Under the pieces are notes generated by a model. That model was given only the letters and a program-made list of their open reading frames with translations. It did not search any database and was not told where the DNA came from. A DNA stretch of 64,000 bases from a virus. Location: positions 15,038-79,037 of IMG/VR virus record IMGVR_UViG_3300020536_000010, one strand, 5' to 3'. The translations under genes and the position numbers were made by a program. This document shows positions 1 through 64,000 of this stretch, in pieces (the first letter of the stretch is position 1; each line of letters starts with the position of its first letter).

Positions 1-2
1 AA

Positions 3-1979
3 AATGGTGTAGATGACTCTACAACAGACGACCTTGATGAAGGCACAACAAACCTTTATTATACAAACCAGAGAGTTGATGACTACATCAATGCATCTAT
101 TGACACTGATGACATTTCTGAGGGTGCTACAAACAAGTACTTTACAGAGGGACGAGTTCACGATGCTCTATCTGCTGGAGATGGTCTAGACTATAACTCC
201 ACAACTGGTGAATTCTCTGCAGATCTTGGATACGGTCTACAGTTTGATGGCTCTGGACAGATTGAGGTTGATGGCTCAGTAATTGCAACTGACCAAAATC
301 TATCTGACGCAATTGATGCTCACAACGTATCTTCTGGAGTTCACGGAGTAACTGGAGATGTTGTTGGTACAACAGATTCTCAGACTCTGTCAAACAAGAC
401 TCTCGGATCTAACCTAGATGCTGGAACACACAGAATTACAAACCTTAGCGACCCATCAAGCTCATCTGATGCAGCTACCAAGGCATATGTTGATTCATAT
501 GCTGAGGGTCTTCACATTCACGCATCAGCAGTTGCTGCTACCACAACAAACATTAGCATAGCTAATGACCTTATGGTTGGAGACACTATTGACGGCGTTA
601 ATCTTGCATCTGGAAACCGTGTCCTTGTAAAGAACCAGACCAATGCTGCAGAAAATGGTATTTATGAAGTTCAGCCATCTGGATCTGCTCTTCGTGCAGC
701 AGACTTTGATGCTCCAGCTGAAGTAAACGGTGGTGACTTTATCTTCGTAACTGGAGGTAACGCTAACGACAACACTGGTTGGGTACAGACATCTACAGGC
801 GTAGTTACAATTGGAACTGACCCAATTACCTTTACTCAGTTCTCTGGTGCTGGCACATACCTTGCTGGAAATGGTCTAGACCTTAATGGCAACACATTTG
901 AAATTGATGAAACCGTTGTTGCTACTAGAACATGGGTTGGGGAAGAGCTTGATGCACACGTAGATCTAGAAAGCGGTGTGCACGGTGTAACTGGTGATGT
1001 TGTCGGTACAAGCGACACTCAGACTCTTACCAATAAGACTCTTGGTTCTGGAACAGTGCTTGGTGCAAATCTTGATGCAACCAACACATACAAGGTTACA
1101 AACCTTGTAGACCCAACATCCAACCAGGATGCAGCAACCAAGAAGTATGTTGATGATGAAGTTTCTGATGTTGCTGGAGACCTAACTACACACCAGAATG
1201 CTACAACTGGTATTCACGGTGTAACTGGAAACATTGTAGGAACCTCCGACAGCCAGACACTAACAAACAAGACAATTGATGGATCTAGCAATACACTTTC
1301 AAACATTGCAAATGCATCTCTTGTAAATGATTCTGTTACAGTAAATGGCAATGAGGTTGAGCTTGGCTCAAGCATCACGCTTGACACTGACGATGTTGCA
1401 GAGGGCACTACAAATAAGTACTTCACTGACAACCGTGCCAAGGATGCAGCAGGATATTTGCTAGAAAATGCATCACAGACAAATATTGCAATCGTTTATG
1501 ATGAAGTAAACCGCACATTGTCTGTTACAGCAGAGAATGGTGTTGCAGATTCAGACACTGACGATCTAGCTGAAGGCACAAGCAACCTTTACTTTACTGA
1601 TCAGAGGGCAATTGATGCTCTAGAGGGAGTTACACCAAACTTCCCAGCAGTGGAGATTGATTCTGTTGCAAAGCAGGTAGCTGCAGAAGCTTCTGTCCCA
1701 ACTGCAAGCACAAGCACTGCAGTTTCATGGGCTAAGGCAGACTACAGATCAGCTGAATTCCTAGTAAAATTTGCTAGTGGATCTCACACAGAAATTGCAA
1801 AGGTACTTCTAACAATGGACACTTCTGACAACATTGCTATTACAGAATATGCAATTGTCGGAACCAACGGAGACCTTGGCTCAATTTCTGCAGATGTAAA
1901 TGGAAATGATGTAAGACTACGTGTTACAACTGTAAACAACAACTCAACAGTTGCTGTGGTTGGAACACTACTAAAGTAA
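3..1979 (+). CDS. Tail fibre-like structural protein, 5'-truncated by the window edge
   Basis: The frame is open from nt 3 (NGVDDSTTDDLDEGTTNLYY...), so the ORF-track start at 573 is internal. It has repeated TDD(L/I/V)xEGxxN(L/K)Y(F/Y)TxxR motifs (4 copies), G(V/I)HGVTG(D/N)(V/I)VGTxDxQTLxNKT motifs (3 copies) and DAATKxYVD fibre motifs. Confidence 0.8.
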   Translation, partial: NGVDDSTTDDLDEGTTNLYYTNQRVDDYINASIDTDDISEGATNKYFTEGRVHDALSAGDGLDYNSTTGEFSADLGYGLQFDGSGQIEVDGSVIATDQNLSDAIDAHNVSSGVHGVTGDVVGTTDSQTLSNKTLGSNLDAGTHRITNLSDPSSSSDAATKAYVDSYAEGLHIHASAVAATTTNISIANDLMVGDTIDGVNLASGNRVLVKNQTNAAENGIYEVQPSGSALRAADFDAPAEVNGGDFIFVTGGNANDNTGWVQTSTGVVTIGTDPITFTQFSGAGTYLAGNGLDLNGNTFEIDETVVATRTWVGEELDAHVDLESGVHGVTGDVVGTSDTQTLTNKTLGSGTVLGANLDATNTYKVTNLVDPTSNQDAATKKYVDDEVSDVAGDLTTHQNATTGIHGVTGNIVGTSDSQTLTNKTIDGSSNTLSNIANASLVNDSVTVNGNEVELGSSITLDTDDVAEGTTNKYFTDNRAKDAAGYLLENASQTNIAIVYDEVNRTLSVTAENGVADSDTDDLAEGTSNLYFTDQRAIDALEGVTPNFPAVEIDSVAKQVAAEASVPTASTSTAVSWAKADYRSAEFLVKFASGSHTEIAKVLLTMDTSDNIAITEYAIVGTNGDLGSISADVNGNDVRLRVTTVNNNSTVAVVGTLLK

Positions 1980-2012
1980 AATAAAATATAGATAACAGGA
2001 GAGTGGTAGATC

Positions 2013-2468
2013 TTGGCTACAACAGATAAAGACTTTAAGGTCAAAAATGGCTTGCAGGTTGCAAGTGGAGGTTCGTTTGGTGGTGCAGTAACAGTTGGCA
2101 CACCAAGCCTAGCTGACCATGCTGTAACTAAGTCTTATGTTGATGCTCTAATTGGCGGTATGCCAGTTGGATCTACCCCTCCTGTTTCTCCAGATAATGG
2201 AGACATGTGGTTTGATACGCTAACAGAAAGAGTTAACGTATACTATGGCGGTACATGGTTAACCATAGCAGTAATTGATGACACCCTGAATATTCCACAA
2301 CACATTCACGATACATCAATTGACGGAAATGGCTTAATCGTAACTACTTTTACAAGTGGTGGAAGCTTTAATGATCCACAGGGAGCACCAGTAGATGGTG
2401 GTGGACCAGACACAACTGTTTGGACACTAACACTTGATGGTGGAAGTCCTGTAGATAACTTTAACTAA
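2013..2468 (+). CDS. Small fibre-associated virion protein
   Basis: TTG start with AGGAGAG upstream. Contains the HAVTKSYVD fibre motif and a PPxxPxxGDxWFDT motif. Lies between two fibre genes. Confidence 0.65.
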   Translation: MATTDKDFKVKNGLQVASGGSFGGAVTVGTPSLADHAVTKSYVDALIGGMPVGSTPPVSPDNGDMWFDTLTERVNVYYGGTWLTIAVIDDTLNIPQHIHDTSIDGNGLIVTTFTSGGSFNDPQGAPVDGGGPDTTVWTLTLDGGSPVDNFN

Positions 2469-2473
2469 AATAG

Positions 2474-2482
2474 CGGTATAAT
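2474..2482 (+). promoter_or_regulatory. Putative -10 promoter (CGGTATAAT)
   Basis: TATAAT at 2477-2482 in the intergenic gap; RBS AGGAG precedes ATG 2522. Confidence 0.5.
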
Positions 2483-2521
2483 AAAAGAGTATGGGCAGAA
2501 CCCATTAGGAGAAAAGTATAA

Positions 2522-4519
2522 ATGGCAACTAGAATGCAGCAACGCAGAGGAACTGCGGCACAATGGACAGCAGCAGACCCAGTATTGGGTGCTGGTGAAA
2601 TAGGTTTTGAAACTGACACTGGTAAATTTAAGATGGGTGATGGCACTAGCTCATGGACTGAGCTGTACTACTTCCTAGACTCAAATGACCTTGACCTAGG
2701 CGGAAGCCTTGATGATTATGTTCCTCTAACCCAGAAGGGTGCTAACAATGGTGTTGCCACACTTGACTCTGCTGGAAAAGTTCCTCTTACTCAGCTAGGA
2801 AATATCATTGACGGTGCTCCAGAGGCACTAAATACTCTTAATGAGCTTGCTGCAGCAATCTCAGACGATCCTGACTTCTATACTAATATTACTGACATAA
2901 CCTCAGATATTGCTGATTTAAACACATCTTATGGAGACCTGTTTACTTCTGTAGGTATCGTATCATCTGCTGTCAGTGATCTCACAACAGATTTGGGTAC
3001 AGCAGAAACAAATATTACAACATTAACAAATGACCTAAATACTTTAGAAACTACTGTATCTGGGGTTCAAGGCTCTTTAGCAACAGCAGAAACAGATATT
3101 GATAATCTTCAATCAGAGGTTTCTGGTCTAGAGACAACCGTAGGCAATCTAGAAACAGAAAAGGCTCCAACGGCTAGTCCAACGTTTAGTGGAACGGTAG
3201 TTCTTCCATCAACAACATCTATTGGCGATGTTAGCAATACAGAGATTTCTTATCTTAACGGAGTTACCTCTGATATTCAGACACAGTTAGATGGAAAGCT
3301 TGCTTCTTCTACAGCCTCTTCAACCTATGCCCCACTTTCTGGGCCAACTTTTACTGGAACAGTAACCCTTCCATCTACAACAAGCATTGGCTCTGTATCT
3401 GACACAGAGCTTGGATACTTGAATGGCGTTACATCAGATATTCAGACACAGCTTAATGCTAAGGCACCAACGGCTGATCCAACCTTTACAGGAACTGTTT
3501 CTGGTGTTACAGCAACACATGTCGGACTTGGCAACGTAGACAATACGTCTGATGCCAACAAGCCAGTTTCTACAGCTACTCAGACTGCTTTAGATGCAAA
3601 GCTAAGCCTTTCTGGTGGCACAATGACTGGTGCACTGACTCTGTCTGGTGCACCTACAGAGGCTAATCACGCTGCAACTAAAGCTTATGCAGACTCTATC
3701 TCTGAAGGTCTTCACGTTCACCCATCTTGTGTTGCTGCAACTACAGCAAATGTTAACCTATCAAATGCTCTTGAAAACGGAGACGTTCTTGATGGAGTCA
3801 CCCTTGTAACTGGCGATCGTGTTCTGGTTAAAAACCAAACAACAGCTAGCGAAAATGGTATTTATATTGTTCAGGCTTCTGGAGCTGCCCTACGGGCCTC
3901 TGATTTCAATGAGCCACTAGAAGTTGATGGCGGAGACTTTGTTTTCGTAACAGGCGGTACTGTTAATGACAATACTGGATGGGTTCAGACAGCTACTAAC
4001 GTAGTTACTATTGGCACTGACCCAATTACTTTTGTTCAGTTTGCTGGAGCTGGAACTATTACAGCTGGAACTAACGTAAGCGTAAATGGCTCAGAGATTT
4101 CTGTTGTAAACAACCCAACATTTTCTGGACTCGTTACAGCAGCAGCTGCTGGTGTTGCGTTCTCTGACGGAACTCAGACAAAAGAAGGTGTTCCATCACG
4201 TACAGCTATAACACAGGTTACTGCAGCATATAACTTGTCTACTGGTGGCCTTTCACTTAGAGATGGACTTGTTGAAGTATCTCACACTGGTGGTTCTGCA
4301 GTTGCAGTTACAATTCCAGCAGATTCTACTACAAACTTCCCAATTGGTACATCAATAGATGTTCTAAGAACAAATACTGGTGGTGTATCGATTGCTGGTG
4401 CTGCTGGCGTAACAGTTAATGCAACACCAGGCCTAAACCTCCGTGCTCAGTGGTCTTCTGTAACTCTCTTTAAGAGAGCTGCAAATACCTGGGTAGCATT
4501 CGGAGACCTTGCATCTTAA
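2522..4519 (+). CDS. Tail fibre protein (Mtd/hyaluronidase-type N-terminal domain, coiled coil, repeats)
   Basis: N-terminus RRGTAAQWTAADPVLGAGEIGFETDTGKFKMGDG is typical of Mtd_N-like fibre attachment domains. Also has an APEALNTLNELAAA motif, a heptad region and a duplicated PTFxGTVxLPSTTSIG..YLNGVTSDIQTQL repeat. Confidence 0.8.
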   Translation: MATRMQQRRGTAAQWTAADPVLGAGEIGFETDTGKFKMGDGTSSWTELYYFLDSNDLDLGGSLDDYVPLTQKGANNGVATLDSAGKVPLTQLGNIIDGAPEALNTLNELAAAISDDPDFYTNITDITSDIADLNTSYGDLFTSVGIVSSAVSDLTTDLGTAETNITTLTNDLNTLETTVSGVQGSLATAETDIDNLQSEVSGLETTVGNLETEKAPTASPTFSGTVVLPSTTSIGDVSNTEISYLNGVTSDIQTQLDGKLASSTASSTYAPLSGPTFTGTVTLPSTTSIGSVSDTELGYLNGVTSDIQTQLNAKAPTADPTFTGTVSGVTATHVGLGNVDNTSDANKPVSTATQTALDAKLSLSGGTMTGALTLSGAPTEANHAATKAYADSISEGLHVHPSCVAATTANVNLSNALENGDVLDGVTLVTGDRVLVKNQTTASENGIYIVQASGAALRASDFNEPLEVDGGDFVFVTGGTVNDNTGWVQTATNVVTIGTDPITFVQFAGAGTITAGTNVSVNGSEISVVNNPTFSGLVTAAAAGVAFSDGTQTKEGVPSRTAITQVTAAYNLSTGGLSLRDGLVEVSHTGGSAVAVTIPADSTTNFPIGTSIDVLRTNTGGVSIAGAAGVTVNATPGLNLRAQWSSVTLFKRAANTWVAFGDLAS

Positions 4520-4539
4520 TATTAAGGAGAAAATAGAAC

Positions 4540-5364
4540 ATGGCAGTAGGAAAAAGACCTGGTAGAAGGTCACAGGCATCAAACGACTTTCTAGAGCCAA
4601 AGGCACCAACAAGCGTATCTGCTACTAACGTTGGAACTGGGAGGGCATTTAATGATGGTGCTGCCACAGTTACTTTTTCTTTACCTGGTGATTCTCCAGC
4701 AGCTACTTCTTATACAGTAACAGCTACTGCTTCTGGTCAAACAACCAGGACTGCTAGCGGAGCTACATCACCATTAACAGTAACAGGTCTTGTTGGTGGA
4801 GTAACCTATACAGTTAGCGTTACTGCAACTAATAATGCTGGAACATCTGCCGCTTCTTCTTCAACCACTGTTGCCATTACTACAGTACCAGGAGCACCAG
4901 CTGCCCCGTCAGTTGCTTCAACTGTTATAAATCAAGACTCTATTTCTTGGTCTGCACCAAACACTGGTGGAAGTGCAATTACTGGATACCGTTGGGAAAG
5001 TAGCGACAATAAGTCAAACAACGTTGCTTCTAACGTTACATCCGCTACAGTAACACAAGAAGGTGGAACTTCTCAGACATATAAGGTTCGTGCAAGCAAT
5101 GCTAATGGAGACGGTGCATTTTCTCCTAATTCATCTAGCGTTACTACGTTTAGTCCTTTCTTCCCGCCATTCTTCCCATTCTTCCCGCCATTCTTCCCGC
5201 CGTTTTTCCCATTCTTCCCATTCTTTCCACCATTCTTCCCATTCTTCCCATTCTTCCCATTCTTCCCACCATATTTCCCATCGTTTGGACCATTTTTCCC
5301 ACCATTCTTCCCACCATTCTTCCCAAGCTTCCCAGGTGGAGCTGGAGGGTCTAAGTTCTTCTAA
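4540..5364 (+). CDS. Fibronectin type III-domain protein with C-terminal Phe/Pro polymer
   Basis: RBS AAGGAG. Two FN3-like units (P.APT.V...Y.VT...TGL..GVTYTVSVTATNNAG; PGAP..P...SWSAP.TGGS.ITGY...YKVRASNANG.G), then (FFP/FFPP)n and GGAGGSKFF. Confidence 0.85.
   Translation: MAVGKRPGRRSQASNDFLEPKAPTSVSATNVGTGRAFNDGAATVTFSLPGDSPAATSYTVTATASGQTTRTASGATSPLTVTGLVGGVTYTVSVTATNNAGTSAASSSTTVAITTVPGAPAAPSVASTVINQDSISWSAPNTGGSAITGYRWESSDNKSNNVASNVTSATVTQEGGTSQTYKVRASNANGDGAFSPNSSSVTTFSPFFPPFFPFFPPFFPPFFPFFPFFPPFFPFFPFFPFFPPYFPSFGPFFPPFFPPFFPSFPGGAGGSKFF
5149..5334 (+). repeat. Coding low-complexity repeat of TTC-TTC-CCA(-CCA) units encoding (FFP/FFPP)n
   Basis: 62 codons: 32 Phe, 25 Pro, 5 other (3 Ser, Tyr, Gly). 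Synonymous variants TTT/TTC and CCA/CCG/CCT are present. Confidence 0.95.
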
Positions 5365-5378
5365 GATAAGATAATAAA

Positions 5379-5411
5379 ACAAAGCCCAGAGATGTCGTCT
5401 CTGGGCTTTGT
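5379..5411 (+). terminator. Strong hairpin (terminator or mRNA-stabilising stem)
   Basis: Perfect 14-bp inverted repeat ACAAAGCCCAGAGA / TCTCTGGGCTTTGT with a 5-nt loop just after the FN3 gene; only a short U-tract. Confidence 0.7.
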
Positions 5412-5419
5412 GCTATAAT
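5411..5419 (+). promoter_or_regulatory. Extended -10 promoter, leaderless transcript
   Basis: TGCTATAAT, followed 6 nt later by ATG 5426; no SD. Confidence 0.65.
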
Positions 5420-5425
5420 TTAGTT

Positions 5426-6163
5426 ATGACAAATAATTGGCTAACAAAAGATAGATCAGAAACAGATTCAAATAGAATGCCAGAAAGATTTACACAGGCT
5501 GGAATTTTAGTTACTAATCCAGCATTGGGCATTAATATATACAACCAGGCAATCGATGAAAAAACTTGTGACTATATTATTGAAACTTTAGAAAATAACC
5601 TTAATGGGCAAACAAAATATTCTTGGCAGGGTGCAAAAGTAACTGAGGCAGACACTGTTCTTGAAGAGGCTCGAAAGTGCTTAGATTTTAAAGTAAGTTC
5701 AAATAATCTTGGGCCAAGAGATAACCATAATTCAAGCCTATATGACATGCACGAAATTGCTTTTCGTTCAATAAAGCCAAACGTTGATGACTATGGAATG
5801 TATTGGGGTGTTGGGGTAAATTTTTTTGAAGCATTTAATTTTGTCAAATATGATGGACCAGGAACACACTTCAAGATTCATGCTGATCATGGACCAGCAT
5901 ATGTTACAACCGTATCTGTAGTGGCATATGTTAATGATGACTATGAAGGCGGAGAGCTTTACTTTCCACGGTTTAATCTAAAGCTAAAGCCAAAAAGGGG
6001 AGATGTCATGGTTTTCCCATCAACATATATTTATGAGCATGCATCTAACGATATGATTAACGGAACAAAGTATTCTATCGTAATTATGACTGACTACAAT
6101 AATCGTGGTGGATTAAGAAACTTTAACTACCGTCAAGAAGATATGAATAAAATATATTATTAG
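5426..6163 (+). CDS. 2OG-Fe(II) oxygenase, prolyl-4-hydroxylase-like (no. 1)
   Basis: HAD...YVNDDYEGGELYF...H...GTKYS motifs. Start moved from 5408 to the leaderless ATG at 5426. Confidence 0.85.
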   Translation: MTNNWLTKDRSETDSNRMPERFTQAGILVTNPALGINIYNQAIDEKTCDYIIETLENNLNGQTKYSWQGAKVTEADTVLEEARKCLDFKVSSNNLGPRDNHNSSLYDMHEIAFRSIKPNVDDYGMYWGVGVNFFEAFNFVKYDGPGTHFKIHADHGPAYVTTVSVVAYVNDDYEGGELYFPRFNLKLKPKRGDVMVFPSTYIYEHASNDMINGTKYSIVIMTDYNNRGGLRNFNYRQEDMNKIYY

Positions 6164-6170
6164 GAAAATT

Positions 6171-6875
6171 ATGAGTGCACAAGAAGATTTACAAAAAAGA
6201 ATAGAAGATTTTTATAAAATTGATGAAATTACTTGGTCATCAATAGATGATCTAGGAAGCGGAATTTTTTTATTTAGGAATGTCCTGCCAACCTCAATGA
6301 ACATTATTGAAAGGCTAGAGTCAGTTTTGCAAGACCCCTCTAATCAATATAAATATGCAGAAGCAATGGTTGGCTATGGAATGAAAATCCCAGAATATAG
6401 AGATTGCTATGATTTTAAGTATAAAAAGACTGACATTCAACACGACAAAAGTGAAGCATCTATAAAGCTTCAACAGCTATGGGATGAGGTTTATTTTAGG
6501 CAGTTGCAAGCAGTAAAATACTATTGCAAGGTTCACAATATTGGAGAGCTTAGATATTGGGAGGCAATGAATTATGTAAAGTATGGTCCAGGACAGCACT
6601 TTCAAGAGCATTCAGACAATGGGTTTTCTTATAACTGTGTAGTTTCTTTGGTAGCATATCCAAATGATGATTATGAAGGCGGAGAGCTATTTTTTAGGCT
6701 CCAAAACTTAAATATTAAACCAAAGGCTGGAGACTTATTTGTATTTCCTTCAAACTTTATGTATCCACATAGAGCTATGCCAGTTACTAGTGGGACAAAG
6801 TATTCTATAGTTACAATGCTAGATTATTCGGACAAATATCATAGACCAGATTTTTATCAGGAGACTGGGAATTAA
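6171..6875 (+). CDS. 2OG-Fe(II) oxygenase, prolyl-4-hydroxylase-like (no. 2)
   Basis: HSD...NDDYEGGELFF...FPS...H...GTKYS. Confidence 0.85.
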   Translation: MSAQEDLQKRIEDFYKIDEITWSSIDDLGSGIFLFRNVLPTSMNIIERLESVLQDPSNQYKYAEAMVGYGMKIPEYRDCYDFKYKKTDIQHDKSEASIKLQQLWDEVYFRQLQAVKYYCKVHNIGELRYWEAMNYVKYGPGQHFQEHSDNGFSYNCVVSLVAYPNDDYEGGELFFRLQNLNIKPKAGDLFVFPSNFMYPHRAMPVTSGTKYSIVTMLDYSDKYHRPDFYQETGN

Positions 6876-7594
6876 TGGCTAAAGTTTTTGTATATACCTC
6901 TGGTCAGATGGCAAAAATAGACCAATTGCCACTGCATCGTGATTGGATGGACACTACGTTTGATAGACATGCCTATCACTGTTTTCCAGTATCATTATCT
7001 AATAGGCTAGGTTGGGGAATTTCATTTCCAGAAGATATAACTTTTATTTGGGATGGCATAAATGATTCAACTGGAGATCATGTTAAAATATTATCTGGTT
7101 CTAAATACGCTCATCCAAATCGTGGCAATAGAACGATTAGCTTTTACACAGATATCACATTTTTTGAAGAAAATGGTAAAAATATAACTCTTTTGACAAT
7201 GCCAGTGCCAAATCAATTTATCAGGGGTGCTCAATGTATGACAACCCTATTGAGCACATCTGTGCTTGCTAGTGATCTGCCAATTGCCTGGATGATAACA
7301 GAACCAAATATAGAAATAACAATTCCAGCTAATACTCCAGTAGCAGCAGTTTTGCCAGTATCATTAGCAGATATTCAATCACATGAGATAGAAGTTCGTA
7401 ATGGCAGGCCACCATATGAAGACAATGAGTGGAATAATAAAATGCGTGATCGTGGTATTGTAAGTCAAGAAAAAAATTCAAGAGGGGAGTGGACACATTT
7501 TTATAGGGATGCTATTGATCACAATGGAGATCCTATTGGACATCACGAAGCAAAAAAGATAGTTATGAAGGTTACAAATAATGCCAAAAATTAA
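6875..7594 (+). CDS. DUF6065-like protein
   Basis: RDWMD..FDRHAYHCFPVSLSNRLGW...F.WDG motif, as recalled for DUF6065. Start overlaps the upstream stop (TAATG). Confidence 0.6.
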   Translation: MAKVFVYTSGQMAKIDQLPLHRDWMDTTFDRHAYHCFPVSLSNRLGWGISFPEDITFIWDGINDSTGDHVKILSGSKYAHPNRGNRTISFYTDITFFEENGKNITLLTMPVPNQFIRGAQCMTTLLSTSVLASDLPIAWMITEPNIEITIPANTPVAAVLPVSLADIQSHEIEVRNGRPPYEDNEWNNKMRDRGIVSQEKNSRGEWTHFYRDAIDHNGDPIGHHEAKKIVMKVTNNAKN

Positions 7595-8306
7595 ATTTAT
7601 AACAAATAGGCCATGGCTTTCTGAAAAAGACCCATCTGCCCCAGAACCAGTTTCTAAAAGTCTTCCAGATTGGTATAAAAATGCAGATAGATATGCAAAA
7701 ATGTCTAATGGACAGCATTTGATTGGCCCAGATAAAGGAAAAATTCCAACATGGAAGGCATGTCCAGCCTTATACGATATATTTGTAACTGGGTATACTT
7801 ATAAAACCCCATGCGATATTGAGTTTTATCTTAATGATAATGATGAAATTTCTGTAAGAGTTTCTAATCAAAAGTACCATGATTTTGTTCATTTAAGACC
7901 ACCAATGCAGCAATTTGAGCATCCAAAAGGATATTATAAAAAGCATTTTGCCTGGTGGCCAGACTGGGCGGTAGCAGTTCCAGATGGATATAGTGTATTA
8001 TATTCTCAACCATTTGGAAGATATGATTTGCCATTTCTTACAACTAGCGGTATTGTAGATAATGACAAGGTAAACTTGCCAGGAACTTTTCCATTTTTTA
8101 TTCAAGAAGGATGGACTGGAGTCTTACCAGCAGGAACTGCATACGCACAAATGATTCCATTTAAAAGAGAAGACTGGGAATCAGAATATGAAATTAGTAC
8201 ATCTGAGACTATAATGAAAAAGAATTTTGAAAATGTCAAAAAATATAGGGTTCCAAATGGTGGAGTATACTTAAATGAGGTCTGGGAGAGAAGAAAATAT
8301 GAATAG
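7581..8306 (+). CDS. DUF6065-related conserved phage protein
   Basis: PEP..K.LPDWYK...TWKACP...D...GY...P.GYS.L...P......F....GIVD.D...GT..AQMIPFKREDW pattern. Confidence 0.55.
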   Translation: MPKIKFITNRPWLSEKDPSAPEPVSKSLPDWYKNADRYAKMSNGQHLIGPDKGKIPTWKACPALYDIFVTGYTYKTPCDIEFYLNDNDEISVRVSNQKYHDFVHLRPPMQQFEHPKGYYKKHFAWWPDWAVAVPDGYSVLYSQPFGRYDLPFLTTSGIVDNDKVNLPGTFPFFIQEGWTGVLPAGTAYAQMIPFKREDWESEYEISTSETIMKKNFENVKKYRVPNGGVYLNEVWERRKYE

Positions 8307-8321
8307 AAATAGGAGTTGTTT

Positions 8322-8990
8322 ATGGAAAATTTAGCAAATAATAGTGTGGTTGACAGAGTCTCTATAACTCCGTCTGGATTTTTTGGATCTTCCTCAGAAA
8401 ATATTGTAACATTAGAAGATTTTATGACTGAATATGAAATAACTAGATTAAATGATTTCATAAGGTCTAATGAAAATTGGGATATAACTGAAACTCACTA
8501 TAATGAAAATGGAACGGTTATTTATGATTCTGGATATTGGGCTAATCGTGTAGCGACTTATCCAACAATTCAAAAAACAAACCCAGAAATACCTGAAATT
8601 ATAGAAGGCATGGTTGCAAGATTAAAGATTGAAGTAGACAAGTTTTTTGGTGTAGATGCTTTGCCAACTAGCCCAGCCATGGTTAGATGGCTTCCTGGCC
8701 AATTTCAAATGCCGCATGCAGATAAAGAATTGCACACTGGTCCAGACGCTGGAAAGCCCAATGATTTTCCATACTATGACATTGCTGGACTTTTTTATGT
8801 TAATGATGACTATGAGGGGGGAGAGCTATACTTTCCAAACCAAGGAATTCAGTTTAAACCTAAAAGGGGAGCTGCCTACTTCTTCCCAGGAGATATGAAC
8901 TATATACATGGTGTAACAGAGATAAAGTCTGGAATCAGGTATACAGTTCCATTCTTTTGGACGATACTATCTCATAAGGGCAATTCTTAG
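8322..8990 (+). CDS. 2OG-Fe(II) oxygenase, prolyl-4-hydroxylase-like (no. 3)
   Basis: HAD...YVNDDYEGGELYF...HGV...GIRYT; RBS AGGAG before ATG 8322. Confidence 0.85.
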   Translation: MENLANNSVVDRVSITPSGFFGSSSENIVTLEDFMTEYEITRLNDFIRSNENWDITETHYNENGTVIYDSGYWANRVATYPTIQKTNPEIPEIIEGMVARLKIEVDKFFGVDALPTSPAMVRWLPGQFQMPHADKELHTGPDAGKPNDFPYYDIAGLFYVNDDYEGGELYFPNQGIQFKPKRGAAYFFPGDMNYIHGVTEIKSGIRYTVPFFWTILSHKGNS

Positions 8991-8994
8991 GCTA

Positions 8995-9003
8995 TGGTAT
9001 AAT
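8995..9003 (+). promoter_or_regulatory. Extended -10 promoter
   Basis: TGGTATAAT in the gap before 9023 (RBS GGAGAG). Confidence 0.6.
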
Positions 9004-9022
9004 CTTAATTGGAGAGTGGTTT

Positions 9023-9781
9023 ATGGCAAATTTAAACAATATGAATAGGTTAACTGACGACATTGTTATCTATGAAAATTTTATATCATCAGAAGAGTGT
9101 TCTAAAATTATTAAGCTTTTAGATAAGGTGGCAGAAAAAGGCACTATGACTTGGATGCCAATATCTTTTTATGAGTCGTATTCTTCAGTTTTGCCACAAG
9201 ACGATGATCCAGAAATTGAAGAAGAGGGGTTGCCAGGCAATATATTTTCTAGCATTAAAGATGGGTTTATTCAGGCTGTGGCATCCGTACATAGCATAGA
9301 TCCAAAAACTGTTGTGCAAATTGGGTATCACACTCAAAAGTGGGAGCCAGGGGCATATGCAAGAATACACTCAGACAATACAGATGAACATGGAAATACT
9401 GGCCCATTTGCAAGAAGTAGATATGCCGCATTTCTTTATTTAAACGATGATTTTTCTGGAGGACTATTAAAATTTCCAAAGCAAAATATAGAGATTTCTC
9501 CAAAAGTGGGAATGTTGGCTGCTTTTGACGGGGGCTTTAACAATATGCACGAAGTTACACTAATTGAGTCTGGAATCAGATATACAATAGGATCTTTTTG
9601 GGATGACCGTGAGGAAGATGCATATCCACAAGAAGTTAGAGATGCCTGGGCAGATGAAATGAAACAGATTAGAGAAAAGCAAGAAATCGAAAGAAAAGAA
9701 TGGCAAGATTTGCTTAAAGACGGGTATAAAATAGATATGGATGGCAATAAATATAAGGTGGGGCAAGACGACAATGATTAA
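9023..9781 (+). CDS. 2OG-Fe(II) oxygenase, prolyl-4-hydroxylase-like (no. 4)
   Basis: HSD...YLNDDFSGGLLKF...HEV...GIRYT. Confidence 0.85.
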   Translation: MANLNNMNRLTDDIVIYENFISSEECSKIIKLLDKVAEKGTMTWMPISFYESYSSVLPQDDDPEIEEEGLPGNIFSSIKDGFIQAVASVHSIDPKTVVQIGYHTQKWEPGAYARIHSDNTDEHGNTGPFARSRYAAFLYLNDDFSGGLLKFPKQNIEISPKVGMLAAFDGGFNNMHEVTLIESGIRYTIGSFWDDREEDAYPQEVRDAWADEMKQIREKQEIERKEWQDLLKDGYKIDMDGNKYKVGQDDND

Positions 9782-10433
9782 TCAGCTAAAAGAAATTTTA
9801 AAGAAAAATAATATATCATTTGAAGAAATTACGGATGAGCTAGTATCTATTGAAAATTTTTTAACAGATAATGACTTAGAGTTTCTTTTTAATCAAATAA
9901 ATTCCGCTTCACAGGAAGATTGGGAAGTGGAATATTTAGCTAACCTAAAAAGCTTTTGTTTAGAAAAATTTGGTAGAGATGATGTAGAAAATCTTGTGGC
10001 TGAAGGAAAGTTTGAAATAACACAAAATTGGTCTGACAAAAATCTAAATGTAAGTGAACACCCAGAATATCGTATTTTTTATAAAAGGCTTGCCTCTCTT
10101 GTAACAGAAGCAGACGAAACACTGATGCTTAGTGGTCTTGCTACAATACAAAGAATGCAGCCAGGGGTAGAGCTAAAATCACATACAGATCAGCATACAG
10201 ATCCATCAATACGTTATGCTGCAATTATTTATATTAATGATGATTATGAAAATGGTGAGCTGTTCTTTAGAAATCTTGGAATAAAGCTTAAGCCAAAACC
10301 AAAAACTCTTCTTATTTTTCCAGGAAATGAGCAATATGAGCACGGGGTTGACTTTGTTTCAGAAGGTCCAATAAGATATGTCTTAGTCGGATTTATTAAG
10401 GAAAAGGGTTTTTACGAAAGGAATAAATTCTAA
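9774..10433 (+). CDS. 2OG-Fe(II) oxygenase, prolyl-4-hydroxylase-like (no. 5)
   Basis: HTD...YINDDYENGELFF...HGV...IRY. Start chosen at ATG 9774, overlapping the previous stop. Confidence 0.85.
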   Translation: MINQLKEILKKNNISFEEITDELVSIENFLTDNDLEFLFNQINSASQEDWEVEYLANLKSFCLEKFGRDDVENLVAEGKFEITQNWSDKNLNVSEHPEYRIFYKRLASLVTEADETLMLSGLATIQRMQPGVELKSHTDQHTDPSIRYAAIIYINDDYENGELFFRNLGIKLKPKPKTLLIFPGNEQYEHGVDFVSEGPIRYVLVGFIKEKGFYERNKF

Positions 10434-10434
10434 A

Positions 10435-11139
10435 ATGAAAAAAAATATTTTAAATGATATGGTTTATTATTATGAGGATGCCGTTTTAAACTTTGACAAA
10501 GTTATGGAAACGATTAAAGAGCTAGACATAATTGGCCCATCCGATGCCGTTCCTTTATGGCAAGACTGGACTTCATCAAATGATAAAACATTTATATATG
10601 GACAAACCCAAACATTTGATATTAATCAAATTAATAAAATGGATGAGCCATATAAGAGTAAATTAGCATTTATATATAACAACATCATGGAATCGTTCTA
10701 CGAAGTCTCAAAAGATTATGCAAATTCTATAGGAGATTTAGATGAGCCAAGACTTTTCCCAGTATTTAATATTAAAAAGTATAATACTGGTTCTGCAATG
10801 GGTGCACACTATGACCAATTAGATGGGGATAAAACATTGCGGTATTCTTTGGTGATGTATCTTAATGATGATTGTGATGGTGGAGAAATTTCATTTAAGC
10901 TATCTGAATATGAAGATCACAATAAAGTTGCAAGTCCAGACTTAGATTATGCTGTTGCTGTAGAAAAAAATCAAATAGATTTTGGGGTAAAGCCAAGTGC
11001 TGGAAGTATTATAATTTTCCCATCTTCTGCACCATATTATCATATTGCTCACACAGTAAAATCTGGTTTTAAATATATGGTTCCAAGTCACTGGATTCAT
11101 AATGATATGAGTATGAGAGATGGCAGAAACAGCATATAA
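10435..11139 (+). CDS. 2OG-Fe(II) oxygenase, prolyl-4-hydroxylase-like (no. 6)
   Basis: HYD...YLNDDCDGGEISF...FPS...H...GFKY. Confidence 0.85.
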   Translation: MKKNILNDMVYYYEDAVLNFDKVMETIKELDIIGPSDAVPLWQDWTSSNDKTFIYGQTQTFDINQINKMDEPYKSKLAFIYNNIMESFYEVSKDYANSIGDLDEPRLFPVFNIKKYNTGSAMGAHYDQLDGDKTLRYSLVMYLNDDCDGGEISFKLSEYEDHNKVASPDLDYAVAVEKNQIDFGVKPSAGSIIIFPSSAPYYHIAHTVKSGFKYMVPSHWIHNDMSMRDGRNSI

Positions 11140-11980
11140 TTTTGATATTGAAAAAATACAAGATACGGTATGGGTTTTTAAAAAAGCAATTAAAAATCCA
11201 GAATCTTTTATAAAATATTTTGAAGAAAATAAAAAATGGAAAGATTGGTATACTCTTGGTAGGTCAGCCAATGGCACTCTTTTTTCAACAAGTTTTGATA
11301 CATTTCCAACAGAAGAAGAGTGGAAAAGGAAAAAGCATGAATCACCACATAATGACTTTAAAAGCCCAGGCTATTATGAAAATAAAATTAATGATTTATT
11401 TTATAATACCACAAGGCTATATGTTGAAGAAAACAATTTAGTATTTGATAACTGGATTTATAATGGTTGGGGTATAGCAAAGTATATCCCAGATCCACAG
11501 GATAATACAGAATATGCTATGTTTCATCATACAGACTTTCAAAGAGAATTGGCCTATAATCCTGGATCTAAGTTTGCCATTACTGTTGTTTTTTATCTTA
11601 ATGACAACTATGATGGCGGAGACGTAATGTTTAGGTTTTTAGATGATAATGATATGTCAATAATTAAAGAAGACTATTCTTATAAGCCACAGGCTGGAGA
11701 TATTGTTGTTTTTATGTCTGGCCATCCACATTATCATGGAGTAAAAAAAGTCAGCAATGGCGAAAAATATATTATAAGAGCATATTGGAAATATGACTAT
11801 CTTGGACATCCACTTTGGTTAAAATTGCAAGAAAAATATGGAGAAGATGTTTGGAGACAATTAGAAAAAGAGCGATTAAGATTTAGTAGAAATACAGATA
11901 ATATAAAAATGATTAATAATGTTCAGTTTTGGATAGAGTTCGAAGAATATTATAAAAAAGAACTGGGATCTTTGGATTAA
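11120..11980 (+). CDS. 2OG-Fe(II) oxygenase, prolyl-4-hydroxylase-like (no. 7)
   Basis: HTD...YLNDNYDGGDVMF...HGV...GEKY. Confidence 0.85.
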   Translation: MAETAYNFDIEKIQDTVWVFKKAIKNPESFIKYFEENKKWKDWYTLGRSANGTLFSTSFDTFPTEEEWKRKKHESPHNDFKSPGYYENKINDLFYNTTRLYVEENNLVFDNWIYNGWGIAKYIPDPQDNTEYAMFHHTDFQRELAYNPGSKFAITVVFYLNDNYDGGDVMFRFLDDNDMSIIKEDYSYKPQAGDIVVFMSGHPHYHGVKKVSNGEKYIIRAYWKYDYLGHPLWLKLQEKYGEDVWRQLEKERLRFSRNTDNIKMINNVQFWIEFEEYYKKELGSLD

Positions 11981-12648
11981 TGAAAACAGCAATAGTTACT
12001 GGTGCAAGCAAAGGCGTAGGTTATGCGACTGTAAAGCTTTTATCGGAAAATGGATATAGGGTTATAGCTGTTTCAAGAGACCTATCCAAGATTTCTAATC
12101 TGGAATCTGGCAATGTTGAAATATACAAATTAGACATAACAAGAAAAGACGAAATACTGGCATTTGCTGAGAAGTATAAAAATATTTCTCTAGATCTTCT
12201 TGTTAACAATGCAGGTGGTGGTTCTGGACCAACCAAAATTATTAATGAAACAATGGAAAATTTTAGAATAGCATATGATATTAATGTTGCTGGGCCAATG
12301 TATTTATCCCAACTTTTTGTTCCCTGCCTTCAAAAATCAGAGTCTCCAACAATAATCTTTGTGACATCTTTGTCTGGCAAGATTCCATATAGGAATGGCG
12401 GTAATTATACTAACGCAAAAAGAGGAGAAATGGCATTAGTTGATACAATGAGGATGGAGTTTCCAGAATATGGGATTAAGATTACAGAAATATGTCCTGG
12501 CACCATAGATACCCAAATTGAGAAAAAGAATCATGCCTTAACTGCAGAAGATATGGCAGAGGCTATTCGCTGGGTAGCCTCATTGCCAAAACATTTTAAT
12601 GTAAATCATCTAGAAGTTAGCCATATTTTAAATAGTAAGTATATGTAG
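11980..12648 (+). CDS. Short-chain dehydrogenase/reductase (classical SDR, YdfG-like)
   Basis: TGASKGVG Rossmann motif, NNAG, catalytic S and YTNAK (YxxxK), PG.IDT; translationally coupled to the oxygenase upstream. Confidence 0.9.
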   Translation: MKTAIVTGASKGVGYATVKLLSENGYRVIAVSRDLSKISNLESGNVEIYKLDITRKDEILAFAEKYKNISLDLLVNNAGGGSGPTKIINETMENFRIAYDINVAGPMYLSQLFVPCLQKSESPTIIFVTSLSGKIPYRNGGNYTNAKRGEMALVDTMRMEFPEYGIKITEICPGTIDTQIEKKNHALTAEDMAEAIRWVASLPKHFNVNHLEVSHILNSKYM

Positions 12649-12656
12649 GCTACTTG

Positions 12657-12665
12657 TGGTAAACT
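12657..12665 (+). promoter_or_regulatory. Extended -10 promoter
   Basis: TGGTAAACT in the gap before 12680. Confidence 0.5.
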
Positions 12666-12679
12666 ATAGGTGGTGATTT

Positions 12680-15600
12680 ATGTCTACTCCATCTAGTTTG
12701 TATGCCGAAAAAATTTTTTCTGAGCATCCAATAGCGTTCTGGCCCCTTGACGACAAGGCAGATTATGTGTCGCTTATATCCGAAACAAATAGAGATTTGC
12801 GTTTATGGGATACAGACAACGGAACTGTCGAAAACATTACTTCTATATTAGACGAACCATTTTCAGATAGTTTTGTGTCTAGAGTTTCGGCATCATCAGC
12901 AACTGGAGATAATTTTTTTGTTTCTGCAGTTAGCCCAAATTTAATAAATTTTAATGTTTTAAATGAAGATCTTTCTACTTTTGCTATAGGTGCATTTGTT
13001 TATACTAGCAGCTCTTATATTTCTGGATTTGAAATTGGATATCAATATTTTGATGAATCTAGCGGAGAGTTGGTAGAAAAAACAAAATTTTATTCAACTG
13101 AAATAGTTAATAATTGGATTTTTATTTCAGAAACATTCAATATGCCAACAGACAATGTTTCAGCTAGGCTAGTAATTAAGGCTAAATTTTTTAATGGCGA
13201 TAGTCTTTCAAACTATAAATTTTTAGTTAATGGTATATCTTTTGGACAATGGTCTGAAGAGTTCAATGCCTCATCTTTAGGAATTACTCCAGTAGAATTG
13301 CCATCAAACATATTCAATGCTGAAAATATTTTTGGAATTGAGGCAAAAGCCTATGGGTTGCAGGACCTTGACGGCTATTATTTAGTTAGAAAAAATGCAT
13401 TATCTGCTAAAAATTCTGGAATCCCCATGGTTTTTGGGGCCTCAAATAGTACTATAATTCAACAAAGTGGTGGAGCAATTCCATCATTAATAATTCCTGG
13501 TCAAGGATTTTTAAATAATTCTGGCAAATATAAGGATTACACTTTTGAGTTTTGGACTAGAATTAATTGTAACTCAGTAGTAGAAAAAAGAATTTTTGGA
13601 AATATACGTGGAACAGATGGAGTTTATGTTCAGGGATCAACAATAATACTAAAGGTTGGAGATTACCTAATTAGGCACTATGTTGGAGAATGGTATAGGC
13701 CAATGCTAATTCAGATTAGGTATTCTACATCTTCGATTAGTTTATTTATTAATGGAGAACAGGTAGGTGAAACACTTATAAATGTTGATAATGTAGATTT
13801 CCCAGAAAAAAACCAAACAGCAGGAAGCATCATTTTAGATAATGATTGGCTAGGATTTTGGTCATATGACGATGTGGCCCCAATCGAGATTGATGGCATA
13901 GCTATTTATGGATATAGGGTTCCACTTCAGGTAGCTAAAAGAAGATTTGTTTATGGCCAAGGGGTTGAGTTTCCAGAAAATATTAATAATGCTTATAGTG
14001 GAAGTTCCGTCTTTATTGACTATCCATTTTCTAAGTATGCCAAAAACTATCAATATCCATCATTAGGGAAGTGGGTTCAGGGTGCCTATGACAACTTGGC
14101 TATTAATGGAAATGCGATTGAATTTCCACAATACTCTGCCCCAGAAGCGAAGTTTAGCAATAAAACAAGCTCTGAGTGGATTATAGATTTGGAAAATGCA
14201 CAAAATGAAATTAATGATAACTTTATTAAGTTTAGGCCAAATAGTAGTTGGGATTCAACCAATGGCCAGCTATTTTTTGAAAATTTTAATTTAGCTAATG
14301 AGCAGCTAAAAGCTTTTTATATTATTTGTAAAGAGATTTCAACGCCAACTACAGAACAAACGCTGATTGCAATTGAGAATAGGGCAACTGGAAATGTTTT
14401 CGAAATAACCCTAGACAGTGATAGCATTAACTATAAGTTGTGGGAAAATGGAAACTATTCATTATTATTATCAAAATCTAGACAATACTTAAATGGTGTT
14501 GGGGAAAAAGCAGTTATTGGAATAGATCTCCAAAAATTCTCCAGCTACTACGGTGAAAAGATCGCAGACTTTTTTGGAAAACTAACCACAATGTCTATTT
14601 ACGTTGGCTCAACTAAAAATTTATCAAATACATTTTTAGGTAATATATATGAAATTGGTTTTTGTTCATTAAAGAATTTATCTAAAATTTCTTCTATTTT
14701 TGCTGCCGATGGCCTAAGCTTTGCTGACACATTCATTGACGGCTCTGAGCTATATACAAATACGGCAGATGCTGGAGAAGACGTTCAAGAGTCTGCTATT
14801 TTTCAATTCTTATATGACGGTGGAACTCTTGGCCAATACTCATATTCTATTTTAGAAAATCACATACCTAGCTACGGAGTAATTGCAGGAGAAGATTTAT
14901 CTGGATTTGGGATATTGGTTGAGGCAGACTCATCTTGGCAAGATCAAATCCCTCTATCATTTTTTGCTAAAGAAACTACTGATTCACGTGGAGACTCAAG
15001 GCTTGATCTAGATTTTATCCAATTTAATATTAATTATCCAGCACCATCTATTTTTGTTCAGGAAACAGAAGAGGGTTCGTGGACATATGCAGAGCTACAG
15101 TCTGAATATGCCAATCCAATACAAAGAACCTATGATTCTTTAGATAATCAGCTTTTTACTGGTTTTCAAAATTATGAAGATTTAAAAAATAAATCTGTAA
15201 GCACCTATAAATACGACACCCTAAATTCTATAGTAAAAACATACATAACATTTCAATTGCTTGAAAATGGGGCTAATAGATCACTATCTACATTTACAAA
15301 TACAGAGCTTGCACCTAAAAATGGAATTGTTGTACCTGGGTCAAACTGGATAAACACAAAGTATGAGGTTGTTGATAATATGATAATTTATCCACCCCAG
15401 TCAATTTCCTTTAATAATCTTGCTATTGTTACTCATATTGAAATATCTTCTAGAAATATTAAAAATACTCCAATTTCTATTAAGTCCCTAGAGTATGCAT
15501 CCATGGCACTTTCTGACACCATGCCAACATCCATTGGGACTAGATTTGGTAATGACATTTATCCATATAGAAAAGAAGGGTTCTATCTTACATATAAAAA

Positions 15601-16384
15601 ACAAAATCCATTCTCTATTTATAAGGGAAGCACTCCCTATTTATATTTAACTAGAAATAGTGGAATAACCATAAGGGGCGGATATGACCCATTGATAAAT
15701 AGGGGTATTTCCATACCACTAAATAATTCAAAATCAGATAATTTTAAAGTTATAGCAATGCAAATGGCATTAAGGTTTGACGAAGACTTTTTTCCATATG
15801 GGGCAATGCAGCTTTTCGAGATTCAGAGTAAAAACTCTTACATTCGTGTATATGCTGCTGCAAGTGATCCATCTGGAAAACGTGCAAAACTATACGCTAT
15901 TAATTCTAGGGGAGAGTTAGAAAATGGAATAGCGTTTTACCTAAATGGAAAAATTGTAAAGGATCCAGTTTTAACCATAAAGGAGTGGGCAATGCTTGGT
16001 ATAAGATTTGCAAATATTCAAGAATTTTCTAATTTTGCTGGGGCACTTAGGCTAACCGCACCACTGACATATAATAATATTTCTTATTACAAATCAACTA
16101 ATCTTCAAGAGGTTCAAAATGAGATTACAAGGCCTTGGTTTAAGGTTAAAAACCTTGGCTCATTAACTCTAGATTGGGGCTTCTGGCCATCATATCTTTG
16201 GGATGGCGTTTTGTTTATAGCAAAAACTAGCTATTATGGAGTAGACCCATCAGACATATATAAGATATATACAGGAACAAATAAAATAATTATTGATGAT
16301 GAAATAGAGTCTGTGTTTGGAGATTACCAATATTCAGTCAAAGAAAACATAGAGTGGCGTTCTCAGGTATACCAGGCAGTATAA
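12680..16384 (+). CDS. Large virion structural protein, possibly with LamG/concanavalin-like domains
   Basis: 1234 aa, beta-rich. N-terminal PIAFWPLDD and YTFEFW...LFINGEQVG...IDGIAIY patterns are LamG-like. Lies next to the head genes. Confidence 0.55.
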   Translation: MSTPSSLYAEKIFSEHPIAFWPLDDKADYVSLISETNRDLRLWDTDNGTVENITSILDEPFSDSFVSRVSASSATGDNFFVSAVSPNLINFNVLNEDLSTFAIGAFVYTSSSYISGFEIGYQYFDESSGELVEKTKFYSTEIVNNWIFISETFNMPTDNVSARLVIKAKFFNGDSLSNYKFLVNGISFGQWSEEFNASSLGITPVELPSNIFNAENIFGIEAKAYGLQDLDGYYLVRKNALSAKNSGIPMVFGASNSTIIQQSGGAIPSLIIPGQGFLNNSGKYKDYTFEFWTRINCNSVVEKRIFGNIRGTDGVYVQGSTIILKVGDYLIRHYVGEWYRPMLIQIRYSTSSISLFINGEQVGETLINVDNVDFPEKNQTAGSIILDNDWLGFWSYDDVAPIEIDGIAIYGYRVPLQVAKRRFVYGQGVEFPENINNAYSGSSVFIDYPFSKYAKNYQYPSLGKWVQGAYDNLAINGNAIEFPQYSAPEAKFSNKTSSEWIIDLENAQNEINDNFIKFRPNSSWDSTNGQLFFENFNLANEQLKAFYIICKEISTPTTEQTLIAIENRATGNVFEITLDSDSINYKLWENGNYSLLLSKSRQYLNGVGEKAVIGIDLQKFSSYYGEKIADFFGKLTTMSIYVGSTKNLSNTFLGNIYEIGFCSLKNLSKISSIFAADGLSFADTFIDGSELYTNTADAGEDVQESAIFQFLYDGGTLGQYSYSILENHIPSYGVIAGEDLSGFGILVEADSSWQDQIPLSFFAKETTDSRGDSRLDLDFIQFNINYPAPSIFVQETEEGSWTYAELQSEYANPIQRTYDSLDNQLFTGFQNYEDLKNKSVSTYKYDTLNSIVKTYITFQLLENGANRSLSTFTNTELAPKNGIVVPGSNWINTKYEVVDNMIIYPPQSISFNNLAIVTHIEISSRNIKNTPISIKSLEYASMALSDTMPTSIGTRFGNDIYPYRKEGFYLTYKKQNPFSIYKGSTPYLYLTRNSGITIRGGYDPLINRGISIPLNNSKSDNFKVIAMQMALRFDEDFFPYGAMQLFEIQSKNSYIRVYAAASDPSGKRAKLYAINSRGELENGIAFYLNGKIVKDPVLTIKEWAMLGIRFANIQEFSNFAGALRLTAPLTYNNISYYKSTNLQEVQNEITRPWFKVKNLGSLTLDWGFWPSYLWDGVLFIAKTSYYGVDPSDIYKIYTGTNKIIIDDEIESVFGDYQYSVKENIEWRSQVYQAV

Positions 16385-16386
16385 TA

Positions 16387-16395
16387 TGGTATACT
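16387..16395 (+). promoter_or_regulatory. Extended -10 promoter, probably leaderless
   Basis: TGGTATACT, with ATG 16403 seven nt downstream. Confidence 0.55.
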
Positions 16396-16402
16396 TATGG
16401 TT

Positions 16403-16771
16403 ATGAAAAAGCAAAATCCTAATCAAATTGGTAAGTCTAAGATCACAGTTTTAGATAAAAACTACGATTGGGGTATATATGTTTGGCAGAGAGAAAACGG
16501 AAAGTGGTTTACGGATGGTCAGGGAAACATCCTAAACATTCCGTCCCATAGGGGAGATGAGATACAGCTGCATAAGCTACGCCAAGCTGCAGCTTATCAT
16601 GGCGAGCCTAATGGCAAGCCAGTATTTTTTGCTGGGATGGGCCGTGTATCGGATGAAGAGTATTCTGAGCAAATAGACAGAATGAAAAGCGGCCTAATCC
16701 CAAATCTTAATGACCTTGGTGCAGTGGCAGCAGCCAAAAAGACCATTGAAATGTACGGAGACGAAGAATAA
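16403..16771 (+). CDS. Hypothetical protein upstream of portal
   Basis: ORF coupled (TAATG) to the portal gene; start may be 16397 or 16403. Confidence 0.7.
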   Translation: MKKQNPNQIGKSKITVLDKNYDWGIYVWQRENGKWFTDGQGNILNIPSHRGDEIQLHKLRQAAAYHGEPNGKPVFFAGMGRVSDEEYSEQIDRMKSGLIPNLNDLGAVAAAKKTIEMYGDEE

Positions 16772-18399
16772 TGTCAGAAGAGCTTTATATTAGAGATCTT
16801 GGCCTGCCAGATACAGAAAAAGAAAATAATGTTTTTAAGGAACAGGATCCATTTAATAAGTCTTGGGATGAACTTAAGGGCTTGTCTGGCTTAGATAAAA
16901 ATTTTAAACGTAGGTCAGATAGAATGGCCAAGGCCTATGACATACAGGTGCCAAAAAATATTAACACAACATCGCCAGCCTATCTGGATAGTGCCCTTGC
17001 AATTAGTTCTGGAACAGACGGTGCGTCATCAAAAGAGATTAATCCAGGAAGCGTATATCGTAACGGATACGGCATGTTTGATGTTATTACCCCACCATGG
17101 AACCTATACGAGCTAGCTAACTTTTATGACACATCATTTGCCAACCACGCAGCCATTGATGCAAAGGTAGAAAATACTGTTGGTCTTGGATATGACTTCC
17201 ATGTCTCTGATAGAACAATGATGGCTTTAGAATCAAATGATAATGATTCAGCAAGAGACAAGGCACGTAGACGCATTGAAAGAATGAAGATAGAGATGCG
17301 TGATTGGCTAGAGAATCTCAATGACGAAGAATCATTTACAAACCTTATGATGAAGGTGCTGACTGACTATGAGTCAACTGGCAACGGATATCTTGAGATT
17401 GGTAGAACGGTACGTGGAGAGATTGGATATATTGGTCATATTCCAGCTACCACAATTCGTGTTCGTAGGCTTAAAGATGGTTTTGTTCAGGTTATTGGAC
17501 ATAAGGTTGTATATTTTAGAAATTTTGGAGCATCAAATCCAAATCCAATTACTGGAGATCCAAGACCAAATGAGATCATTCACTTTAAGCAATATTCTCC
17601 GCTAAATACTTACTATGGTATTCCAGACATTATGTCTGCCGTCTCTTCTTTACACGGAGATCAGCTTGCATCGCAATACAATATTGACTACTTTAGCAAC
17701 AAGGCTGTTCCACGCTATGTGGTTACTCTTAAAGGTGCAAAACTATCCTCTGAGGCAGAAGACAAACTATTCAGATTCTTACAAACAAATCTAAAGGGGC
17801 AAAGCCATAGAACACTGTACATTCCACTGCCAGGAGATACCGAACAAAACAAAGTTGAGTTTAAGATGGAACCCATTGAGAATGGTGTCCAGGAAGCTTC
17901 ATTTAACGAATACAGACTACGAAATCGTGATGATATCCTAATTGCACACCAAGTTCCACTTTCAAAGATTGGAGGCTCCGATGCCTCTAATATTGCAGCC
18001 TCTCTTTCTCAGGATAGAACATTTAAGGAGCAGGTAGCAAGACCACTACAAAGAACCATTGAGAAGCTAGTAAACAGAATTGTTAAGGAAAAGACTGACA
18101 TTTTAGAGCTAAAGTTCAATGAGTTAACTTTGACAGACGAGATAGCCCAGTCTCAAATTTTGGAAAGATATGTAAAGACGCAGATTATGGTTCCAAATGA
18201 GGCCAGGGAGGTCCTTGGTCTGCCACAAAGGCCAGATGGCGACAGCCCCTTTGTAATGTCACCAAGACAAGCTACAGACGCTAGAGCAAATTTGGCTGGC
18301 AATAGGCAAAGAGATGCCGAAAGAACAAATAATGCGTCAGATAGCCCAGCTACTATATCAGGAAGGAACGCTCAGGGCGAAGGCCCGTCATCAGAATAA
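16771..18399 (+). CDS. Portal protein
   Basis: TGNGYLEI.R...G.....HIP...IR, EIIHFK.YSP..TYYGIP, YFSNKAVP, I.IAHQVP..KIG and PNEARE.LGLP motifs of HK97-like portals; first gene of the head module. Confidence 0.9.
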   Translation: MSEELYIRDLGLPDTEKENNVFKEQDPFNKSWDELKGLSGLDKNFKRRSDRMAKAYDIQVPKNINTTSPAYLDSALAISSGTDGASSKEINPGSVYRNGYGMFDVITPPWNLYELANFYDTSFANHAAIDAKVENTVGLGYDFHVSDRTMMALESNDNDSARDKARRRIERMKIEMRDWLENLNDEESFTNLMMKVLTDYESTGNGYLEIGRTVRGEIGYIGHIPATTIRVRRLKDGFVQVIGHKVVYFRNFGASNPNPITGDPRPNEIIHFKQYSPLNTYYGIPDIMSAVSSLHGDQLASQYNIDYFSNKAVPRYVVTLKGAKLSSEAEDKLFRFLQTNLKGQSHRTLYIPLPGDTEQNKVEFKMEPIENGVQEASFNEYRLRNRDDILIAHQVPLSKIGGSDASNIAASLSQDRTFKEQVARPLQRTIEKLVNRIVKEKTDILELKFNELTLTDEIAQSQILERYVKTQIMVPNEAREVLGLPQRPDGDSPFVMSPRQATDARANLAGNRQRDAERTNNASDSPATISGRNAQGEGPSSE

Positions 18400-18403
18400 A
18401 AAC

Positions 18404-18453
18404 TGCTATAATGGTATGTTGTTTATAACAATTTGATAAAAAAGCGATATAAT
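18404..18453 (+). promoter_or_regulatory. Tandem -10 elements upstream of the protease gene
   Basis: TGCTATAAT at 18404-18412 and CGATATAAT at 18445-18453. Confidence 0.5.
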
Positions 18454-18462
18454 TAGAATACA

Positions 18463-19806
18463 ATGACTATATCTAAAGCACAGTGGGATATGGATGGAGA
18501 CAACGTTCGTTTGTCTATGCCATTCAGCAAGGTTGATCAGGAGCGTAGAATCGTTTCTGGATTTGCCACACTTGACAATGTAGACAAGCAGGCAGACATA
18601 GTAACCACAGAAGCTTCTCTCAAGGCATTTGCCAAGTTCCGTGGCAACATTCGTGAAATGCACCAACCAATCTCTGTTGGCAAGATGGTTAATTTTAAAG
18701 AAGACAGATACTTTGATCCAGAAAGCAAGAAGTTCTATTCTGGCGTTTTTGTATCTGCATATATTTCTAAGGGTGCACAAAACACCTGGGAAAAAGTTTT
18801 GGATGGGACACTTTCTGGTTTTTCCATTGGCGGAAAGATGAATAAGTACGATGATATGTATGATGAAAAAATGGAAAAGACTATTCGCATAATCAAAGAC
18901 TATGATCTAATTGAGCTATCTTTGGTAGACAATCCAGCAAATCAGTTTGCAAACATTCTGTCTGTTGAAAAGGTGAATGGCGTAGATATGATCAAGGGGG
19001 AAAACCTTGACGTTGAGTTTGAGAATGTTTTCTGGGATAGAGAAAACGGTATCGTAAAGGTATCATCAGAAGAATCAGAAGAGAGTCCAATTAATGGAAC
19101 TCTAATGAAAAATATAGGTTTCGTTGAAAAAAATGACAGCGAAAAATCAGAAATGATAAAATTCTTAGTTGATAGTGCTAAAGGCATTAATACTTCTAAG
19201 ATGAAAAAGGAGGAAGATCCTATGAATGAAACAACTGAAAACATTGTTGAAAAGAACGATGATGTAGTTGAAGAAGCACAGGTCGCTCCAGAGGCAGATG
19301 CCGAAACCACAGCTGACGTAGAGAAAGCCTATTCTGAAGAAGACAAGGACAAGGAAGAAAAGTCCATGGACGAAGAGGAAAAGAAGGCTGACGACATGAA
19401 GGAAGACGAAGAAGAAACAATGAAGTCTGAAGACATGGAAGAAGCAGCTAAGGAAGAAGTATCAAAGTCAGACGAAGTTATTGCTACTGCAGTAGCTGAC
19501 ATTAAAGACACTCTTACATCAGCCTTTAGCGATCTAGCTGAAACTGTTAAGTCTTTGCACGAACAGGTTTCAGAACTAAACAAATCTCTTGGCATCGTCA
19601 AGGGAGAGCTATCTTCTGTAAAGGGAGAGCTTTCTCAGGCCAAGTCAGAATTTGACAATTTTGGAAAGCGAGTAGATGCTGTGGAAGCCGATACCGCTTT
19701 TCGTAAGTCTGGCGATCTAGGCGAGATCGTACAGGTTCAACCAGAAAAGGTTGAAAAATCCCTATGGGGCGGACGTTTCCTCAAAACTGCCGACTTATTT
19801 AAATAA
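18463..19806 (+). CDS. Prohead maturation protease fused to an acidic coiled-coil scaffold domain
   Basis: IVSGFAT..NVD.Q.D, IREMH, GTLSGFSIGG and ELSLVDNPAN motifs (HK97/XkdF-type protease); E/K-rich C-terminal half. Confidence 0.9.
   Translation: MTISKAQWDMDGDNVRLSMPFSKVDQERRIVSGFATLDNVDKQADIVTTEASLKAFAKFRGNIREMHQPISVGKMVNFKEDRYFDPESKKFYSGVFVSAYISKGAQNTWEKVLDGTLSGFSIGGKMNKYDDMYDEKMEKTIRIIKDYDLIELSLVDNPANQFANILSVEKVNGVDMIKGENLDVEFENVFWDRENGIVKVSSEESEESPINGTLMKNIGFVEKNDSEKSEMIKFLVDSAKGINTSKMKKEEDPMNETTENIVEKNDDVVEEAQVAPEADAETTADVEKAYSEEDKDKEEKSMDEEEKKADDMKEDEEETMKSEDMEEAAKEEVSKSDEVIATAVADIKDTLTSAFSDLAETVKSLHEQVSELNKSLGIVKGELSSVKGELSQAKSEFDNFGKRVDAVEADTAFRKSGDLGEIVQVQPEKVEKSLWGGRFLKTADLFK
19222..19806 (+). 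CDS. Putative nested scaffolding protein (in-frame internal start)
   Basis: Perfect SD AAGGAGG at 19207-19213, 8 nt before an in-frame ATG at 19222, at the protease/acidic-domain boundary. Confidence 0.6.
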   Translation: MNETTENIVEKNDDVVEEAQVAPEADAETTADVEKAYSEEDKDKEEKSMDEEEKKADDMKEDEEETMKSEDMEEAAKEEVSKSDEVIATAVADIKDTLTSAFSDLAETVKSLHEQVSELNKSLGIVKGELSSVKGELSQAKSEFDNFGKRVDAVEADTAFRKSGDLGEIVQVQPEKVEKSLWGGRFLKTADLFK

Positions 19807-19833
19807 GACAAAAATCACTTAGGAGGTGACAAT

Positions 19834-20964
19834 ATGTCGGAAGAGATTATTAAGAATCAGCCAGGTGAGTCTGGTGAACTAGGTGGCACTGCTCCTGGTA
19901 CTTTCCAAGGTCAGGGTGCATTTGCATCTGGTGGTATTGGTGGAGTAACAGATCCAGGTCCCAACACACTGGGTAACATTCCTAACGCTGAATATGGTCT
20001 AACAACTGGACCAAACGCCGTAAATCCTTCGGGTGATGCAGGCAGTGGTATTCTACGCCCTGAACAGGCACGTAGGTTTATTGACTACGTATGGGATGCA
20101 ACTGTACTCGCCAAGGATGGTCGCCGTGTAACTATGCGAGCTAACACCATGGAACTTGAGAAGGTTAACGTTGGTGAGCGTGTAATTCGTGCTGCAGCCC
20201 AGGCTGTAGGTAACTACGAAAACACTGGTGCTCAGTTCTCTAAGGTTGAGCTATCAACCAAGAAGATCCGTCTTGACTGGGAAGTCTCAGCTGAGGCTCT
20301 TGAAGACGGTATTGAGGGGGCTGCACTAGAAGATCACCTAGTTCGTTTGATGACAAATGCATTTGCAAATGACATTGAAGACCTAGCAATCAATGGTACA
20401 GGCACTGGCTCAGACGCATTCCTTTCAATTATGAACGGTTTCGTCAACAAGGTAAAGACCAACGGAGATGCTCACGAGGCTGTAGTAACAGTCGCTGACA
20501 ACGCATGGACACCAGAGGTTATGCAGGAAATTATTCTTGCTATGCCACGTAAGTACCGTGCAATCAAGTCAAACCTGAAGTTCTACGCAGGTACTGACGC
20601 ATTCCAGGGTATCGTTAAGAACAACGGTACACTATCTGACGCAATTGCTGAGGCTCTTGGAAAGAATGGTAACACCCAGGCTAATACCCAGGCTTACCTA
20701 GATGGACAGGGCCAGACATTTGGTGGTGCTCGCACTACCCGTGTTCTAGGAATTGACGTTCAGGAAGTTCCTTACTACCCAGATGGTTACATTGACCTCA
20801 CATTCCCAGCCAACCGTGTTTGGGGATTCCAGAGAGACATCACTGTAAACCGCATGTACCAGCCAAAGAAGGACACAATTGAATACACAGTATTCGTTCG
20901 TTTTGGTGTACAGTGGGAAGAAGAGGACGCTATTGCGTTCGCTGACGCAGCTGCTGACAGCTAA
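19834..20964 (+). CDS. Major capsid protein (HK97 fold)
   Basis: Follows the protease/scaffold gene; strong RBS AGGAGGTG and biased codons. Motifs GILRPEQARRFIDYV, LEDGIEG..LEDH....M...FANDIEDLAINGTG. Confidence 0.9.
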   Translation: MSEEIIKNQPGESGELGGTAPGTFQGQGAFASGGIGGVTDPGPNTLGNIPNAEYGLTTGPNAVNPSGDAGSGILRPEQARRFIDYVWDATVLAKDGRRVTMRANTMELEKVNVGERVIRAAAQAVGNYENTGAQFSKVELSTKKIRLDWEVSAEALEDGIEGAALEDHLVRLMTNAFANDIEDLAINGTGTGSDAFLSIMNGFVNKVKTNGDAHEAVVTVADNAWTPEVMQEIILAMPRKYRAIKSNLKFYAGTDAFQGIVKNNGTLSDAIAEALGKNGNTQANTQAYLDGQGQTFGGARTTRVLGIDVQEVPYYPDGYIDLTFPANRVWGFQRDITVNRMYQPKKDTIEYTVFVRFGVQWEEEDAIAFADAAADS

Positions 20965-20979
20965 AATATAGAAACAAAT

Positions 20980-21015
20980 TGAGGGGGCAGGGGCATCTAG
21001 CTCCTGCCCTCTTAT
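20980..21015 (+). terminator. Rho-independent terminator after the capsid gene
   Basis: GAGGGGGCAGGGGC-loop-GCTCCTGCCCTCTT hairpin (with G-U pairs) followed by a T-rich run. Confidence 0.75.
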
Positions 21016-21024
21016 TCATTAATC

Positions 21025-21033
21025 TGTTATAAT
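21025..21033 (+). promoter_or_regulatory. Extended -10 promoter
   Basis: TGTTATAAT directly after the terminator. Confidence 0.6.
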
Positions 21034-21056
21034 TAAAGTAAATATAGGGAGAATAT

Positions 21057-21545
21057 ATGTCAGAAGAAAACAAGGATGAAGAAATTATTCCTGCTGTACT
21101 GGAGCCAGGAGAGCCTCTTATCTCAAAAGAAACAGCCGAATCATTCCAGGCATTCATTGATGAAAGCTTGACTGAGAAATATGCTGAGGCAGTTAAAGAA
21201 GCAGAAAAGGCAGCTGAGACAGTTGCAGAGCCAGAAAATGTAATTACCAATAAGGTTCAAAATCCTGTAGTTGGTGATGGCACTGTTCAAGGAATTACCG
21301 CTGTTGAAAATGGAGTTATTGGTACTGGTAAAGTAGCCAAGAAGCCAAAGGCTTCGGCAAAGAAGGAAGAGACTAAAGTTGAAAAGGTTGCTATTCACTC
21401 AACCAAAAATGTAACTTGGAGTGGGGTTGGAAAGGTTTATAGGGGTTATAACTTGGTAACTCCAGAGCAGGCAGAAAAGTGGCTTACTCGTAATCACACA
21501 AGACTTGCAACACCACAAGAAGTTGCTCAGGAGTTTAACAAATAA
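21057..21545 (+). CDS. Hypothetical protein (head module)
   Basis: RBS GGGAGA; acidic disordered N-terminus and small C-terminal domain. Confidence 0.7.
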   Translation: MSEENKDEEIIPAVLEPGEPLISKETAESFQAFIDESLTEKYAEAVKEAEKAAETVAEPENVITNKVQNPVVGDGTVQGITAVENGVIGTGKVAKKPKASAKKEETKVEKVAIHSTKNVTWSGVGKVYRGYNLVTPEQAEKWLTRNHTRLATPQEVAQEFNK

Positions 21546-22424
21546 ATGGAAATATTGAGGGTTCCGCCATACGAGACTGATGTAACAATTACTGTTAGTG
21601 CTCCAAGCACTGAGTACGAGTACACCATTTTAGATATGGCGGATTCTTCAATAACTAATGGAGAAGCCACCTCTAATTTATCTTCAAAAATAACAATATC
21701 TTTACCAGCATTTTATGATAATACATACACAATATCTATCAATGATGACGAGTATATTATAGATGTAGTTAGGCCGTATGTTGATCCAAATACAAAAGGA
21801 GAGACGGCAACTGATGTCGAAGAGTATAGGAAAAACGAAGAGCTTGCTAGAGCGATTATTGATTCAATAATTGAAGACGGATTCTATTATAAAAAGAAAT
21901 CCTATTCTATAACTGGCCTTGGTGCAGATATTTTGCCAGTATGGGGAGATATCAAAAAACTCTTAAAGCTATATGAAAATAATGTTCTGATCTTTGATGC
22001 AAATAACCCAAATGATTATTTAATTCATTATGAAGTTGCCAAGGGTGGTTTGGGCATTCAGGAAAAAACAACAGAAATAATAAATAGAAACGAGTCTGCA
22101 CCTACACTTCTTCCTGCAGCAGGCTCAGACATGCTGGATTTAAATTTTGTTTATAGAGGATTTCCAAGAAGCTTTGATTATCTTGTTGTTGGGGAGTTTG
22201 GATATAAAAAGATTCCATCAGATATTGTTAGAGCAACAGAGTTGCTTGTAGAAGACATTTCTTGTGGAAGATTAGACTACTATAAGAGATACATATCTGA
22301 CTACAACACAGATCAGTTTAAGATCAAGTTTGATGCTGGCGTTTTTGACGGGACGGGGAATATTCTGGTAGACAAGATACTTTCAAAGTATCGCAGGCCT
22401 ATTAAGACATTGGGAGTTTTGTAA
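21546..22424 (+). CDS. Putative head-tail adaptor
   Basis: Position; C-terminal GY..IPSDI..ATELLVED...TGN.LVD.IL..Y pattern resembles gp6/gp15-like adaptors. Confidence 0.55.
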   Translation: MEILRVPPYETDVTITVSAPSTEYEYTILDMADSSITNGEATSNLSSKITISLPAFYDNTYTISINDDEYIIDVVRPYVDPNTKGETATDVEEYRKNEELARAIIDSIIEDGFYYKKKSYSITGLGADILPVWGDIKKLLKLYENNVLIFDANNPNDYLIHYEVAKGGLGIQEKTTEIINRNESAPTLLPAAGSDMLDLNFVYRGFPRSFDYLVVGEFGYKKIPSDIVRATELLVEDISCGRLDYYKRYISDYNTDQFKIKFDAGVFDGTGNILVDKILSKYRRPIKTLGVL

Positions 22425-22873
22425 TGGCATGTGGAGACAAAACAGACTTTGCATTTCCAATGGAAGCAGATATATTTTACCCAATAGTTGAGCAGGGTCC
22501 GCTTGGCAATGTTAAGAAAAATTGGATTTTAGATAGAACAATTGCATGTAACTTTAATACTACTGGAACAGCCTGGAAAGAAGAAGTAAAGCCAAACGTT
22601 GATCTTACTCAAGATAACATTATGCTAGGCAGAACTAAAGAAGATTTAAGAATCTCAAGCAGACAGGCCAGCAATGCAATAACAAATGTTATTGTTACAA
22701 ACATAAGAGATAAAAACTGCAATCCTTTATACATAGAAACATCTGGCCCAAGAAAGGGAAAGTCTACTATATTTGAAATTGCAACAAATCAACCTTTTGT
22801 TGGTCCATTTGGAAGTGTTGAATATTATAAAATAGTCATTCGTAGATCAGAAAATCAGGCGGCAGATATATAA
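22424..22873 (+). CDS. Putative head closure protein
   Basis: Size and synteny in the neck module; coupled start/stop. Confidence 0.45.
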   Translation: MACGDKTDFAFPMEADIFYPIVEQGPLGNVKKNWILDRTIACNFNTTGTAWKEEVKPNVDLTQDNIMLGRTKEDLRISSRQASNAITNVIVTNIRDKNCNPLYIETSGPRKGKSTIFEIATNQPFVGPFGSVEYYKIVIRRSENQAADI

Positions 22874-23541
22874 TGATAGCCTTAAAAATTAATAATAAAC
22901 AGTTTATGAGAGATATGGACAACACCATTGGTTACATGTTTGGTTTTATTGACGGAGTAAAGCAAGGCTTCCCGTCATTTTTAAGACAGCTTGGTGCCAT
23001 CTCAGTAGAGGGTTTAAAACAATATATTGATTCTAATGCCAGGGTAAATCCACAGCTAATGCATCACGTATACGAATGGTATCAAACTGGTTCACCAGAC
23101 GCTAGATTGTTCGATATATCATATATAGTAAATGGGGCAGGTCTTTCTTTTAATTCTACATTTAGACAATCTATATCTGTAAAGAATGGCTCAAAAGTTC
23201 CATTTTATAATAAAGCAGAAATTATGGAAAATGGCATTCCAGTAACCATTGTTCCAAAACAAAGAGTCCTTGTTTTTGAGGAAAACGGTGAGGATATATT
23301 TACATCTAAACCAGTTAGAGTTGACAATCCTGGTGGAGAAGTTGAGGGGGAATATAAAAAAGTGTTTGATTCATTTTTTAGCAGATACTTTAGACAATCA
23401 TTTTTAGAAATTACTGGAATAGCCAGTTATTTGCGTAACCCAAGGGACTTTAGTGTAAACTTTAGTTCTGGTAAAAGAGGCGGAAGATCTAGAGGAATTA
23501 ATGTTGGACAAAAGTGGATTCAGAGGGCGGGCTTAGTATAA
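22873..23541 (+). CDS. Putative neck/tail completion protein
   Basis: Synteny; coupled start/stop. Confidence 0.45.
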   Translation: MIALKINNKQFMRDMDNTIGYMFGFIDGVKQGFPSFLRQLGAISVEGLKQYIDSNARVNPQLMHHVYEWYQTGSPDARLFDISYIVNGAGLSFNSTFRQSISVKNGSKVPFYNKAEIMENGIPVTIVPKQRVLVFEENGEDIFTSKPVRVDNPGGEVEGEYKKVFDSFFSRYFRQSFLEITGIASYLRNPRDFSVNFSSGKRGGRSRGINVGQKWIQRAGLV

Positions 23542-24119
23542 TGGCAATATCTTACCCACCTATATTTATTAATGATTATCTGTCTCAGAAAATACCATCA
23601 GCTCTTGGCAGAGAGAGGTTTACTGCTGGAATCATGAGATTTTTCCCAACAGCCCCAACAGACTTGCAGGCCCTAACTGAAACATTTCCAGAAGCATCTG
23701 CAGATGTTTTTGCAGTTTATGACAGAATGTTTAAAATGCGTAGACGAGCATTCCCTCATATCAAGGATGAGCAGTTGCTTTATTATTTTTACAAAATGCA
23801 TAGCGATCCAGAAGCTCTTATTTTTGCAACTCAGGTAGTCCAAGACTTGCTAGATCGTGGAGATGAGTCAGCAGCAGACCTTAACGAGTGGATTATGAGC
23901 AGTCCAGATTATGACCCAATAACTGGGCTATACAAAGAAGAGTTTCTACCCGTATTTTTTCATGATATCAAGATCTACCAGCTAGAAGAAACTAGAGACA
24001 TTATTGACTTTGGAACAGCTAGGACTTATGCTGGAAACAAGATAATTATTGACTATTGCTATCACACTAAAGGCTATTCTACAGGAAGTTCCTCATATAA
24101 CGATACTGCTATTCGATAA
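23541..24119 (+). CDS. Putative tail terminator
   Basis: Directly precedes the tail tube gene; ATG 23541 overlaps the previous TAA. Confidence 0.45.
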   Translation: MAISYPPIFINDYLSQKIPSALGRERFTAGIMRFFPTAPTDLQALTETFPEASADVFAVYDRMFKMRRRAFPHIKDEQLLYYFYKMHSDPEALIFATQVVQDLLDRGDESAADLNEWIMSSPDYDPITGLYKEEFLPVFFHDIKIYQLEETRDIIDFGTARTYAGNKIIIDYCYHTKGYSTGSSSYNDTAIR

Positions 24120-24124
24120 AAGAC

Positions 24125-24133
24125 TGGTATAAT
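24125..24133 (+). promoter_or_regulatory. Extended -10 promoter
   Basis: TGGTATAAT upstream of the major tail gene. Confidence 0.6.
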
Positions 24134-24187
24134 TAAGCTGAGGAAACATCGCCCACTTATTCCATATAGAAAAAAGAGGTGAAAATT

Positions 24188-24811
24188 ATGGCATATACAC
24201 GTGGTTCAAGTAACAACATTATCGTTGGTGCAGCAGCCCTCTTCACATATGAAGATGGTTTGCTAGCCGACGGCGACTTGCCAGCATATGTAGATGACGT
24301 GTCTTACAAGACAACGCTATCTGCTGATGCTGACTTCCGCAACGTTGGTTACACAATGAACGGTCTAGAGATCGTCTTCCAGCCTGACTTTGGTGAGGTA
24401 CAGGTTGACCAGGTTCTAGACGTTGCTAAGCTATACAAGCAGGGTATGCAGGTTAACCTGAATACTACCTTTGCAGAATCTACACTAGAGAATCTTCTCT
24501 TTGCTGTAGCTGGAAAGGACTCTGACCTGACTACCGTTGCAGGAAATCCAACAATGAACCTGTCCGCAGGTGACATTGGTGAATGTCCAGTAGAGCGTGG
24601 TCTAGTTGCAGTTGGTCCAGGCACTGGTGACTGTGCAGCTTCCGACCAGATTGAGCGTGTTTACGTTGCTTACCGTGCACTCTCTATTGAGAGCGTAACA
24701 GTGGGTGCAAAGCGTGACGAAGCTACAATGTTTGAAGTTTCGTTCCGTCTGCTTCCAAATGATGACGCATCATACGGAAAGATTGTGGACCGTACAATCC
24801 CAGCTAGCTAA
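24188..24811 (+). CDS. Major tail (tube) protein
   Basis: RBS GAGGTG before ATG 24188. NVGYT.NGLE..FQPDFGEVQVDQ..D...T.FAE.TLENL pattern, highly biased codons and siphovirus synteny. Confidence 0.8.
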   Translation: MAYTRGSSNNIIVGAAALFTYEDGLLADGDLPAYVDDVSYKTTLSADADFRNVGYTMNGLEIVFQPDFGEVQVDQVLDVAKLYKQGMQVNLNTTFAESTLENLLFAVAGKDSDLTTVAGNPTMNLSAGDIGECPVERGLVAVGPGTGDCAASDQIERVYVAYRALSIESVTVGAKRDEATMFEVSFRLLPNDDASYGKIVDRTIPAS

Positions 24812-24832
24812 ACCTAGCTTATAACTTAATAG

Positions 24833-24871
24833 AACTGCCCTAGCAATTGGTTGCTGGGGCAGTTTACTTTT
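24833..24871 (+). terminator. Rho-independent terminator after the tail tube gene
   Basis: AACTGCCCTAGCAA-TTGG-TTGCTGGGGCAGTT hairpin followed by TACTTTT. Confidence 0.8.
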
Positions 24872-24879
24872 GGTATAAT
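24871..24879 (+). promoter_or_regulatory. Extended -10 promoter, leaderless transcript
   Basis: TGGTATAAT, with ATG 24886 six nt downstream. Confidence 0.6.
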
Positions 24880-24885
24880 AGTATG

Positions 24886-25581
24886 ATGGCCACTAGAGTG
24901 TATGAAACAGCAATTATCAAGCTAATAGATGGCACTCTAATTGAAATATCCCCATTAAAAATTAAATATTTAAGACAATTTATGGATGCCTTTGAGTTTG
25001 TAAAAACTGCCAAAGATGACGACGAGGCCATATTTTTTCTTTCTGAATGTGCAAGGCTTTGCATGCAACAGTATTATCCATTAATAAAAACAATATCTGA
25101 GTTAGAAGATAATATTGATTTAAAGACTATTTATAAAATTATTGATATTGCAGCTGGGGTAAAAATTCAAAAAGAAAGCAATAAAGAAGTTAAAGATCAA
25201 GCAATTAGTAGTGGGGCAGATTGGTCTGGGCTAGATCTTGTTAAGCTAGAGGCTGAGGTATTTTTAACTGGTATTTGGAAAAATTATGAAGAAATGGAAG
25301 CAAGCATTTCGATGCCAGAACTAACGTCTATCTTAGAAACAAAAAGAGAGCTTGAGTATAATGAAAAAAAGTTTTTTGCAGCAATACAAGGAGTTGATTT
25401 AGATAAGCAAACAGGAAAGTCTGATTCAAATGCTTGGGAAAAACTTAAGGCAAAAGTGTTTAGCAAAGGAAAGACTAGCGATCCAAATGACATAATTTCC
25501 CTTCAGGGGGATGCTGCCAAAAGGGCTGGGTTTGGTATTGGTATGGGTCTGGGGTATGAAGATTTAACCAAAAAAACATAG
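24886..25581 (+). CDS. Tail assembly chaperone, long (GT-like) form
   Basis: Between tail tube and tape measure genes. The N-terminal ~90 aa align by eye with the 25632 protein, followed by an extra C-terminal domain. Confidence 0.65.
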   Translation: MATRVYETAIIKLIDGTLIEISPLKIKYLRQFMDAFEFVKTAKDDDEAIFFLSECARLCMQQYYPLIKTISELEDNIDLKTIYKIIDIAAGVKIQKESNKEVKDQAISSGADWSGLDLVKLEAEVFLTGIWKNYEEMEASISMPELTSILETKRELEYNEKKFFAAIQGVDLDKQTGKSDSNAWEKLKAKVFSKGKTSDPNDIISLQGDAAKRAGFGIGMGLGYEDLTKKT

Positions 25582-25587
25582 TGTCTA

Positions 25588-25596
25588 TGCTATAAT
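25588..25596 (+). promoter_or_regulatory. Extended -10 promoter
   Basis: TGCTATAAT in the gap before 25632. Confidence 0.6.
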
Positions 25597-25631
25597 TATT
25601 AAAGCCAAAAGCCTTTAGGGAGGAATTAATA

Positions 25632-25943
25632 ATGGCAATTACCGTAAGCGAAGAAAAAACAATTAAACTATTAGATGGACAGGAAATTACAATTAGGCCT
25701 TTGAAGGTTTCCCTTCTAAGACCATTTTTGAAAAAGTTCCAAGCTATCCAGGATGTTGCAGAAGACAATGAGAAGTCAATGGATCTTTTGCTAGAGTGTG
25801 TCCAGATTGCTATGCAGCAATTTAAACCAGAGCTAGCTGAGGACATCAAGGCACTAGAAGAGGTTTTGGACCTTCCAACAGTCTATAAGATTGTTGAAGA
25901 GGCATCTGGAAACTCAACTATTTTTGGTGCATTAAACAAGTAA
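25632..25943 (+). CDS. Tail assembly chaperone, short (G-like) form
   Basis: 103 aa, strong RBS GGGAGG, immediately upstream of the tape measure gene. Confidence 0.65.
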   Translation: MAITVSEEKTIKLLDGQEITIRPLKVSLLRPFLKKFQAIQDVAEDNEKSMDLLLECVQIAMQQFKPELAEDIKALEEVLDLPTVYKIVEEASGNSTIFGALNK

Positions 25944-25974
25944 ATATGATTTAGCAACTAGGAGGTGCTGATGA

Positions 25975-28900
25975 ATGGCTGATGATATTAGATCTGACAT
26001 TAGAATTGGTGTCGATACGTCCCAGGCTATTGCAGAAATTAAGCAGCTGCAAAGACAAATATCTCAGCTAAATACTCAGCTAATCAAAAGTGGTGCCCAG
26101 CAGGCACAATCTGCACAAAATATTCAAAGAGATTTAATTAAAAATATTAATTCTACTGGAAAGTTTGCAGCAAATGTAAGAACAATTTCTACAACGGCAG
26201 AATCATTTACAACTGCTCTTGAAAGAAATAAACTCTCTATGGGGGAGTATTTTAGATATGCTGGTGCCTCTACAAAAACATTTGGCAGATTATTCAAAAA
26301 TGAATTTGCCACTATTGAAAAAGTTGCTCGTGAAAGAGTAAAAACTCTTCAGACTCAGTATATAAAGCTAGGTCGTGACGCTAATGGTGCTATGAAGGCC
26401 ATTTCGGTACGACCTTTAGCTTTAGATATGGAAAGCCTTGCAACCAAAACAGCTCTTGCAGCTCAAAGGCAGCAATTATTTAATCAACTTCTTAAGCAAG
26501 GCTCTACAAATCTTTTAAATTTTGGTAAAAATACCCAGTGGGCTGGTCGTCAGCTTATGGTTGGTTTTTCTATTCCACTTGCTTATATGGGTGCAGCTGC
26601 TGCTAGAGAATTTAGAAAAATAGAAGAACAAGCCATTAGATTCAAGCGTGTTTATGGAGATGCTTTTTCAACTCAAGCAGAAACAGACAAAGCTTTAGAA
26701 AACATGAAACAGCTTGCAGATGAATTTACAAAATACGGTATTGAAGTAAATAAAACTTTAGAGTTAGCAGCCGATGTTGCCCAGATGGGTCTTAAGGGTG
26801 CAGATTTACGTGCACAGGTAACAGAGGCTACTAGGCTTGCAGTCCTTGGTGAGGTAGAACAGCAAGAGGCTATGGCAGCTACAATTTCTGTTACAAATGC
26901 ATTTGGAACAGCAGCAGAAGACCTGGCTGAAAAAATAAACTTTTTAAACGCAGTTGAAAACGAAACCGTGACTGCAATTCAAGATTTAACTATTGCTATT
27001 CCAAAAGCTGGTCCAGTAGTTAAGCAGCTGGGTGGAGATGTGGAAGACTTGGCATTCTTCCTAACAGCCATGAAAGAGGGCGGCATTAATGCATCAGAAG
27101 GTGCTAACGCACTAAAGTCTGGTCTTGCATCTTTAATTAATCCAACCGATAAAGCAGCAGCGATGCTTCAAGGATTTGGAATTAATCTTAGACAAATTGT
27201 TGAAGTGAATAAAGGAAATGTTACTGGCATTGTTATTGACTTTGCTAAAGCACTTGATACCCTAGATCCACTTAGCCGTGCAAGAGCTATAGAGCAGTTA
27301 TTTGGAAAATTCCAGTTTTCTAGGCTCTCAACGTTGTTTCAGAATGTTGTAAAAGAAGGAACTCAGGCATCAAAAGTTTTGGCACTAGCTAGCAAAGATG
27401 CTGGGGAGTTGGCCATTATTGCAGAACGAGAATTAAAGCGTGTTGAAGAGTCCCCATTATTTAAGTTTCAAAAACAACTTGAAAAATTCCAGGCTGCACT
27501 AGCCCCATTAGGAGAGCAATTTTTAAAGGCAATAACACCATTGCTTGAGTTTGGAACGGATGTTCTTAAAAACTTTAATAATATGAGCGAAGGGGCTAAA
27601 CAGTTTGCAGTAATAGCAGCTACAGTTGTGGCAGGTATAGGTCCAGTATTTTTGATGATGTTTGGTCTTATTGCTAATGGTGCTGCAAACATTATTAAGC
27701 TTTTTGCCAATTTAGCAAGAATATTTACTGGAGTTGGAAAAAACTCTAAAGACTTGGGCATATCAACAGAATATATGACCCAGCAGCAACTAGAAGCTGC
27801 AGCTGTAGCAGCATCTCTTAATCAAACACACTCTAAGTTAATTCAAACATTTACTTCTGAGGCGGCAGCTATAGATAAGTTAGCAATTTCATATGGTAAA
27901 GCAATTCTTCAGCAGTCCAGACTTCTCGGTGTTGATCCAGTGACTGGAGTGCCACTTGGTGCTGGTCCAAAAGCAAGACCGCCTAAAAAATTAGCAAGGG
28001 GAATTGTTTCTGTTCCAGGTCCAAAAGGTGCAGGGGACGTTGTCCCAGCCATGCTATCTCCTGGAGAAGCAGTTATTCCAACCAAACAATCACAAAAATA
28101 TGCTGGTTTAATCCAGGGTATGATAGATGACAATATTCCTGGATATAGTGTTGGTCGTAATCCATTTGCAGGATTATTAAGAAAAAATCAAAATAATCCA
28201 ATTGGAACAGTTTTAAACTTTATTTTGGGCAGAGGAAAATCACTTACAGAATACGAAGGGATGGCAGCTCGTAGATTTTTAAGGTCTCGTCCAAATATTG
28301 CAGTAAGAATGCCAATGGATAAGTTTAGTGAGCTTGCTTCTACCCCAGGCCAAAGATATAAGAGTCTTTTTGAAACAGGTTTTAGTAAAGCAGGAGATAC
28401 CACAGCTAAAAGAGCACAGGCAGAGGCAAAGATTTTTGGTCTTCCAGAAAATATTGATCCATCAATGCGTCCAGTTTATGGGTACTTATATAAAAAAGAA
28501 AGAGGGCTTTATGATCCAAGACTTCCACTTAGGACAAGATTAGCTAATAAGCTTTTTGGAAGGGCTGGGTCATCAACACGTGGCAGTGAGTTAAGACATA
28601 TATTTGGTTCTACTGGATCACTAATGAATCCAAAAACATTTAATTATGGCAATATTGCTATGCTTTTAAACAAGAGAAAAGTTGGAAAGCGTACAACATT
28701 TACTTTTGGAGACAGCTATCAGTCTCGCAATAATGAGTATGCAACGCCAGCACCTTTTGGCACATTAAGTGCAAGAAAAATAAAAGGTGCTTACACATCA
28801 AAGGATAAAGACTTCTTTGAGGCCCAGATTATGGGAGGATTTACTCTAAAAGATGTTAGAAGAATTGTTGCTACAGAACCAGCTCTAATTCCACAAATTC

Positions 28901-31900
28901 AAAGAATATTGCAGGCCAATGGACTTAAAATTCCAGTAGGAATGCCAAGATTTTCCATGATGCAAAGACTTCAAAAGCTAGTTTATGGTAAAAAAATGTA
29001 TGAAGAAAGACTTCCATTTACAGCCAAATATGGTCCAAAGGCTGGCAAATATACGATGCCACCAGTTAAAATTGGAAATAGAAGGGTTTGGCTAAATAAT
29101 AGTTCTAGTGACGGCTTAGTTGGCACTGCTGTTAAAGACCAAACACAATCTAAAGCAAGAAGAGATCCACCATTATATTTTGATAAAAGCACATACTTGA
29201 CGGCGGCTCATATGGAGCAGGCTGGGGTGTTAGGACAAAATCGCCAAGATTTTGAAAGAACTATGCGAATGCATTTGGCAGATATGCGTAGAACTGGATT
29301 TATTAGTCAGGCAGAAGAAAGGCAGGCACAATCTAAGTTAGTTAATCTATTAGATACCTATCAGACAAAACAAAAAGCAGAAGTTTTTGCTAGCTATAGA
29401 GACAAGGTTGAATTTTTACCAAAAACTCTTAATCCAGAATTTGATACAACAAAAATACCTATTAAAGAATACATGAAAGATTTTTCTAGAATGCCAAAAG
29501 GATTAATAGGTTCTGGGATTTTGACAAGGATTCCTGATGATGCCAATATCCCAAATAAAGTATTAAGAAGATATATTTTAACCTATAGAAAATCAGTGTT
29601 ATCTTCAATAAAAGCACAAATGAATGCTGGAGCAACAGAATTAACAAATGAATCAATGTACCCAGCTTTCCAGGCAGCTGAACGCAAAGCTGAAATGTCA
29701 ATTAAAGATCCAGGCATGAGAAGGCTTATACAACGAATTAATATGGAAAGCAATTTCCCAATGACAATTGGTTACAATAAAGCAGGCGGCTCTGGATACT
29801 CAAGAGGAAGCTCAATTCTTAAAGAAAAATCTTATCAAAAGTTATTGCAAAAATTAAGAGAAAGAGGGGACTCAAGGCTTGAAGCTATTTTCCCAGGAAT
29901 TCTAGATAAGGTTGACAAATATTATGTAAGTCAATCTAATATACAGGTTCCTAGAGATATGAAGGGGCAAATACAGCAATATATAGCAAATATGCCTGGA
30001 GGCAGAAATCAAAGAATTGCTACCTTAAATCAACTAATAGAAGATCTTCGTGGACTAACTCCATCACAAAAAAGAGATGTGCTTAATAGGTTTATTTCTG
30101 GTCCAGTTCCTGATATAAAGCCAAAGACTAGTCTGCCATATCCAGTAAAGACACCTGTAGAAAGAAAAAAGGTAAGTCCAAAAAATTCATTTACAAATAT
30201 AGACGATATAACTTCTCAAGCTTTTCTTCGCCGTAAAGGATTTTCTGTTGGATCACTAACAAGGATGCTATTGCCACTAATAGGACTTGCTGGCATTGCA
30301 CAATTGTTCGGATCTAGTGGAGTTCTTAAAGCAGCAAACGGTGTGTTTTCAGTTCCAGGGCCAAAGGGTGCAGGCGACATAGTCCCTGCAATGCTTTCTC
30401 CAGGGGAATCAGTAATTCCTGCTAGACAATCAGCTAAATATGCCCCATTAGTTCAAGCAATGATTAATGATAGCGTACCTGGATATAACGATGGTTTGCC
30501 TCCAAGTGTTGCAGCTAAAATGGGATTTAGAACACCAGCAGATGTTAATATTGCTAATTCACAAGAACTTGCAAAACAAACTGCAAAGGCAGGCGTATCG
30601 GAAAATCTTAAAAAAGCTGGAGCATTTGTTTCTAAAGTTGCCAAATCAACTGGGCAAAGGGCTATTGCTGCAGCTAACAATTCTCCAGTTTTAGCAGCTT
30701 GGGCAGCAAAAACTTTTGGCAATGATATTGCAACTACTGGAGGAAGAACTTTTGAAGCAGGTACTGGTGCAGAAATAAGGACAGATAAGCGTGGTATACA
30801 ATATGGGTACATTCCTGGTCAGGGAAGAGTTTCTGTAGAGACTGCAAGAACAGCACAGGCAAATGTCAACCAAGCTGCAGCCCCAAGAATGCCTGGTGCT
30901 GGAGCTGGCATGGGCCTTTCTGTGCTTGGTATGGGTGCAATGGCATATGGAATGTCTGGACAGCCAGGTTCTCAAATAGCTGGGGCACTCTCCATGCCAT
31001 TAATGCTAGCCCCTATGCTTTTGCCAATGCTTGCAAATCCAATTGGCAAAGTCATCGCTGTTCTTGCATTATTTGCTGGAGCTATGTTCTTCTTACAAGA
31101 ACAACTAAAAAATGCTCGCAAAGAAGGAATAAAAACTGCAGAGGCAATGACTATGACTGCAGAAAAACTACAAAAGATTTCTGAATTTTCTGGCAAGGTC
31201 ACTGCGTCTGAACTAGCAGAGCGAAAGAGAGAAGATCAATTAACTGGTCAAGGATCTATAAAACGTCAATTTGGTCAAACATTTTTAGAATCAGACATTG
31301 GCAAACAAATGCTAGCAGATGTTTCAAATATGCCTGGCAATAGAGCATCAAATATAGCCAATCAATTATCTTATGCAGTTCTTCAGGGTGCATTATCTCA
31401 ACAGCAGGCAGCAAGCATTGGTGCCGCACTTAGTACTGAATTAAAAGATTTTTCAATTACAACAAAAGTAACAGGTCAACTAGCTGCTTTATTTGGACCA
31501 AATGGTCAAAATTTACTAAAAGATCCTCTAGAAATTGCAATTGCTATCCAAGAGCAATCTGGCAGAGAGCAAGAAAAGTCCTATGAAAATGCAATTCAAA
31601 AAATAGAAGATAATGCAGCTATACATGGTGGAACTATTGGAAACTTAATTGGCGGCGGCATTATGACTGCCGCTGGTGCAGTTATGGTTGCCACAGGATT
31701 CCTTGCACCATTAGGTCTTGCAATTAGTGCAGCTGGAATAGGAACTATGGTTGCATCTGGAATTAATGAGGGGGTTGCAGATGGGATTGAAAATGCAAAA
31801 GCTGCAGCTATTGCAATTATTGCTGGAACAGAGCAGATTCGACAAAATCAAGGGCTGCTGGATTCAGTAGAAAGTAGATATAATACCCAAATTGATGAAC

Positions 31901-34900
31901 TAGAAGCTAAAAAAGAATCTGCAAAAACAGATAAAGAACGTTTAGAAATAGAAGATAAAATAAATTCTAAAATTATAGAAAGAGATAATGCCCTTGTAAA
32001 GCTTAAAGGGAAAAATGATGAAATTTATAATAATTTAATAAAACAAGCCAAACAATTAGGCCCAGAAAATTTTCAAGCAACATTTGAGCAAGCTTTAGAT
32101 TATAGAGCAGAAAATGCTCCACAAATAGTTAAAGATCAACTTGAAATTGCAAAGTCAGCACTAAAGGGGATGGAAGACAGTGATTTTAAAATTAGCTTAC
32201 AGCTTGGGCTATTGTCTGAAGAATTTGATGCAACCACAGTTACTAATTTAATTAATTTAAATAAAGAGTCCAATGGAGAGATTGAGAAAAGCTTTAAGTT
32301 ACTTGTAAGAGCAGAAGGAACTGCAAAAGCCAACCAGCTTATGCAAATTTTAAGCTCCTCCAACCTAACAGCAACAGAGGTTGATGTAATAATGAATTAT
32401 ACAATGTCTAATAAACAAGATTTTGATACTGATTTAGAAGCTATTTCTCAGATTGTCGGAATGGCTGGAGAGTATGGTCTTGTTGTTAAGCCAACAGTAG
32501 AAAACATAGAAGAAGTCGGAAAATTTATTAAGGAAACAGAGAATTTAGATACTGGTAAGCCAATTACAAGAAAAATACTTACTCAGTATCTAAAAGAGGG
32601 TGAGGGGGCAGACGGAAAGCCACTTAGTGCAAAGGCAATAGAAGAGCTTCAATATATGTTGGATAATTGGGATGTTCTTACAAATGGAACGAATAAGCTT
32701 AATTATCAGGTCATGGTCGATTTCTTAATTGGAAATGCTAGCGATGCTGCAATTCAAGCTTTTTATTTAGCAAATAATCCAAAAGAATACGCTAAATTTA
32801 TGGAGGGTGGACCACTTATTAATACCCCAGATGGTCCAGTAGGGTTTATAGATGAAGATGAAAGAGCAAAGATGCGAGCCTATTTCTTTGGACAGGGCAG
32901 CGGCGGCGATAATGATGACCCAGGTGAGGGAACACCCCCTGGTGGAGACACAGGAACCCCAGAAAATGTGCTAAAGCAATATGCAGATAGGTTAAAACGT
33001 ATTCGCAATGCAGCAATTGATACCACAGGAACTGTGGATGAATTAATTAAAAGATTTAATATTTTAATGAAGCCTGGCTCAGCAACATCTACACTTTTCC
33101 GTGGCACTGACCAAAAACTATTATTTGCTGGATATAGCAAACAATTTATTGATGCTGTAATGTCAATGGATGAGGCAACAAGGTCTAAATTTGTATCTAT
33201 TAAAAATGGAATCATAAAGGTTACTCAAGCAGGAAAAGACCTTAATGCTGCCATGTCTGAAATAACACTTGGTGATGCTCAATTTAATATTGCTTCTGGC
33301 GTAGCAGACGTTAGAATGCAAATGCGAGCAATGGAAATATTAACCAAAGACTATGGAATGTCGGCTAAAGAAGCTTTTGAAATGGCCAAAGATGCATCTC
33401 TTGCATATGCAATAGTTACCAGAGGAACATCTGGTGAAATTCAAGATTTAATTAAGTGGACTGAAACACTTAGGCAAGAAAATGAAAAATTTGCAAGGTC
33501 TACCCCAGAAGGAATGCAGGCATTCTTAAGGGGTGAGCTAGATAAGGTTTTAGGGGCATTAGATCTTGCAGATCAATATTTCCAAGCTCAAGAGCAGGCT
33601 GTAGAAAGAGACTTCCAAGACAAGATTGACCCAATTGCAAAATTAATTCGTGCAGCAGAACAAGACATAGTTAATTATCAAGACAAGATTGACGATCTTA
33701 ACTATCAGCTAACATTAATTGAAGATCAAGAAAGCAAAATTAATGATGAATATGATAGAAAGTTAGAAGCTTTAGATAAAATTGAGCGAGCTAATGACTC
33801 TATTGCTGCACAGCAAAAGTCTCAGTTAGCATTAGCAGATGCACTTAGCCAGGGAGATATTTCAGCAGCAGCACGGGCAGTTCAAGAGATTAGATCCCAG
33901 GCAGCATCTGACAGTATTCAGTCACAAAGGAATCTTCTTGAAGAAGATAGACAAAGAAGGCTTGATGCGTTAGCGGTATCACTTAATGGAAAACTTCTCA
34001 CTAGAAAACAGATTGAGGAAGAAATAAAGACATTGCAGTTCGAAATTGCTAAGATTGAAGAACAAAGGCTTGAGCCAAATCAAAAGCTTGTAAGAGAATA
34101 TGAAATACAAAGAGATCTTGCTTTGGAAGCAATTGGTGAAAATGGATACCTTGGAAAGACAAAAGCTGAGTGGGACAAAATTGCAATAGCTGCAAATAAG
34201 GCTACTGTTGAGTCAAAGGCATTTAATGATTCTGTTGTTGCAATTCTGTCATCAATAAAGGGATTTACTTTTGGTCCAGATGGCAAGCTGCTACCATTTA
34301 ATATAGAAGAATTTAAACAAGGTCTAACCCCACCAGAAAGCCCTAGCAGCGAAGAGCCAAATACAAATGAAAATCCTGAAGATAGCATATACACTGGCCC
34401 ATCACGAGAAGAGCTTCGTAAACAACTTGACGCACTTTATATAAAAATTAAAAATGCCGAGGCCTACATAGCTAAAATGAAAAAAGCTGGAAAACGTTTA
34501 GAAGCTGCAAATGCAACAGATAAATTAAATCAATATCTTGCTGAAGAGAAAGCACTGAGGGCACAATTTAATGCAGCTCCTATGGGTGGTTCTGGTGGAG
34601 GTGGTGGTGGTCCAGCCCAAATGATGATGGCTAAAGGTGGTATGGTTCCAAAATATCTAAGAATGGGAGGTCTATTACCATATAAAGCTGAGGGTGGTTC
34701 AATATTTAAGCCATTGGGAACAGACACTATTCCAGCAATGCTTACTCCTGGAGAATTTGTAGTTCGTAAATATGCCGTAGATAAATTTGGCGTAGATAGG
34801 CTAAAGGCCATAAATAGTGGCACATACAAGGGTGACTCAGTGTATAATTATGAGGTAAGTGTTAATGTCCAAACTGACGCAAACCCTGATCAAATTGCCA

Positions 34901-34962
34901 GGGCAGTTATTGGACAAATAAGACAGATTGAGTCCCAAAGAATTAGGGGGAATAGGTTCTAA
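25975..34962 (+). CDS. Tape measure protein with internal cargo domains
   Basis: 2995 aa, largely helical and Ala/Lys-rich. TP901-type core (AMKEGGINASEGANALKSGL), hydrophobic segments, C-terminal GTDTIPAMLTPGEFVV motif; RBS AGGAGGTG. Confidence 0.9.
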   Translation: MADDIRSDIRIGVDTSQAIAEIKQLQRQISQLNTQLIKSGAQQAQSAQNIQRDLIKNINSTGKFAANVRTISTTAESFTTALERNKLSMGEYFRYAGASTKTFGRLFKNEFATIEKVARERVKTLQTQYIKLGRDANGAMKAISVRPLALDMESLATKTALAAQRQQLFNQLLKQGSTNLLNFGKNTQWAGRQLMVGFSIPLAYMGAAAAREFRKIEEQAIRFKRVYGDAFSTQAETDKALENMKQLADEFTKYGIEVNKTLELAADVAQMGLKGADLRAQVTEATRLAVLGEVEQQEAMAATISVTNAFGTAAEDLAEKINFLNAVENETVTAIQDLTIAIPKAGPVVKQLGGDVEDLAFFLTAMKEGGINASEGANALKSGLASLINPTDKAAAMLQGFGINLRQIVEVNKGNVTGIVIDFAKALDTLDPLSRARAIEQLFGKFQFSRLSTLFQNVVKEGTQASKVLALASKDAGELAIIAERELKRVEESPLFKFQKQLEKFQAALAPLGEQFLKAITPLLEFGTDVLKNFNNMSEGAKQFAVIAATVVAGIGPVFLMMFGLIANGAANIIKLFANLARIFTGVGKNSKDLGISTEYMTQQQLEAAAVAASLNQTHSKLIQTFTSEAAAIDKLAISYGKAILQQSRLLGVDPVTGVPLGAGPKARPPKKLARGIVSVPGPKGAGDVVPAMLSPGEAVIPTKQSQKYAGLIQGMIDDNIPGYSVGRNPFAGLLRKNQNNPIGTVLNFILGRGKSLTEYEGMAARRFLRSRPNIAVRMPMDKFSELASTPGQRYKSLFETGFSKAGDTTAKRAQAEAKIFGLPENIDPSMRPVYGYLYKKERGLYDPRLPLRTRLANKLFGRAGSSTRGSELRHIFGSTGSLMNPKTFNYGNIAMLLNKRKVGKRTTFTFGDSYQSRNNEYATPAPFGTLSARKIKGAYTSKDKDFFEAQIMGGFTLKDVRRIVATEPALIPQIQRILQANGLKIPVGMPRFSMMQRLQKLVYGKKMYEERLPFTAKYGPKAGKYTMPPVKIGNRRVWLNNSSSDGLVGTAVKDQTQSKARRDPPLYFDKSTYLTAAHMEQAGVLGQNRQDFERTMRMHLADMRRTGFISQAEERQAQSKLVNLLDTYQTKQKAEVFASYRDKVEFLPKTLNPEFDTTKIPIKEYMKDFSRMPKGLIGSGILTRIPDDANIPNKVLRRYILTYRKSVLSSIKAQMNAGATELTNESMYPAFQAAERKAEMSIKDPGMRRLIQRINMESNFPMTIGYNKAGGSGYSRGSSILKEKSYQKLLQKLRERGDSRLEAIFPGILDKVDKYYVSQSNIQVPRDMKGQIQQYIANMPGGRNQRIATLNQLIEDLRGLTPSQKRDVLNRFISGPVPDIKPKTSLPYPVKTPVERKKVSPKNSFTNIDDITSQAFLRRKGFSVGSLTRMLLPLIGLAGIAQLFGSSGVLKAANGVFSVPGPKGAGDIVPAMLSPGESVIPARQSAKYAPLVQAMINDSVPGYNDGLPPSVAAKMGFRTPADVNIANSQELAKQTAKAGVSENLKKAGAFVSKVAKSTGQRAIAAANNSPVLAAWAAKTFGNDIATTGGRTFEAGTGAEIRTDKRGIQYGYIPGQGRVSVETARTAQANVNQAAAPRMPGAGAGMGLSVLGMGAMAYGMSGQPGSQIAGALSMPLMLAPMLLPMLANPIGKVIAVLALFAGAMFFLQEQLKNARKEGIKTAEAMTMTAEKLQKISEFSGKVTASELAERKREDQLTGQGSIKRQFGQTFLESDIGKQMLADVSNMPGNRASNIANQLSYAVLQGALSQQQAASIGAALSTELKDFSITTKVTGQLAALFGPNGQNLLKDPLEIAIAIQEQSGREQEKSYENAIQKIEDNAAIHGGTIGNLIGGGIMTAAGAVMVATGFLAPLGLAISAAGIGTMVASGINEGVADGIENAKAAAIAIIAGTEQIRQNQGLLDSVESRYNTQIDELEAKKESAKTDKERLEIEDKINSKIIERDNALVKLKGKNDEIYNNLIKQAKQLGPENFQATFEQALDYRAENAPQIVKDQLEIAKSALKGMEDSDFKISLQLGLLSEEFDATTVTNLINLNKESNGEIEKSFKLLVRAEGTAKANQLMQILSSSNLTATEVDVIMNYTMSNKQDFDTDLEAISQIVGMAGEYGLVVKPTVENIEEVGKFIKETENLDTGKPITRKILTQYLKEGEGADGKPLSAKAIEELQYMLDNWDVLTNGTNKLNYQVMVDFLIGNASDAAIQAFYLANNPKEYAKFMEGGPLINTPDGPVGFIDEDERAKMRAYFFGQGSGGDNDDPGEGTPPGGDTGTPENVLKQYADRLKRIRNAAIDTTGTVDELIKRFNILMKPGSATSTLFRGTDQKLLFAGYSKQFIDAVMSMDEATRSKFVSIKNGIIKVTQAGKDLNAAMSEITLGDAQFNIASGVADVRMQMRAMEILTKDYGMSAKEAFEMAKDASLAYAIVTRGTSGEIQDLIKWTETLRQENEKFARSTPEGMQAFLRGELDKVLGALDLADQYFQAQEQAVERDFQDKIDPIAKLIRAAEQDIVNYQDKIDDLNYQLTLIEDQESKINDEYDRKLEALDKIERANDSIAAQQKSQLALADALSQGDISAAARAVQEIRSQAASDSIQSQRNLLEEDRQRRLDALAVSLNGKLLTRKQIEEEIKTLQFEIAKIEEQRLEPNQKLVREYEIQRDLALEAIGENGYLGKTKAEWDKIAIAANKATVESKAFNDSVVAILSSIKGFTFGPDGKLLPFNIEEFKQGLTPPESPSSEEPNTNENPEDSIYTGPSREELRKQLDALYIKIKNAEAYIAKMKKAGKRLEAANATDKLNQYLAEEKALRAQFNAAPMGGSGGGGGGPAQMMMAKGGMVPKYLRMGGLLPYKAEGGSIFKPLGTDTIPAMLTPGEFVVRKYAVDKFGVDRLKAINSGTYKGDSVYNYEVSVNVQTDANPDQIARAVIGQIRQIESQRIRGNRF
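27994..28146 (+). repeat. Direct repeat copy 1 (~50 aa, SVPGPKGAGDVVPAMLSPGE...PGY) inside the tape measure gene
   Basis: Matches 30334-30486 at protein level and partly at DNA level; 2340 nt apart and in frame. Confidence 0.9.
30334..30486 (+). repeat. Direct repeat copy 2 (SVPGPKGAGDIVPAMLSPGE...PGY)
   Basis: See copy 1; a more diverged third copy lies near 34717-34800. Confidence 0.9.
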
Positions 34963-35603
34963 TGGCTACATCAGCATATATGGCAGGTCGTAAAAAATAT
35001 CAGCGACCACAGGCTATGCTTTGGTCCAACAACTCTGGAACCCTTTCAAATGGCTTTTATATACCCAATGGATTAGAAATTGGATCAGATCCAGGAGCTG
35101 TTACAGATGAATCATTATTGGATGAGTTTTTAATTTTATCTGATGATAATAGAAGGCCAATTGAGTTTAGCCCAACTAGAATCGAAAATCGTAGAAGAAT
35201 GGTTAATGGTCGTATGAGATCGTATCACATTGCAGATAAGCTAACTATTTCTACATCCTGGGATATGCTTCCATCTAGATCTTATAAGTTAAGGCCAGAC
35301 TTTGTTCAGGCAACTGGAAAATCAGAATATTATAATGATAGAGATTTTGAGTATACTACTGATGGCGGAGCTGGCGGAGTAGACTTAGTAAATTGGTATG
35401 AAAATCATAAAGGATCATTCTGGGTATTTCTTGCTTATGATAAGTATTCTGTTTTTGGAGATGATGATGCAGCCTACGCTCATCTAGGAAAATACAATCA
35501 GTTAATAGAAATGTTTATATCTGACTTTTCCTATAGTGTTGTTAAGCGTGGTGGCACAACACATGACTTTTGGAATATTTCGGTAACGCTGGAAGAGGTT
35601 TAA
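34962..35603 (+). CDS. Putative distal tail protein
   Basis: First gene after the tape measure gene; coupled; size fits. Confidence 0.55.
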   Translation: MATSAYMAGRKKYQRPQAMLWSNNSGTLSNGFYIPNGLEIGSDPGAVTDESLLDEFLILSDDNRRPIEFSPTRIENRRRMVNGRMRSYHIADKLTISTSWDMLPSRSYKLRPDFVQATGKSEYYNDRDFEYTTDGGAGGVDLVNWYENHKGSFWVFLAYDKYSVFGDDDAAYAHLGKYNQLIEMFISDFSYSVVKRGGTTHDFWNISVTLEEV

Positions 35604-38600
35604 ATGTTTCAAAATGAAGAACTTTTAGACCATCTACAAACATCTTCTGTAATTAGAACCAATTCTGCAGTCATTGCTGAATGGAATATGAACATTGCAG
35701 AAAATATTTTAAAGATTGGTAATTATAGATACCGCCCATCAGAGGGGCCGTCTACAAAGTACGGACTTCCAGTGTCTGCATTTGATGAAATTGATAACGG
35801 TAATTTTTATACTAATGCCACTGACGCTGATGTAGTTATTGATGGTGGGTTAGATGATGAAGGTATACCACTAACGTTTACGTCTAAAAAACAAAAAGAA
35901 AAACTATTATATTCTTTAGAAGATTGTTTTGGAAAATTTAGACCAAGATCTGGAATAAATAAGCTTAGATATTTCAAAGATAGTTTTAGTCATTTTACAA
36001 ATATTAATATGATTAGACGACCTAGATATTATATGGCACACAAAGATGATTCATTTAAATACTGGTCCTCATACAGGACGGAAGATGGCATTGAGCGTGG
36101 AATAGCAAATAAATTAATTAATGGACAACACTTTATTGATGACGCATCACCATTTGTTGTATATAAGAATATTGTGCCATCCAATAGAATTATTGTAAAA
36201 ATGCAAACAAATGTTGGAGAGATTGATCTTGGACCTTTTGTTAATAATGCTGGCTCATTTTCAGATCCATTTTATGGAAATCAGAATCAAACTACTCCAG
36301 TAAAATGGAAAGTCCAAATATTAAAAAATAATAATTGGACAGATATAATTTCATTTAATTCTGCATCAGCAAGAAGAGATGGTAGTCCAATTATAGGGCC
36401 AGATGGCTATGTAGAACTTTCTTATGGTCTTAAGATTCCAGAACGATACCGTGATATTTTTATTAAAGCAGAAGAATACACAACAGATACTTTCTTGCCA
36501 GAACAATCAGTTAATGGCTATGCCTACTTAGTTAAAGAGCAAGAGTCTGATCTTGGAACATATCATATATGGATAAATGAATTTAACGGATATCAAACAT
36601 TTACTCCAGAATACGGATGGTATTTAGAAGAGTCTCAGGTAGATAGGCTTACAAACTTTGTAACAGACTTAACTGCCCCAGTTTCATATCAGGACACTAC
36701 TACTGGACAAACAAAATATAGAGAATTTGAAGAGATTTCTGGCATTAGGATAGTCATTGATACGATGAATAAAGTAGACTCAACGTTTGATCTTATTGAG
36801 CTGTCACCTAGACTAGTCGTAGACATATCAGAAAAGGTTGAATCCTTTAGTTTAACAAAATCTGCATCTGACCTAGGCAACAGCGGAATGCCAGTTGGTC
36901 AACTATTGGCTGGTGTTGGAACTATAGAGCTATTTGACTATGACTTAGCATTTAGCTCAACAAACACAAATAGTATAATTAAAAATTATTTAACAAAAAA
37001 TATTCAGTTTAAGCTTTATGAAATAGTTATTGATGTTAATGGATCTGATTATTATATTCCAATTAAAACAATGTATTCTGAGGGATTTCCAGAAATAAAT
37101 ACAAATGATAGGTCTGTTTCTCTTAGCCTTAGAGACCTTTTCTTTTATTTTGAGTCAAAAACTGCACCACAAATACTTGTACAAGAAGCATCATTAAGCT
37201 ATACCGTATCAATGCTGCTTGACTCAATAGGCTTTTCTAATTATTTATTTAAACGAATAGATAATGAGTCAGAGCCAATTATTCCATACTTTTTTATTGC
37301 ACCAGATAAAACAGTTGCACAGGTTCTAAATGAAATTGCTATATCTACTCAAAGTGCCATGTTTTTTGATGAGTACAACAATTTGGTTGTAATGACAAAA
37401 GAATACATCTTGCCATCAAATGATGAAAGAGATGTGGATATTGTTCTTTATGGAACTAAAGATTTTGAGGCAGAAGGACAAATTTCTAACAAAACCACAA
37501 ATGCAAAGCTTGCAAATATTGTAGAAATTGCTAGTCAAAAAGATGATGTTTTTAATGATGGGAAAATAACTTATTCTACAAGATATATTCAAAGATCTGT
37601 TGGGTCAATCAGACAAGCAAGTATGATTGACCAAGACAAAGTTTGGATTTATAAGCCAGCTTTGCTTTGGGAGGTGGCAGGAACCGAAAATACTAAATCA
37701 CAAAATGACGTACTTGGAAATCAGTCAAGTTATGCATTGTCTGCAATACCACTTAAATCAGATTTGCTAGAGACTCCACCAACTGTAGTTAATGGAATTA
37801 TACAAAATAATACTATGGATTTTGGTGAAAGTGTTTATTGGATGACAAGGTATAATGGATATTTTTATGCTAATGGAGAAGTTATCAAATATGATGCCAT
37901 TGAATTTGAAATTCCTGGAGTACAAAAAAGAGTTGTTCAAACAAATAATAATGGAGATTTATCTTTAAATATTGTAACTTCTGGAGGCATTGGCAAGGTA
38001 TGGATTACAAGCGTAAGAGAGTATCAAAAATATTTTGCACAATTACCATTTAATGGGAAAATGTATCCAACAGGAAGAGTCAGAATATATTCTGAACCAA
38101 ATTATAGAACTATCAATGGACAAACTACCCTTGCAAATGGTGCCGTAGCAAAACACGGTAGAGGTCAATTTGGAACGCCAATTGTTAGTCATTATGCTGG
38201 TCTATCTTCTTATTGGACATCAAATTCAAATGTTCGTGGCTGCACTATGAAAAGCTCACAGCTATTTGGAACAGCAATTGAAACTTCTATCTCTGTTGGT
38301 GCAGCAGGAATTAATAACGCACTGGCCCAAACATCTTCTAGAACTGGCATTATTAAAAACTTGCTAACATATACTCCGTCATATGAAAATATTTCTAAAA
38401 ATATTATTGCCCCAGGAACAGTCCAGTCTTCTGCCTTAGTATTTACTGGGCCATCGTTTACAACCACTGAAACCCCTATAGATTTTATATCATATGTTTA
38501 TAAACCACTTAATACATTACAAAATAAATTTAAACATTTTGGATCTAGAATTCGTCTTATTGGAAAAGTTGAAAATAACGAAAACAGTAGTCAAAGTCCA

Positions 38601-39974
38601 ATTGGGGCATCTTCTTATTATTTGGGGCAAACAAATAATCCAAACCAGCCAGCAATAATTTCTGGTGCCTCTGGCGGAATTGGCGTACTTATGAATCCAG
38701 AAACAAACAATGGCTATTATCTTGAAATAGTTGCATTAGCTGAAGACGGCGTTCTAGACTCCTATGAAAATTCTGCCGATTTACATAACATATTATTCTA
38801 TAAAATTGGTAAGCCTAGTATTGGCGAGACATCCAAGGCAGTCCCCATTAAGCTTTGGGGTGGAACTGCACAAATTTTAATAGATAATGGTCAGTTTGTT
38901 GGACAATATAGGATGGCAAATGAAAAAAATCCAACAGTGTACGATCTTGCAGTAGAGTATGAGGATATTGGCACAACTAGAAAATTTTTCTTGTATATAA
39001 ATAATAGGCTTATTGCAACAGTAATAGACAGCCAGCCATTACCAATATATAACAATATGTGTTTATTTGTTCGTGGCGGTGCCAGGGCAATGTTTGAAAA
39101 CATTTATGCAATAACAAATAACTATTCTCAAAATACTTCATATGCATTAAGCACTCCAGTAAGTGCTGTGTTTTCTTCAGATGAAATAGACATAGATGAG
39201 GCATTTAGAAAATATGCTTTAAGTGGTGTAATACAGGCTAGTTATTTGTCAAGCATTAGCCCATCAGAACCCCCCAAATATAACATGTATTATGAAGAAT
39301 TTGGAACCATAATGAGAGAAGCAGCTTACTTTAACATCAGGTATGATAAAGCATATCCAGCATTATATGCCAAGCTATCTCCAACATTTAATAAATTAAA
39401 AGGCTATACCACTTCTGGATTTTTAGCAAGTTCCTACGGTGCAGAATTTATGATTTTCAATGCAACGGACACAGTTCTGAGTCTTGATGAAACAAGTGGA
39501 AACTATTTAAGAATTCAGGGTGTAACATTTACGCAAGAATCTCCACACGATTTAACAGTGGATGAATATTTTGATAAAAAGAGTGACCACTCAAATCCAC
39601 AATTTTCTGGGCAACAGTTAGTCTCCTATCCAGGAAAGGCAAAACAAGAATATCAGGATATCAAAATTAGTAGGCTGACGCACGGAAGAAAAGAGTTTAC
39701 ACTTGACACGCCATATATTCAATCACATGATGATGCTGAAAATCTCATGGGCTGGATGATATCAAAAATTATGAAACCGAGAAAATCTATTGGCGTAAAC
39801 CTGTTTGGCTTGCCAATTTTGCAACTTGGTGATATAGTTAGTATTAACTATAAAGACAGTGATAATGTAGATATTGTCGCACCAGAAGATTCCAGGTTTG
39901 TTGTTTATCAAATAGAATACTCTGCAAATCCAGATGGACCAGAAATGACTGCGTTTTTAAGTGAGGTGAAATAA
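35604..39974 (+). CDS. Large tail tip/hub protein
   Basis: 1456 aa, second gene after the tape measure gene. VAQVLNEIA.STQSAMFFDEYNNLV and LQLGDIVSI hub-like patterns. Confidence 0.6.
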   Translation: MFQNEELLDHLQTSSVIRTNSAVIAEWNMNIAENILKIGNYRYRPSEGPSTKYGLPVSAFDEIDNGNFYTNATDADVVIDGGLDDEGIPLTFTSKKQKEKLLYSLEDCFGKFRPRSGINKLRYFKDSFSHFTNINMIRRPRYYMAHKDDSFKYWSSYRTEDGIERGIANKLINGQHFIDDASPFVVYKNIVPSNRIIVKMQTNVGEIDLGPFVNNAGSFSDPFYGNQNQTTPVKWKVQILKNNNWTDIISFNSASARRDGSPIIGPDGYVELSYGLKIPERYRDIFIKAEEYTTDTFLPEQSVNGYAYLVKEQESDLGTYHIWINEFNGYQTFTPEYGWYLEESQVDRLTNFVTDLTAPVSYQDTTTGQTKYREFEEISGIRIVIDTMNKVDSTFDLIELSPRLVVDISEKVESFSLTKSASDLGNSGMPVGQLLAGVGTIELFDYDLAFSSTNTNSIIKNYLTKNIQFKLYEIVIDVNGSDYYIPIKTMYSEGFPEINTNDRSVSLSLRDLFFYFESKTAPQILVQEASLSYTVSMLLDSIGFSNYLFKRIDNESEPIIPYFFIAPDKTVAQVLNEIAISTQSAMFFDEYNNLVVMTKEYILPSNDERDVDIVLYGTKDFEAEGQISNKTTNAKLANIVEIASQKDDVFNDGKITYSTRYIQRSVGSIRQASMIDQDKVWIYKPALLWEVAGTENTKSQNDVLGNQSSYALSAIPLKSDLLETPPTVVNGIIQNNTMDFGESVYWMTRYNGYFYANGEVIKYDAIEFEIPGVQKRVVQTNNNGDLSLNIVTSGGIGKVWITSVREYQKYFAQLPFNGKMYPTGRVRIYSEPNYRTINGQTTLANGAVAKHGRGQFGTPIVSHYAGLSSYWTSNSNVRGCTMKSSQLFGTAIETSISVGAAGINNALAQTSSRTGIIKNLLTYTPSYENISKNIIAPGTVQSSALVFTGPSFTTTETPIDFISYVYKPLNTLQNKFKHFGSRIRLIGKVENNENSSQSPIGASSYYLGQTNNPNQPAIISGASGGIGVLMNPETNNGYYLEIVALAEDGVLDSYENSADLHNILFYKIGKPSIGETSKAVPIKLWGGTAQILIDNGQFVGQYRMANEKNPTVYDLAVEYEDIGTTRKFFLYINNRLIATVIDSQPLPIYNNMCLFVRGGARAMFENIYAITNNYSQNTSYALSTPVSAVFSSDEIDIDEAFRKYALSGVIQASYLSSISPSEPPKYNMYYEEFGTIMREAAYFNIRYDKAYPALYAKLSPTFNKLKGYTTSGFLASSYGAEFMIFNATDTVLSLDETSGNYLRIQGVTFTQESPHDLTVDEYFDKKSDHSNPQFSGQQLVSYPGKAKQEYQDIKISRLTHGRKEFTLDTPYIQSHDDAENLMGWMISKIMKPRKSIGVNLFGLPILQLGDIVSINYKDSDNVDIVAPEDSRFVVYQIEYSANPDGPEMTAFLSEVK

Positions 39975-40522
39975 TGGATGCACTGCCCATGTCAACTAGC
40001 AATGAGGCATACAATAATTTAAATGCTAGACTATCACAATTGGAGTCCCAGGTTTCCTCTGTCAAAATTGCTACACAGGAATTAATAGATATTGTTGATG
40101 ATGCAATTCCAGCAGACCAAAAAATAGAAGCAATGACTAACCTATTATTTGAAGATATAGGTGGTCAAGAAATAATTAGTATTATTAGAAATGATATTGT
40201 TAATGGTCAGAATGTTACATATCAGCCAATTACAAATATTACAAGTCTTTATTATCAGTATAATCCACAAAACATTTTAGCAGTACAAAAAACAGATAGG
40301 GATTACTTTAAAAATTTCCCAATTATTTTATACAGCAAGGTTCCAGAATGCGGAAGCGGCTTTGATATTGACGGTAATCAGCAGGTGCCAAACTGTGATT
40401 ATATCTACATACATCCAACAAGCGGGGATCTTGTAATAGATTTAATTAATATGAGGCTAGAAGAAGAGGTAGAGGTTCAGATTATTTCTAAACTAAGCGA
40501 CCTACATGATACAATATACTGA
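39974..40522 (+). CDS. Hypothetical tail/baseplate protein
   Basis: Coupled ORF in the tail tip module. Confidence 0.55.
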   Translation: MDALPMSTSNEAYNNLNARLSQLESQVSSVKIATQELIDIVDDAIPADQKIEAMTNLLFEDIGGQEIISIIRNDIVNGQNVTYQPITNITSLYYQYNPQNILAVQKTDRDYFKNFPIILYSKVPECGSGFDIDGNQQVPNCDYIYIHPTSGDLVIDLINMRLEEEVEVQIISKLSDLHDTIY

Positions 40523-40531
40523 GGAAAAATA

Positions 40532-41716
40532 ATGATTACAAATACTGGAAAGGGCATTTTAGCTAAATACTTGATTGGTCAAGCACCAGCATATGCTTCA
40601 TATATTGCTGTGGGCTGTGGCCCCTCTGCTTTAGAAGATGACACCCCTGGTTTTACCACAGAGCAAAAAGAAGAATATGCTGAAAAAAATGCACTAGACT
40701 TTGAAATGTTTCGTGTGCCAATTATTTCTAAGGGGTATGTTAATGAAAACAATCTTACAAAGCTGGTACTAACAGCAGAGTTGCCAACAGAAGAAAGATA
40801 TGAAATAACAGAAGTTGGAATATTTTCAGCAGAATCCAACCCATCAGCGGGTGCGTTTGACAGCAAAAACTTTTATTTATTTAATCAGACAGAGGGCTGG
40901 GAGCACCACACACAATCTTTGATTAAAGAAATTCCAACTATATATACGCCATTAGATGAAAACGATATTATTCTTGGAGAATATATTGTTAATGGAACAC
41001 TACAAGAAACTCCAGTATTTCATACTAACGCAGATAATAGAACATTTACAAATGAAGAAAGAGTTCTTAGAAATGAAAGATGTAGATTTTTAAATAATAT
41101 GCTAATGGTTGTTGGAGATGATGCTTCTTTAACTACTGATTCAATACAGCAATTGTCTGTTGTTGCTGGTAGCAATCATATACATAAAACTGGAACATCT
41201 TTAACATTTAATAGAAATGCCCCAACAGATCGGCTCAAACTTGCATTTTCTTTAATAAATAAAAATGGAGAATCTTCGACAGTACCAGACAATGTAAAAA
41301 TTTTAATTCAGTTTTCTTCTTCAGATACATCTTCTACTGGTGAATATGCAAACTTTACTGTCAATATTGACCACACTGGGTTTACAGCTGGCACTGCACC
41401 ACAAGAAGCAAACTTTACAACACAAAGATATTTTGTTGTTTCAAAACAATTACAGGAGCTATATTATACCTCAGCATTTAACTGGGAAAGTGTGACAGTT
41501 GCCAAAATATTTGTTGAGGTAGAAAAAAACGGAGCACCATCTTCCGATTACTATGTGGCTCTAGATGCAATGAGATTGGAAAATTTAACAACAACAAATC
41601 CTTTATATGGTCTTACTGGGTATTCAGTGCTAAAAACAGATGGGGCATTGCCAATTGTTAAGCTAGCTAATACTGCAAATTATATAGAATTTAGAATAGC
41701 CATTGGAGTGGAATAA
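40532..41716 (+). CDS. Putative baseplate/minor tail protein
   Basis: MITNTGK.ILAKYL...YIAVG.G and ITEVGIFS motifs typical of baseplate or fibre-attachment proteins. Confidence 0.55.
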   Translation: MITNTGKGILAKYLIGQAPAYASYIAVGCGPSALEDDTPGFTTEQKEEYAEKNALDFEMFRVPIISKGYVNENNLTKLVLTAELPTEERYEITEVGIFSAESNPSAGAFDSKNFYLFNQTEGWEHHTQSLIKEIPTIYTPLDENDIILGEYIVNGTLQETPVFHTNADNRTFTNEERVLRNERCRFLNNMLMVVGDDASLTTDSIQQLSVVAGSNHIHKTGTSLTFNRNAPTDRLKLAFSLINKNGESSTVPDNVKILIQFSSSDTSSTGEYANFTVNIDHTGFTAGTAPQEANFTTQRYFVVSKQLQELYYTSAFNWESVTVAKIFVEVEKNGAPSSDYYVALDAMRLENLTTTNPLYGLTGYSVLKTDGALPIVKLANTANYIEFRIAIGVE

Positions 41717-42147
41717 TGGCAGATCGTGGAATTAAAAAAGTTGTGATTCCAAAGTCTACGCTACCTAGTGTCACATTAGATAATAAATATTTTGTTAGAT
41801 ATAGGATAGTCTCTCAGGACAAAAATAGAGTTTCTGCGTGGTCACCAACATTTGAGCTAAATGCTATAACGCCTACGCCATTACTGGCATCCAATGTTAC
41901 ATACTCTATCAATAATAAATTAGTTAATATAGCCTGGATAGATCCAGAGCTAAGAAATAATTACGATATTTTTATTAAATCTGATTCTGGTGCATATACC
42001 TATTATGGAACCGTAACTGGGCAAAGTTATAGCTTTTTAACTAATGCTACAACCTCTATACAGTTTGCCATCCAGATATCTAGTATTTCTAAGGAAAAAA
42101 GCGAGATCCTAGAAATCTATGAATCTAGCGTCATATCTTTGGTATAA
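41716..42147 (+). CDS. Hypothetical minor tail protein (FN3-like fragment)
   Basis: YFVRYRIVSQDKNRVSAWSP motif; coupled start. Confidence 0.55.
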   Translation: MADRGIKKVVIPKSTLPSVTLDNKYFVRYRIVSQDKNRVSAWSPTFELNAITPTPLLASNVTYSINNKLVNIAWIDPELRNNYDIFIKSDSGAYTYYGTVTGQSYSFLTNATTSIQFAIQISSISKEKSEILEIYESSVISLV

Positions 42148-42148
42148 T
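42140..42148 (+). promoter_or_regulatory. Extended -10 promoter
   Basis: TGGTATAAT overlapping the upstream stop; RBS AGGAG follows. Confidence 0.55.
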
Positions 42149-42165
42149 ATTAGTTTAGGAGAAAA

Positions 42166-42618
42166 ATGCCAATTATTCCGATTCCAGAACGTGGTCAGCC
42201 ACTAGACCTAAGCTATATTGCTACAATAGCCGAAACAGTAAATAACCTATCCAAAGAGCTATCATACTCTTCAAAAAAATATGCATCGGTTGAAAGCCCA
42301 AGAGCATCTATTACAAGGCAAGATCTTAAAGTTACAGACATGAGGGTTGTAGCAGGGGCCTACGATCTTGCTCAAAATTTTTCTGTAAACGCTGGTCAGA
42401 AGGTACAGTTTACTTATAACTTTGCAAGCTCAGACTTTAAATATCCACCAATTGTTACTGCAACTCCAGAGGCTGTATCAGTAACAGATAGCGGAACGGA
42501 CGTATCTGTAACAATTACATCAGTTACCTCATCCAGAGTTGATGGCGTTGTACGTTTTAATACAAGCGGTACCGCTTCAATTCGTATAAATATTATTGCT
42601 ATTGGACTTCCAAGCTAG
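42166..42618 (+). CDS. Hypothetical virion protein (H-type-lectin/gp53-like C-terminus)
   Basis: F...F.YPPIVTAT...V.ITSVT....G......INIIAIG pattern. Confidence 0.5.
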   Translation: MPIIPIPERGQPLDLSYIATIAETVNNLSKELSYSSKKYASVESPRASITRQDLKVTDMRVVAGAYDLAQNFSVNAGQKVQFTYNFASSDFKYPPIVTATPEAVSVTDSGTDVSVTITSVTSSRVDGVVRFNTSGTASIRINIIAIGLPS

Positions 42619-42627
42619 GTGATATCC

Positions 42628-43158
42628 ATGCCATTAATGGATATGGAATCTTATAATAATGCACCTGTAATTCCTGGGAATAAAAAAGTCTGGTTCTTAA
42701 ATGGGGACTTGGTAAGAATTCATCATTTAAATAAATCTAATGGCATTATGTCAGTCTTCAATATTATTAAAGATCAAATAGAAAGTTGCCTAATTTCTGA
42801 TTTTAAGAAAAATAGAGAAAGAGCTTATACAGTTGGTCAAACTGCCCAGCTTGTAAATAGGCATAAAAAGTACTTGCCAAATTTAATGAAACGTGGTATA
42901 ATCCCATTTCCAACTGGCTCACAAAAAGGTGGGGCAACTGGATGGCAAGTACGAAGCTACTACTCTGAATCACAGGTAAGGGAGATTCGTGATATACTGG
43001 CCTCCTACCATATGGGTAGACCAAGAAAAGATAAATTAATTACAAATGATATAACGCCTTCTCCACAGGAGTTGACACGGAGAATGGGCGATGGTATACT
43101 TACATATACCAAAACCGAAGATGGTAGATTTATACCAATTTGGTCAGAGTCTATATAG
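42628..43158 (+). CDS. DNA-binding protein with MerR/excisionase-like winged HTH
   Basis: AYTVGQTAQLVNRH...L..L.KRGIIP.P...RSYYSESQV.EIR; RBS AGGTGA before ATG 42628. Confidence 0.6.
   Translation: MPLMDMESYNNAPVIPGNKKVWFLNGDLVRIHHLNKSNGIMSVFNIIKDQIESCLISDFKKNRERAYTVGQTAQLVNRHKKYLPNLMKRGIIPFPTGSQKGGATGWQVRSYYSESQVREIRDILASYHMGRPRKDKLITNDITPSPQELTRRMGDGILTYTKTEDGRFIPIWSESI
43072..43100 (+). promoter_or_regulatory. Consensus SigA/sigma70 promoter
   Basis: TTGACA (43072-43077), 17-nt spacer ending TGG, then TATACT (43095-43100); upstream of the replication module. Confidence 0.75.
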
Positions 43159-43165
43159 GAAGAAA

Positions 43166-43381
43166 ATGGGTATGAATAACGAAGACACTAAGGTTCGTGT
43201 AGCATTGGGCTATACGCTTAACCTAGGCAACTTTCAGTCTCTACGAATTGATGTAGAAGTTCAAGACAACAAGCGTGAAGGCGAAAACACCAATGACGCT
43301 TTTGAGCGGGTATATGCTTTTGTCGAAGATAAGTTAGCCGCCAAGGTCAAGGAAGCTGCTGCTGAGGTAGAGGCTAAGTAA
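43166..43381 (+). CDS. Hypothetical protein
   Basis: Conserved-looking LGYTLNLGNFQSLRID; start at 43166 or 43172 rather than 43091. Confidence 0.7.
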   Translation: MGMNNEDTKVRVALGYTLNLGNFQSLRIDVEVQDNKREGENTNDAFERVYAFVEDKLAAKVKEAAAEVEAK

Positions 43382-43696
43382 ATGGCTGATCGCAAAGACC
43401 AGATGGCTTTGCTCAGCAAGTTTGAAAAGCACTATAAGTTTAAGTATAATCAAAAACCAAACTTAAACAGATGGGCAGAGGCCTGGGCAGCAGATGCAAT
43501 TATAGATTCTTACGGCATTCATATTTGCTATGAAATGCTAGAGTATTATTTTGATGTATCCCCAGCCCCAACATGGAAGAATTTTGCAGGCAATATAGGA
43601 AGCCTAATTGAAGCTAAGTCACGAATAGACGATGACAAAATTGAAAGAATTGAAAGAAGAAAGAAAGCGAAAGAGTGGTTAAGTGAAAATCAGTAA
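43382..43696 (+). CDS. Hypothetical protein (replication module)
   Basis: Abutting ORF upstream of the helicase. Confidence 0.7.
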   Translation: MADRKDQMALLSKFEKHYKFKYNQKPNLNRWAEAWAADAIIDSYGIHICYEMLEYYFDVSPAPTWKNFAGNIGSLIEAKSRIDDDKIERIERRKKAKEWLSENQ

Positions 43697-43886
43697 AGCT
43701 AGGTCACTAGCCAAATCTATAACTTGGAGAATTATTGCCATTTTAAGCACCTTTGTGGTTGGATACGTATTAACTGGTAGTGTAGACTTTGCTGCCTCAC
43801 TGGCATTACTCTCAAATTTAATTAACTTTATTCTTTATTATTTTCACGAAAGACTTTGGCTTAGGGTTAGATGGGGTAGACAATGA
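43683..43886 (+). CDS. DUF2061-like small membrane protein
   Basis: RSLAKSITWRI...TGS...A...ILYYFHERLW.RV.WG signature. Confidence 0.75.
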   Translation: MKISKARSLAKSITWRIIAILSTFVVGYVLTGSVDFAASLALLSNLINFILYYFHERLWLRVRWGRQ

Positions 43887-45103
43887 ATAGTGCAGAAGAT
43901 AGACTAATTTCGGCAGTACTTGAAGACAAGCAGCTTCATGTTTTGCTACAGGCAGATGTAGAAAAGATACTTAGAACTCATAATGATATTTGGCAGTTTA
44001 TTCGTAGATATGCTGAGATCAATGGGTCTGTTCCACCAAAGTCTATTGTTGTAGATAAGTTTAGAGATTTTTCTCCAGTAGAGGGTATTGGCACAACCAA
44101 GCATCACTTAGAAGAGCTTCAGGCAGAGTACCTTGAAAATAGCATTAAGGAAATCTTAGTTTCTGCAGCCACTGAAATTCAAAACGGCAGCAGTGCAAAT
44201 GCCCTTGAATCATTAATTACAAAGACATCAGAACTTAAGAAAAATACTTCTGTAATTAGGGATATTGATGTGACTGACCTGCATTCAGCCATTGAATACT
44301 ATAAGCAACTACAGCGAGAGCAGGAGCTAGGTTCTATTGGAATTAAAACTGGACTGCCAGGGTTTGACAATTACTTACCAGCTGGAATTACTCCAGGACA
44401 GCTAGGTGTATTTTTGGCCTATCCAGGCATAGGTAAATCTTGGTTAAGCCTTTATTTCGCCGTACAGGCCTGGAAACAGGGCAAATCTCCGATGATCATA
44501 AGCCTTGAAATGGGCGAGGCAGAGGTTCGTAATCGTGTATATGCCATTATGGGTGAAGGGCTGTGGTCTCACAGAAAGCTTTCCAGTGGACAAGTTAATA
44601 TAGATGATTTGACAAGATGGCACGAAAAACATCTTTCTGGTAAACCAGAGTTTCATATTATTTCTAATGATACTGGTGGAGAAATTACACCATCTGTTTT
44701 GCGTGGAAAAATAGATCAATACAGGCCAGACTTTGTTATTGTTGATTATCTGCAGCTAATGAGTCCCAATGCAAAGGCAGATAACGAAACGGTACGTATG
44801 AAGAACTTGTCTCGTGAACTAAAACTTATGGCTATATCAGAAGAAGTTCCAATTATTGCAATTTCTTCTGCCACGCCAGATGATGTTACTAAATTAGACA
44901 CAGTCCCAACTCTTGGTCAAACAGCTTGGTCACGACAAATTGCTTACGACGCTGACTGGGTTTTGGCCCTAGGGCGTGGTGCTAACTCAGACGTTATTGA
45001 GTGCGTATTTAGAAAAAACCGTAATGGGTTTATGGGGGACTTTTTGGTTCAGGTTGATTTTGATAAAGGCTGGTATAGATATAAAGATTTTGAGGATAAG
45101 TAG
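43883..45103 (+). CDS. dnaB: Replicative DNA helicase
   Basis: GIKTG, Walker A AYPGIGKS, SLEM, VIVDYLQLM, SRELKLMA, YDAD, KNRNG. Confidence 0.92.
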   Translation: MNSAEDRLISAVLEDKQLHVLLQADVEKILRTHNDIWQFIRRYAEINGSVPPKSIVVDKFRDFSPVEGIGTTKHHLEELQAEYLENSIKEILVSAATEIQNGSSANALESLITKTSELKKNTSVIRDIDVTDLHSAIEYYKQLQREQELGSIGIKTGLPGFDNYLPAGITPGQLGVFLAYPGIGKSWLSLYFAVQAWKQGKSPMIISLEMGEAEVRNRVYAIMGEGLWSHRKLSSGQVNIDDLTRWHEKHLSGKPEFHIISNDTGGEITPSVLRGKIDQYRPDFVIVDYLQLMSPNAKADNETVRMKNLSRELKLMAISEEVPIIAISSATPDDVTKLDTVPTLGQTAWSRQIAYDADWVLALGRGANSDVIECVFRKNRNGFMGDFLVQVDFDKGWYRYKDFEDK

Positions 45104-45116
45104 TTATAATTAATAC

Positions 45117-45443
45117 ATGCTTAACCTACACCATAAGGCAATTAAAAGATTTAGCCTGGATGGAAACATCCACGATGACTCTGCCATTGCCAGGCTTAAA
45201 AGTGAATACATAAAGCTATTAGTTGCAGAAATGAGGTTATCTGGGTATGTGCCAAGACTTGACATTAACCCCGATTTTACGCTAAGCTATAATGAAGAAA
45301 AAAGATATTTTGAGTTTAAGATAAGTTTATACGGAATTTATATAGGAAAGAAACAGAGTGAATGGATACTAGGAATAGACGAGATAAGACCAATTTATAT
45401 TCAAGAGAGCAAATCAAAAGAATTCTTGAGGGAGCAGGCCTAG
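45117..45443 (+). CDS. Hypothetical protein, probably leaderless
   Basis: TATAAT (45105-45110) lies six nt before the ATG. Confidence 0.7.
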   Translation: MLNLHHKAIKRFSLDGNIHDDSAIARLKSEYIKLLVAEMRLSGYVPRLDINPDFTLSYNEEKRYFEFKISLYGIYIGKKQSEWILGIDEIRPIYIQESKSKEFLREQA

Positions 45444-46306
45444 ATATAGAGTCTGAGGTAGATACAGACTTTATTGTGTTTTGTCCATTTCACGCAAACA
45501 ATCGTACCCCAGCTGGCGAAGTAGATAAAAATTCTGGCATATTCTTTTGTTTTTCCTGCCACCACGTCTGTGATCTAGTAGAGCTTATAATGCATGTCTC
45601 TGGTAGAAAATATTTTGAAGCTGTTAGGTTTATCAAAAGTAAGGAGCAGCAATCTTCTGTACTAGATACTTTAAATAAAAAATTGATAGATGTCCCAGAA
45701 TACACACAATTTGATCAAATACTGATTAAACGATTAAACACTCAGGCATTAGAATCTCCAAGAGCAATGAGATATTTTGAGGGCAGATTAATTAATGAAG
45801 CTTCTGTTAGAAAGTTTGCCCTGGGCTTTTCAGAAAAGCAAGACATGGTTACAATTCCAGTACATTCTCCAGATGGCATGGAAGTTGGATTTGTTGGAAG
45901 ATCTATTGAAGGCAAAGACTTTAAAAATACACCAAAGCTGCCAAAGGCTAAAATTTTATTTAATCTTCACAGGGTTAAATCATCCAAAAAGGTTTATGTA
46001 GTTGAGTCATCGTTTGATGCCATAAGGCTAGATCAATGCGGATTTCCAGCGGTGGCTACATTGGGGGCAAACGTCTCAAACTACCAAATAGACCTACTCA
46101 AAAAATACTTCAATAACATTTGCGTTATTGCAGACAATGATGAAGCAGGCGGTAATATGAAAGACAAGATTATTGAACATCTTGGCTCTCGTACTATCGT
46201 AATAAATATAGATAAAAAATATAAAGATATAGGCGATATGACAGATGAGGCAATCAAATTAATTGATGAATCGTTTGACAAATCTATTGCCACAATGCTA
46301 AAATAA
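45362..46306 (+). CDS. dnaG: DNA primase
   Basis: CHC2 zinc finger CPFH...CFSC; TOPRIM VVESSFDA, ADNDEAG and KDIGD. Confidence 0.9.
   Translation: MDTRNRRDKTNLYSREQIKRILEGAGLDIESEVDTDFIVFCPFHANNRTPAGEVDKNSGIFFCFSCHHVCDLVELIMHVSGRKYFEAVRFIKSKEQQSSVLDTLNKKLIDVPEYTQFDQILIKRLNTQALESPRAMRYFEGRLINEASVRKFALGFSEKQDMVTIPVHSPDGMEVGFVGRSIEGKDFKNTPKLPKAKILFNLHRVKSSKKVYVVESSFDAIRLDQCGFPAVATLGANVSNYQIDLLKKYFNNICVIADNDEAGGNMKDKIIEHLGSRTIVINIDKKYKDIGDMTDEAIKLIDESFDKSIATMLK
46275..46304 (+). promoter_or_regulatory. SigA/sigma70 promoter
   Basis: TTGACA (46275-46280), 18-nt spacer ending TGC, then TAAAAT (46299-46304). Confidence 0.65.
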
Positions 46307-46332
46307 GAAGCTAAAAATATAGGAGAATATAT

Positions 46333-46989
46333 ATGAGCGTAGTAAAAGGGCTAAAAAATATCAATGCACTACTTGATAAGCCAAAGTATGATGAAAACAA
46401 GGCCAAGGTTCGTTGGCTAAAGCTTGCAGACGGACAGTCTGTAAAGATTCGCTTTATTGAGGAACTAGATGAGGATAGCCCAAGCTATTCTGAAGACCGT
46501 GGTCTTGCTCTAGTTGTTAAGGAGCACACCAATCCAAAAGACTACAAGCGTAAGGCTGTAGATACTATGGATACAGAGGGTCGTGACTGGGCAGAAGAAA
46601 TGCACCGCAAAGATCCAAAGGCTGGATGGAGAGCACGTCTTCGTTTTTATTGCAACGTGCTAGTTGATGATGGGCTAGAAGATCCATATGTTGCAATTTG
46701 GTCTATGGGTGTAAGCAAGCAGTCATCTTTTAATACTATCCGTGAGTATGCTCTTGAGACTGGAAGCATCTCTAATCTAACCTGGAAGCTAAAGCGTAAC
46801 GGCCAGGGCACTGAGACAAGCTACACTCTCATTCCTTCGACTCCAGATAAGGAGCCGTTTGTGTGGAATGATGTTCGCCCATTCCCACTTGAGTCTGCCC
46901 TAAACAAGGTGCCTTATGCTGAGCAAGAGGCATTTTACCTAGGGTTTGACACACCATCTTCCAATTCTAATTCGAATATGGATTGGTAA
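46333..46989 (+). CDS. Putative single-stranded DNA-binding protein (gp32-like)
   Basis: WLKL.DGQSVKIRF...RFYCNVLV...WKLKRNGQG.ETSY.L.P pattern, low-complexity tail ending DW, located between primase and polymerase. Confidence 0.6.
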   Translation: MSVVKGLKNINALLDKPKYDENKAKVRWLKLADGQSVKIRFIEELDEDSPSYSEDRGLALVVKEHTNPKDYKRKAVDTMDTEGRDWAEEMHRKDPKAGWRARLRFYCNVLVDDGLEDPYVAIWSMGVSKQSSFNTIREYALETGSISNLTWKLKRNGQGTETSYTLIPSTPDKEPFVWNDVRPFPLESALNKVPYAEQEAFYLGFDTPSSNSNSNMDW

Positions 46990-46997
46990 GATAATCT

Positions 46998-49900
46998 ATG
47001 TCCTATGTTGGTCTGCATGTCCACACTCATTACAGTTTGTTTGACGGTATAGCTACTCCTTTGGAGTATATAGAACGTGCAAAAGAACTGGGTATGAATG
47101 CATTAGCAATTACTGACCATGGCTCCCTGTCTGGTCACAGAGAGTTCTTTAGAGCTGCTAATGAGAGTGGCATCAGGCCAATATTGGGTGTAGAAGCCTA
47201 TATCACATCAGATAGATTTGATCAAAGAGATAATGAAGAAAGAAAAGGTCTTATAGACCTTGTTTATAACCACACAATTATTCTTGCTAAGAATCAGGAT
47301 GGCCTAGAAAATTTAAATAAGCTTAATGAGATTGCTTGGACAGAGGGTTATTTTAAAAAACCAAGAATAGATTATGAAGTCCTAGAGAAATATTCTGAGG
47401 GACTTGTTGTTCTTTCAGGATGTCTATCTGGTGCACTGGCAAAGGCAATTGAGGCAGAAGAGCTAGCAGAAGCAAAAAGAATTATAGAGTGGCACAAGCG
47501 TGTGTTTAAAGATGACTATTATATTGAGGTAATGCCACACAATCCAGCTACAGTTAATAAGCAATTATTAGAATTAGCAGACGAATTCGAAGTCAAGGCA
47601 GTTGTAACTCCAGACTGTCACCATGCACACACAGATCAAAAAGAGATACAAGAATTAAAGCTAATCCTAAACACTTATGCAAATAAGATTACAAAAGATG
47701 CAACGTATGAAAAGTCACTAAAACATTCTAACTTAATGGATAGATTAGACTACCTATATGGTTCAGACAGGCAAATGTCTTTTAATAAATTTGAAATTCA
47801 CCTACTTTCCGATGAAGAAATGCACAGAGAAATGGAAAAGCAGGGCATTGATAGGGAAGATATCTATACCCATACTATAGAAATTGCAAATAAGGTAGAG
47901 GACTACGACATCAAAGACCACCTTGATCTGCTTCCAGTTCAGTATCAAAAACCAGATGAAGAGCTTAGAAAGTTAGCACTTGAAGGCCTTGAGGCCAGAG
48001 GAATAAAGGATAACCAAAAATATTTGGATAGGCTAGACGAAGAGCTAAAGGTAATTCGTGATAAAAAGTTTGGGCCATACTTCTTGGTTGTTCGTAATAT
48101 GATTGCTTGGGCTAAAAAAGAAGGCATTATGGTTGGACCAGGCCGTGGATCTTCCGCTGGCTCATTGCTGTGCTATGCGTTGGGAATAACTGATATTGAT
48201 CCAATTAAATATGGCCTTCTTTTCTTCCGTTTTATTAATCCAGAACGTAATGACTTTCCAGACATCGACACTGATATCCAGGATTCACGCCGTGAAGAGG
48301 TAAAGGACTATCTTGTTAGGCAATATCGTCACGTAGCGTCTATTGCTACCTTCTTAGAATTTAAAGATAAGGGCGTGGTGCGTGATATTGCACGTGTTCT
48401 TAATATTCCATTATCAGATGTAAATAAAGTTATGAAAGTTGTAGATACCTGGGACGACTACTGTACGTCAAAACAGGCTGCCTGGTTTAGAGAGAAATAT
48501 CCTGAGATTGAAAAGTATGGAGAGCAGCTTCGTGGTCGTATTAGAGGAACTGGTATTCACGCTGCTGGTGTTGTTACTTCTAAGCATCCAATTTTTAAGT
48601 ATGCTCCAATGGAAACACGAACATCGCCAGGAAGTGGAGACAGGATTCCTGTAGTTGCAGTAGACATGGAAGAGGCAGAACGCATTGGGTTAATTAAGAT
48701 TGATGCCCTTGGTCTAAAGACCTTGTCTGTTCTGCGTGATACCCTTGACATCATTAAAGATAGAACTGGTCAAGATATCAACCTATTAGAAATTGATATG
48801 GAAGATCCAAAGGTATATGAAATGCTATCTTTTGGATACACCAAGGGAGTTTTTCAGTGTGAAGCTACACCATACACCAACTTGCTTGTAAAAATGGGAG
48901 TCAAGAGCTTTGCAGAGCTTGCAGCGTCTAACGCTTTGGTTAGACCAGGTGCAATGAATACTATCGGCAAAGACTATATAGCACGTAAGCATGGAAAGCA
49001 AAACATTGCCTACCATCACCAAGTAATGAAAGAGTTTACTTCAGAAACTTATGGATGCATTTTGTACCAGGAGCAGGTCATGCAGGCCTGTGTAAATCTT
49101 GGCGGCATGACAATGGCAGAGGCAGACAAGGTTCGTAAGATTATTGGAAAGAAAAAGGATGCAAAAGAGTTTGACCAGTTTAGGGAAAAGTTTGTTGAAG
49201 GTGCTTCAAAATATCTCGCCCCCAATGTCGCACGTGATTTATGGTCTGATTTTGAGGCCCATGCTGGGTATTCGTTCAATAAGTCTCACGCTGTGGCGTA
49301 CTCTACGCTCTCATATTGGACGGCATGGTTAAAGAAATACTATCCAATTGAGTTTATGTATTCTGTTCTTAAGAATGAAAAAGACAAAGATGCTCGCACA
49401 GAGTACTTGATCGAAGCAAAGCGTATGAATATCCCAATTCGTTTACCACATATTAATGAATCTGACATTGATTTTAAAATTGAGGGCAAGGGTATTAGGT
49501 TTGGACTAACAGCAATTAAGTATATTTCAGACAATATTGCTAAGAAGTATATAGCTAGGCGACCATTTGCTTCTTACAAAGAGCTAGAGACATTTACGTT
49601 TGGTAAGGGTAATGGTGTAAATAGCCGTGCTCTTCAAGCACTAAGACTTGTTGGTGCAGCAACGTTTGAAGATAATCCTAGAAATGAAAATGAAGTAAGG
49701 GAAAATCTTTACGAATATCTAAATTTGCCAGAATTTAACATTGATATTCCATCCCACTACTATGCATTTATTAATGATATAGAAGAGTTTGAAGAAAAGG
49801 GTTCATTTGTTTTGATGGGAATGATTAAGGGTATCAAGCGTGGCAAGGGGTGGTCACGTGTAGAGGTATTGGATAAAACTGGAAGCGTAGGAATTTTTGA

Positions 49901-50279
49901 TGAAGAGCAAACTACAATTGAGCCAGGTCGTACGTATCTTCTATTGGCTAGCGATAATAGGATTGTTTCTGCTATACCAGTAGATGAGATTAAAGGCAAC
50001 GAAAATGCCTTAGTAAAATTTTTAAACTACAGGCAATTGCCGTATAAAGAAGATGAATTTTATGTAGTTTCTTTTAGGCCTAGAGTTACAAAGGCAGGGA
50101 AAAAGATGGCATCACTAACCTTAGCAGATACTGCCAGAGAGCTACACTCTGTTACTGTGTTTCCTACATCTTTTGCTAAGGCCTATATGAAAATTAAAGA
50201 GGGGCATGCCTATAAATTTGAGTTTGGTAAAACAAAAGATGGAACTGTGATAATGGAGGACGTAATTGACAACAGTTGA
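46998..50279 (+). CDS. dnaE: DNA polymerase III alpha subunit
   Basis: PHP domain HVHTHYSLFDG/TDHG, GPGRGSSAGS, FPDIDTD, HAAG, KIDALGL, YSFNKSHA. Confidence 0.97.
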   Translation: MSYVGLHVHTHYSLFDGIATPLEYIERAKELGMNALAITDHGSLSGHREFFRAANESGIRPILGVEAYITSDRFDQRDNEERKGLIDLVYNHTIILAKNQDGLENLNKLNEIAWTEGYFKKPRIDYEVLEKYSEGLVVLSGCLSGALAKAIEAEELAEAKRIIEWHKRVFKDDYYIEVMPHNPATVNKQLLELADEFEVKAVVTPDCHHAHTDQKEIQELKLILNTYANKITKDATYEKSLKHSNLMDRLDYLYGSDRQMSFNKFEIHLLSDEEMHREMEKQGIDREDIYTHTIEIANKVEDYDIKDHLDLLPVQYQKPDEELRKLALEGLEARGIKDNQKYLDRLDEELKVIRDKKFGPYFLVVRNMIAWAKKEGIMVGPGRGSSAGSLLCYALGITDIDPIKYGLLFFRFINPERNDFPDIDTDIQDSRREEVKDYLVRQYRHVASIATFLEFKDKGVVRDIARVLNIPLSDVNKVMKVVDTWDDYCTSKQAAWFREKYPEIEKYGEQLRGRIRGTGIHAAGVVTSKHPIFKYAPMETRTSPGSGDRIPVVAVDMEEAERIGLIKIDALGLKTLSVLRDTLDIIKDRTGQDINLLEIDMEDPKVYEMLSFGYTKGVFQCEATPYTNLLVKMGVKSFAELAASNALVRPGAMNTIGKDYIARKHGKQNIAYHHQVMKEFTSETYGCILYQEQVMQACVNLGGMTMAEADKVRKIIGKKKDAKEFDQFREKFVEGASKYLAPNVARDLWSDFEAHAGYSFNKSHAVAYSTLSYWTAWLKKYYPIEFMYSVLKNEKDKDARTEYLIEAKRMNIPIRLPHINESDIDFKIEGKGIRFGLTAIKYISDNIAKKYIARRPFASYKELETFTFGKGNGVNSRALQALRLVGAATFEDNPRNENEVRENLYEYLNLPEFNIDIPSHYYAFINDIEEFEEKGSFVLMGMIKGIKRGKGWSRVEVLDKTGSVGIFDEEQTTIEPGRTYLLLASDNRIVSAIPVDEIKGNENALVKFLNYRQLPYKEDEFYVVSFRPRVTKAGKKMASLTLADTARELHSVTVFPTSFAKAYMKIKEGHAYKFEFGKTKDGTVIMEDVIDNS

Positions 50280-51276
50280 AGAGGCACTAGCTCAGCTAGA
50301 TCCGAAGATTAGAAAAAGAATAGGCACTGGAGAGGGAATTAAGATAGAGATTCAACCTACTCCAAGTGCTGGATTAAACAGAGCACTTGGTGGTGGTTTC
50401 CCATATGGCAGACAAGTTTTGCTTTGGGGAAGTAAGTCTAGTGCAAAGTCTTCCTTGTGCTTACAGATGATAGGTATGGCACAAAAAGAAGGCAAGCTCT
50501 GTGCCTGGATTGATGCAGAAATGTCCTATGATGAGGAATGGGCGAAGAAGCTTGGTGTAGACACATCTAAGCTAATTTATTCAGAAGCTAGAAGTATTAA
50601 TGAAATGGTTGACGTTGGCGTTGCACTTTTAAACGCAGGAGTTGATTTAATTGTAATTGACAGCATTAGCTCTTTGCTCCCAGCGGTATATTTTGAAAAA
50701 GACTCTACAGAGCTAAAGCCATTGGATCAAACCAAGCAGATTGGTGCAGAGTCTAAAGACTTAAAGCATGCATGGCTAATGCTTAACTATGCCAATAATC
50801 GTGAAAAGCCAGCACTGATTATTGCAATTTCTCAGTCACGCAATAATATTCAGCAAACTTATACTCAGGCTGCCCCAACAGGCGGACTGACCACACAGTT
50901 TATGTCATCTACAATTGTTAAGCTATTTTCATCCAGCTCCGATTCTCAGGCAATTAAGGCTAAGATCAAGGTAGGAGATAAGATAATTGAACAAAAAGTA
51001 GGCCGTAAAGTTAGGTGGGAAGTTTTAAACTCAAAGACTTCTGCTCCAGGAGATAGTGCAGAATATGACTTTTACTACCGTGGAGATTTGATTGGAATTG
51101 ATATGGTTGGAGATCTTGTAGATACTGCAGAGATGCTTGGGTTTGTAAATAGAACTGGTGCCTGGTATCAGCTAGATGATGGCACTAAAATACAAGGCCG
51201 TGATGCATTTGTAGACAGGGTAAAAGAAGACAAAGCCCTATACGAATCTTTATATGCAAAGGTCCACGGTGTCTAA
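50266..51276 (+). CDS. recA: RecA-family recombinase
   Basis: LNRALGGGFPYGR, P-loop GSKSSAKSS, WIDAE, IVIDSI, GAWY; TTG start with GGAGG RBS. Confidence 0.85.
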   Translation: MTTVEEALAQLDPKIRKRIGTGEGIKIEIQPTPSAGLNRALGGGFPYGRQVLLWGSKSSAKSSLCLQMIGMAQKEGKLCAWIDAEMSYDEEWAKKLGVDTSKLIYSEARSINEMVDVGVALLNAGVDLIVIDSISSLLPAVYFEKDSTELKPLDQTKQIGAESKDLKHAWLMLNYANNREKPALIIAISQSRNNIQQTYTQAAPTGGLTTQFMSSTIVKLFSSSSDSQAIKAKIKVGDKIIEQKVGRKVRWEVLNSKTSAPGDSAEYDFYYRGDLIGIDMVGDLVDTAEMLGFVNRTGAWYQLDDGTKIQGRDAFVDRVKEDKALYESLYAKVHGV

Positions 51277-51451
51277 ATATAATATTCACCCAGGACAGTT
51301 TAAGTGTCAAGTTTGTAATAAAGATGTTAACAGTTTAAGACACTATGTTGAGGATAGTTTGCTTACATGGATGTGCTCTGACAAGCACATTAGTGAAGTA
51401 TCTTTAAAGGTTAAGAAAAAGAAAGACTATGAGCGAGAGAGCAGAGACTAA
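51269..51451 (+). CDS. Small zinc-ribbon-like protein
   Basis: CQVC...C..KH; GTG start overlapping the recA stop region. Confidence 0.55.
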   Translation: MSKYNIHPGQFKCQVCNKDVNSLRHYVEDSLLTWMCSDKHISEVSLKVKKKKDYERESRD

Positions 51452-51710
51452 GCGTCTTGGTGCCAGGCAAACTAAAAATAGTGGGCGTGGCATTAAGAAA
51501 GGCGATGCCACTTGGGAAAATTTCACAGTAGATTTTAAAGAATACCCAAAAGGATTTACCATTAATCAAGACAATTGGGCAAAAACAGTAACAGATGCAA
51601 TAAAAAATGGAAATGATCCAGCAATTATAGTAGTACTAGGAGAAGGAAATAAAAAGACAAGGCTGGCAATAATAGAGCTATCTCTATTAGAGCAGTTATT
51701 GGAGGATTAA
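51429..51710 (+). CDS. PD-(D/E)XK nuclease, Holliday-junction-resolvase-like
   Basis: E...SGRG..KGDA...VDFKE motif. Confidence 0.55.
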   Translation: MSERAETKRLGARQTKNSGRGIKKGDATWENFTVDFKEYPKGFTINQDNWAKTVTDAIKNGNDPAIIVVLGEGNKKTRLAIIELSLLEQLLED

Positions 51711-51712
51711 TT

Positions 51713-52321
51713 ATGAAAACATTATTTTTAGATATTGAAACAACGCCAATGCAGGTATATGCATGGGGACTATTTGATCAAAATATTACAATAGATCAGA
51801 TTATTAAAAGCACAGAAATGCTATGCTTTGGAGCCAGATGGCTTGGAGAAAAGAAAGTAATCTTTCGATCAGTTTATCACGATGGCAAAAAAGCTATGCT
51901 AGAAGAGCTACACAGCCTAATGGATGAGGCAGATGTTCTTGTTGGTTGGAACTCAGCAGCATTTGACCACAAACACATCAACCGTGAATTTTTGGAAAAT
52001 GGAATGATGCCCCCATCTACTGTAAAGGATCTAGACCTTATGAGTGTAACAAAGGCAAACTTTCTATTCCCATCCAATAAGCTAGACTATGTGGCACAAA
52101 AGCTAGAGGTTGGTGCCAAGGTTAAGCATTCTGGTTTTTCGCTTTGGCTTGGATGCATGGATAATGACAAAAAGTCCTGGAAGCAGATGAAAGAATATCA
52201 GATTCAGGATGTCAACCTTTTAGTAGATTTATACGACATTCTTTTGCCATGGCTAGTGCCAAATGGCAAAGTGACAAGCAAAGAAAAGCAGGCTATCCAG
52301 GAAGCGGACGGCGTGGTATAA
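51713..52321 (+). CDS. RNase H-like 3'-5' exonuclease (DnaQ/YprB-like)
   Basis: LDIET, GWNS.AFD, NKLDYVA, Y..QDV. Confidence 0.8.
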   Translation: MKTLFLDIETTPMQVYAWGLFDQNITIDQIIKSTEMLCFGARWLGEKKVIFRSVYHDGKKAMLEELHSLMDEADVLVGWNSAAFDHKHINREFLENGMMPPSTVKDLDLMSVTKANFLFPSNKLDYVAQKLEVGAKVKHSGFSLWLGCMDNDKKSWKQMKEYQIQDVNLLVDLYDILLPWLVPNGKVTSKEKQAIQEADGVV

Positions 52322-52328
52322 TAGTCTA

Positions 52329-52643
52329 ATGGAACAAGTAACAAAAGATAAAACAACATTAGAAATGGTAAATGGTCTAGCAGAGATTGCAGACTTTATG
52401 GAAGATGAAGAGCTTACACAAGCACTTACATTTATTGCCAAGATTATACTAAAGCCAGATATTCCAATGAATGTGGCCACCCTTGAAATCGTAAGGCTTC
52501 AAGCTATCGCTGCTAAAATGGCTTTTAAGGCGACTTGGTCAGCTAACGTAGAAAAGGGAGATAGAGCGAAAAAGAATATTTATTATACTGCTGCTGAATC
52601 TATTAATGATTTAGTAGCTGCTCTTAAATATATTATTCGCTAA
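52329..52643 (+). CDS. Hypothetical protein, probably leaderless
   Basis: TGGTATAAT (52314-52322) lies six nt before the ATG. Confidence 0.7.
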   Translation: MEQVTKDKTTLEMVNGLAEIADFMEDEELTQALTFIAKIILKPDIPMNVATLEIVRLQAIAAKMAFKATWSANVEKGDRAKKNIYYTAAESINDLVAALKYIIR

Positions 52644-52650
52644 GTAGGAT

Positions 52651-53448
52651 ATGGCTAAAAATTTTCTACAACAAGTAATGCTTAAGAAAGCAGAAGAGTC
52701 ACCAAAATCATTTTTGAATACGCAAGAGCTTATTGATAAAATTAACTATGGTTACATTGCCAAGCGTGAAACCAAGTTTGCTAAGAAAAACTCTTTTGCA
52801 CCAAGCACAATAGCATACTCTCATGGAGAGTGTCCACGTTACTGGTACCTAGCATTTGAAGGTGCCATGTTTGAAGATAATGCTGATGCTTATGGCGGTG
52901 CCAATATGACTAGTGGCACAAAGTCACATGAGCGTATTCAGCAAGCAATGGCAGATGCTGGTATTCTTAAAGATTCAGAATTTAAGATTACTTGGAATGA
53001 TCCACCAATATTTGGCTTTGGAGATGTCATTCTTGATTGGGCTGGAGAAGATCTTCTTGGCGAAATAAAGACTATGCCAAGCGAAGGATTTGAATATCGT
53101 AAAGCAAGCGGTAAGCCAAAACTAGGGCACTTAGTACAGCTACTAATTTATATGAAGATTCTAAACAAGACGAAAGCTGTCTTGATTTATGAAAATAAAA
53201 ACAATCACGATCTACTGGTTATTCCAGTAGAGATTAGTGACTATTACATCAGGTGGGTAAACCAGACGTTTGACTGGATGAGGACGGTAAGAAAAGCATG
53301 GGAAGATAAACAGCTTCCTGAGAAAAACTATCGCTCTAATTCTAAGATATGCAAGACATGTCCAATACAAAAGGCATGTGCTGAAGCTGGCAAGGGACTG
53401 ATTAAAATCAATTCCTTGGAGCTGCTAGATGAAGCAAAAGCACTGTGA
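52651..53448 (+). CDS. Cas4/RecB-like PD-(D/E)XK exonuclease
   Basis: CPR, GT..HERIQ, G.GD...EIKT, QL.IY, CKTCP...C (four-Cys Fe-S pattern). Confidence 0.8.
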   Translation: MAKNFLQQVMLKKAEESPKSFLNTQELIDKINYGYIAKRETKFAKKNSFAPSTIAYSHGECPRYWYLAFEGAMFEDNADAYGGANMTSGTKSHERIQQAMADAGILKDSEFKITWNDPPIFGFGDVILDWAGEDLLGEIKTMPSEGFEYRKASGKPKLGHLVQLLIYMKILNKTKAVLIYENKNNHDLLVIPVEISDYYIRWVNQTFDWMRTVRKAWEDKQLPEKNYRSNSKICKTCPIQKACAEAGKGLIKINSLELLDEAKAL

Positions 53449-53722
53449 GTGGTGTGACCACACATTTGAAACCAGCATTTCATATCAGATTTACTGCTCT
53501 CCAGAATGTAGAGAAGCTGCCACAAAAGAAAAGATGGCAGAAAAATATGCCCAAAATAGGCGTAATAAAAGAATAGGAAAAATCAGAAAATGCAAGGGCT
53601 GTGGAGAACCACTTTCAGTCTACAACGATGATCCGTTATGCACAAAGTGCCTGGTTAATCCACTTGAAGTAAAAAAGGCATTAAAAGAAATAAAGGGTTT
53701 GCTAAATGGTAAATCTGAATAA
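53429..53722 (+). CDS. Cys-rich zinc-finger protein
   Basis: CEWC, YCSPEC, CKGC, CTKC. Confidence 0.7.
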   Translation: MKQKHCEWCDHTFETSISYQIYCSPECREAATKEKMAEKYAQNRRNKRIGKIRKCKGCGEPLSVYNDDPLCTKCLVNPLEVKKALKEIKGLLNGKSE

Positions 53723-54281
53723 ATTTATTTATGTTCCAAACAGAATAATGTCTATAGATGCTAGCACAACAAGTATTGCATATGCAGTATTTGAGGGAAA
53801 GCAATTAGTAATAAGCGGCAAGGTTGAGTTTTCTGGAAAAGATGTTTATCAAAAAATAGCAAGTGCAATTGGTTCTGTGGTTACTGTAATCCAAGATCTT
53901 AATCCAGAAGCGGTTGTAATTGAACGAGCCGTGTTTATCAACAGTCCTAAAACTATGTCGGAACTTTCTATGGTTCAGGGTGCTATTTTAGCTGGTGCAT
54001 CTTTGGCAGGTGTTAAGATATTTAAAGGAACTAACCCAATAGCCTGGCAAAGCTATATTGGTAATGGTAAGCTCACAAAAGATGCAAAGATTTTAATGAG
54101 AAAGCTTAACCCAAATAAGTCTGAGTCTTGGTATAAGCAAAATGAAAGAGAAGCTAGAAAACAAAAAACAATAAACTTTGTTAATATTAATTATGATTTA
54201 GATATTAGTGATAATGATATTGCAGATGCAATTGGTATTGGGCACTACTCTTTAAATAACTGGGAAAAGCTGGGGGATTGA
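53706..54281 (+). CDS. ruvC: RuvC-like Holliday junction resolvase
   Basis: SIDAS....AYAV, VVIE, QGAI, DIADAIGI. Confidence 0.75.
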   Translation: MVNLNKFIYVPNRIMSIDASTTSIAYAVFEGKQLVISGKVEFSGKDVYQKIASAIGSVVTVIQDLNPEAVVIERAVFINSPKTMSELSMVQGAILAGASLAGVKIFKGTNPIAWQSYIGNGKLTKDAKILMRKLNPNKSESWYKQNEREARKQKTINFVNINYDLDISDNDIADAIGIGHYSLNNWEKLGD

Positions 54282-54306
54282 CAAACATGGCCAACTCTGC
54301 TAAACT
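54278..54306 (+). promoter_or_regulatory. SigA/sigma70 promoter
   Basis: TTGACA (54278-54283), 17-nt spacer ending TGC, then TAAACT (54301-54306). Confidence 0.6.
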
Positions 54307-54448
54307 ATATACAAATCAAACATGGTTAAAAAAAAGATATCACTTAGATAAGAAAAGCCCAGAAGACATTGCAAAGGAATGTGGTGTCAGTGTAGAAACT
54401 ATCTATGTATACTTGGCTAAGTTTGGTTTAAGAAAGTCTAGGCGATGA
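54287..54448 (+). CDS. Small HTH protein (53 aa, not in the ORF track)
   Basis: MANSAKLYTNQTWLKKRYHLDKKSPEDIAKECGVSVETIYVYLAKFGLRKSRR; the stop overlaps the next ATG (ATGA). Confidence 0.75.
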   Translation: MANSAKLYTNQTWLKKRYHLDKKSPEDIAKECGVSVETIYVYLAKFGLRKSRR

Positions 54449-54630
54449 GGTATATAAAGCACTTTGCCAAGGTTATAAAGTGGACACTTGTTCGTGCATT
54501 TTGTAGCCATAAAAAATCAAGGGTTGCGTCCTGTCCATTTACTAGACTTACATATACAACATGCCACAATTGTGGTAAAAGATTAGACATAAGGCCAACA
54601 GATGAAAACACAAACCCAGCAGGATATTGA
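54445..54630 (+). CDS. Small Cys/His-rich hypothetical protein
   Basis: CSH...CP...CHNCG; coupled start. Confidence 0.55.
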   Translation: MRYIKHFAKVIKWTLVRAFCSHKKSRVASCPFTRLTYTTCHNCGKRLDIRPTDENTNPAGY

Positions 54631-54868
54631 AAGAATATCTAAAGAAGTTTCAGATTTGCTAATTGCTAAAAATAAGTCTTATGGGGATTCTGCCCTTAAT
54701 CCTACCAGGGTATTTTCTAAGGCAGATGCAGTAGAACAACTACTAGTCCGAATTGACGACAAGCTATCTAGAATTAAGAATGGCCACGACTGGCCTGGAG
54801 ATAACGACATTGATGATTTGATTGGTTATTTAATTTTACTTAAGATTGCTAAGGAGCGTAATGTCTAG
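54602..54868 (+). CDS. DUF1599 / nucleotide-modification-associated domain 1 (all-alpha NTP pyrophosphatase-like)
   Basis: KN.SYGDS...VRIDDKLSRI...D...DLIGY. Confidence 0.65.
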   Translation: MKTQTQQDIERISKEVSDLLIAKNKSYGDSALNPTRVFSKADAVEQLLVRIDDKLSRIKNGHDWPGDNDIDDLIGYLILLKIAKERNV

Positions 54869-55145
54869 AAAAAACAGGGCAGACGTTAAACCAACTTACT
54901 TTGAAACAATCCCATATATAAATATCCAGGGATTTGAGATTAACGCTGGTGATATAATTAAAGTGCATGGACAGCACGGCAGCAAGTTTAAATTTATTGG
55001 GCTAACCAAGAATAATTTGACTGGTTCCCAATGGGTTGACTGTTTTGAAATGATGAATGGCGTAGCTTCTGTGTTTAGATCTTTTAGTGAGGATAAAATT
55101 AAGCGTATTCCAACCAGGGGAAAAAGGAGAAAGCGTGTCGTTTGA
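54861..55145 (+). CDS. Hypothetical protein (SH3-like beta pattern)
   Basis: RBS AAGGAG before ATG 54861. Confidence 0.65.
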   Translation: MSRKNRADVKPTYFETIPYINIQGFEINAGDIIKVHGQHGSKFKFIGLTKNNLTGSQWVDCFEMMNGVASVFRSFSEDKIKRIPTRGKRRKRVV

Positions 55146-55671
55146 GGATTTGACTATTGAGCATTTAGACGAAGTCAACAAGGTTGTTGAAAAATATCTA
55201 GCTGGCAATGAGCCAACTCAAATTTCTAAAGAGCTTGATATGCCACGACAGAAGGTTGTGGCCTATATTAATGAATGGCGAGCCATGGCTGCAGATAACG
55301 CAGCTATTCGTGCACGTGCAAAAGAAGCTCTTGTTGGTGCAGATGCACACTATAACAAGCTTATACAAAAAGCATATGAAGTTATAGATGATGCTACTAC
55401 AACAGCTAATCTAAATGCAAAGACATCAGCTATTAAGCTAGTTCTTGATATTGAATCTAAACGCATTGACATGCTACAAAAGGCAGGACTTTTAGAAAAT
55501 AAAGAGCTTGCTGAAGAAATGTTAGAAATTGAACGTAAGCAAGAAATCCTTGTTGGTATTTTAAGAGACGTTGCTGCAGAGCACCCAGAGGTACGTGATG
55601 AAATTATGAGAAGGCTATCTGCAGTTTCTAAAGAGCAAGAAGTAATTACAGTGGTACACAACGATGTTTGA
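55135..55671 (+). CDS. Putative terminase small subunit (HTH plus helical oligomerisation region)
   Basis: N-terminal HTH (YLAG..PTQISKELDMPRQKV); directly upstream of and overlapping terL; RBS AGGAG before GTG 55135. Confidence 0.6.
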   Translation: MSFEDLTIEHLDEVNKVVEKYLAGNEPTQISKELDMPRQKVVAYINEWRAMAADNAAIRARAKEALVGADAHYNKLIQKAYEVIDDATTTANLNAKTSAIKLVLDIESKRIDMLQKAGLLENKELAEEMLEIERKQEILVGILRDVAAEHPEVRDEIMRRLSAVSKEQEVITVVHNDV

Positions 55672-57439
55672 TGATTTTTTAGAAGCACTTAAATCAGACA
55701 GCTTTGATGAAAAGCCAGTTGATGTAAAGACATTTGTTGAAGGCGAAGATTATCTTGGACAGCCCCCACTATCACAAACCCAATATGATATTGTAGAGGC
55801 TCTTAGCCAAATCTACAGGCTAGAAGATCTAATAAGCCTTATGGGTGATACTGAGGGTAGAAGGTATTATAATAAATATACCAAGAATGAAGTAATTCTA
55901 CAGCTTGGTAAAGGATCTGGTAAAGATTTTACATCAACGGTTGCGTGTGCTTATATTGTATATAAGCTTCTATGTCTTAAAGACCCTGCTAGGTATTTTG
56001 GAAAGCCTAGCGGTGACGCAATTGACATTATTAACGTGGCTATTAACGCCCAGCAAGCGAAGAACGTATTCTTTAAAGGCTTTAAAACAAAGATTGAAAA
56101 GTCTCCTTGGTTTGCAGGAAAATTCTATGCGAAAGCTGAGAGTATTGAATTTGATAAATCTATTACAGTTTACTCAGGCCATTCCGAAAGAGAGTCTCAC
56201 GAAGGTCTCAACCTTATCCTTGCAGTCCTTGACGAGATCTCTGGTTTTGCTACGGAGATTGGAACAGGAAATGATCAGGGTAAAACTGCAGATAACATCT
56301 ACAAAGCTTTCCGTGCATCAGTAGATTCACGCTTTCCAGACCTGGGCAAAGTAGCTCTGCTATCGTTCCCAAGATATCCTGGAGATTTTATTTCTGCAAG
56401 GTATGAAGCTGTTATTGCAGATAAGGAAACTGTAACAAAAACACACACATTTATTATGAATCCAGAATTGCCAGCGGAAGCAGATGGCAACTCATTGACA
56501 ATTGAGTGGGACGAAGACAATATAATTAGTTATAAATATCCCAATGTATTTGCATTAAAAAGACCAACTTGGGATGTTAACCCAACAAGGAAAATAGATG
56601 ATTTTAAGTTAGCCTTTTTTACTGATATAGGAGATGCTATGCAAAGATTTGCTTGTATACCAACATTCTCGTCAGATAGATTCTTTAAACAAGCAGAAAA
56701 AGTTCGTGCAGCAATGACTGTAAGAAATCCAATAGATTCCTATAAAAGGTTTGACTCCAGTTTTGTCCCTGACCCAGATAAGATATATTTTGTGCATGCT
56801 GACCTTGCACAAAAGCATGATAAGTGTGCTGTAGCAATTGCACACGTAGAAAAATGGGTAAATATTCAAATCATAAAAGATTATGAACAAATTGCACCAG
56901 TTGTGGTTGTTGATGCCGTTGCTTGGTGGGAGCCAAAAGTAGAAGGACCAGTAGACCTGTCAGAAGTAAAGCAATGGATTCAAAATCTTAGAAGGCTTGG
57001 CTTTAATGTTGGCATGGTATCATTTGACCGCTGGCAGTCATTTGATATCCAAAATGAACTGAAAGCAATAGGCATGAGAACTGAAACTGTTTCTGTTGCC
57101 AAAAAGCATTATGAGGATATGGCAATGCTTGTTTATGAAGAAAGACTTGCTATGCCGATGATTGATCTTTTATTTGAAGAGTTATCAGAGCTTAAGATTA
57201 TGAACAATAATAAGGTAGATCACCCACGCAAAAAGTCTAAGGACCTGGCAGATGCTGTCTGTGGTGCAATATTTGGTGCTATTTCTCACACCCCAAGAAA
57301 CCTTAATCTAGAAGTTGAAATACATACGTTTAAGGATAGGCCAAAGCCACAGCTTGACAATGATGCCCAAGATGTGATAAAATATAGGCCTACGCCAAAA
57401 GACGTTGAAGAATATTTGGCTAGATTTGATTTAATCTAG
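55664..57439 (+). CDS. terL: Terminase large subunit
   Basis: Walker A GKGSGKD, Walker B AVLDE, coupling motif LLSF, nuclease HADLA...D, FDRWQS, DHP...SKDLADA. Confidence 0.9.
   Translation: MFDDFLEALKSDSFDEKPVDVKTFVEGEDYLGQPPLSQTQYDIVEALSQIYRLEDLISLMGDTEGRRYYNKYTKNEVILQLGKGSGKDFTSTVACAYIVYKLLCLKDPARYFGKPSGDAIDIINVAINAQQAKNVFFKGFKTKIEKSPWFAGKFYAKAESIEFDKSITVYSGHSERESHEGLNLILAVLDEISGFATEIGTGNDQGKTADNIYKAFRASVDSRFPDLGKVALLSFPRYPGDFISARYEAVIADKETVTKTHTFIMNPELPAEADGNSLTIEWDEDNIISYKYPNVFALKRPTWDVNPTRKIDDFKLAFFTDIGDAMQRFACIPTFSSDRFFKQAEKVRAAMTVRNPIDSYKRFDSSFVPDPDKIYFVHADLAQKHDKCAVAIAHVEKWVNIQIIKDYEQIAPVVVVDAVAWWEPKVEGPVDLSEVKQWIQNLRRLGFNVGMVSFDRWQSFDIQNELKAIGMRTETVSVAKKHYEDMAMLVYEERLAMPMIDLLFEELSELKIMNNNKVDHPRKKSKDLADAVCGAIFGAISHTPRNLNLEVEIHTFKDRPKPQLDNDAQDVIKYRPTPKDVEEYLARFDLI
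57354..57383 (+). promoter_or_regulatory. SigA/sigma70 promoter
   Basis: TTGACA (57354-57359), 18-nt spacer ending TGA, then TAAAAT (57378-57383). Confidence 0.6.
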
Positions 57440-57460
57440 ATTAATTAAATAAGGAGAAAA

Positions 57461-58414
57461 ATGAATCTAAAGAAGACTTCTATTGCCCTAGTAACGGCAC
57501 TAGTGATTGGTCTAACTGGTATGTTGCCTGCAAATGCAAATACCCAAACATTGACAGTTGCTGGAGCTTCTGCTAGCGGTGGTACTACTTCTGCTACAGC
57601 AGTGGCCCTTCCAGTTCCAGGCGACACAGTAACAGCCTCTAATGCTCTTAGCATTTCTGTTTCTGGTGTTGTAGCTGGTACAACTGTTTCCGCCACTGCT
57701 ACAAATGCATTCCTACTAACAACACTAACTGGTGCAACTAATGCATCTGGTTCAGCTGCAGTTACACTAAATGCTAGTACAAGCGGTAGTGTAGAGCTAT
57801 TTGTATTTACCAAAACTACTGCTGTTGGCTCAGTTGTTGTTACAGTTGGAAATACTGCTACAACTTACTTTGTCAAGGGTACTGCTGGAGATGTTGTGAA
57901 GGTTGGGCTTTCTGCACCAGCATCTGGTCTAGCAGGATCAACTCAGTCTGTAGTTGTGTCTGCGTTTGATCGCTATGACAATGCAAAGGCATCTGGAACA
58001 GTAAGCTTGATTGTTAATTCAAATGGCGTAATTACTACACCAACTGCAACAACCAGTACTTCTGGTACAGTTAGTTATGTTGTTACTTTGCCATCTACTG
58101 GCTCTCTAACCGTAACAGCGTTTGCTGCTAGCTCTTCTGCTACAGCAGTTATTGTTGTAACACAGCCACGTAATCTACAGGCAGAACTAGACAAGGCACT
58201 TGCTGACCTAGCAACTGAAAAGGCTGCACACGAAGCAACCAAGGCTTTGGTAACTTCTCTAAGTGCTGAACTTGCTGCTGTTAAGCTAGAACTTGCAACT
58301 AGCAAGGATCTTTCTGCAAAGGAAGTTCGTAAGCTAAAGTGGCAGTACAACACACTTGTAAAGAAGTACAATGTTGGAAAGCCTAGAGCCGAAAGACTTG
58401 CCTTTATCAAGTAA
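57461..58414 (+). CDS. Secreted Ala/Thr/Ser-rich Ig-like protein with C-terminal coiled coil
   Basis: Sec signal peptide MNLKK-hydrophobic-PANA; beta-rich body with D.Y.N motif; heptad repeats and a basic tail; RBS AAGGAG. Confidence 0.7.
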   Translation: MNLKKTSIALVTALVIGLTGMLPANANTQTLTVAGASASGGTTSATAVALPVPGDTVTASNALSISVSGVVAGTTVSATATNAFLLTTLTGATNASGSAAVTLNASTSGSVELFVFTKTTAVGSVVVTVGNTATTYFVKGTAGDVVKVGLSAPASGLAGSTQSVVVSAFDRYDNAKASGTVSLIVNSNGVITTPTATTSTSGTVSYVVTLPSTGSLTVTAFAASSSATAVIVVTQPRNLQAELDKALADLATEKAAHEATKALVTSLSAELAAVKLELATSKDLSAKEVRKLKWQYNTLVKKYNVGKPRAERLAFIK

Positions 58415-58426
58415 TTAGTATAAAAT

Positions 58427-58461
58427 GATAGGGGGAGGGGATAAAACCCTTCCCCTTTATC
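58427..58461 (+). terminator. Hairpin, putative terminator
   Basis: GATAGGGGGAGGGG-ATAAAA-CCCTTCCCCTTTATC imperfect inverted repeat. Confidence 0.55.
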
Positions 58462-58491
58462 GTAACTATATTAAAAAGGGGATTAAAATAG

Positions 58492-58885
58492 ATGTCCGTT
58501 GACATTGTCTATTTTTCAAATTATTCTGGTAACACAAAAAAATTTGTAGAAAAATTAGATATGCCAGCAATACAAATCCCCATTGACTGGAACTATGAAA
58601 ACTCATTAGAGGTTACTAGACCATATGTCTTATTTGTTCCTACCTATGGTGGAGGATCGGATAGTTCTGCTATTCCAAGACAGGTCAGAAATTTTCTAAA
58701 CCTACACTCTAACAGAGACAATCTACAGGGAGTGGTTGGGTTTGGAAATACAAATTTTGGCGAACATTTCTGCAAAGCAGCAGATATGATTTCGTCTAAA
58801 ACTGGTGTGCCAATTATTGCCAGGGTAGAAATATTTGGCACAGACTACGATGTTGAAAAAGTAAAAGAGAGGTTAGAACTACTGT

Positions 58886-58896
<11 letters not shown>
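58492..58896 (+). CDS. nrdI: Class Ib RNR flavodoxin NrdI
   Basis: [37 protein letters not shown]. Confidence 0.95.
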
Positions 58897-61964
<3,068 letters not shown>

Positions 61965-61977
61965 AGATAGGCAAATA

Positions 61978-62367
61978 ATGAAAGAACTAAAACACTTACA
62001 CTTAATGGTTAGAGCAGAAATAACAAAACCAATTAAAACTGAAGAGTACGCAAAGCTATGGTTACAGGAGCTTGTTGAACTCATTGATATGAAAATTGCA
62101 GCAGGCCCAGTTTCAAAGTATGTTGATATGCCAGGGAATGAAGGAGTAACTGCAGCGGTATCTGTAGAAACATCACACATTGCATTTCACATTTGGGAAA
62201 AGAAAGACCCAATGATTCTGCAGTTTGATCTTTACACTTGTGGTGAATTAGATCACAAGATGGTTATAGGATATCTTTGGGAAACATTTGGCATTACAAA
62301 TATTCAATGGCAATATCTAAACAGAGAAAATGGGTTTGAGCTTATTGACTCAAATTTAGACCAGTAA
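61978..62367 (+). CDS. speD: S-adenosylmethionine decarboxylase proenzyme (pyruvoyl, SpeD/SpeH-like)
   Basis: GVT....ETSHIAFHIW...DLYTCG; start at ATG 61978. Confidence 0.8.
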   Translation: MKELKHLHLMVRAEITKPIKTEEYAKLWLQELVELIDMKIAAGPVSKYVDMPGNEGVTAAVSVETSHIAFHIWEKKDPMILQFDLYTCGELDHKMVIGYLWETFGITNIQWQYLNRENGFELIDSNLDQ

Positions 62368-62383
62368 GATATTAAGTATAATT

Positions 62384-62416
62384 GGGGCACAATAAGGTTG
62401 TGCCTCTTTTATTTTT
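62384..62416 (+). terminator. Rho-independent terminator
   Basis: GGGGCACAA-TAAGG-TTGTGCCTC followed by TTTTATTTTT. Confidence 0.8.
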
Positions 62417-62478
62417 ATATAAGCAAGTATAATAATATAAGAATACATTGGCTACCCCCAATCACGAGGTGATACCCC

Positions 62479-64000
62479 ATTAAGAGCAAAAACTTAAAAG
62501 TTTTTATTGCTATGTCTTTAGCATTTTTGCCAACTTTTTTGGCTGCAGATTTAGCACACGCAGAAGAATCTTCTTCAGTGGTTTCGGTTACCCTAACATT
62601 AGATCAGCAAGTCACTCAAGCAGAAATCACCGTGACTACGGCAACATCTGAGATACAGGTTGTAACAGAAAACCTAGCTAGTACAAGTGCCTTAGTAGAG
62701 CAACTAGTTGGTGGTGGATCTACAAGCATTGCTTCCGTCTCAGAAGTGATAGCCTTGGCTACTACGGCTGTAGCAGAAGCCTCTCAAGCCTTATCAAGTG
62801 CCTCTGATGCCCTATGGGATGTTAAACAAAAGCAAGACTCTTATCAGCTTGCAGTAGCCTCCTCACAACTAGCAGATTCTAATTTAACTGTAGCACAAAC
62901 AAGTTACAGCCAAGCAGTAATTAACCTATCATCCATTAGTGCAGCGGTATCAGGACAGCAACAGGTAGTCCAACAAGAGCAATCTGAACTAAATGCTTTA
63001 ACTAATGTACCATCAAATAGTTTTCAAATATCTAGCTCAGGCTGGACAAATTCAGTAGAGGCAAGCACAGCATCTACTACTAGCGTTATACTTCCACCAA
63101 TGTGGGATCAGTCTACAAAAATAGATGTCCCATTTGATATCAGAATGGGAAACACGCTATATGAAGGCCAGGGGAGTGCCAGTCAAATTTATGTAACATC
63201 TAAGGCATTCATTTCTTTTGGGCAGGGAGATCACACTTTTTGGGATTGGCCACAGACAACTGGTATATACGTATATCAATCTGACTGGATGACAGCAGGA
63301 GCTGGGGCATATACTAAAGTAACAACCACTGACAATACTTTAACAGTTGAGTGGTCATTGCATAGATTTGGAGATGCCAATGGCCCACTGACAAATGTAG
63401 TTTGGAATATGCTAGTTGATCCAGCTACTGGAGAATGGACTGGATATTCTGAAATATCTGGAAATACTTCTGGCTTATATGGTGGTCCAAGAATTGGTGT
63501 TAGATATTCCAATGGTGGGACTATCTTTACAATGTCTCCAAGAATAGTAGATTCTGTTTCTGCAGAATTAATTAGTCAACAGCAACAGGTAGTAAATTCT
63601 GCTTCAGCAACACTCGTTAATTTACAAACACAACAAAGCTTACAAACAATAGTTGTTCAGCAGGCCTCTTCCTCACTTGCAATTGCACAATCAATATCTT
63701 CACAAGCTAATGTTGTGGAAGCACAGGCATTATCAGAATTTACAACAGCATTACAAAATACACAAAATGTTATAAGTAATTTAATTATTGTTGTTGAAAA
63801 CGCAGAAACAAAAGTTCAAACTGCCTATGTAGTTACAGCAGATGCTATTGCTAATTTACCAGCCCCTACCCCTGCTCCAGAACCAGTTGTAATTCCACAG
63901 CCTGAACCAACACCAGAACCTACCCCAGAACCAGAACCAACACCAGAACCAACACCAGAACCTACCCCAGAACCAGAACCAACACCAGAACCTACCCCAG
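62479..64000 (+). CDS. Secreted/surface protein with coiled coils, a NIDO-like domain and Pro-Glu-Pro-Thr repeats; 3'-truncated and absent from the ORF track
   Basis: The frame is open from 62473 to the window end; first ATG at 62512, probable ATT start at 62479 behind SD GAGGTG. Signal peptide ends AHA; central VPFDI.MG...Y...IYVTSKAFISFG. Confidence 0.75.
   Translation, partial: MKSKNLKVFIAMSLAFLPTFLAADLAHAEESSSVVSVTLTLDQQVTQAEITVTTATSEIQVVTENLASTSALVEQLVGGGSTSIASVSEVIALATTAVAEASQALSSASDALWDVKQKQDSYQLAVASSQLADSNLTVAQTSYSQAVINLSSISAAVSGQQQVVQQEQSELNALTNVPSNSFQISSSGWTNSVEASTASTTSVILPPMWDQSTKIDVPFDIRMGNTLYEGQGSASQIYVTSKAFISFGQGDHTFWDWPQTTGIYVYQSDWMTAGAGAYTKVTTTDNTLTVEWSLHRFGDANGPLTNVVWNMLVDPATGEWTGYSEISGNTSGLYGGPRIGVRYSNGGTIFTMSPRIVDSVSAELISQQQQVVNSASATLVNLQTQQSLQTIVVQQASSSLAIAQSISSQANVVEAQALSEFTTALQNTQNVISNLIIVVENAETKVQTAYVVTADAIANLPAPTPAPEPVVIPQPEPTPEPTPEPEPTPEPTPEPTPEPEPTPEPTP
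63859..64000 (+). repeat. (PEPT/PE)n coding repeat
   Basis: CCAGAACCAACA / CCAGAACCTACC units continuing to the window end. Confidence 0.9.

What the first reader, a model, noticed from the sequence alone, without database searches (positions are those of the whole stretch)
5149..5364. The Phe/Pro tract is selected as protein and resembles self-assembling PFF/PPFF peptides
Seen: variation is mostly synonymous in the F/P frame (TTC/TTT, CCA/CCG), FFP and FFPP units alternate irregularly, and the tract ends in a GGAGG linker plus SKFF. It is therefore not a simple DNA microsatellite. It has no charged residue yet is too Pro-rich for a transmembrane helix. Established: Phe-Phe and Pro-Phe-Phe peptides self-assemble, Hyp-Phe-Phe assemblies are reported to be stiffer, and PPFF is the core motif of the cyclic peptides antamanide and cyclolinopeptide A. 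Inference: this may be an aromatic polyproline-like 'sticky' fibre or a multi-core precursor peptide, with length tunable by slippage of 9/12-nt units.
Basis: partly seen in the sequence, partly recalled or inferred. Interest (0 to 1): 0.7.

Follow-up and report, generated by a model that had tools for sequence, protein, structure and literature searches.

The report
Aromatic polyproline stalk on phage fibre protein
The Phe/Pro tract is a real, translated and strongly conserved aromatic proline-rich spacer at the end of a tail-fibre-associated protein of an uncultured lake phage, and in relatives it always travels with a cluster of prolyl-hydroxylase-like enzymes that may modify it.

Summary
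Window 4540-5364 (+) encodes a 274-aa protein: a conserved N-peptide, two FN3 domains, a 60-aa tract (nt 5155-5334; 31 Phe, 25 Pro) and the end GGAGGSKFF.

The tract is selected as protein. Against a colinear ortholog it shows 16 synonymous and 2 non-synonymous codon changes (pN/pS about 0.04, against 0.22 for FN3). Five further ortholog pairs agree. In 196 of 201 relatives a tract starts at the same place, is 15-187 aa long and follows the grammar (aromatic-Phe-Pro or Pro-Pro)n.

Its best-supported role is an extended, uncharged, proline-rich linker or stalk. In a paralog and in at least four other architectures it lies between folded domains, and at the same positions other homologs carry (TP)n or (PV)n linkers. 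In relatives it joins FN3 to swappable ends: bacterial intein-like Hint domains, Cys-rich caps or short tails.

All 51 FFP-type loci carry at least two 2OG oxygenases plus DUF6065 downstream. None of 37 loci of the sibling Phe-Gly type ('FG-type') has DUF6065. The adjacent oxygenase models as a protein prolyl 4-hydroxylase. Hydroxylation is inferred, not shown, and the association rests on only 2-3 independent contrasts.

The RiPP-precursor and microsatellite readings are not supported. The scan had already noted the downstream oxygenase cluster on this same DNA.

The parts
4540..5364 (+). Gene for the 274-aa FN3-FN3-(FFP)n protein, including the stop codon
   Evidence: ORF list; Pfam fn3 E 1.4e-12 and PHROG minor tail / tail fibre J hits; 831 homologs; AF2 model mean pLDDT 84
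4540..4605 (+). Conserved basic N-terminal peptide (MAxGKRxGRKSxxxNDFLEP), a possible docking peptide
   Evidence: Nearly invariant K5, G8, S11, N15, D16 and P20 in alignment A1; low-confidence short helix at aa 11-17; the docking role is inferred
4606..5148 (+). Two FN3 domains (about aa 23-113 and 120-203)
   Evidence: Pfam PF00041, two stretches; AF2 pLDDT 91-98 for aa 21-200 except about 88 at the interdomain junction (aa 121-130), all-beta
5155..5334 (+). Aromatic polyproline tract, 60 aa, (Phe/Tyr/Ser-Phe-Pro or Pro-Pro)n: the finding itself
   Evidence: pN/pS about 0.04; conserved position in 196/201 relatives; AF2 pLDDT 50-62 with no helix or strand
5335..5361 (+). Short C-terminal cap GGAGGSKFF
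   Evidence: close relatives end GGAGASKFF, GGAGNKKFF or GGKGFF, whereas L003 has a Cys-rich cap instead
5379..5411 (.). 15-bp G+C-rich hairpin just after the stop, terminator-like
2522..4519 (+). Upstream tail-fibre-like gene (Mtd_N N-terminus). A short fibre-like ORF ending in the homologous C-terminal domain precedes the paralogous FP gene
   Evidence: Pfam and PHROGs; conserved order fibA, 151-aa ORF, fibre, FP gene; shared C-terminal domain
5426..6163 (+). 2OG-Fe(II) oxygenase 1, with a protein prolyl 4-hydroxylase fold
   Evidence: PF13640; B. anthracis P4H 3ITQ/5HV0 at E 2.6e-6; AF2 pLDDT 87, and all 41 listed chains among the top 50 Foldseek PDB ranks are prolyl 4-hydroxylases; HxD...H and Lys intact
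6171..6875 (+). 2OG-Fe(II) oxygenase 2, P4H/LH3-like
   Evidence: PF13640 E 8.7e-15; PDB P4H at E 2.5e-5 and lysyl hydroxylase LH3
6875..7594 (+). DUF6065 protein, present in 51/51 FFP-type loci and 0/37 FG-type loci
   Evidence: PF19541 E 1.3e-22
7581..8306 (+). Conserved 241-aa protein with no Pfam match, part of the cassette; not detectably related to DUF6065
8316..11980 (+). Five further PF13640 oxygenase genes (8316-8990, 9023-9781, 9741-10433, 10435-11139, 11120-11980)
   Evidence: catalytic HxD...H and K/R kept in all; all 8 PF13640 genes of the 79-kb record lie right after the two FP-tract genes
11980..12648 (+). Short-chain dehydrogenase/reductase closing the cassette
   Evidence: PF00106 E 2.9e-38

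Best explanation
The tract is a translated low-complexity protein module with the grammar (aromatic-Phe-Pro or Pro-Pro)n. It acts as an extended, uncharged, semi-rigid proline-rich stalk or linker at the distal end of a tail-fibre-associated FN3 protein. The phage is an uncultured freshwater long-tailed phage whose portal resembles those of Streptomyces phages.

Shown: the tract is read in the F/P frame, is under stronger purifying selection than the FN3 domains, and is present at the same position in nearly all relatives with variable length. The same kind of tract lies between folded domains in other proteins of these phages, and there it is positionally interchangeable with classical (TP)n, (PV)n and (PVAPT)n linkers. 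In relatives it connects FN3 to exchangeable C-terminal ends: bacterial intein-like Hint domains, Cys-rich caps or short Gly/basic-aromatic tails. This copy has one of the short tails.

Inferred: as a polyproline-II-like rod of about 60 residues (roughly 19 nm if fully extended) it projects an aromatic, sticky end from the fibre towards the host envelope. Its prolines are hydroxylated by the co-encoded prolyl-4-hydroxylase-like oxygenases. I put the hydroxylation sub-claim alone at about 0.35-0.4.
For: Frame and selection. WIN against L002 gives 16 synonymous and 2 non-synonymous changes in the tract, pS 0.42 and pN 0.017, against FN3 pS 0.39 and pN 0.087. Five more colinear ortholog pairs have tract pN 0-0.021 at pS 0.05-0.35.

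Conservation. 196 of 201 family members have a tract starting at aa 190-210, of 15-187 aa (median 65). In 155 unique tracts, residue -1 to the Pro run is F in 86%, residue -2 is F in 74% and Y in 12.5%, Pro runs of 1 and 2 occur about equally (1551 and 1383), PPP is almost absent (6 of 2941), and D+E is 0.1%.

Linker role. The paralog in the same genome is PASTA, FFP tract, FN3 x2, FFP tract, Cys-rich cap. In its family the same positions hold (TP)n, (PVAPT)n or (VTPA)n, and L101/L102 have FFP and TP tracts abutting. An unbiased DNA-pattern sample of IMG/VR shows internal tracts in L192 (aa 779-835 of 960), L231, L249 and L251. AF2 gives confident FN3 domains and a tract at pLDDT 50-62 with no regular secondary structure.

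Swappable ends. There are 76 long C-domains, 40 Cys-rich caps and 57 short ends. The profile of the C-domains hits PDB 2LWY 'bacterial intein-like domain' at E 2.4e-6, plus mini-inteins.

Hydroxylase link. Seven PF13640 genes plus DUF6065 follow the gene. All 8 PF13640 genes of the record follow the two FP genes. The ox1 model matches only protein prolyl 4-hydroxylases among the listed top-50 ranks, including algal P4H bound to (Ser-Pro)5 and the PBCV-1 viral collagen P4H. 51 of 51 FFP-type loci have at least 2 oxygenases plus DUF6065, while 0 of 37 FG-type loci have DUF6065 and 32 of 37 have fewer than 2 oxygenases. Fibre, 'big' and portal genes are shared by both types.
Against: No experiment bears on conformation, location in the virion or modification.

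In this copy the tract is terminal, followed by only 9 residues, so 'linker' strictly applies to relatives.

The irregular mix of 3- and 4-residue units argues against a strictly periodic rod.

The association of tract type with the cassette reduces to 2 well-supported (3 at most) independent contrasts, and the sign test cannot reach significance. The two nested exceptions, L116 and L128, look like recombinants whose breakpoint lies at the FN3/tract junction. Tract and cassette may therefore co-vary through physical linkage alone.

Homologs that carry only PT or PV linkers also have, or lack, oxygenases without an obvious rule.

Some FFP tracts elsewhere have no oxygenase within 4 kb: L192, L231 and L249.
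Confidence: 0.6

Rival explanations
1. Self-assembling aromatic zipper. [quoted passage not shown] This is the first reader's 'sticky fibre'.
For: [quoted passage not shown] The tract has no charge. P4H-like enzymes are adjacent. Sibling clades carry cohesive-looking FG-type repeats.
Against: The peptide assemblies rely on free termini and head-to-tail hydrogen bonds, which a polymer lacks. In other proteins the tract lies between monomeric-looking domains and is interchangeable with non-sticky TP and PV linkers. No multimer prediction or experiment is available.
Confidence: 0.15
2. Direct host-envelope probe. The uncharged aromatic tail is itself the binding or inserting element, stacking on cell-wall glycans or partitioning into the membrane. 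Tract length sets the reach.
For: The gene follows a fibre gene, as adhesin genes do. The paralog carries a peptidoglycan-binding PASTA domain. This copy has almost no cap, so the tract is the distal end. Tract length varies 15-187 aa.
Against: There is no receptor or host information, and no WhiB or other host marker in the 79-kb record. Many relatives place a folded cap beyond the tract.
Confidence: 0.12
3. DNA-level role. The uniform TTCTTCCCR repeat is kept as a recombination joint for shuffling C-terminal modules and downstream cassettes. The peptide is a tolerated by-product.
For: Codon use reverses inside the same genes: TTC is 93% in FF-P units against 16% in the FN3 part. The same 29-nt pattern occurs in at least 120 stretches of viral-contig DNA, spanning several protein architectures among the 79 loci examined. 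C-terminal caps differ between close relatives. The recombinants L116 and L128 break at the FN3/tract junction.
Against: A pN/pS of about 0-0.1 with pS equal to the flanks shows that the amino-acid sequence itself is constrained. FG-type and TP-type tracts fill the same place with quite different DNA.
Confidence: 0.06
4. Multi-core precursor of PPFF-type cyclic or tailored peptides (RiPP-like), processed by the oxygenase cluster.
For: The PPFF motif occurs in antamanide and cyclolinopeptide A (PMC9266943). There are many tailoring-type oxygenases and an SDR downstream.
Against: There are no spacer or recognition sequences between units. The tract is fused to two FN3 domains in a virion gene block between fibre and portal genes. 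No protease, macrocyclase or transporter lies in the cluster. Homologs replace the tract with TP or FG repeats.
Confidence: 0.02
5. Neutral microsatellite or assembly artefact.
For: Tandem Repeats Finder reports tandem periods of 9, 12 and 21 nt. All three forward frames and one reverse frame are open across the tract. Logan contigs break inside it. One NCBI relative, P0001, is frameshifted after the first units.
Against: The tract shows strong purifying selection. It has the same frame and position in 196 of 201 relatives. An independently assembled colinear ortholog has the same length. Zero-mismatch tiling is seen in an independent run.
Confidence: 0.01

Closest known systems
Pro/Thr-rich (PT) and other proline-rich interdomain linkers of modular secreted and phage proteins
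   Same: Low-complexity sequence with Pro every 2-4 residues. It lies between folded modules, varies in length among homologs and is predicted non-globular. In the paralog family, FFP tracts and (TP)n, (PVAPT)n or (PV)n tracts occupy the same positions and even abut.
   Different: The residues between prolines are Phe or Tyr, not Thr, Ser, Ala or Val, so the chain is fully hydrophobic and aromatic. The grammar is strict (Phe before Pro in 86%, PPP avoided). In this gene the tract ends the protein.
Viral and algal protein prolyl 4-hydroxylases with proline-rich repeat substrates (PBCV-1 vCPH, PDB 5C5T; Chlamydomonas P4H with (Ser-Pro)5, PDB 3GZE; plant hydroxyproline-rich glycoproteins)
   Same: A virus encodes a P4H-fold enzyme with an intact HxD...H and Lys next to a protein with a long proline-rich repeat. 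The ox1 model matches these structures.
   Different: Hydroxyproline has not been demonstrated. There are seven divergent oxygenases plus DUF6065 rather than one enzyme. The repeat is Phe-Phe-Pro, not Ser-Pro, Pro-Ala-Pro-Lys or X-Pro-Gly. The virus is a bacteriophage.
Bacterial intein-like (BIL) / Hint autoprocessing domains (PDB 2LWY)
   Same: In relatives carrying the long C-domain, those with canonical forms have a Cys placed directly after the tract and a terminal His-Asn. The profile matches 2LWY at E 2.4e-6 and mini-inteins.
   Different: The window protein has no Hint domain. Several relatives have degenerate copies without the Cys or the His-Asn. Nothing follows the Hint domain except one Lys.
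Self-assembling Pro-Phe-Phe / Hyp-Phe-Phe tripeptides (PMC8113556)
   Same: The same three-residue motif. The hydroxylated version is plausible here because P4H-like genes are adjacent.
   Different: Those are free tripeptides that assemble through their termini. This is a covalent 60-residue chain with irregular FFP and FFPP units. Assembly has not been tested.
FG-repeat domains of nucleoporins
   Same: Uncharged Phe-based low-complexity repeats. The sibling clade of this family carries FSFxPFGxFG or (AFG)n tracts at the same position.
   Different: There is no homology. The window copy is Pro-rich with no FG units apart from one SFG. The context is a phage virion.

Membership tests
Fibronectin type III domain protein (PF00041) | Match to the fn3 profile above the gathering score, with a beta-sandwich fold | tested here: met
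   48.1 bits against a cut-off of 25, two stretches; AF2 all-beta, pLDDT 91-98 for aa 21-200 except about 88 at the interdomain junction
Proline-rich interdomain linker | Low-complexity, Pro-rich, predicted non-globular | tested here: met
   25 Pro in 60 aa; no helix or strand, pLDDT 50-62
Proline-rich interdomain linker | Lies between two folded domains | tested here: inconclusive
   Not so in the window copy, where only a 9-aa cap follows. It does lie between domains in the paralog and in L192, L231, L249, L251 and all Hint- or Cys-cap relatives.
Proline-rich interdomain linker | Length-variable and exchangeable with other linker types at the same position | tested here: met
   15-187 aa; (TP)n, (PVAPT)n or (PV)n at orthologous positions
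Substrate of a protein prolyl 4-hydroxylase | Co-encoded enzyme of the P4H structural class with intact Fe and 2OG ligands | tested here: met
Substrate of a protein prolyl 4-hydroxylase | Co-variation of substrate and enzyme across genomes | tested here: inconclusive
   51/51 against 0/37 for DUF6065, and 51/51 against 5/37 for at least 2 oxygenases. Only 2-3 independent contrasts exist and the genes are physically linked.
Substrate of a protein prolyl 4-hydroxylase | Hydroxyproline present in the mature protein | not testable with these tools
   Needs mass spectrometry
RiPP multi-core precursor (antamanide / cyclolinopeptide type) | Core peptides separated by recognition or cleavage sequences, with a dedicated protease or macrocyclase nearby | tested here: not met
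   Units are contiguous; the neighbours are oxygenases, DUF6065, an SDR and virion genes only
Hint / bacterial intein-like domain protein | Hint fold with an N-terminal Cys/Ser and a C-terminal His-Asn | tested here: not met
   Absent from the window protein, which ends 9 aa after the tract. Present in relatives.
Collagen-like triple helix | Gly at every third residue | tested here: not met
   One Gly in the 60-aa tract
Neutral DNA microsatellite / contingency repeat | Near-perfect DNA units, frame-changing length polymorphism, no protein-level constraint | tested here: not met
   73-83% unit identity; pN/pS about 0.04; only an in-frame CCA variant was seen

The most novel reading that the evidence does not exclude
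A bacteriophage carries its own multi-enzyme prolyl-hydroxylase cassette (at least two P4H-fold oxygenases plus DUF6065, up to eight oxygenases). The cassette converts the (Phe-Phe-Pro)n tail of a fibre-tip protein into a hydroxyproline-aromatic polymer. This would be a stiff, hydrogen-bonded 'Hyp-Phe-Phe' rod used to reach or grip the host envelope, and the first hydroxyproline-based structural material described in a phage virion. In relatives, the C-terminal intein-like domain would additionally activate the end of this rod as a thioester for cleavage or ligation.
Probability: 0.25. Interest if true: 0.8.

Novelty: new variant of a known kind. Interest (0 to 1): 0.6.

Why it matters
Proline-rich linkers are usually hydrophilic. 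A strictly conserved aromatic version, present in hundreds of uncultured lake phages, is a new sequence class for extended protein spacers. [quoted passage not shown]

Phage genomes are known to carry many 2OG-Fe(II) oxygenases of unknown function. Here a large cassette of them co-varies with one candidate substrate encoded next door. That makes the question 'what do phage 2OG oxygenases hydroxylate?' directly testable by co-expression and mass spectrometry.

The family also shows module swapping at the tract (Hint, Cys-rich or short ends). This is relevant to how receptor-binding proteins of phages diversify.

Tried and rejected
- Megablast and tblastn of the gene against 50,697 GenBank phage records found no match. 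The low-complexity filter and the exclusion of close records may contribute.
- A scan of 185,579 bacterial and archaeal genomes gave 600 pattern matches but no relative, so there is no prophage clue to the host.
- A WhiB search of the 79-kb record found nothing. The host remains unknown. The only hint is a portal 47% identical to Streptomyces phage portals.
- A tract-only protein search among longer proteins gave 2,492 word-sharing candidates, none scored, probably because of composition correction.
- An ESM Atlas look-up of the tract gave no usable hit.
- Literature searches for FFP, PFF or Phe-Pro repeats and for phage prolyl hydroxylases acting on fibres found nothing relevant.
- DUF6065 against PDB, and NCBIfam on the cassette, gave nothing informative. 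The 241-aa neighbour is not detectably related to DUF6065.
The context of FG-type relatives was obtained with the search for related loci instead.
- T-run avoidance at the codon-pair level does not explain the TTC bias: TTT-TTT was observed 11 times against 5.3 expected.
- The read-laying run used Logan contigs only, so read-level length polymorphism could not be measured. RNA contigs covering part of the tract (X18) may be DNA carry-over.
Full report
**What is there.** Window 4540-5364 (+) is a 274-codon ORF. Its product has a conserved basic N-terminal peptide and two FN3 domains (Pfam PF00041, E 1.4e-12; PHROG minor-tail and fibre-J matches). From aa 206 to 265 (nt 5155-5334) it carries a tract of 31 Phe, 25 Pro, 2 Ser, 1 Tyr and 1 Gly, built of FFP and FFPP units. 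The protein ends GGAGGSKFF. A 15-bp hairpin follows the stop. Phe and Pro are each about 4% of the window's long ORFs, so the tract is far beyond chance. Tandem Repeats Finder reports imperfect 9, 12 and 21-nt periods. The finding's coordinates and description are correct.

**The genome.** The record is a 79-kb IMG/VR phage contig, about 70% complete. All genes lie on one strand. It has a portal, a protease, a 2,995-aa tape measure and similar virion genes. The portal is 47% identical to portals of about 130-kb Streptomyces phages. Near-identical DNA is held by many lake and freshwater metagenomes.

**Is it selected as protein?** Yes.
- Within the tract, 10 codon variants are synonymous and 4 are not. 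About 20-30% synonymous is expected from mutational opportunity (P 6e-5 to 1.4e-3).
- The colinear ortholog in L002 was assembled from another sample and has the same length. It differs in the tract by 16 synonymous and 2 non-synonymous codons (pS 0.42, pN 0.017). The FN3 part has pS 0.39 and pN 0.087.
- Five further colinear ortholog pairs give tract pN 0-0.021 at pS 0.05-0.35.
- The tract is therefore as old as its flanks and more constrained than the folded domains.
- Among 201 family members (80 loci, 120 database proteins and the window), 196 have an F/P tract starting at aa 190-210, directly after the second FN3. Lengths run from 15 to 187 aa. The five apparent exceptions are three FG-type variants, a 153-aa fragment, and L039, which has a Hint-like C-terminal end but was not examined further.
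- One NCBI fragment (P0001) is frameshifted after the first units.
- The grammar in 155 unique tracts is strict. Two non-Pro residues are followed by one or two Pro. The residue before Pro is Phe in 86%. The one before that is Phe in 74% or Tyr in 12.5%. PPP occurs 6 times in 2,941 runs. Acidic residues make up 0.1%.

**Is it real DNA?** An independent lake run (X5) tiles the tract with four overlapping zero-mismatch contig pieces at the depth of the flanks. Three runs also hold an in-frame CCA insertion variant behind 5256. No single contig bridges the repeat, and these are contigs rather than reads.

**What does it do? Comparative anatomy.**
- The same genome has a second FP gene, 5 kb upstream of the window. 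Its product reads PASTA domain, FFP tract, two FN3, FFP tract, Cys-rich cap.
- In that paralog's family, the positions occupied by FFP tracts hold (TP)n, (PVAPT)n, (VTPA)n or PPV-type tracts in other homologs. In L101 and L102, FFP and TP tracts abut.
- An unbiased scan of IMG/VR for DNA encoding FFPPFFPFFP returned at least 120 stretches, of which 79 loci were examined. There were 55 FN3-family genes, 15 genes truncated at the 5' end, 2 PASTA-family genes and 7 other proteins. In four of the seven others that were inspected, the tract is internal: L192 aa 779-835 of 960, L231, L249, and L251 with two tracts and then a Hint domain.
- AlphaFold2 with a 45-sequence alignment gives FN3 domains at pLDDT 91-98 apart from the junction between them. 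The tract comes out as a coil at pLDDT 50-62.
- I therefore read the tract as an aromatic variant of the proline-rich interdomain linker: an extended, probably PPII-like stalk.

**What lies beyond the tract.** In the FN3 family, what follows the tract is exchangeable: 76 long domains, 40 Cys-rich caps, 57 short ends and 23 others. Close relatives of the window gene differ here. L001 and L002 have ends of the GGAG..KFF type, while L003 has a Cys-rich cap. The long domain is a bacterial intein-like Hint domain. A profile of 11 copies hits PDB 2LWY at E 2.4e-6, plus mini-inteins, and Pfam Intein_splicing and PT-HINT give sub-threshold matches. Canonical copies place a Cys directly after the tract and end ...VHNK. 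Others have lost both. The window protein has no such domain.

**The oxygenase cassette.**
- Downstream lie seven PF13640 2OG-Fe(II) oxygenases, a DUF6065 protein, an unannotated 241-aa protein and an SDR.
- All seven oxygenases keep HxD...H and the Lys or Arg.
- All eight PF13640 genes of the record lie right after the two FP genes.
- By sequence, the nearest solved relatives of the two closest oxygenases are Bacillus anthracis prolyl 4-hydroxylase (both) and, for oxygenase 2 only, collagen lysyl hydroxylase LH3.
- An AF2 model of oxygenase 1 (pLDDT 87) matches only protein prolyl 4-hydroxylases among the chains listed in the top 50 Foldseek ranks. These include PHD2, Chlamydomonas P4H with a (Ser-Pro)5 substrate, Pseudomonas PPHD, the PBCV-1 viral collagen P4H and human C-P4H-II.
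- Gene order (fibre A, 151-aa ORF, fibre, FP gene, cassette, 1,234-aa protein, portal) is conserved in the lineage.

**Co-variation with tract type.** A sibling group carries Phe-Gly type tracts at the same position, called FG-type here: FSFxPFGxFG, (AFG)n, FTPYAFTPY, or FG plus (PV)n. Among 88 unique loci with enough downstream sequence, 51 of 51 FFP-type loci have at least 2 oxygenases plus DUF6065. Among the 37 FG-type loci, none has DUF6065 and 32 have fewer than 2 oxygenases. The unlabelled ORFs downstream of FG-type genes have no 2OG Pfam match. The fibre, 'big' and portal genes are common to both types, so the tract is the obvious covariate of the cassette.

**Caveats on that association.** On the FN3 tree the FFP type is almost one clade, with two nested FG-type exceptions (L116, L128) that both lack the cassette. 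This gives only 2-3 independent contrasts, too few for significance. Those two loci look like recombinants. Their upstream fibre is closest to FFP-type phages and their downstream 'big' gene to FG-type phages. The tract and the cassette may therefore simply be linked. Hydroxylation of the tract is thus a well-motivated inference, which I put at about 0.35-0.4. It is not a result.

**Rivals.**
[quoted passage not shown] It is less favoured because the tract is interchangeable with non-sticky linkers.
- *Direct adhesion or insertion into the host envelope.* This is compatible with the gene's position after a fibre gene and with the PASTA paralog.
- *RiPP precursor.* This reading fails its defining features.
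- *Neutral microsatellite or artefact.* This reading is refuted.
- *DNA-level recombination joint.* This role may coexist with the protein role. Codon use flips inside the same genes: TTC is 93% in FF-P units against 16% in the FN3 part, and CCG is 19% against 3%.

**Known or new?** No description of FFP repeats was found in the paper library. There are no relatives in GenBank phages by BLAST and none in 185,579 prokaryotic genomes. The closest known kinds are proline-rich (PT) linkers, for role, and viral or algal P4H with proline-rich substrates, for the possible modification. I class this as a new variant of a known kind. It has an open and testable possibility of a phage hydroxyproline system.

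Earlier first-reader notes of this scan had already pointed to the downstream oxygenase cluster and to the two parallel cassettes on this same genome. Both were checked here and hold.

Noticed in passing
window 5155-5334 and FFP tracts of 69 related genes (L001-L181): Codon usage reverses inside one gene. Phe is 84% TTT in the FN3 part but 93% TTC in FF-P units. The Pro after FF ends in a purine in 91% of cases (CCA 72%, CCG 19%), against 69% in the FN3 part. The cause is unknown; candidates are avoidance of T or pyrimidine runs, decoding speed, and repeat ancestry.
   Followed up: partly
L011:6796-7296, L025:6778-7266, L052:2848-3339 and others: The long C-terminal domain found beyond the tract in 76 of 201 relatives is a bacterial intein-like Hint domain, judged from a profile of 11 copies. 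Canonical copies have a Cys right after the tract and end VHNK. Other copies (L036, L053, L056, L054) have lost both the Cys and the His-Asn.
   Followed up: partly
L106-L176 (for example L106:6808-7578, L132:7995-9332): A sibling clade carries Phe-Gly repeats instead of FFP at the same position, reminiscent of nucleoporin FG repeats: FSFxPFGxFG, up to about 25 copies of AFG, FTPYAFTPY, or FG plus (PV)n. These loci lack DUF6065 and mostly lack the oxygenases.
   Followed up: partly
G000:C1:9481-10665 (L082:643-1830), 5 kb upstream of the window: A paralogous FP-tract protein reads PASTA, FFP, FN3 x2, FFP, Cys-rich cap. It is preceded by a fibre-like ORF ending in the same C-terminal domain as window 2522-4519. 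It is followed by a 71-aa ORF, a DUF6171-like small Cys protein and a P4H-like oxygenase.
   Followed up: partly
L116 and L128: These are apparent recombinants. The fibre and FN3 part are closest to FFP-type phages. The tract, the short downstream region and the 1,230-aa protein are closest to FG-type phages. The breakpoint lies at the FN3/tract junction.
   Followed up: partly
window 5256: An in-frame CCA (Pro) insertion variant, turning FFP into FFPP, is present in contigs of three lake and freshwater metagenome runs (X5, X7, X12).
   Followed up: no
P0001 (NCBI, 1,027-nt contig): This is a 79%-identical relative whose tract is frameshifted after the first units. Either a sequencing or assembly error or a pseudogene would explain it.
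   Followed up: no
C-termini of FP and paralog proteins (for example L091, L087, L095, L098): A recurrent small Cys-rich C-terminal module (motif P-x-P-E-C-E-C-x-D-G-x-W-x-C and variants such as CPECTKGCPC or GGCPPRC) caps many tracts of both families.
   Followed up: no
L128:9707-10504: A weak sulfotransferase-family match (PF03567, E 1.3e-4) lies downstream of an FG-type gene, where FFP-type loci carry oxygenases.
   Followed up: no
window 12680-16384: A conserved 1,234-aa protein between the cassette and the portal has no Pfam or PHROG match.
   Followed up: no

Follow-up and report, generated by a model that had tools for sequence, protein, structure and literature searches.

An exchangeable cassette in a siphovirus tape measure protein holds a SopF/DUF3626-type ADP-ribosyltransferase domain, a candidate injected effector

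What does a long basic region, enclosed by two direct repeats, do inside the tape measure protein (TMP) of a phage? This question is raised by a 64,000-nucleotide stretch of viral DNA (positions 15,038 to 79,037 of IMG/VR record IMGVR_UViG_3300020536_000010; the whole stretch is referred to here as the window). TMPs carrying cell-wall hydrolases are already known, as are phage heads carrying ADP-ribosyltransferases (ARTs). The original prediction for this locus proposed a cargo in a swappable slot, with a DUF3626-like and tentatively ART-fold domain that is injected into the host, and with the repeats acting as recombination or processing boundaries. Our literature search found no paper describing an ART in a TMP, and the link drawn here between the cassette boundaries and a widespread TMP element is new.

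Results

The cassette and its repeats in a TP901-type TMP

A single open reading frame on the plus strand (25975-34962 of the window) encodes 2,995 aa. Its product is a TP901-type TMP of a siphovirus tail module: it matches PhageMin_Tail over aa 248-444 (88.9 bits, cut-off 33.2) and TIGR01760 (110.7 bits, cut-off 28.8), PHROG TMP families cover aa 10-640, and the gene lies between tail chaperones and distal tail proteins, in the order portal, protease, capsid protein, Ig-domain tail protein, two chaperone-like genes, TMP and minor tail proteins. The 79-kb record is estimated to represent ~70% of the genome, and contigs with this TMP reach 114 kb. The host is an uncultured lake-water bacterium, probably an actinobacterium. 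The features of the gene are as follows.

25975..34962, + strand: TMP gene; open frame with PhageMin_Tail, TIGR01760 and PHROG TMP families
25975..27993, + strand: N-terminal TMP core (aa 1-673), conserved, with a hydrophobic segment at aa 541-579 (hydropathy scan)
27994..28155, + strand: module 1 (aa 674-727), type A; SVPGPKGAGDxVPAMLSPGEAVIP..KY..LI..MI...IPGY
28246..28989, + strand: D1 (aa 758-1005), SopF/DUF3626-type ADP-ribosyltransferase domain by Pfam, profile, AF2 and fold match
29233..29724, + strand: D2 (aa ~1087-1250), helical domain delimited by HMM iteration and alignment
29725..30333, + strand: D3 (aa 1251-1453), orphan; aa 1423-1452 are hydrophobic (hydropathy scan)
30334..30495, + strand: module 2 (aa 1454-1507), type A; 68% identical to module 1
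30976..31767, + strand: two strongly hydrophobic segments (aa 1668-1712 and 1888-1931; hydropathy scan), candidate membrane-inserting parts
34666..34860, + strand: module 3 (aa 2898-2962), type C; GTDTIPAMLTPGEFVV.KYAV..FG.D.LK.INSG

We read this TMP as a conserved chassis, consisting of a TP901-type core at the N-terminus, module 1, hydrophobic segments, the long, acidic and helical ruler, and a module at the C-terminus, into which the cassette and one extra module have been inserted as a unit right behind module 1. Residues 1-725 are 57-65% identical to those of relatives with and without a cassette, and the helical C-terminal part has a pI of 4.9. Within the TMP, the cassette occupies the half nearer the head.

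Two direct repeats of ~50 aa, 780 codons apart, had been noted, and their PAMLSPGE cores indeed begin at aa 691 and 1471; the repeats are 55 aa long, and the outer limits given for them, 27994 and 30486, fall at aa 674 and 1504. Modules 1 and 2 share 40 of 59 aa (68%; BLASTP E 1e-28), and their DNA has a mean column identity of 83% as printed, without a long identical run. A third, diverged copy, module 3, contains a PAMLTPGE variant from aa 2920; the module begins 97 aa, and its core motif 75 aa, ahead of the TMP C-terminus, and it is 42% identical to module 1 over 31 aa (E 1e-5). The region between the repeats (aa 728-1453) is basic and non-TMP-like as described, with a pI of 10.3 and 123 K+R against 61 D+E.

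D1 belongs to or directly borders the SopF/DUF3626 branch

The motifs on which the DUF3626 assignment had been based (IAVR, YKSLFETGFS, RPVYGYL, YGNIAMLL, RTTFTFGDS, FFEAQIMG and TLKDVRRI) are all present in the translation, at aa 773-969, and the assignment was borne out by Pfam, by the relatives of D1 and by a profile match to SopF. Isolated D1 matched PF12294 in two stretches with 26.6 bits (E 3.6e-6), 0.4 bits below the gathering score of 27, and DUF3626 was the sole Pfam family found for it even at E <= 10; the whole TMP reached only 15.7 bits against PF12294. An exhaustive search yielded 415 relatives of D1. DUF3626 was the sole Pfam match in 10 of 10 short relatives (above the cut-off in 6), and 45 of the 48 mid-size relatives matched it at E <= 1e-4, the best E being 1.6e-61.

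A profile of 49 D1 family sequences matched the SopF chains 7DN8/7DN9 (E 6e-9; 6.3e-9 for 7DN8), which represent an ADP-ribosyltransferase (PMC10333799) that has been assigned to DUF3626 (PMC6682159). The RPxY, YG and YxEAxIHG motifs are aligned in this match, with RPVY of D1 on RPIY and YG on YG, and E949, within FFEAQ, falls on the catalytic Glu of SopF, a position occupied by Asp in the sequence of NAD-bound 7DN9. Glu949, encoded by codon 28819-28821, is the putative catalytic residue. The catalytic triad of SopF is 'I-Y-E', with the Glu in YIEAH (PMC10333799), and a residue of RPVY would be equivalent to the triad 'I'. D1 retains the full constellation of R813, E817, R832-P-x-Y835-G836, Y891-G892, R906, D913 and E949; among 101 TMP-embedded copies, conservation is 100% for E949, Y835-G836, Y891-G892, D913, R813 and E817.

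The tentatively proposed ART fold was upheld by an AF2 model of D1 (pLDDT 84.9, pTM 0.83), for which the best Foldseek matches were SopF, DarT and CteC. In VIA-align, the model matched SopF with Z 12.0 (180 aa, 3.9 A) and DarT with Z 11.9 (170 aa, 3.4 A), followed by Tpt1 (8.1), CteC (6.5) and the cholera and pertussis toxins (~4.5); no structure outside the ART superfamily scored above Z 2.2. Such structural scores do not discriminate between SopF, whose substrate is a protein, and DarT, whose substrate is DNA. We conclude that D1 falls within the SopF/DUF3626 branch of the ADP-ribosyltransferase superfamily or lies just outside it.

As for the rest of the cassette, D2 accompanies D1 in ~50 relatives, and most of its AF2 model has a pLDDT of 80-96, which falls to 51-65 over model residues 121-150; no fold match was found for this model. 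For D3, no homologue was found among 255 proteins and 80 loci.

Relatives carry other sequence between the same repeats

Comparison of relatives supported a swappable slot: in relatives with 61-65% identity up to repeat 1, unrelated sequence lies between the same repeats, and homology is regained at repeat 2. Four relatives (P0064, P0048, P0100 and P0065) matched the window TMP over aa 1-725 (49-65% identity) and again from aa 1454, and not between. Cassette-free relatives are ~1,950 aa long; for one of them (L052, 1,953 aa), aa 4-728 of the window TMP aligned with 4-722, and aa 1427-1571 with 632-782. A counterpart of module 1 is found at ~aa 684-705 in nearly all relatives. D1 itself was present in 99 of the 120 retrieved TMPs, in differing places: behind module 1, as the cassette's second domain, close to the C-terminus, or in two copies. 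Homology breakpoints between relatives coincide with repeat edges, and we read the modules as also marking the joints of cassette exchange between phages.

The repeats are copies of a widespread TMP element

A type-B module copy matched 1,364 cultured-phage records and, among the matches listed, almost all were in genes annotated as TMP. In the TMP of mycobacteriophage Aegeus, modules at aa 959 and 1350 flank a match to an NlpC/P60 hydrolase. Cassette-free TMPs still carry modules, at ~aa 684 and near the C-terminus, and both the number and the spacing of copies differ between TMPs. Across 69 diverse module copies, the residues G, D, P, G and E do not vary. By these patterns of conservation, the modules are an old functional TMP element, maintained at the protein level. 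Local duplication as a source of the repeats was rejected, since copies within one TMP (median identity of first versus internal copy, 64%) are no closer than first copies across TMPs (71%).

The TMP of phage JBD30 has a predicted hook at residues 1022-1066 (PMC11445458), and the module profile matched residues 1019-1056 of this protein weakly (E 0.12). The type-B module matched the TMPs of JBD5 and JBD24 with E 4e-6 and 1e-6, the JBD5 match lying 103-140 aa ahead of the C-terminus, about where the JBD30 hook sits, and module 3 of the window TMP has a similar place relative to the protein end; the type A and C copies of the window are linked to this hook solely through the profile. The profile of the 69 copies also matched the Douge TMP twice (E 7e-17), a protein of which solely residues 1658-1699 have been resolved (PMC13033339). 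The modules most likely correspond to this hook, which is predicted for JBD30 as a beta-hairpin plus helix. For the T5 TMP, pb2, no sequence match to the module was found at E <= 10, and for the proposed role of the repeats as processing boundaries, pb2 and the JBD30 hook prediction offer no more than an analogy.

A bolder reading, which we offer tentatively and do not expect to be the right one, is that PAML(S/T)PGE modules might be hub-docking, cleavage-adjacent hooks, and a multi-module TMP a polyprotein that would be cut or released stepwise at infection. If it were true, the tape measure would be a general programmable protein-injection platform, whose slots would carry wall hydrolases (in mycobacteriophages) or cytoplasmic effectors such as SopF-type ADP-ribosyltransferases (in lake phages), and the 1,364 cultured phages with the same element would make the polyprotein idea directly testable.

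Discussion

The best explanation of the locus, which we consider reasonably probable, is a swappable TMP cassette with a SopF-type ART that would be delivered as a host-modifying effector. Each virion would contain a few TMP copies in its tail lumen, compact or unfolded (three, should the protein form trimers like those of T5, JBD30 and Douge). Three folded 28-kDa domains would scarcely find room there, so D1 would have to travel unfolded. On opening of the tail tip, the TMP would be expelled ahead of the DNA and its hydrophobic segments would insert into the membrane; expulsion and membrane insertion of the TMP have been described for T5 (PMC10038345), JBD30 (PMC11445458) and Douge (PMC13033339). 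The basic cassette would then cross the cytoplasmic membrane and, on our assumption, D1 would refold in the cytoplasm. With host NAD+, it might mono-ADP-ribosylate some host molecule while no phage gene is yet expressed, as a tail-borne counterpart of the head-packaged Alt of T4. A protein is the mildly favored target; DNA or RNA, as for DarT, is a lesser but sizeable option. DUF3626 domains have been fused independently to other proteins annotated as virion components, namely Phage_Mu_F (8 cases), minor capsid protein 2 (2 cases) and portal (1 case), and one BFVD match is named 'minor capsid protein'. Points that count against this explanation are the D1 score just under the Pfam cut-off, the tight fit in the lumen, the head-proximal place of the cassette together with the lack of NAD+ outside the cytoplasmic membrane, the dependence of SopF on a eukaryotic ARF GTPase, and a record (~70% complete) in which no macrodomain or ADP-ribosylhydrolase was found.

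One alternative, in effect a variant of this explanation with a different target, is that D1 acts like DarT and ADP-ribosylates DNA (or RNA), for example host ssDNA to halt replication, or the incoming phage DNA end. DarT structures matched D1 as well (Z 11.9, 11.4 and 11.3, versus 12.0 for SopF), the strongly basic character of D1 (pI 10.6) would fit such an activity, and the TMP exits the tail beside the DNA end (PMC13033339). Sequence profiles nevertheless put D1 in DUF3626/SopF: the Pfam scan gave no DarT family for it at E <= 10, and among PDB sequences (E <= 1) its profile found SopF and no DarT chain. We therefore regard DarT-like activity as possible but rather unlikely. It is more doubtful still that the cassette is not injected and works in the producing cell or in tail assembly, for instance by modifying a late phage or host protein, or is a catalytically silent spacer or plug. 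In its favor, delivery of the cassette to the cytoplasm is presumed, the tail lumen is a poor fit for a folded domain and many relatives do without a cassette. Against it, a spacer would not need residues at catalytic positions that are invariant in 101 copies, and the same domain family is repeatedly fused to annotated virion components (MuF, minor capsid protein, portal). Moreover, the module-bounded slot of Aegeus holds a match to a wall hydrolase, which would be able to act solely on the infected cell, and TM4 provides a precedent for a TMP hydrolase (PMC1796659).

That the repeats are mere recombination scars or DNA-level joints without protein function would agree with the breakpoints at repeat edges and with the varying copy number and spacing. 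We hold this to be very improbable, given the protein-level conservation with G, D, P, G and E invariant in 69 copies, the occurrence of the element in 1,364 cultured-phage records of many hosts and in cassette-free TMPs, and the window copies having no long identical DNA run.

If a SopF-type enzyme indeed resides in the tail ruler, part of the TMP would reach the cytoplasm and act before any phage gene is expressed; the finding thus bears on the fate of the TMP after ejection. That one slot houses different cargos across hundreds of related TMPs suggests that early host takeover or anti-defence functions are delivered by a natural, modular system, and Mycobacterium and Gordonia phages would be a tractable system for studying module docking, cutting and cargo release. 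DUF3626 also gains a bacterial-host context beyond SopF, its single eukaryote-directed example.

Comparison with known systems

SopF, a Salmonella T3SS effector (PF12294), belongs to the same family as D1 by profile (E 6e-9) and is its top structural match (Z 12.0), and both proteins have the RPxY, YG and YxEAxIxG motifs, including the Glu at the catalytic position. SopF is delivered into the target cell by an injection device, as is presumed for D1. However, SopF is a free 374-aa bacterial effector in animal cells, where it modifies Gln124 of ATP6V0C, whereas D1 is embedded within a phage TMP and has to work inside a bacterial cell. SopF further requires a eukaryotic ARF GTPase activator, its residues 1-110 have no counterpart in the structural alignment with D1, and sequence identity in that alignment is 16-18%.

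DarT toxins of DarTG (PDB 7OMY, 7YK3 and 8BAQ) match the fold of D1 with Z 11.9-8.7. Like D1, they are small basic ARTs of the same superfamily branch, and they act inside bacteria; fold alone is shared, with no sequence-profile relation detectable. DarT modifies ssDNA bases and pairs with a macrodomain antitoxin, whereas in the 79-kb phage record (~70% complete) we found no macrodomain or ADP-ribosylhydrolase to protect the producing cell.

With respect to the hooks, the T5 docking segment lies immediately ahead of the site at which maturation cleavage releases the enzymatic fragment. In JBD30 and Douge the hook is absent from the solved structures, and of the three copies in the window TMP, two are internal. 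A TMP-like carrier with exchangeable domains, loaded in a tail-like tube, is also known from the Sle1-type, TMP-related effectors of actinobacterial contractile injection systems (PMC13277306). These, however, serve as cargos of a contractile nanomachine and have their variable domain C-terminally, and the accessible part of that paper reports no module repeats or ART domains.

NAD+ is absent outside the cytoplasmic membrane. An NAD-dependent transferase has to enter the cytoplasm, whereas the cargos of TM4 and T5 act on the cell wall outside it. Like D1, these are enzymes embedded in a TMP: a peptidoglycan-hydrolase motif in TM4 (PMC1796659), and the muralytic domain of T5 pb2, which is carried to the host (PMC10038345). 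The hydrolase match in the Aegeus TMP is flanked by the same module as the window cassette. T4 Alt and the MuF-VIP2 fusions of actinobacteriophages resemble D1 in placing a ready-made ART in the particle, and Alt acts before phage gene expression (PMC7302621; PMC7824862). They travel in the head rather than in the tail ruler and are of the Alt or VIP2/ADPrib_exo_Tox type rather than the SopF type; yet DUF3626 domains, too, occur fused to MuF-like proteins, as VIP2 does.

A repeat-bounded cassette in the tape measure protein

The cassette lies within the product of the following gene of the window.

25975-34962, + strand: tape measure protein (TMP) gene, a single frame of 2,995 codons

Upstream of this gene lie those for the portal, maturation protease, capsid protein and an Ig-domain tail protein, plus two that are chaperone-like; downstream are minor tail proteins. 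Its product matches PHROG tape-measure families over aa 10-640 and, at aa 234-557, both PhageMin_Tail (88.9 bits) and TIGR01760 (110.7 bits). We therefore identify it as a siphovirus TMP. The IMG/VR record is a 79-kb fragment, ∼70% complete, and contigs encoding this TMP reach 114 kb; the nearest cultured phages are Streptomyces phages of 120-134 kb, with 41% identity in the capsid protein and 28% in the TMP core. Upstream of the TMP gene, the adjacent genes 24847-25581 and 25632-25943 both match phrog_10504, the longer one (24847-25581) having an additional C-terminal part that matches phrog_10474; the pair looks like the tail chaperones G/GT encoded as two genes, without a frameshift. Directly upstream of the portal, an open reading frame at 12680-16384 (1,234 aa) had no PHROG match at E ≤ 0.001.

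The string PAMLSPGE starts at aa 691 and again at aa 1471, a separation of exactly 780 codons, and its variant PAMLTPGE starts at aa 2920. The surrounding 55-aa repeats 1 and 2 (modules 1 and 2, aa 674-727 and 1454-1507) are 68% identical (E 1e-28); DNA comparison revealed no long identical run between them. The 726 residues that they enclose (the cassette, aa 728-1453) have a pI of 10.3, compared with 4.9 in the helical C-terminal part of the protein. The repeat and cassette observation is thereby confirmed: the original prediction had described two direct repeats at this very spacing around a basic region, and every motif string that it cited was located in the TMP translation. An NCBIfam scan of the cassette and repeats returned no families.

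The first cassette domain is of DUF3626 type, with an ADP-ribosyltransferase fold

When aa 728-1010 were scanned alone, the only Pfam family found was DUF3626 (E 3.6e-6, 26.6 bits against a cut-off of 27). HMMER, run exhaustively over 1.84 billion representatives, yielded 415 relatives of this first domain, D1 (aa 758-1005). DUF3626 was the sole Pfam match in all 10 short relatives, above the cut-off in 6 of them, and was matched at E ≤ 1e-4 in 45 of 48 mid-size ones. Salmonella's DUF3626 protein is SopF (PMC6682159), an ADP-ribosyltransferase (ART) with an I-Y-E triad, whose structures with ARF1, with and without NAD, are PDB 7DN8/7DN9 (PMC10333799). A single-sequence comparison of the cassette with PDB sequences yielded noise only. 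A profile built from 49 D1 sequences matched these entries at E 6e-9. In the profile alignment, E949 of the window TMP is aligned with the SopF Glu at whose position the NAD-bound entry has Asp.

The AlphaFold model of D1 (pLDDT 84.9, pTM 0.83) was closest to SopF (Z 12.0, 180 aa, 3.9 Å) and DarT (Z 11.9, 170 aa, 3.4 Å), followed by Tpt1, CteC, CopC and the cholera and pertussis toxins; no structure beyond the ART superfamily matched above Z 2.2. R, E, RPxYG, YG, RTT, GDS and YxEAQIxGG are invariant or nearly so in the 49-sequence alignment, and R813, E817, Y835, G836, Y891, G892, D913 and E949 are conserved in all 101 TMP-embedded copies of D1. Given the Pfam result, the relatives, the SopF profile match, the model comparisons and the conserved residues, the placement of D1 in the DUF3626 family, or immediately beside it, and its ART fold are established, and we strongly infer the predicted catalysis. 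A DUF3626 signature had originally been proposed, and tentatively an ART fold; HMM and Foldseek searches with this region returned just these, DUF3626 and ART-superfamily structures. No blastn or tblastn match to D1 or the cassette was obtained among 50,697 phage records, so that no cultured phage with a TMP-embedded D1 is detectable at that sensitivity.

The cassette occupies a variable slot

Using aa 660-1520 as query, we retrieved 960 TMPs of 1,650-5,240 aa. Among the 120 of these that were listed, the first module is nearly always located at aa 680-705 and the last one ∼75 aa short of the C-terminus, with 0-3 further modules between them at a spacing of ∼240-840 aa. Of the 120 listed, a sample skewed towards D1 by the choice of query, 99 contain D1. 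Its position varies: it may lie right behind module 1, second within the cassette or near the C-terminus, or be duplicated, with two copies each in P0005, P0007 and P0053. In the 3,862-aa TMP of locus L047 (IMGVR_UViG_3300042397_000091), D1 is found at aa 2751-2999; the modules on either side are one of type B (aa 2297) and the C-terminal one (aa 3786).

Over aa 1-725, four relatives (P0064, P0048, P0100 and P0065) share 49-65% identity with the window TMP. Their alignment to it restarts at aa 1454 and also within its C-terminal third, but the stretch from module to module shows no match except for the modules themselves. Many of the 341 IMG/VR relatives (1,930-2,700 aa) have their sole modules at ∼aa 684 and at the C-terminus. 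In the alignment with the 1,953-aa TMP of locus L052, window residues 4-728 pair with 4-722 and 1427-1571 with 632-782, indicating that the window TMP is a simple TMP plus an inserted unit of cassette plus module. The suggested swappable slot is thus supported by relatives with unrelated sequence between the modules and by others without the cassette, and across relatives the inter-repeat region was neither invariant nor helical TMP sequence.

The remainder of the cassette

D2, a helical domain at ∼aa 1087-1250, carries the conserved motifs FD.S..L..HM and P.GLFGSGIL.RLP.NHGI and is present in ∼50 relatives, after D1, before D1 or alone in a module-bounded cassette. Where the short query was mixed with full-length TMPs, the first 55-100 alignment columns were misaligned; the first 76 residues were disregarded in the D2 fold prediction. 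Its pLDDT was mostly 80-96, falling to 51-65 at model residues 121-150. Fold matches stayed at the noise level for helical proteins (best Foldseek E 0.55, Z 6.4), the ESM Atlas gave nothing usable for D2 or the orphan region D3 (best 0.78), and scans of IMG/VR and JGI metagenomes to enlarge the D2 alignment added no loci.

29725-30333, + strand: D3, aa 1251-1453, no homologue among 255 proteins plus 80 loci

A hydrophobic stretch peculiar to this phage (aa 1423-1452) forms the end of D3. At the D1/D2 joint (∼29041-29124; TMP aa ∼1023-1050), the segment AGKYTMPPVKIGNRRVWLNN aligns with complete modules of the form 'MLAPGEAVIPAKQSAKY', which stand between D1 and D2 in three related loci (L003, L005 and L009), and may represent a module that has decayed.

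Nature and origin of the module

Across 69 diverse module copies, G, D, P, G and E are invariant. Three subtypes can be distinguished: A (first and internal), B (GPGTGTSDSIPAMLSNGEYV) and C (C-terminal). A type-B copy matched 1,364 cultured-phage records, including those of phages of Mycobacterium (505), Gordonia (343), Pseudomonas (198) and Vibrio (94), and nearly all of the matches listed fall within TMP-annotated genes. A cultured phage with two copies is Mycobacterium phage Aegeus.

L081:1684-6588: Aegeus TMP (1,634 aa), modules at aa 959 and 1350

Between both modules, this TMP has an NlpC/P60 match (aa 1216-1248; 24.9 bits, cut-off 23), so the arrangement of module, enzyme, module is present in cultured phages too, with a cell-wall hydrolase as cargo. 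The TMP of mycobacteriophage TM4 reportedly also contains a motif of the cell-wall hydrolase class. A search of the literature for the motif strings found no published mention.

Median identity between first and internal modules of the same TMP was 64%, no closer than that between first modules across TMPs (71%), and we therefore rejected a recent intragenic duplication and regard the repeats as old paralogues. A T5-like hydrophobic segment ahead of each internal module was likewise rejected, as only 3% of 155 have one within 60 aa upstream.

The 69-copy profile matched two stretches of the TMP of mycobacteriophage Douge, aa 964-1013 and 1411-1472 (E 7e-17), and, weakly, the JBD30 TMP at aa 1019-1056 (E 0.12). 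A type-B copy matched the JBD5 TMP 103-140 aa from its C-terminal end, a position similar to that of the hook predicted in JBD30. This hook, JBD30 residues 1022-1066, would comprise two helices together with a beta-hairpin; by analogy with T5, it was proposed to retain the TMP in the baseplate once the C-terminal part has been released and cleaved off (PMC11445458). In T5, the last 43 residues of pb2* are docked between subunits of the hub, and a maturation cut after R1127 parts the docking residues from the muralytic fragment (PMC10038345). The modules might serve as comparable docking or cleavage elements; this is an analogy and not a result, since no sequence match between module and T5 was found and the Douge TMP is resolved only at residues 1658-1699. 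The C-terminal 130 aa of the window TMP had no match in the PDB.

Predicted carriage of enzymes by virions and comparison with known systems

Among 48 mid-size homologues, DUF3626 is fused to Phage_Mu_F (8), Phage_min_cap2 (2) and portal (1) domains; these fusions to MuF-like proteins, minor capsid protein 2 and portal arose independently. Outside TMPs, in P0127 and other homologues, further partners are an additional ART, of ADPrib_exo_Tox type (3), and LigT/2',5'-RNA-ligase domains (2). Several phage proteins in BFVD likewise show a DUF3626-like fold, among them one called "minor capsid protein". The 79-kb record, a ∼70%-complete fragment, gave no match to any macrodomain or ADP-ribosylhydrolase family. 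In relatives, peptidoglycan-binding domains (PG_binding_1 and CW_7; LysM in others) lie directly before the C-terminal module.

P0021, aa 2677-2732: peptidoglycan-binding domain
P0009, aa 2930-2965: peptidoglycan-binding domain

Such domains fit with a Gram-positive host and with the TMP tip being the first to meet the wall.

The original interpretation of the cassette, a putatively injected effector in an exchangeable slot, is largely supported, the effector being a predicted ART with protein or nucleic acid as candidate target. We found no published link between a TMP and an ART or DUF3626 in the literature. The window TMP falls within two known themes, TMP-embedded enzymes and virion-delivered ADP-ribosyltransferases. 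The classical packaged ART is T4 Alt (PMC7824862), and MuF-ART fusions of actinobacteriophages are predicted virion components (PMC7302621); by analogy, a TMP-borne D1 would fit the same logic, the enzyme being there at the moment of entry. Actinobacterial contractile injection systems, according to a 2026 report (PMC13277306), have TMP-related effectors with exchangeable functional domains; they represent a related concept in a different machine.
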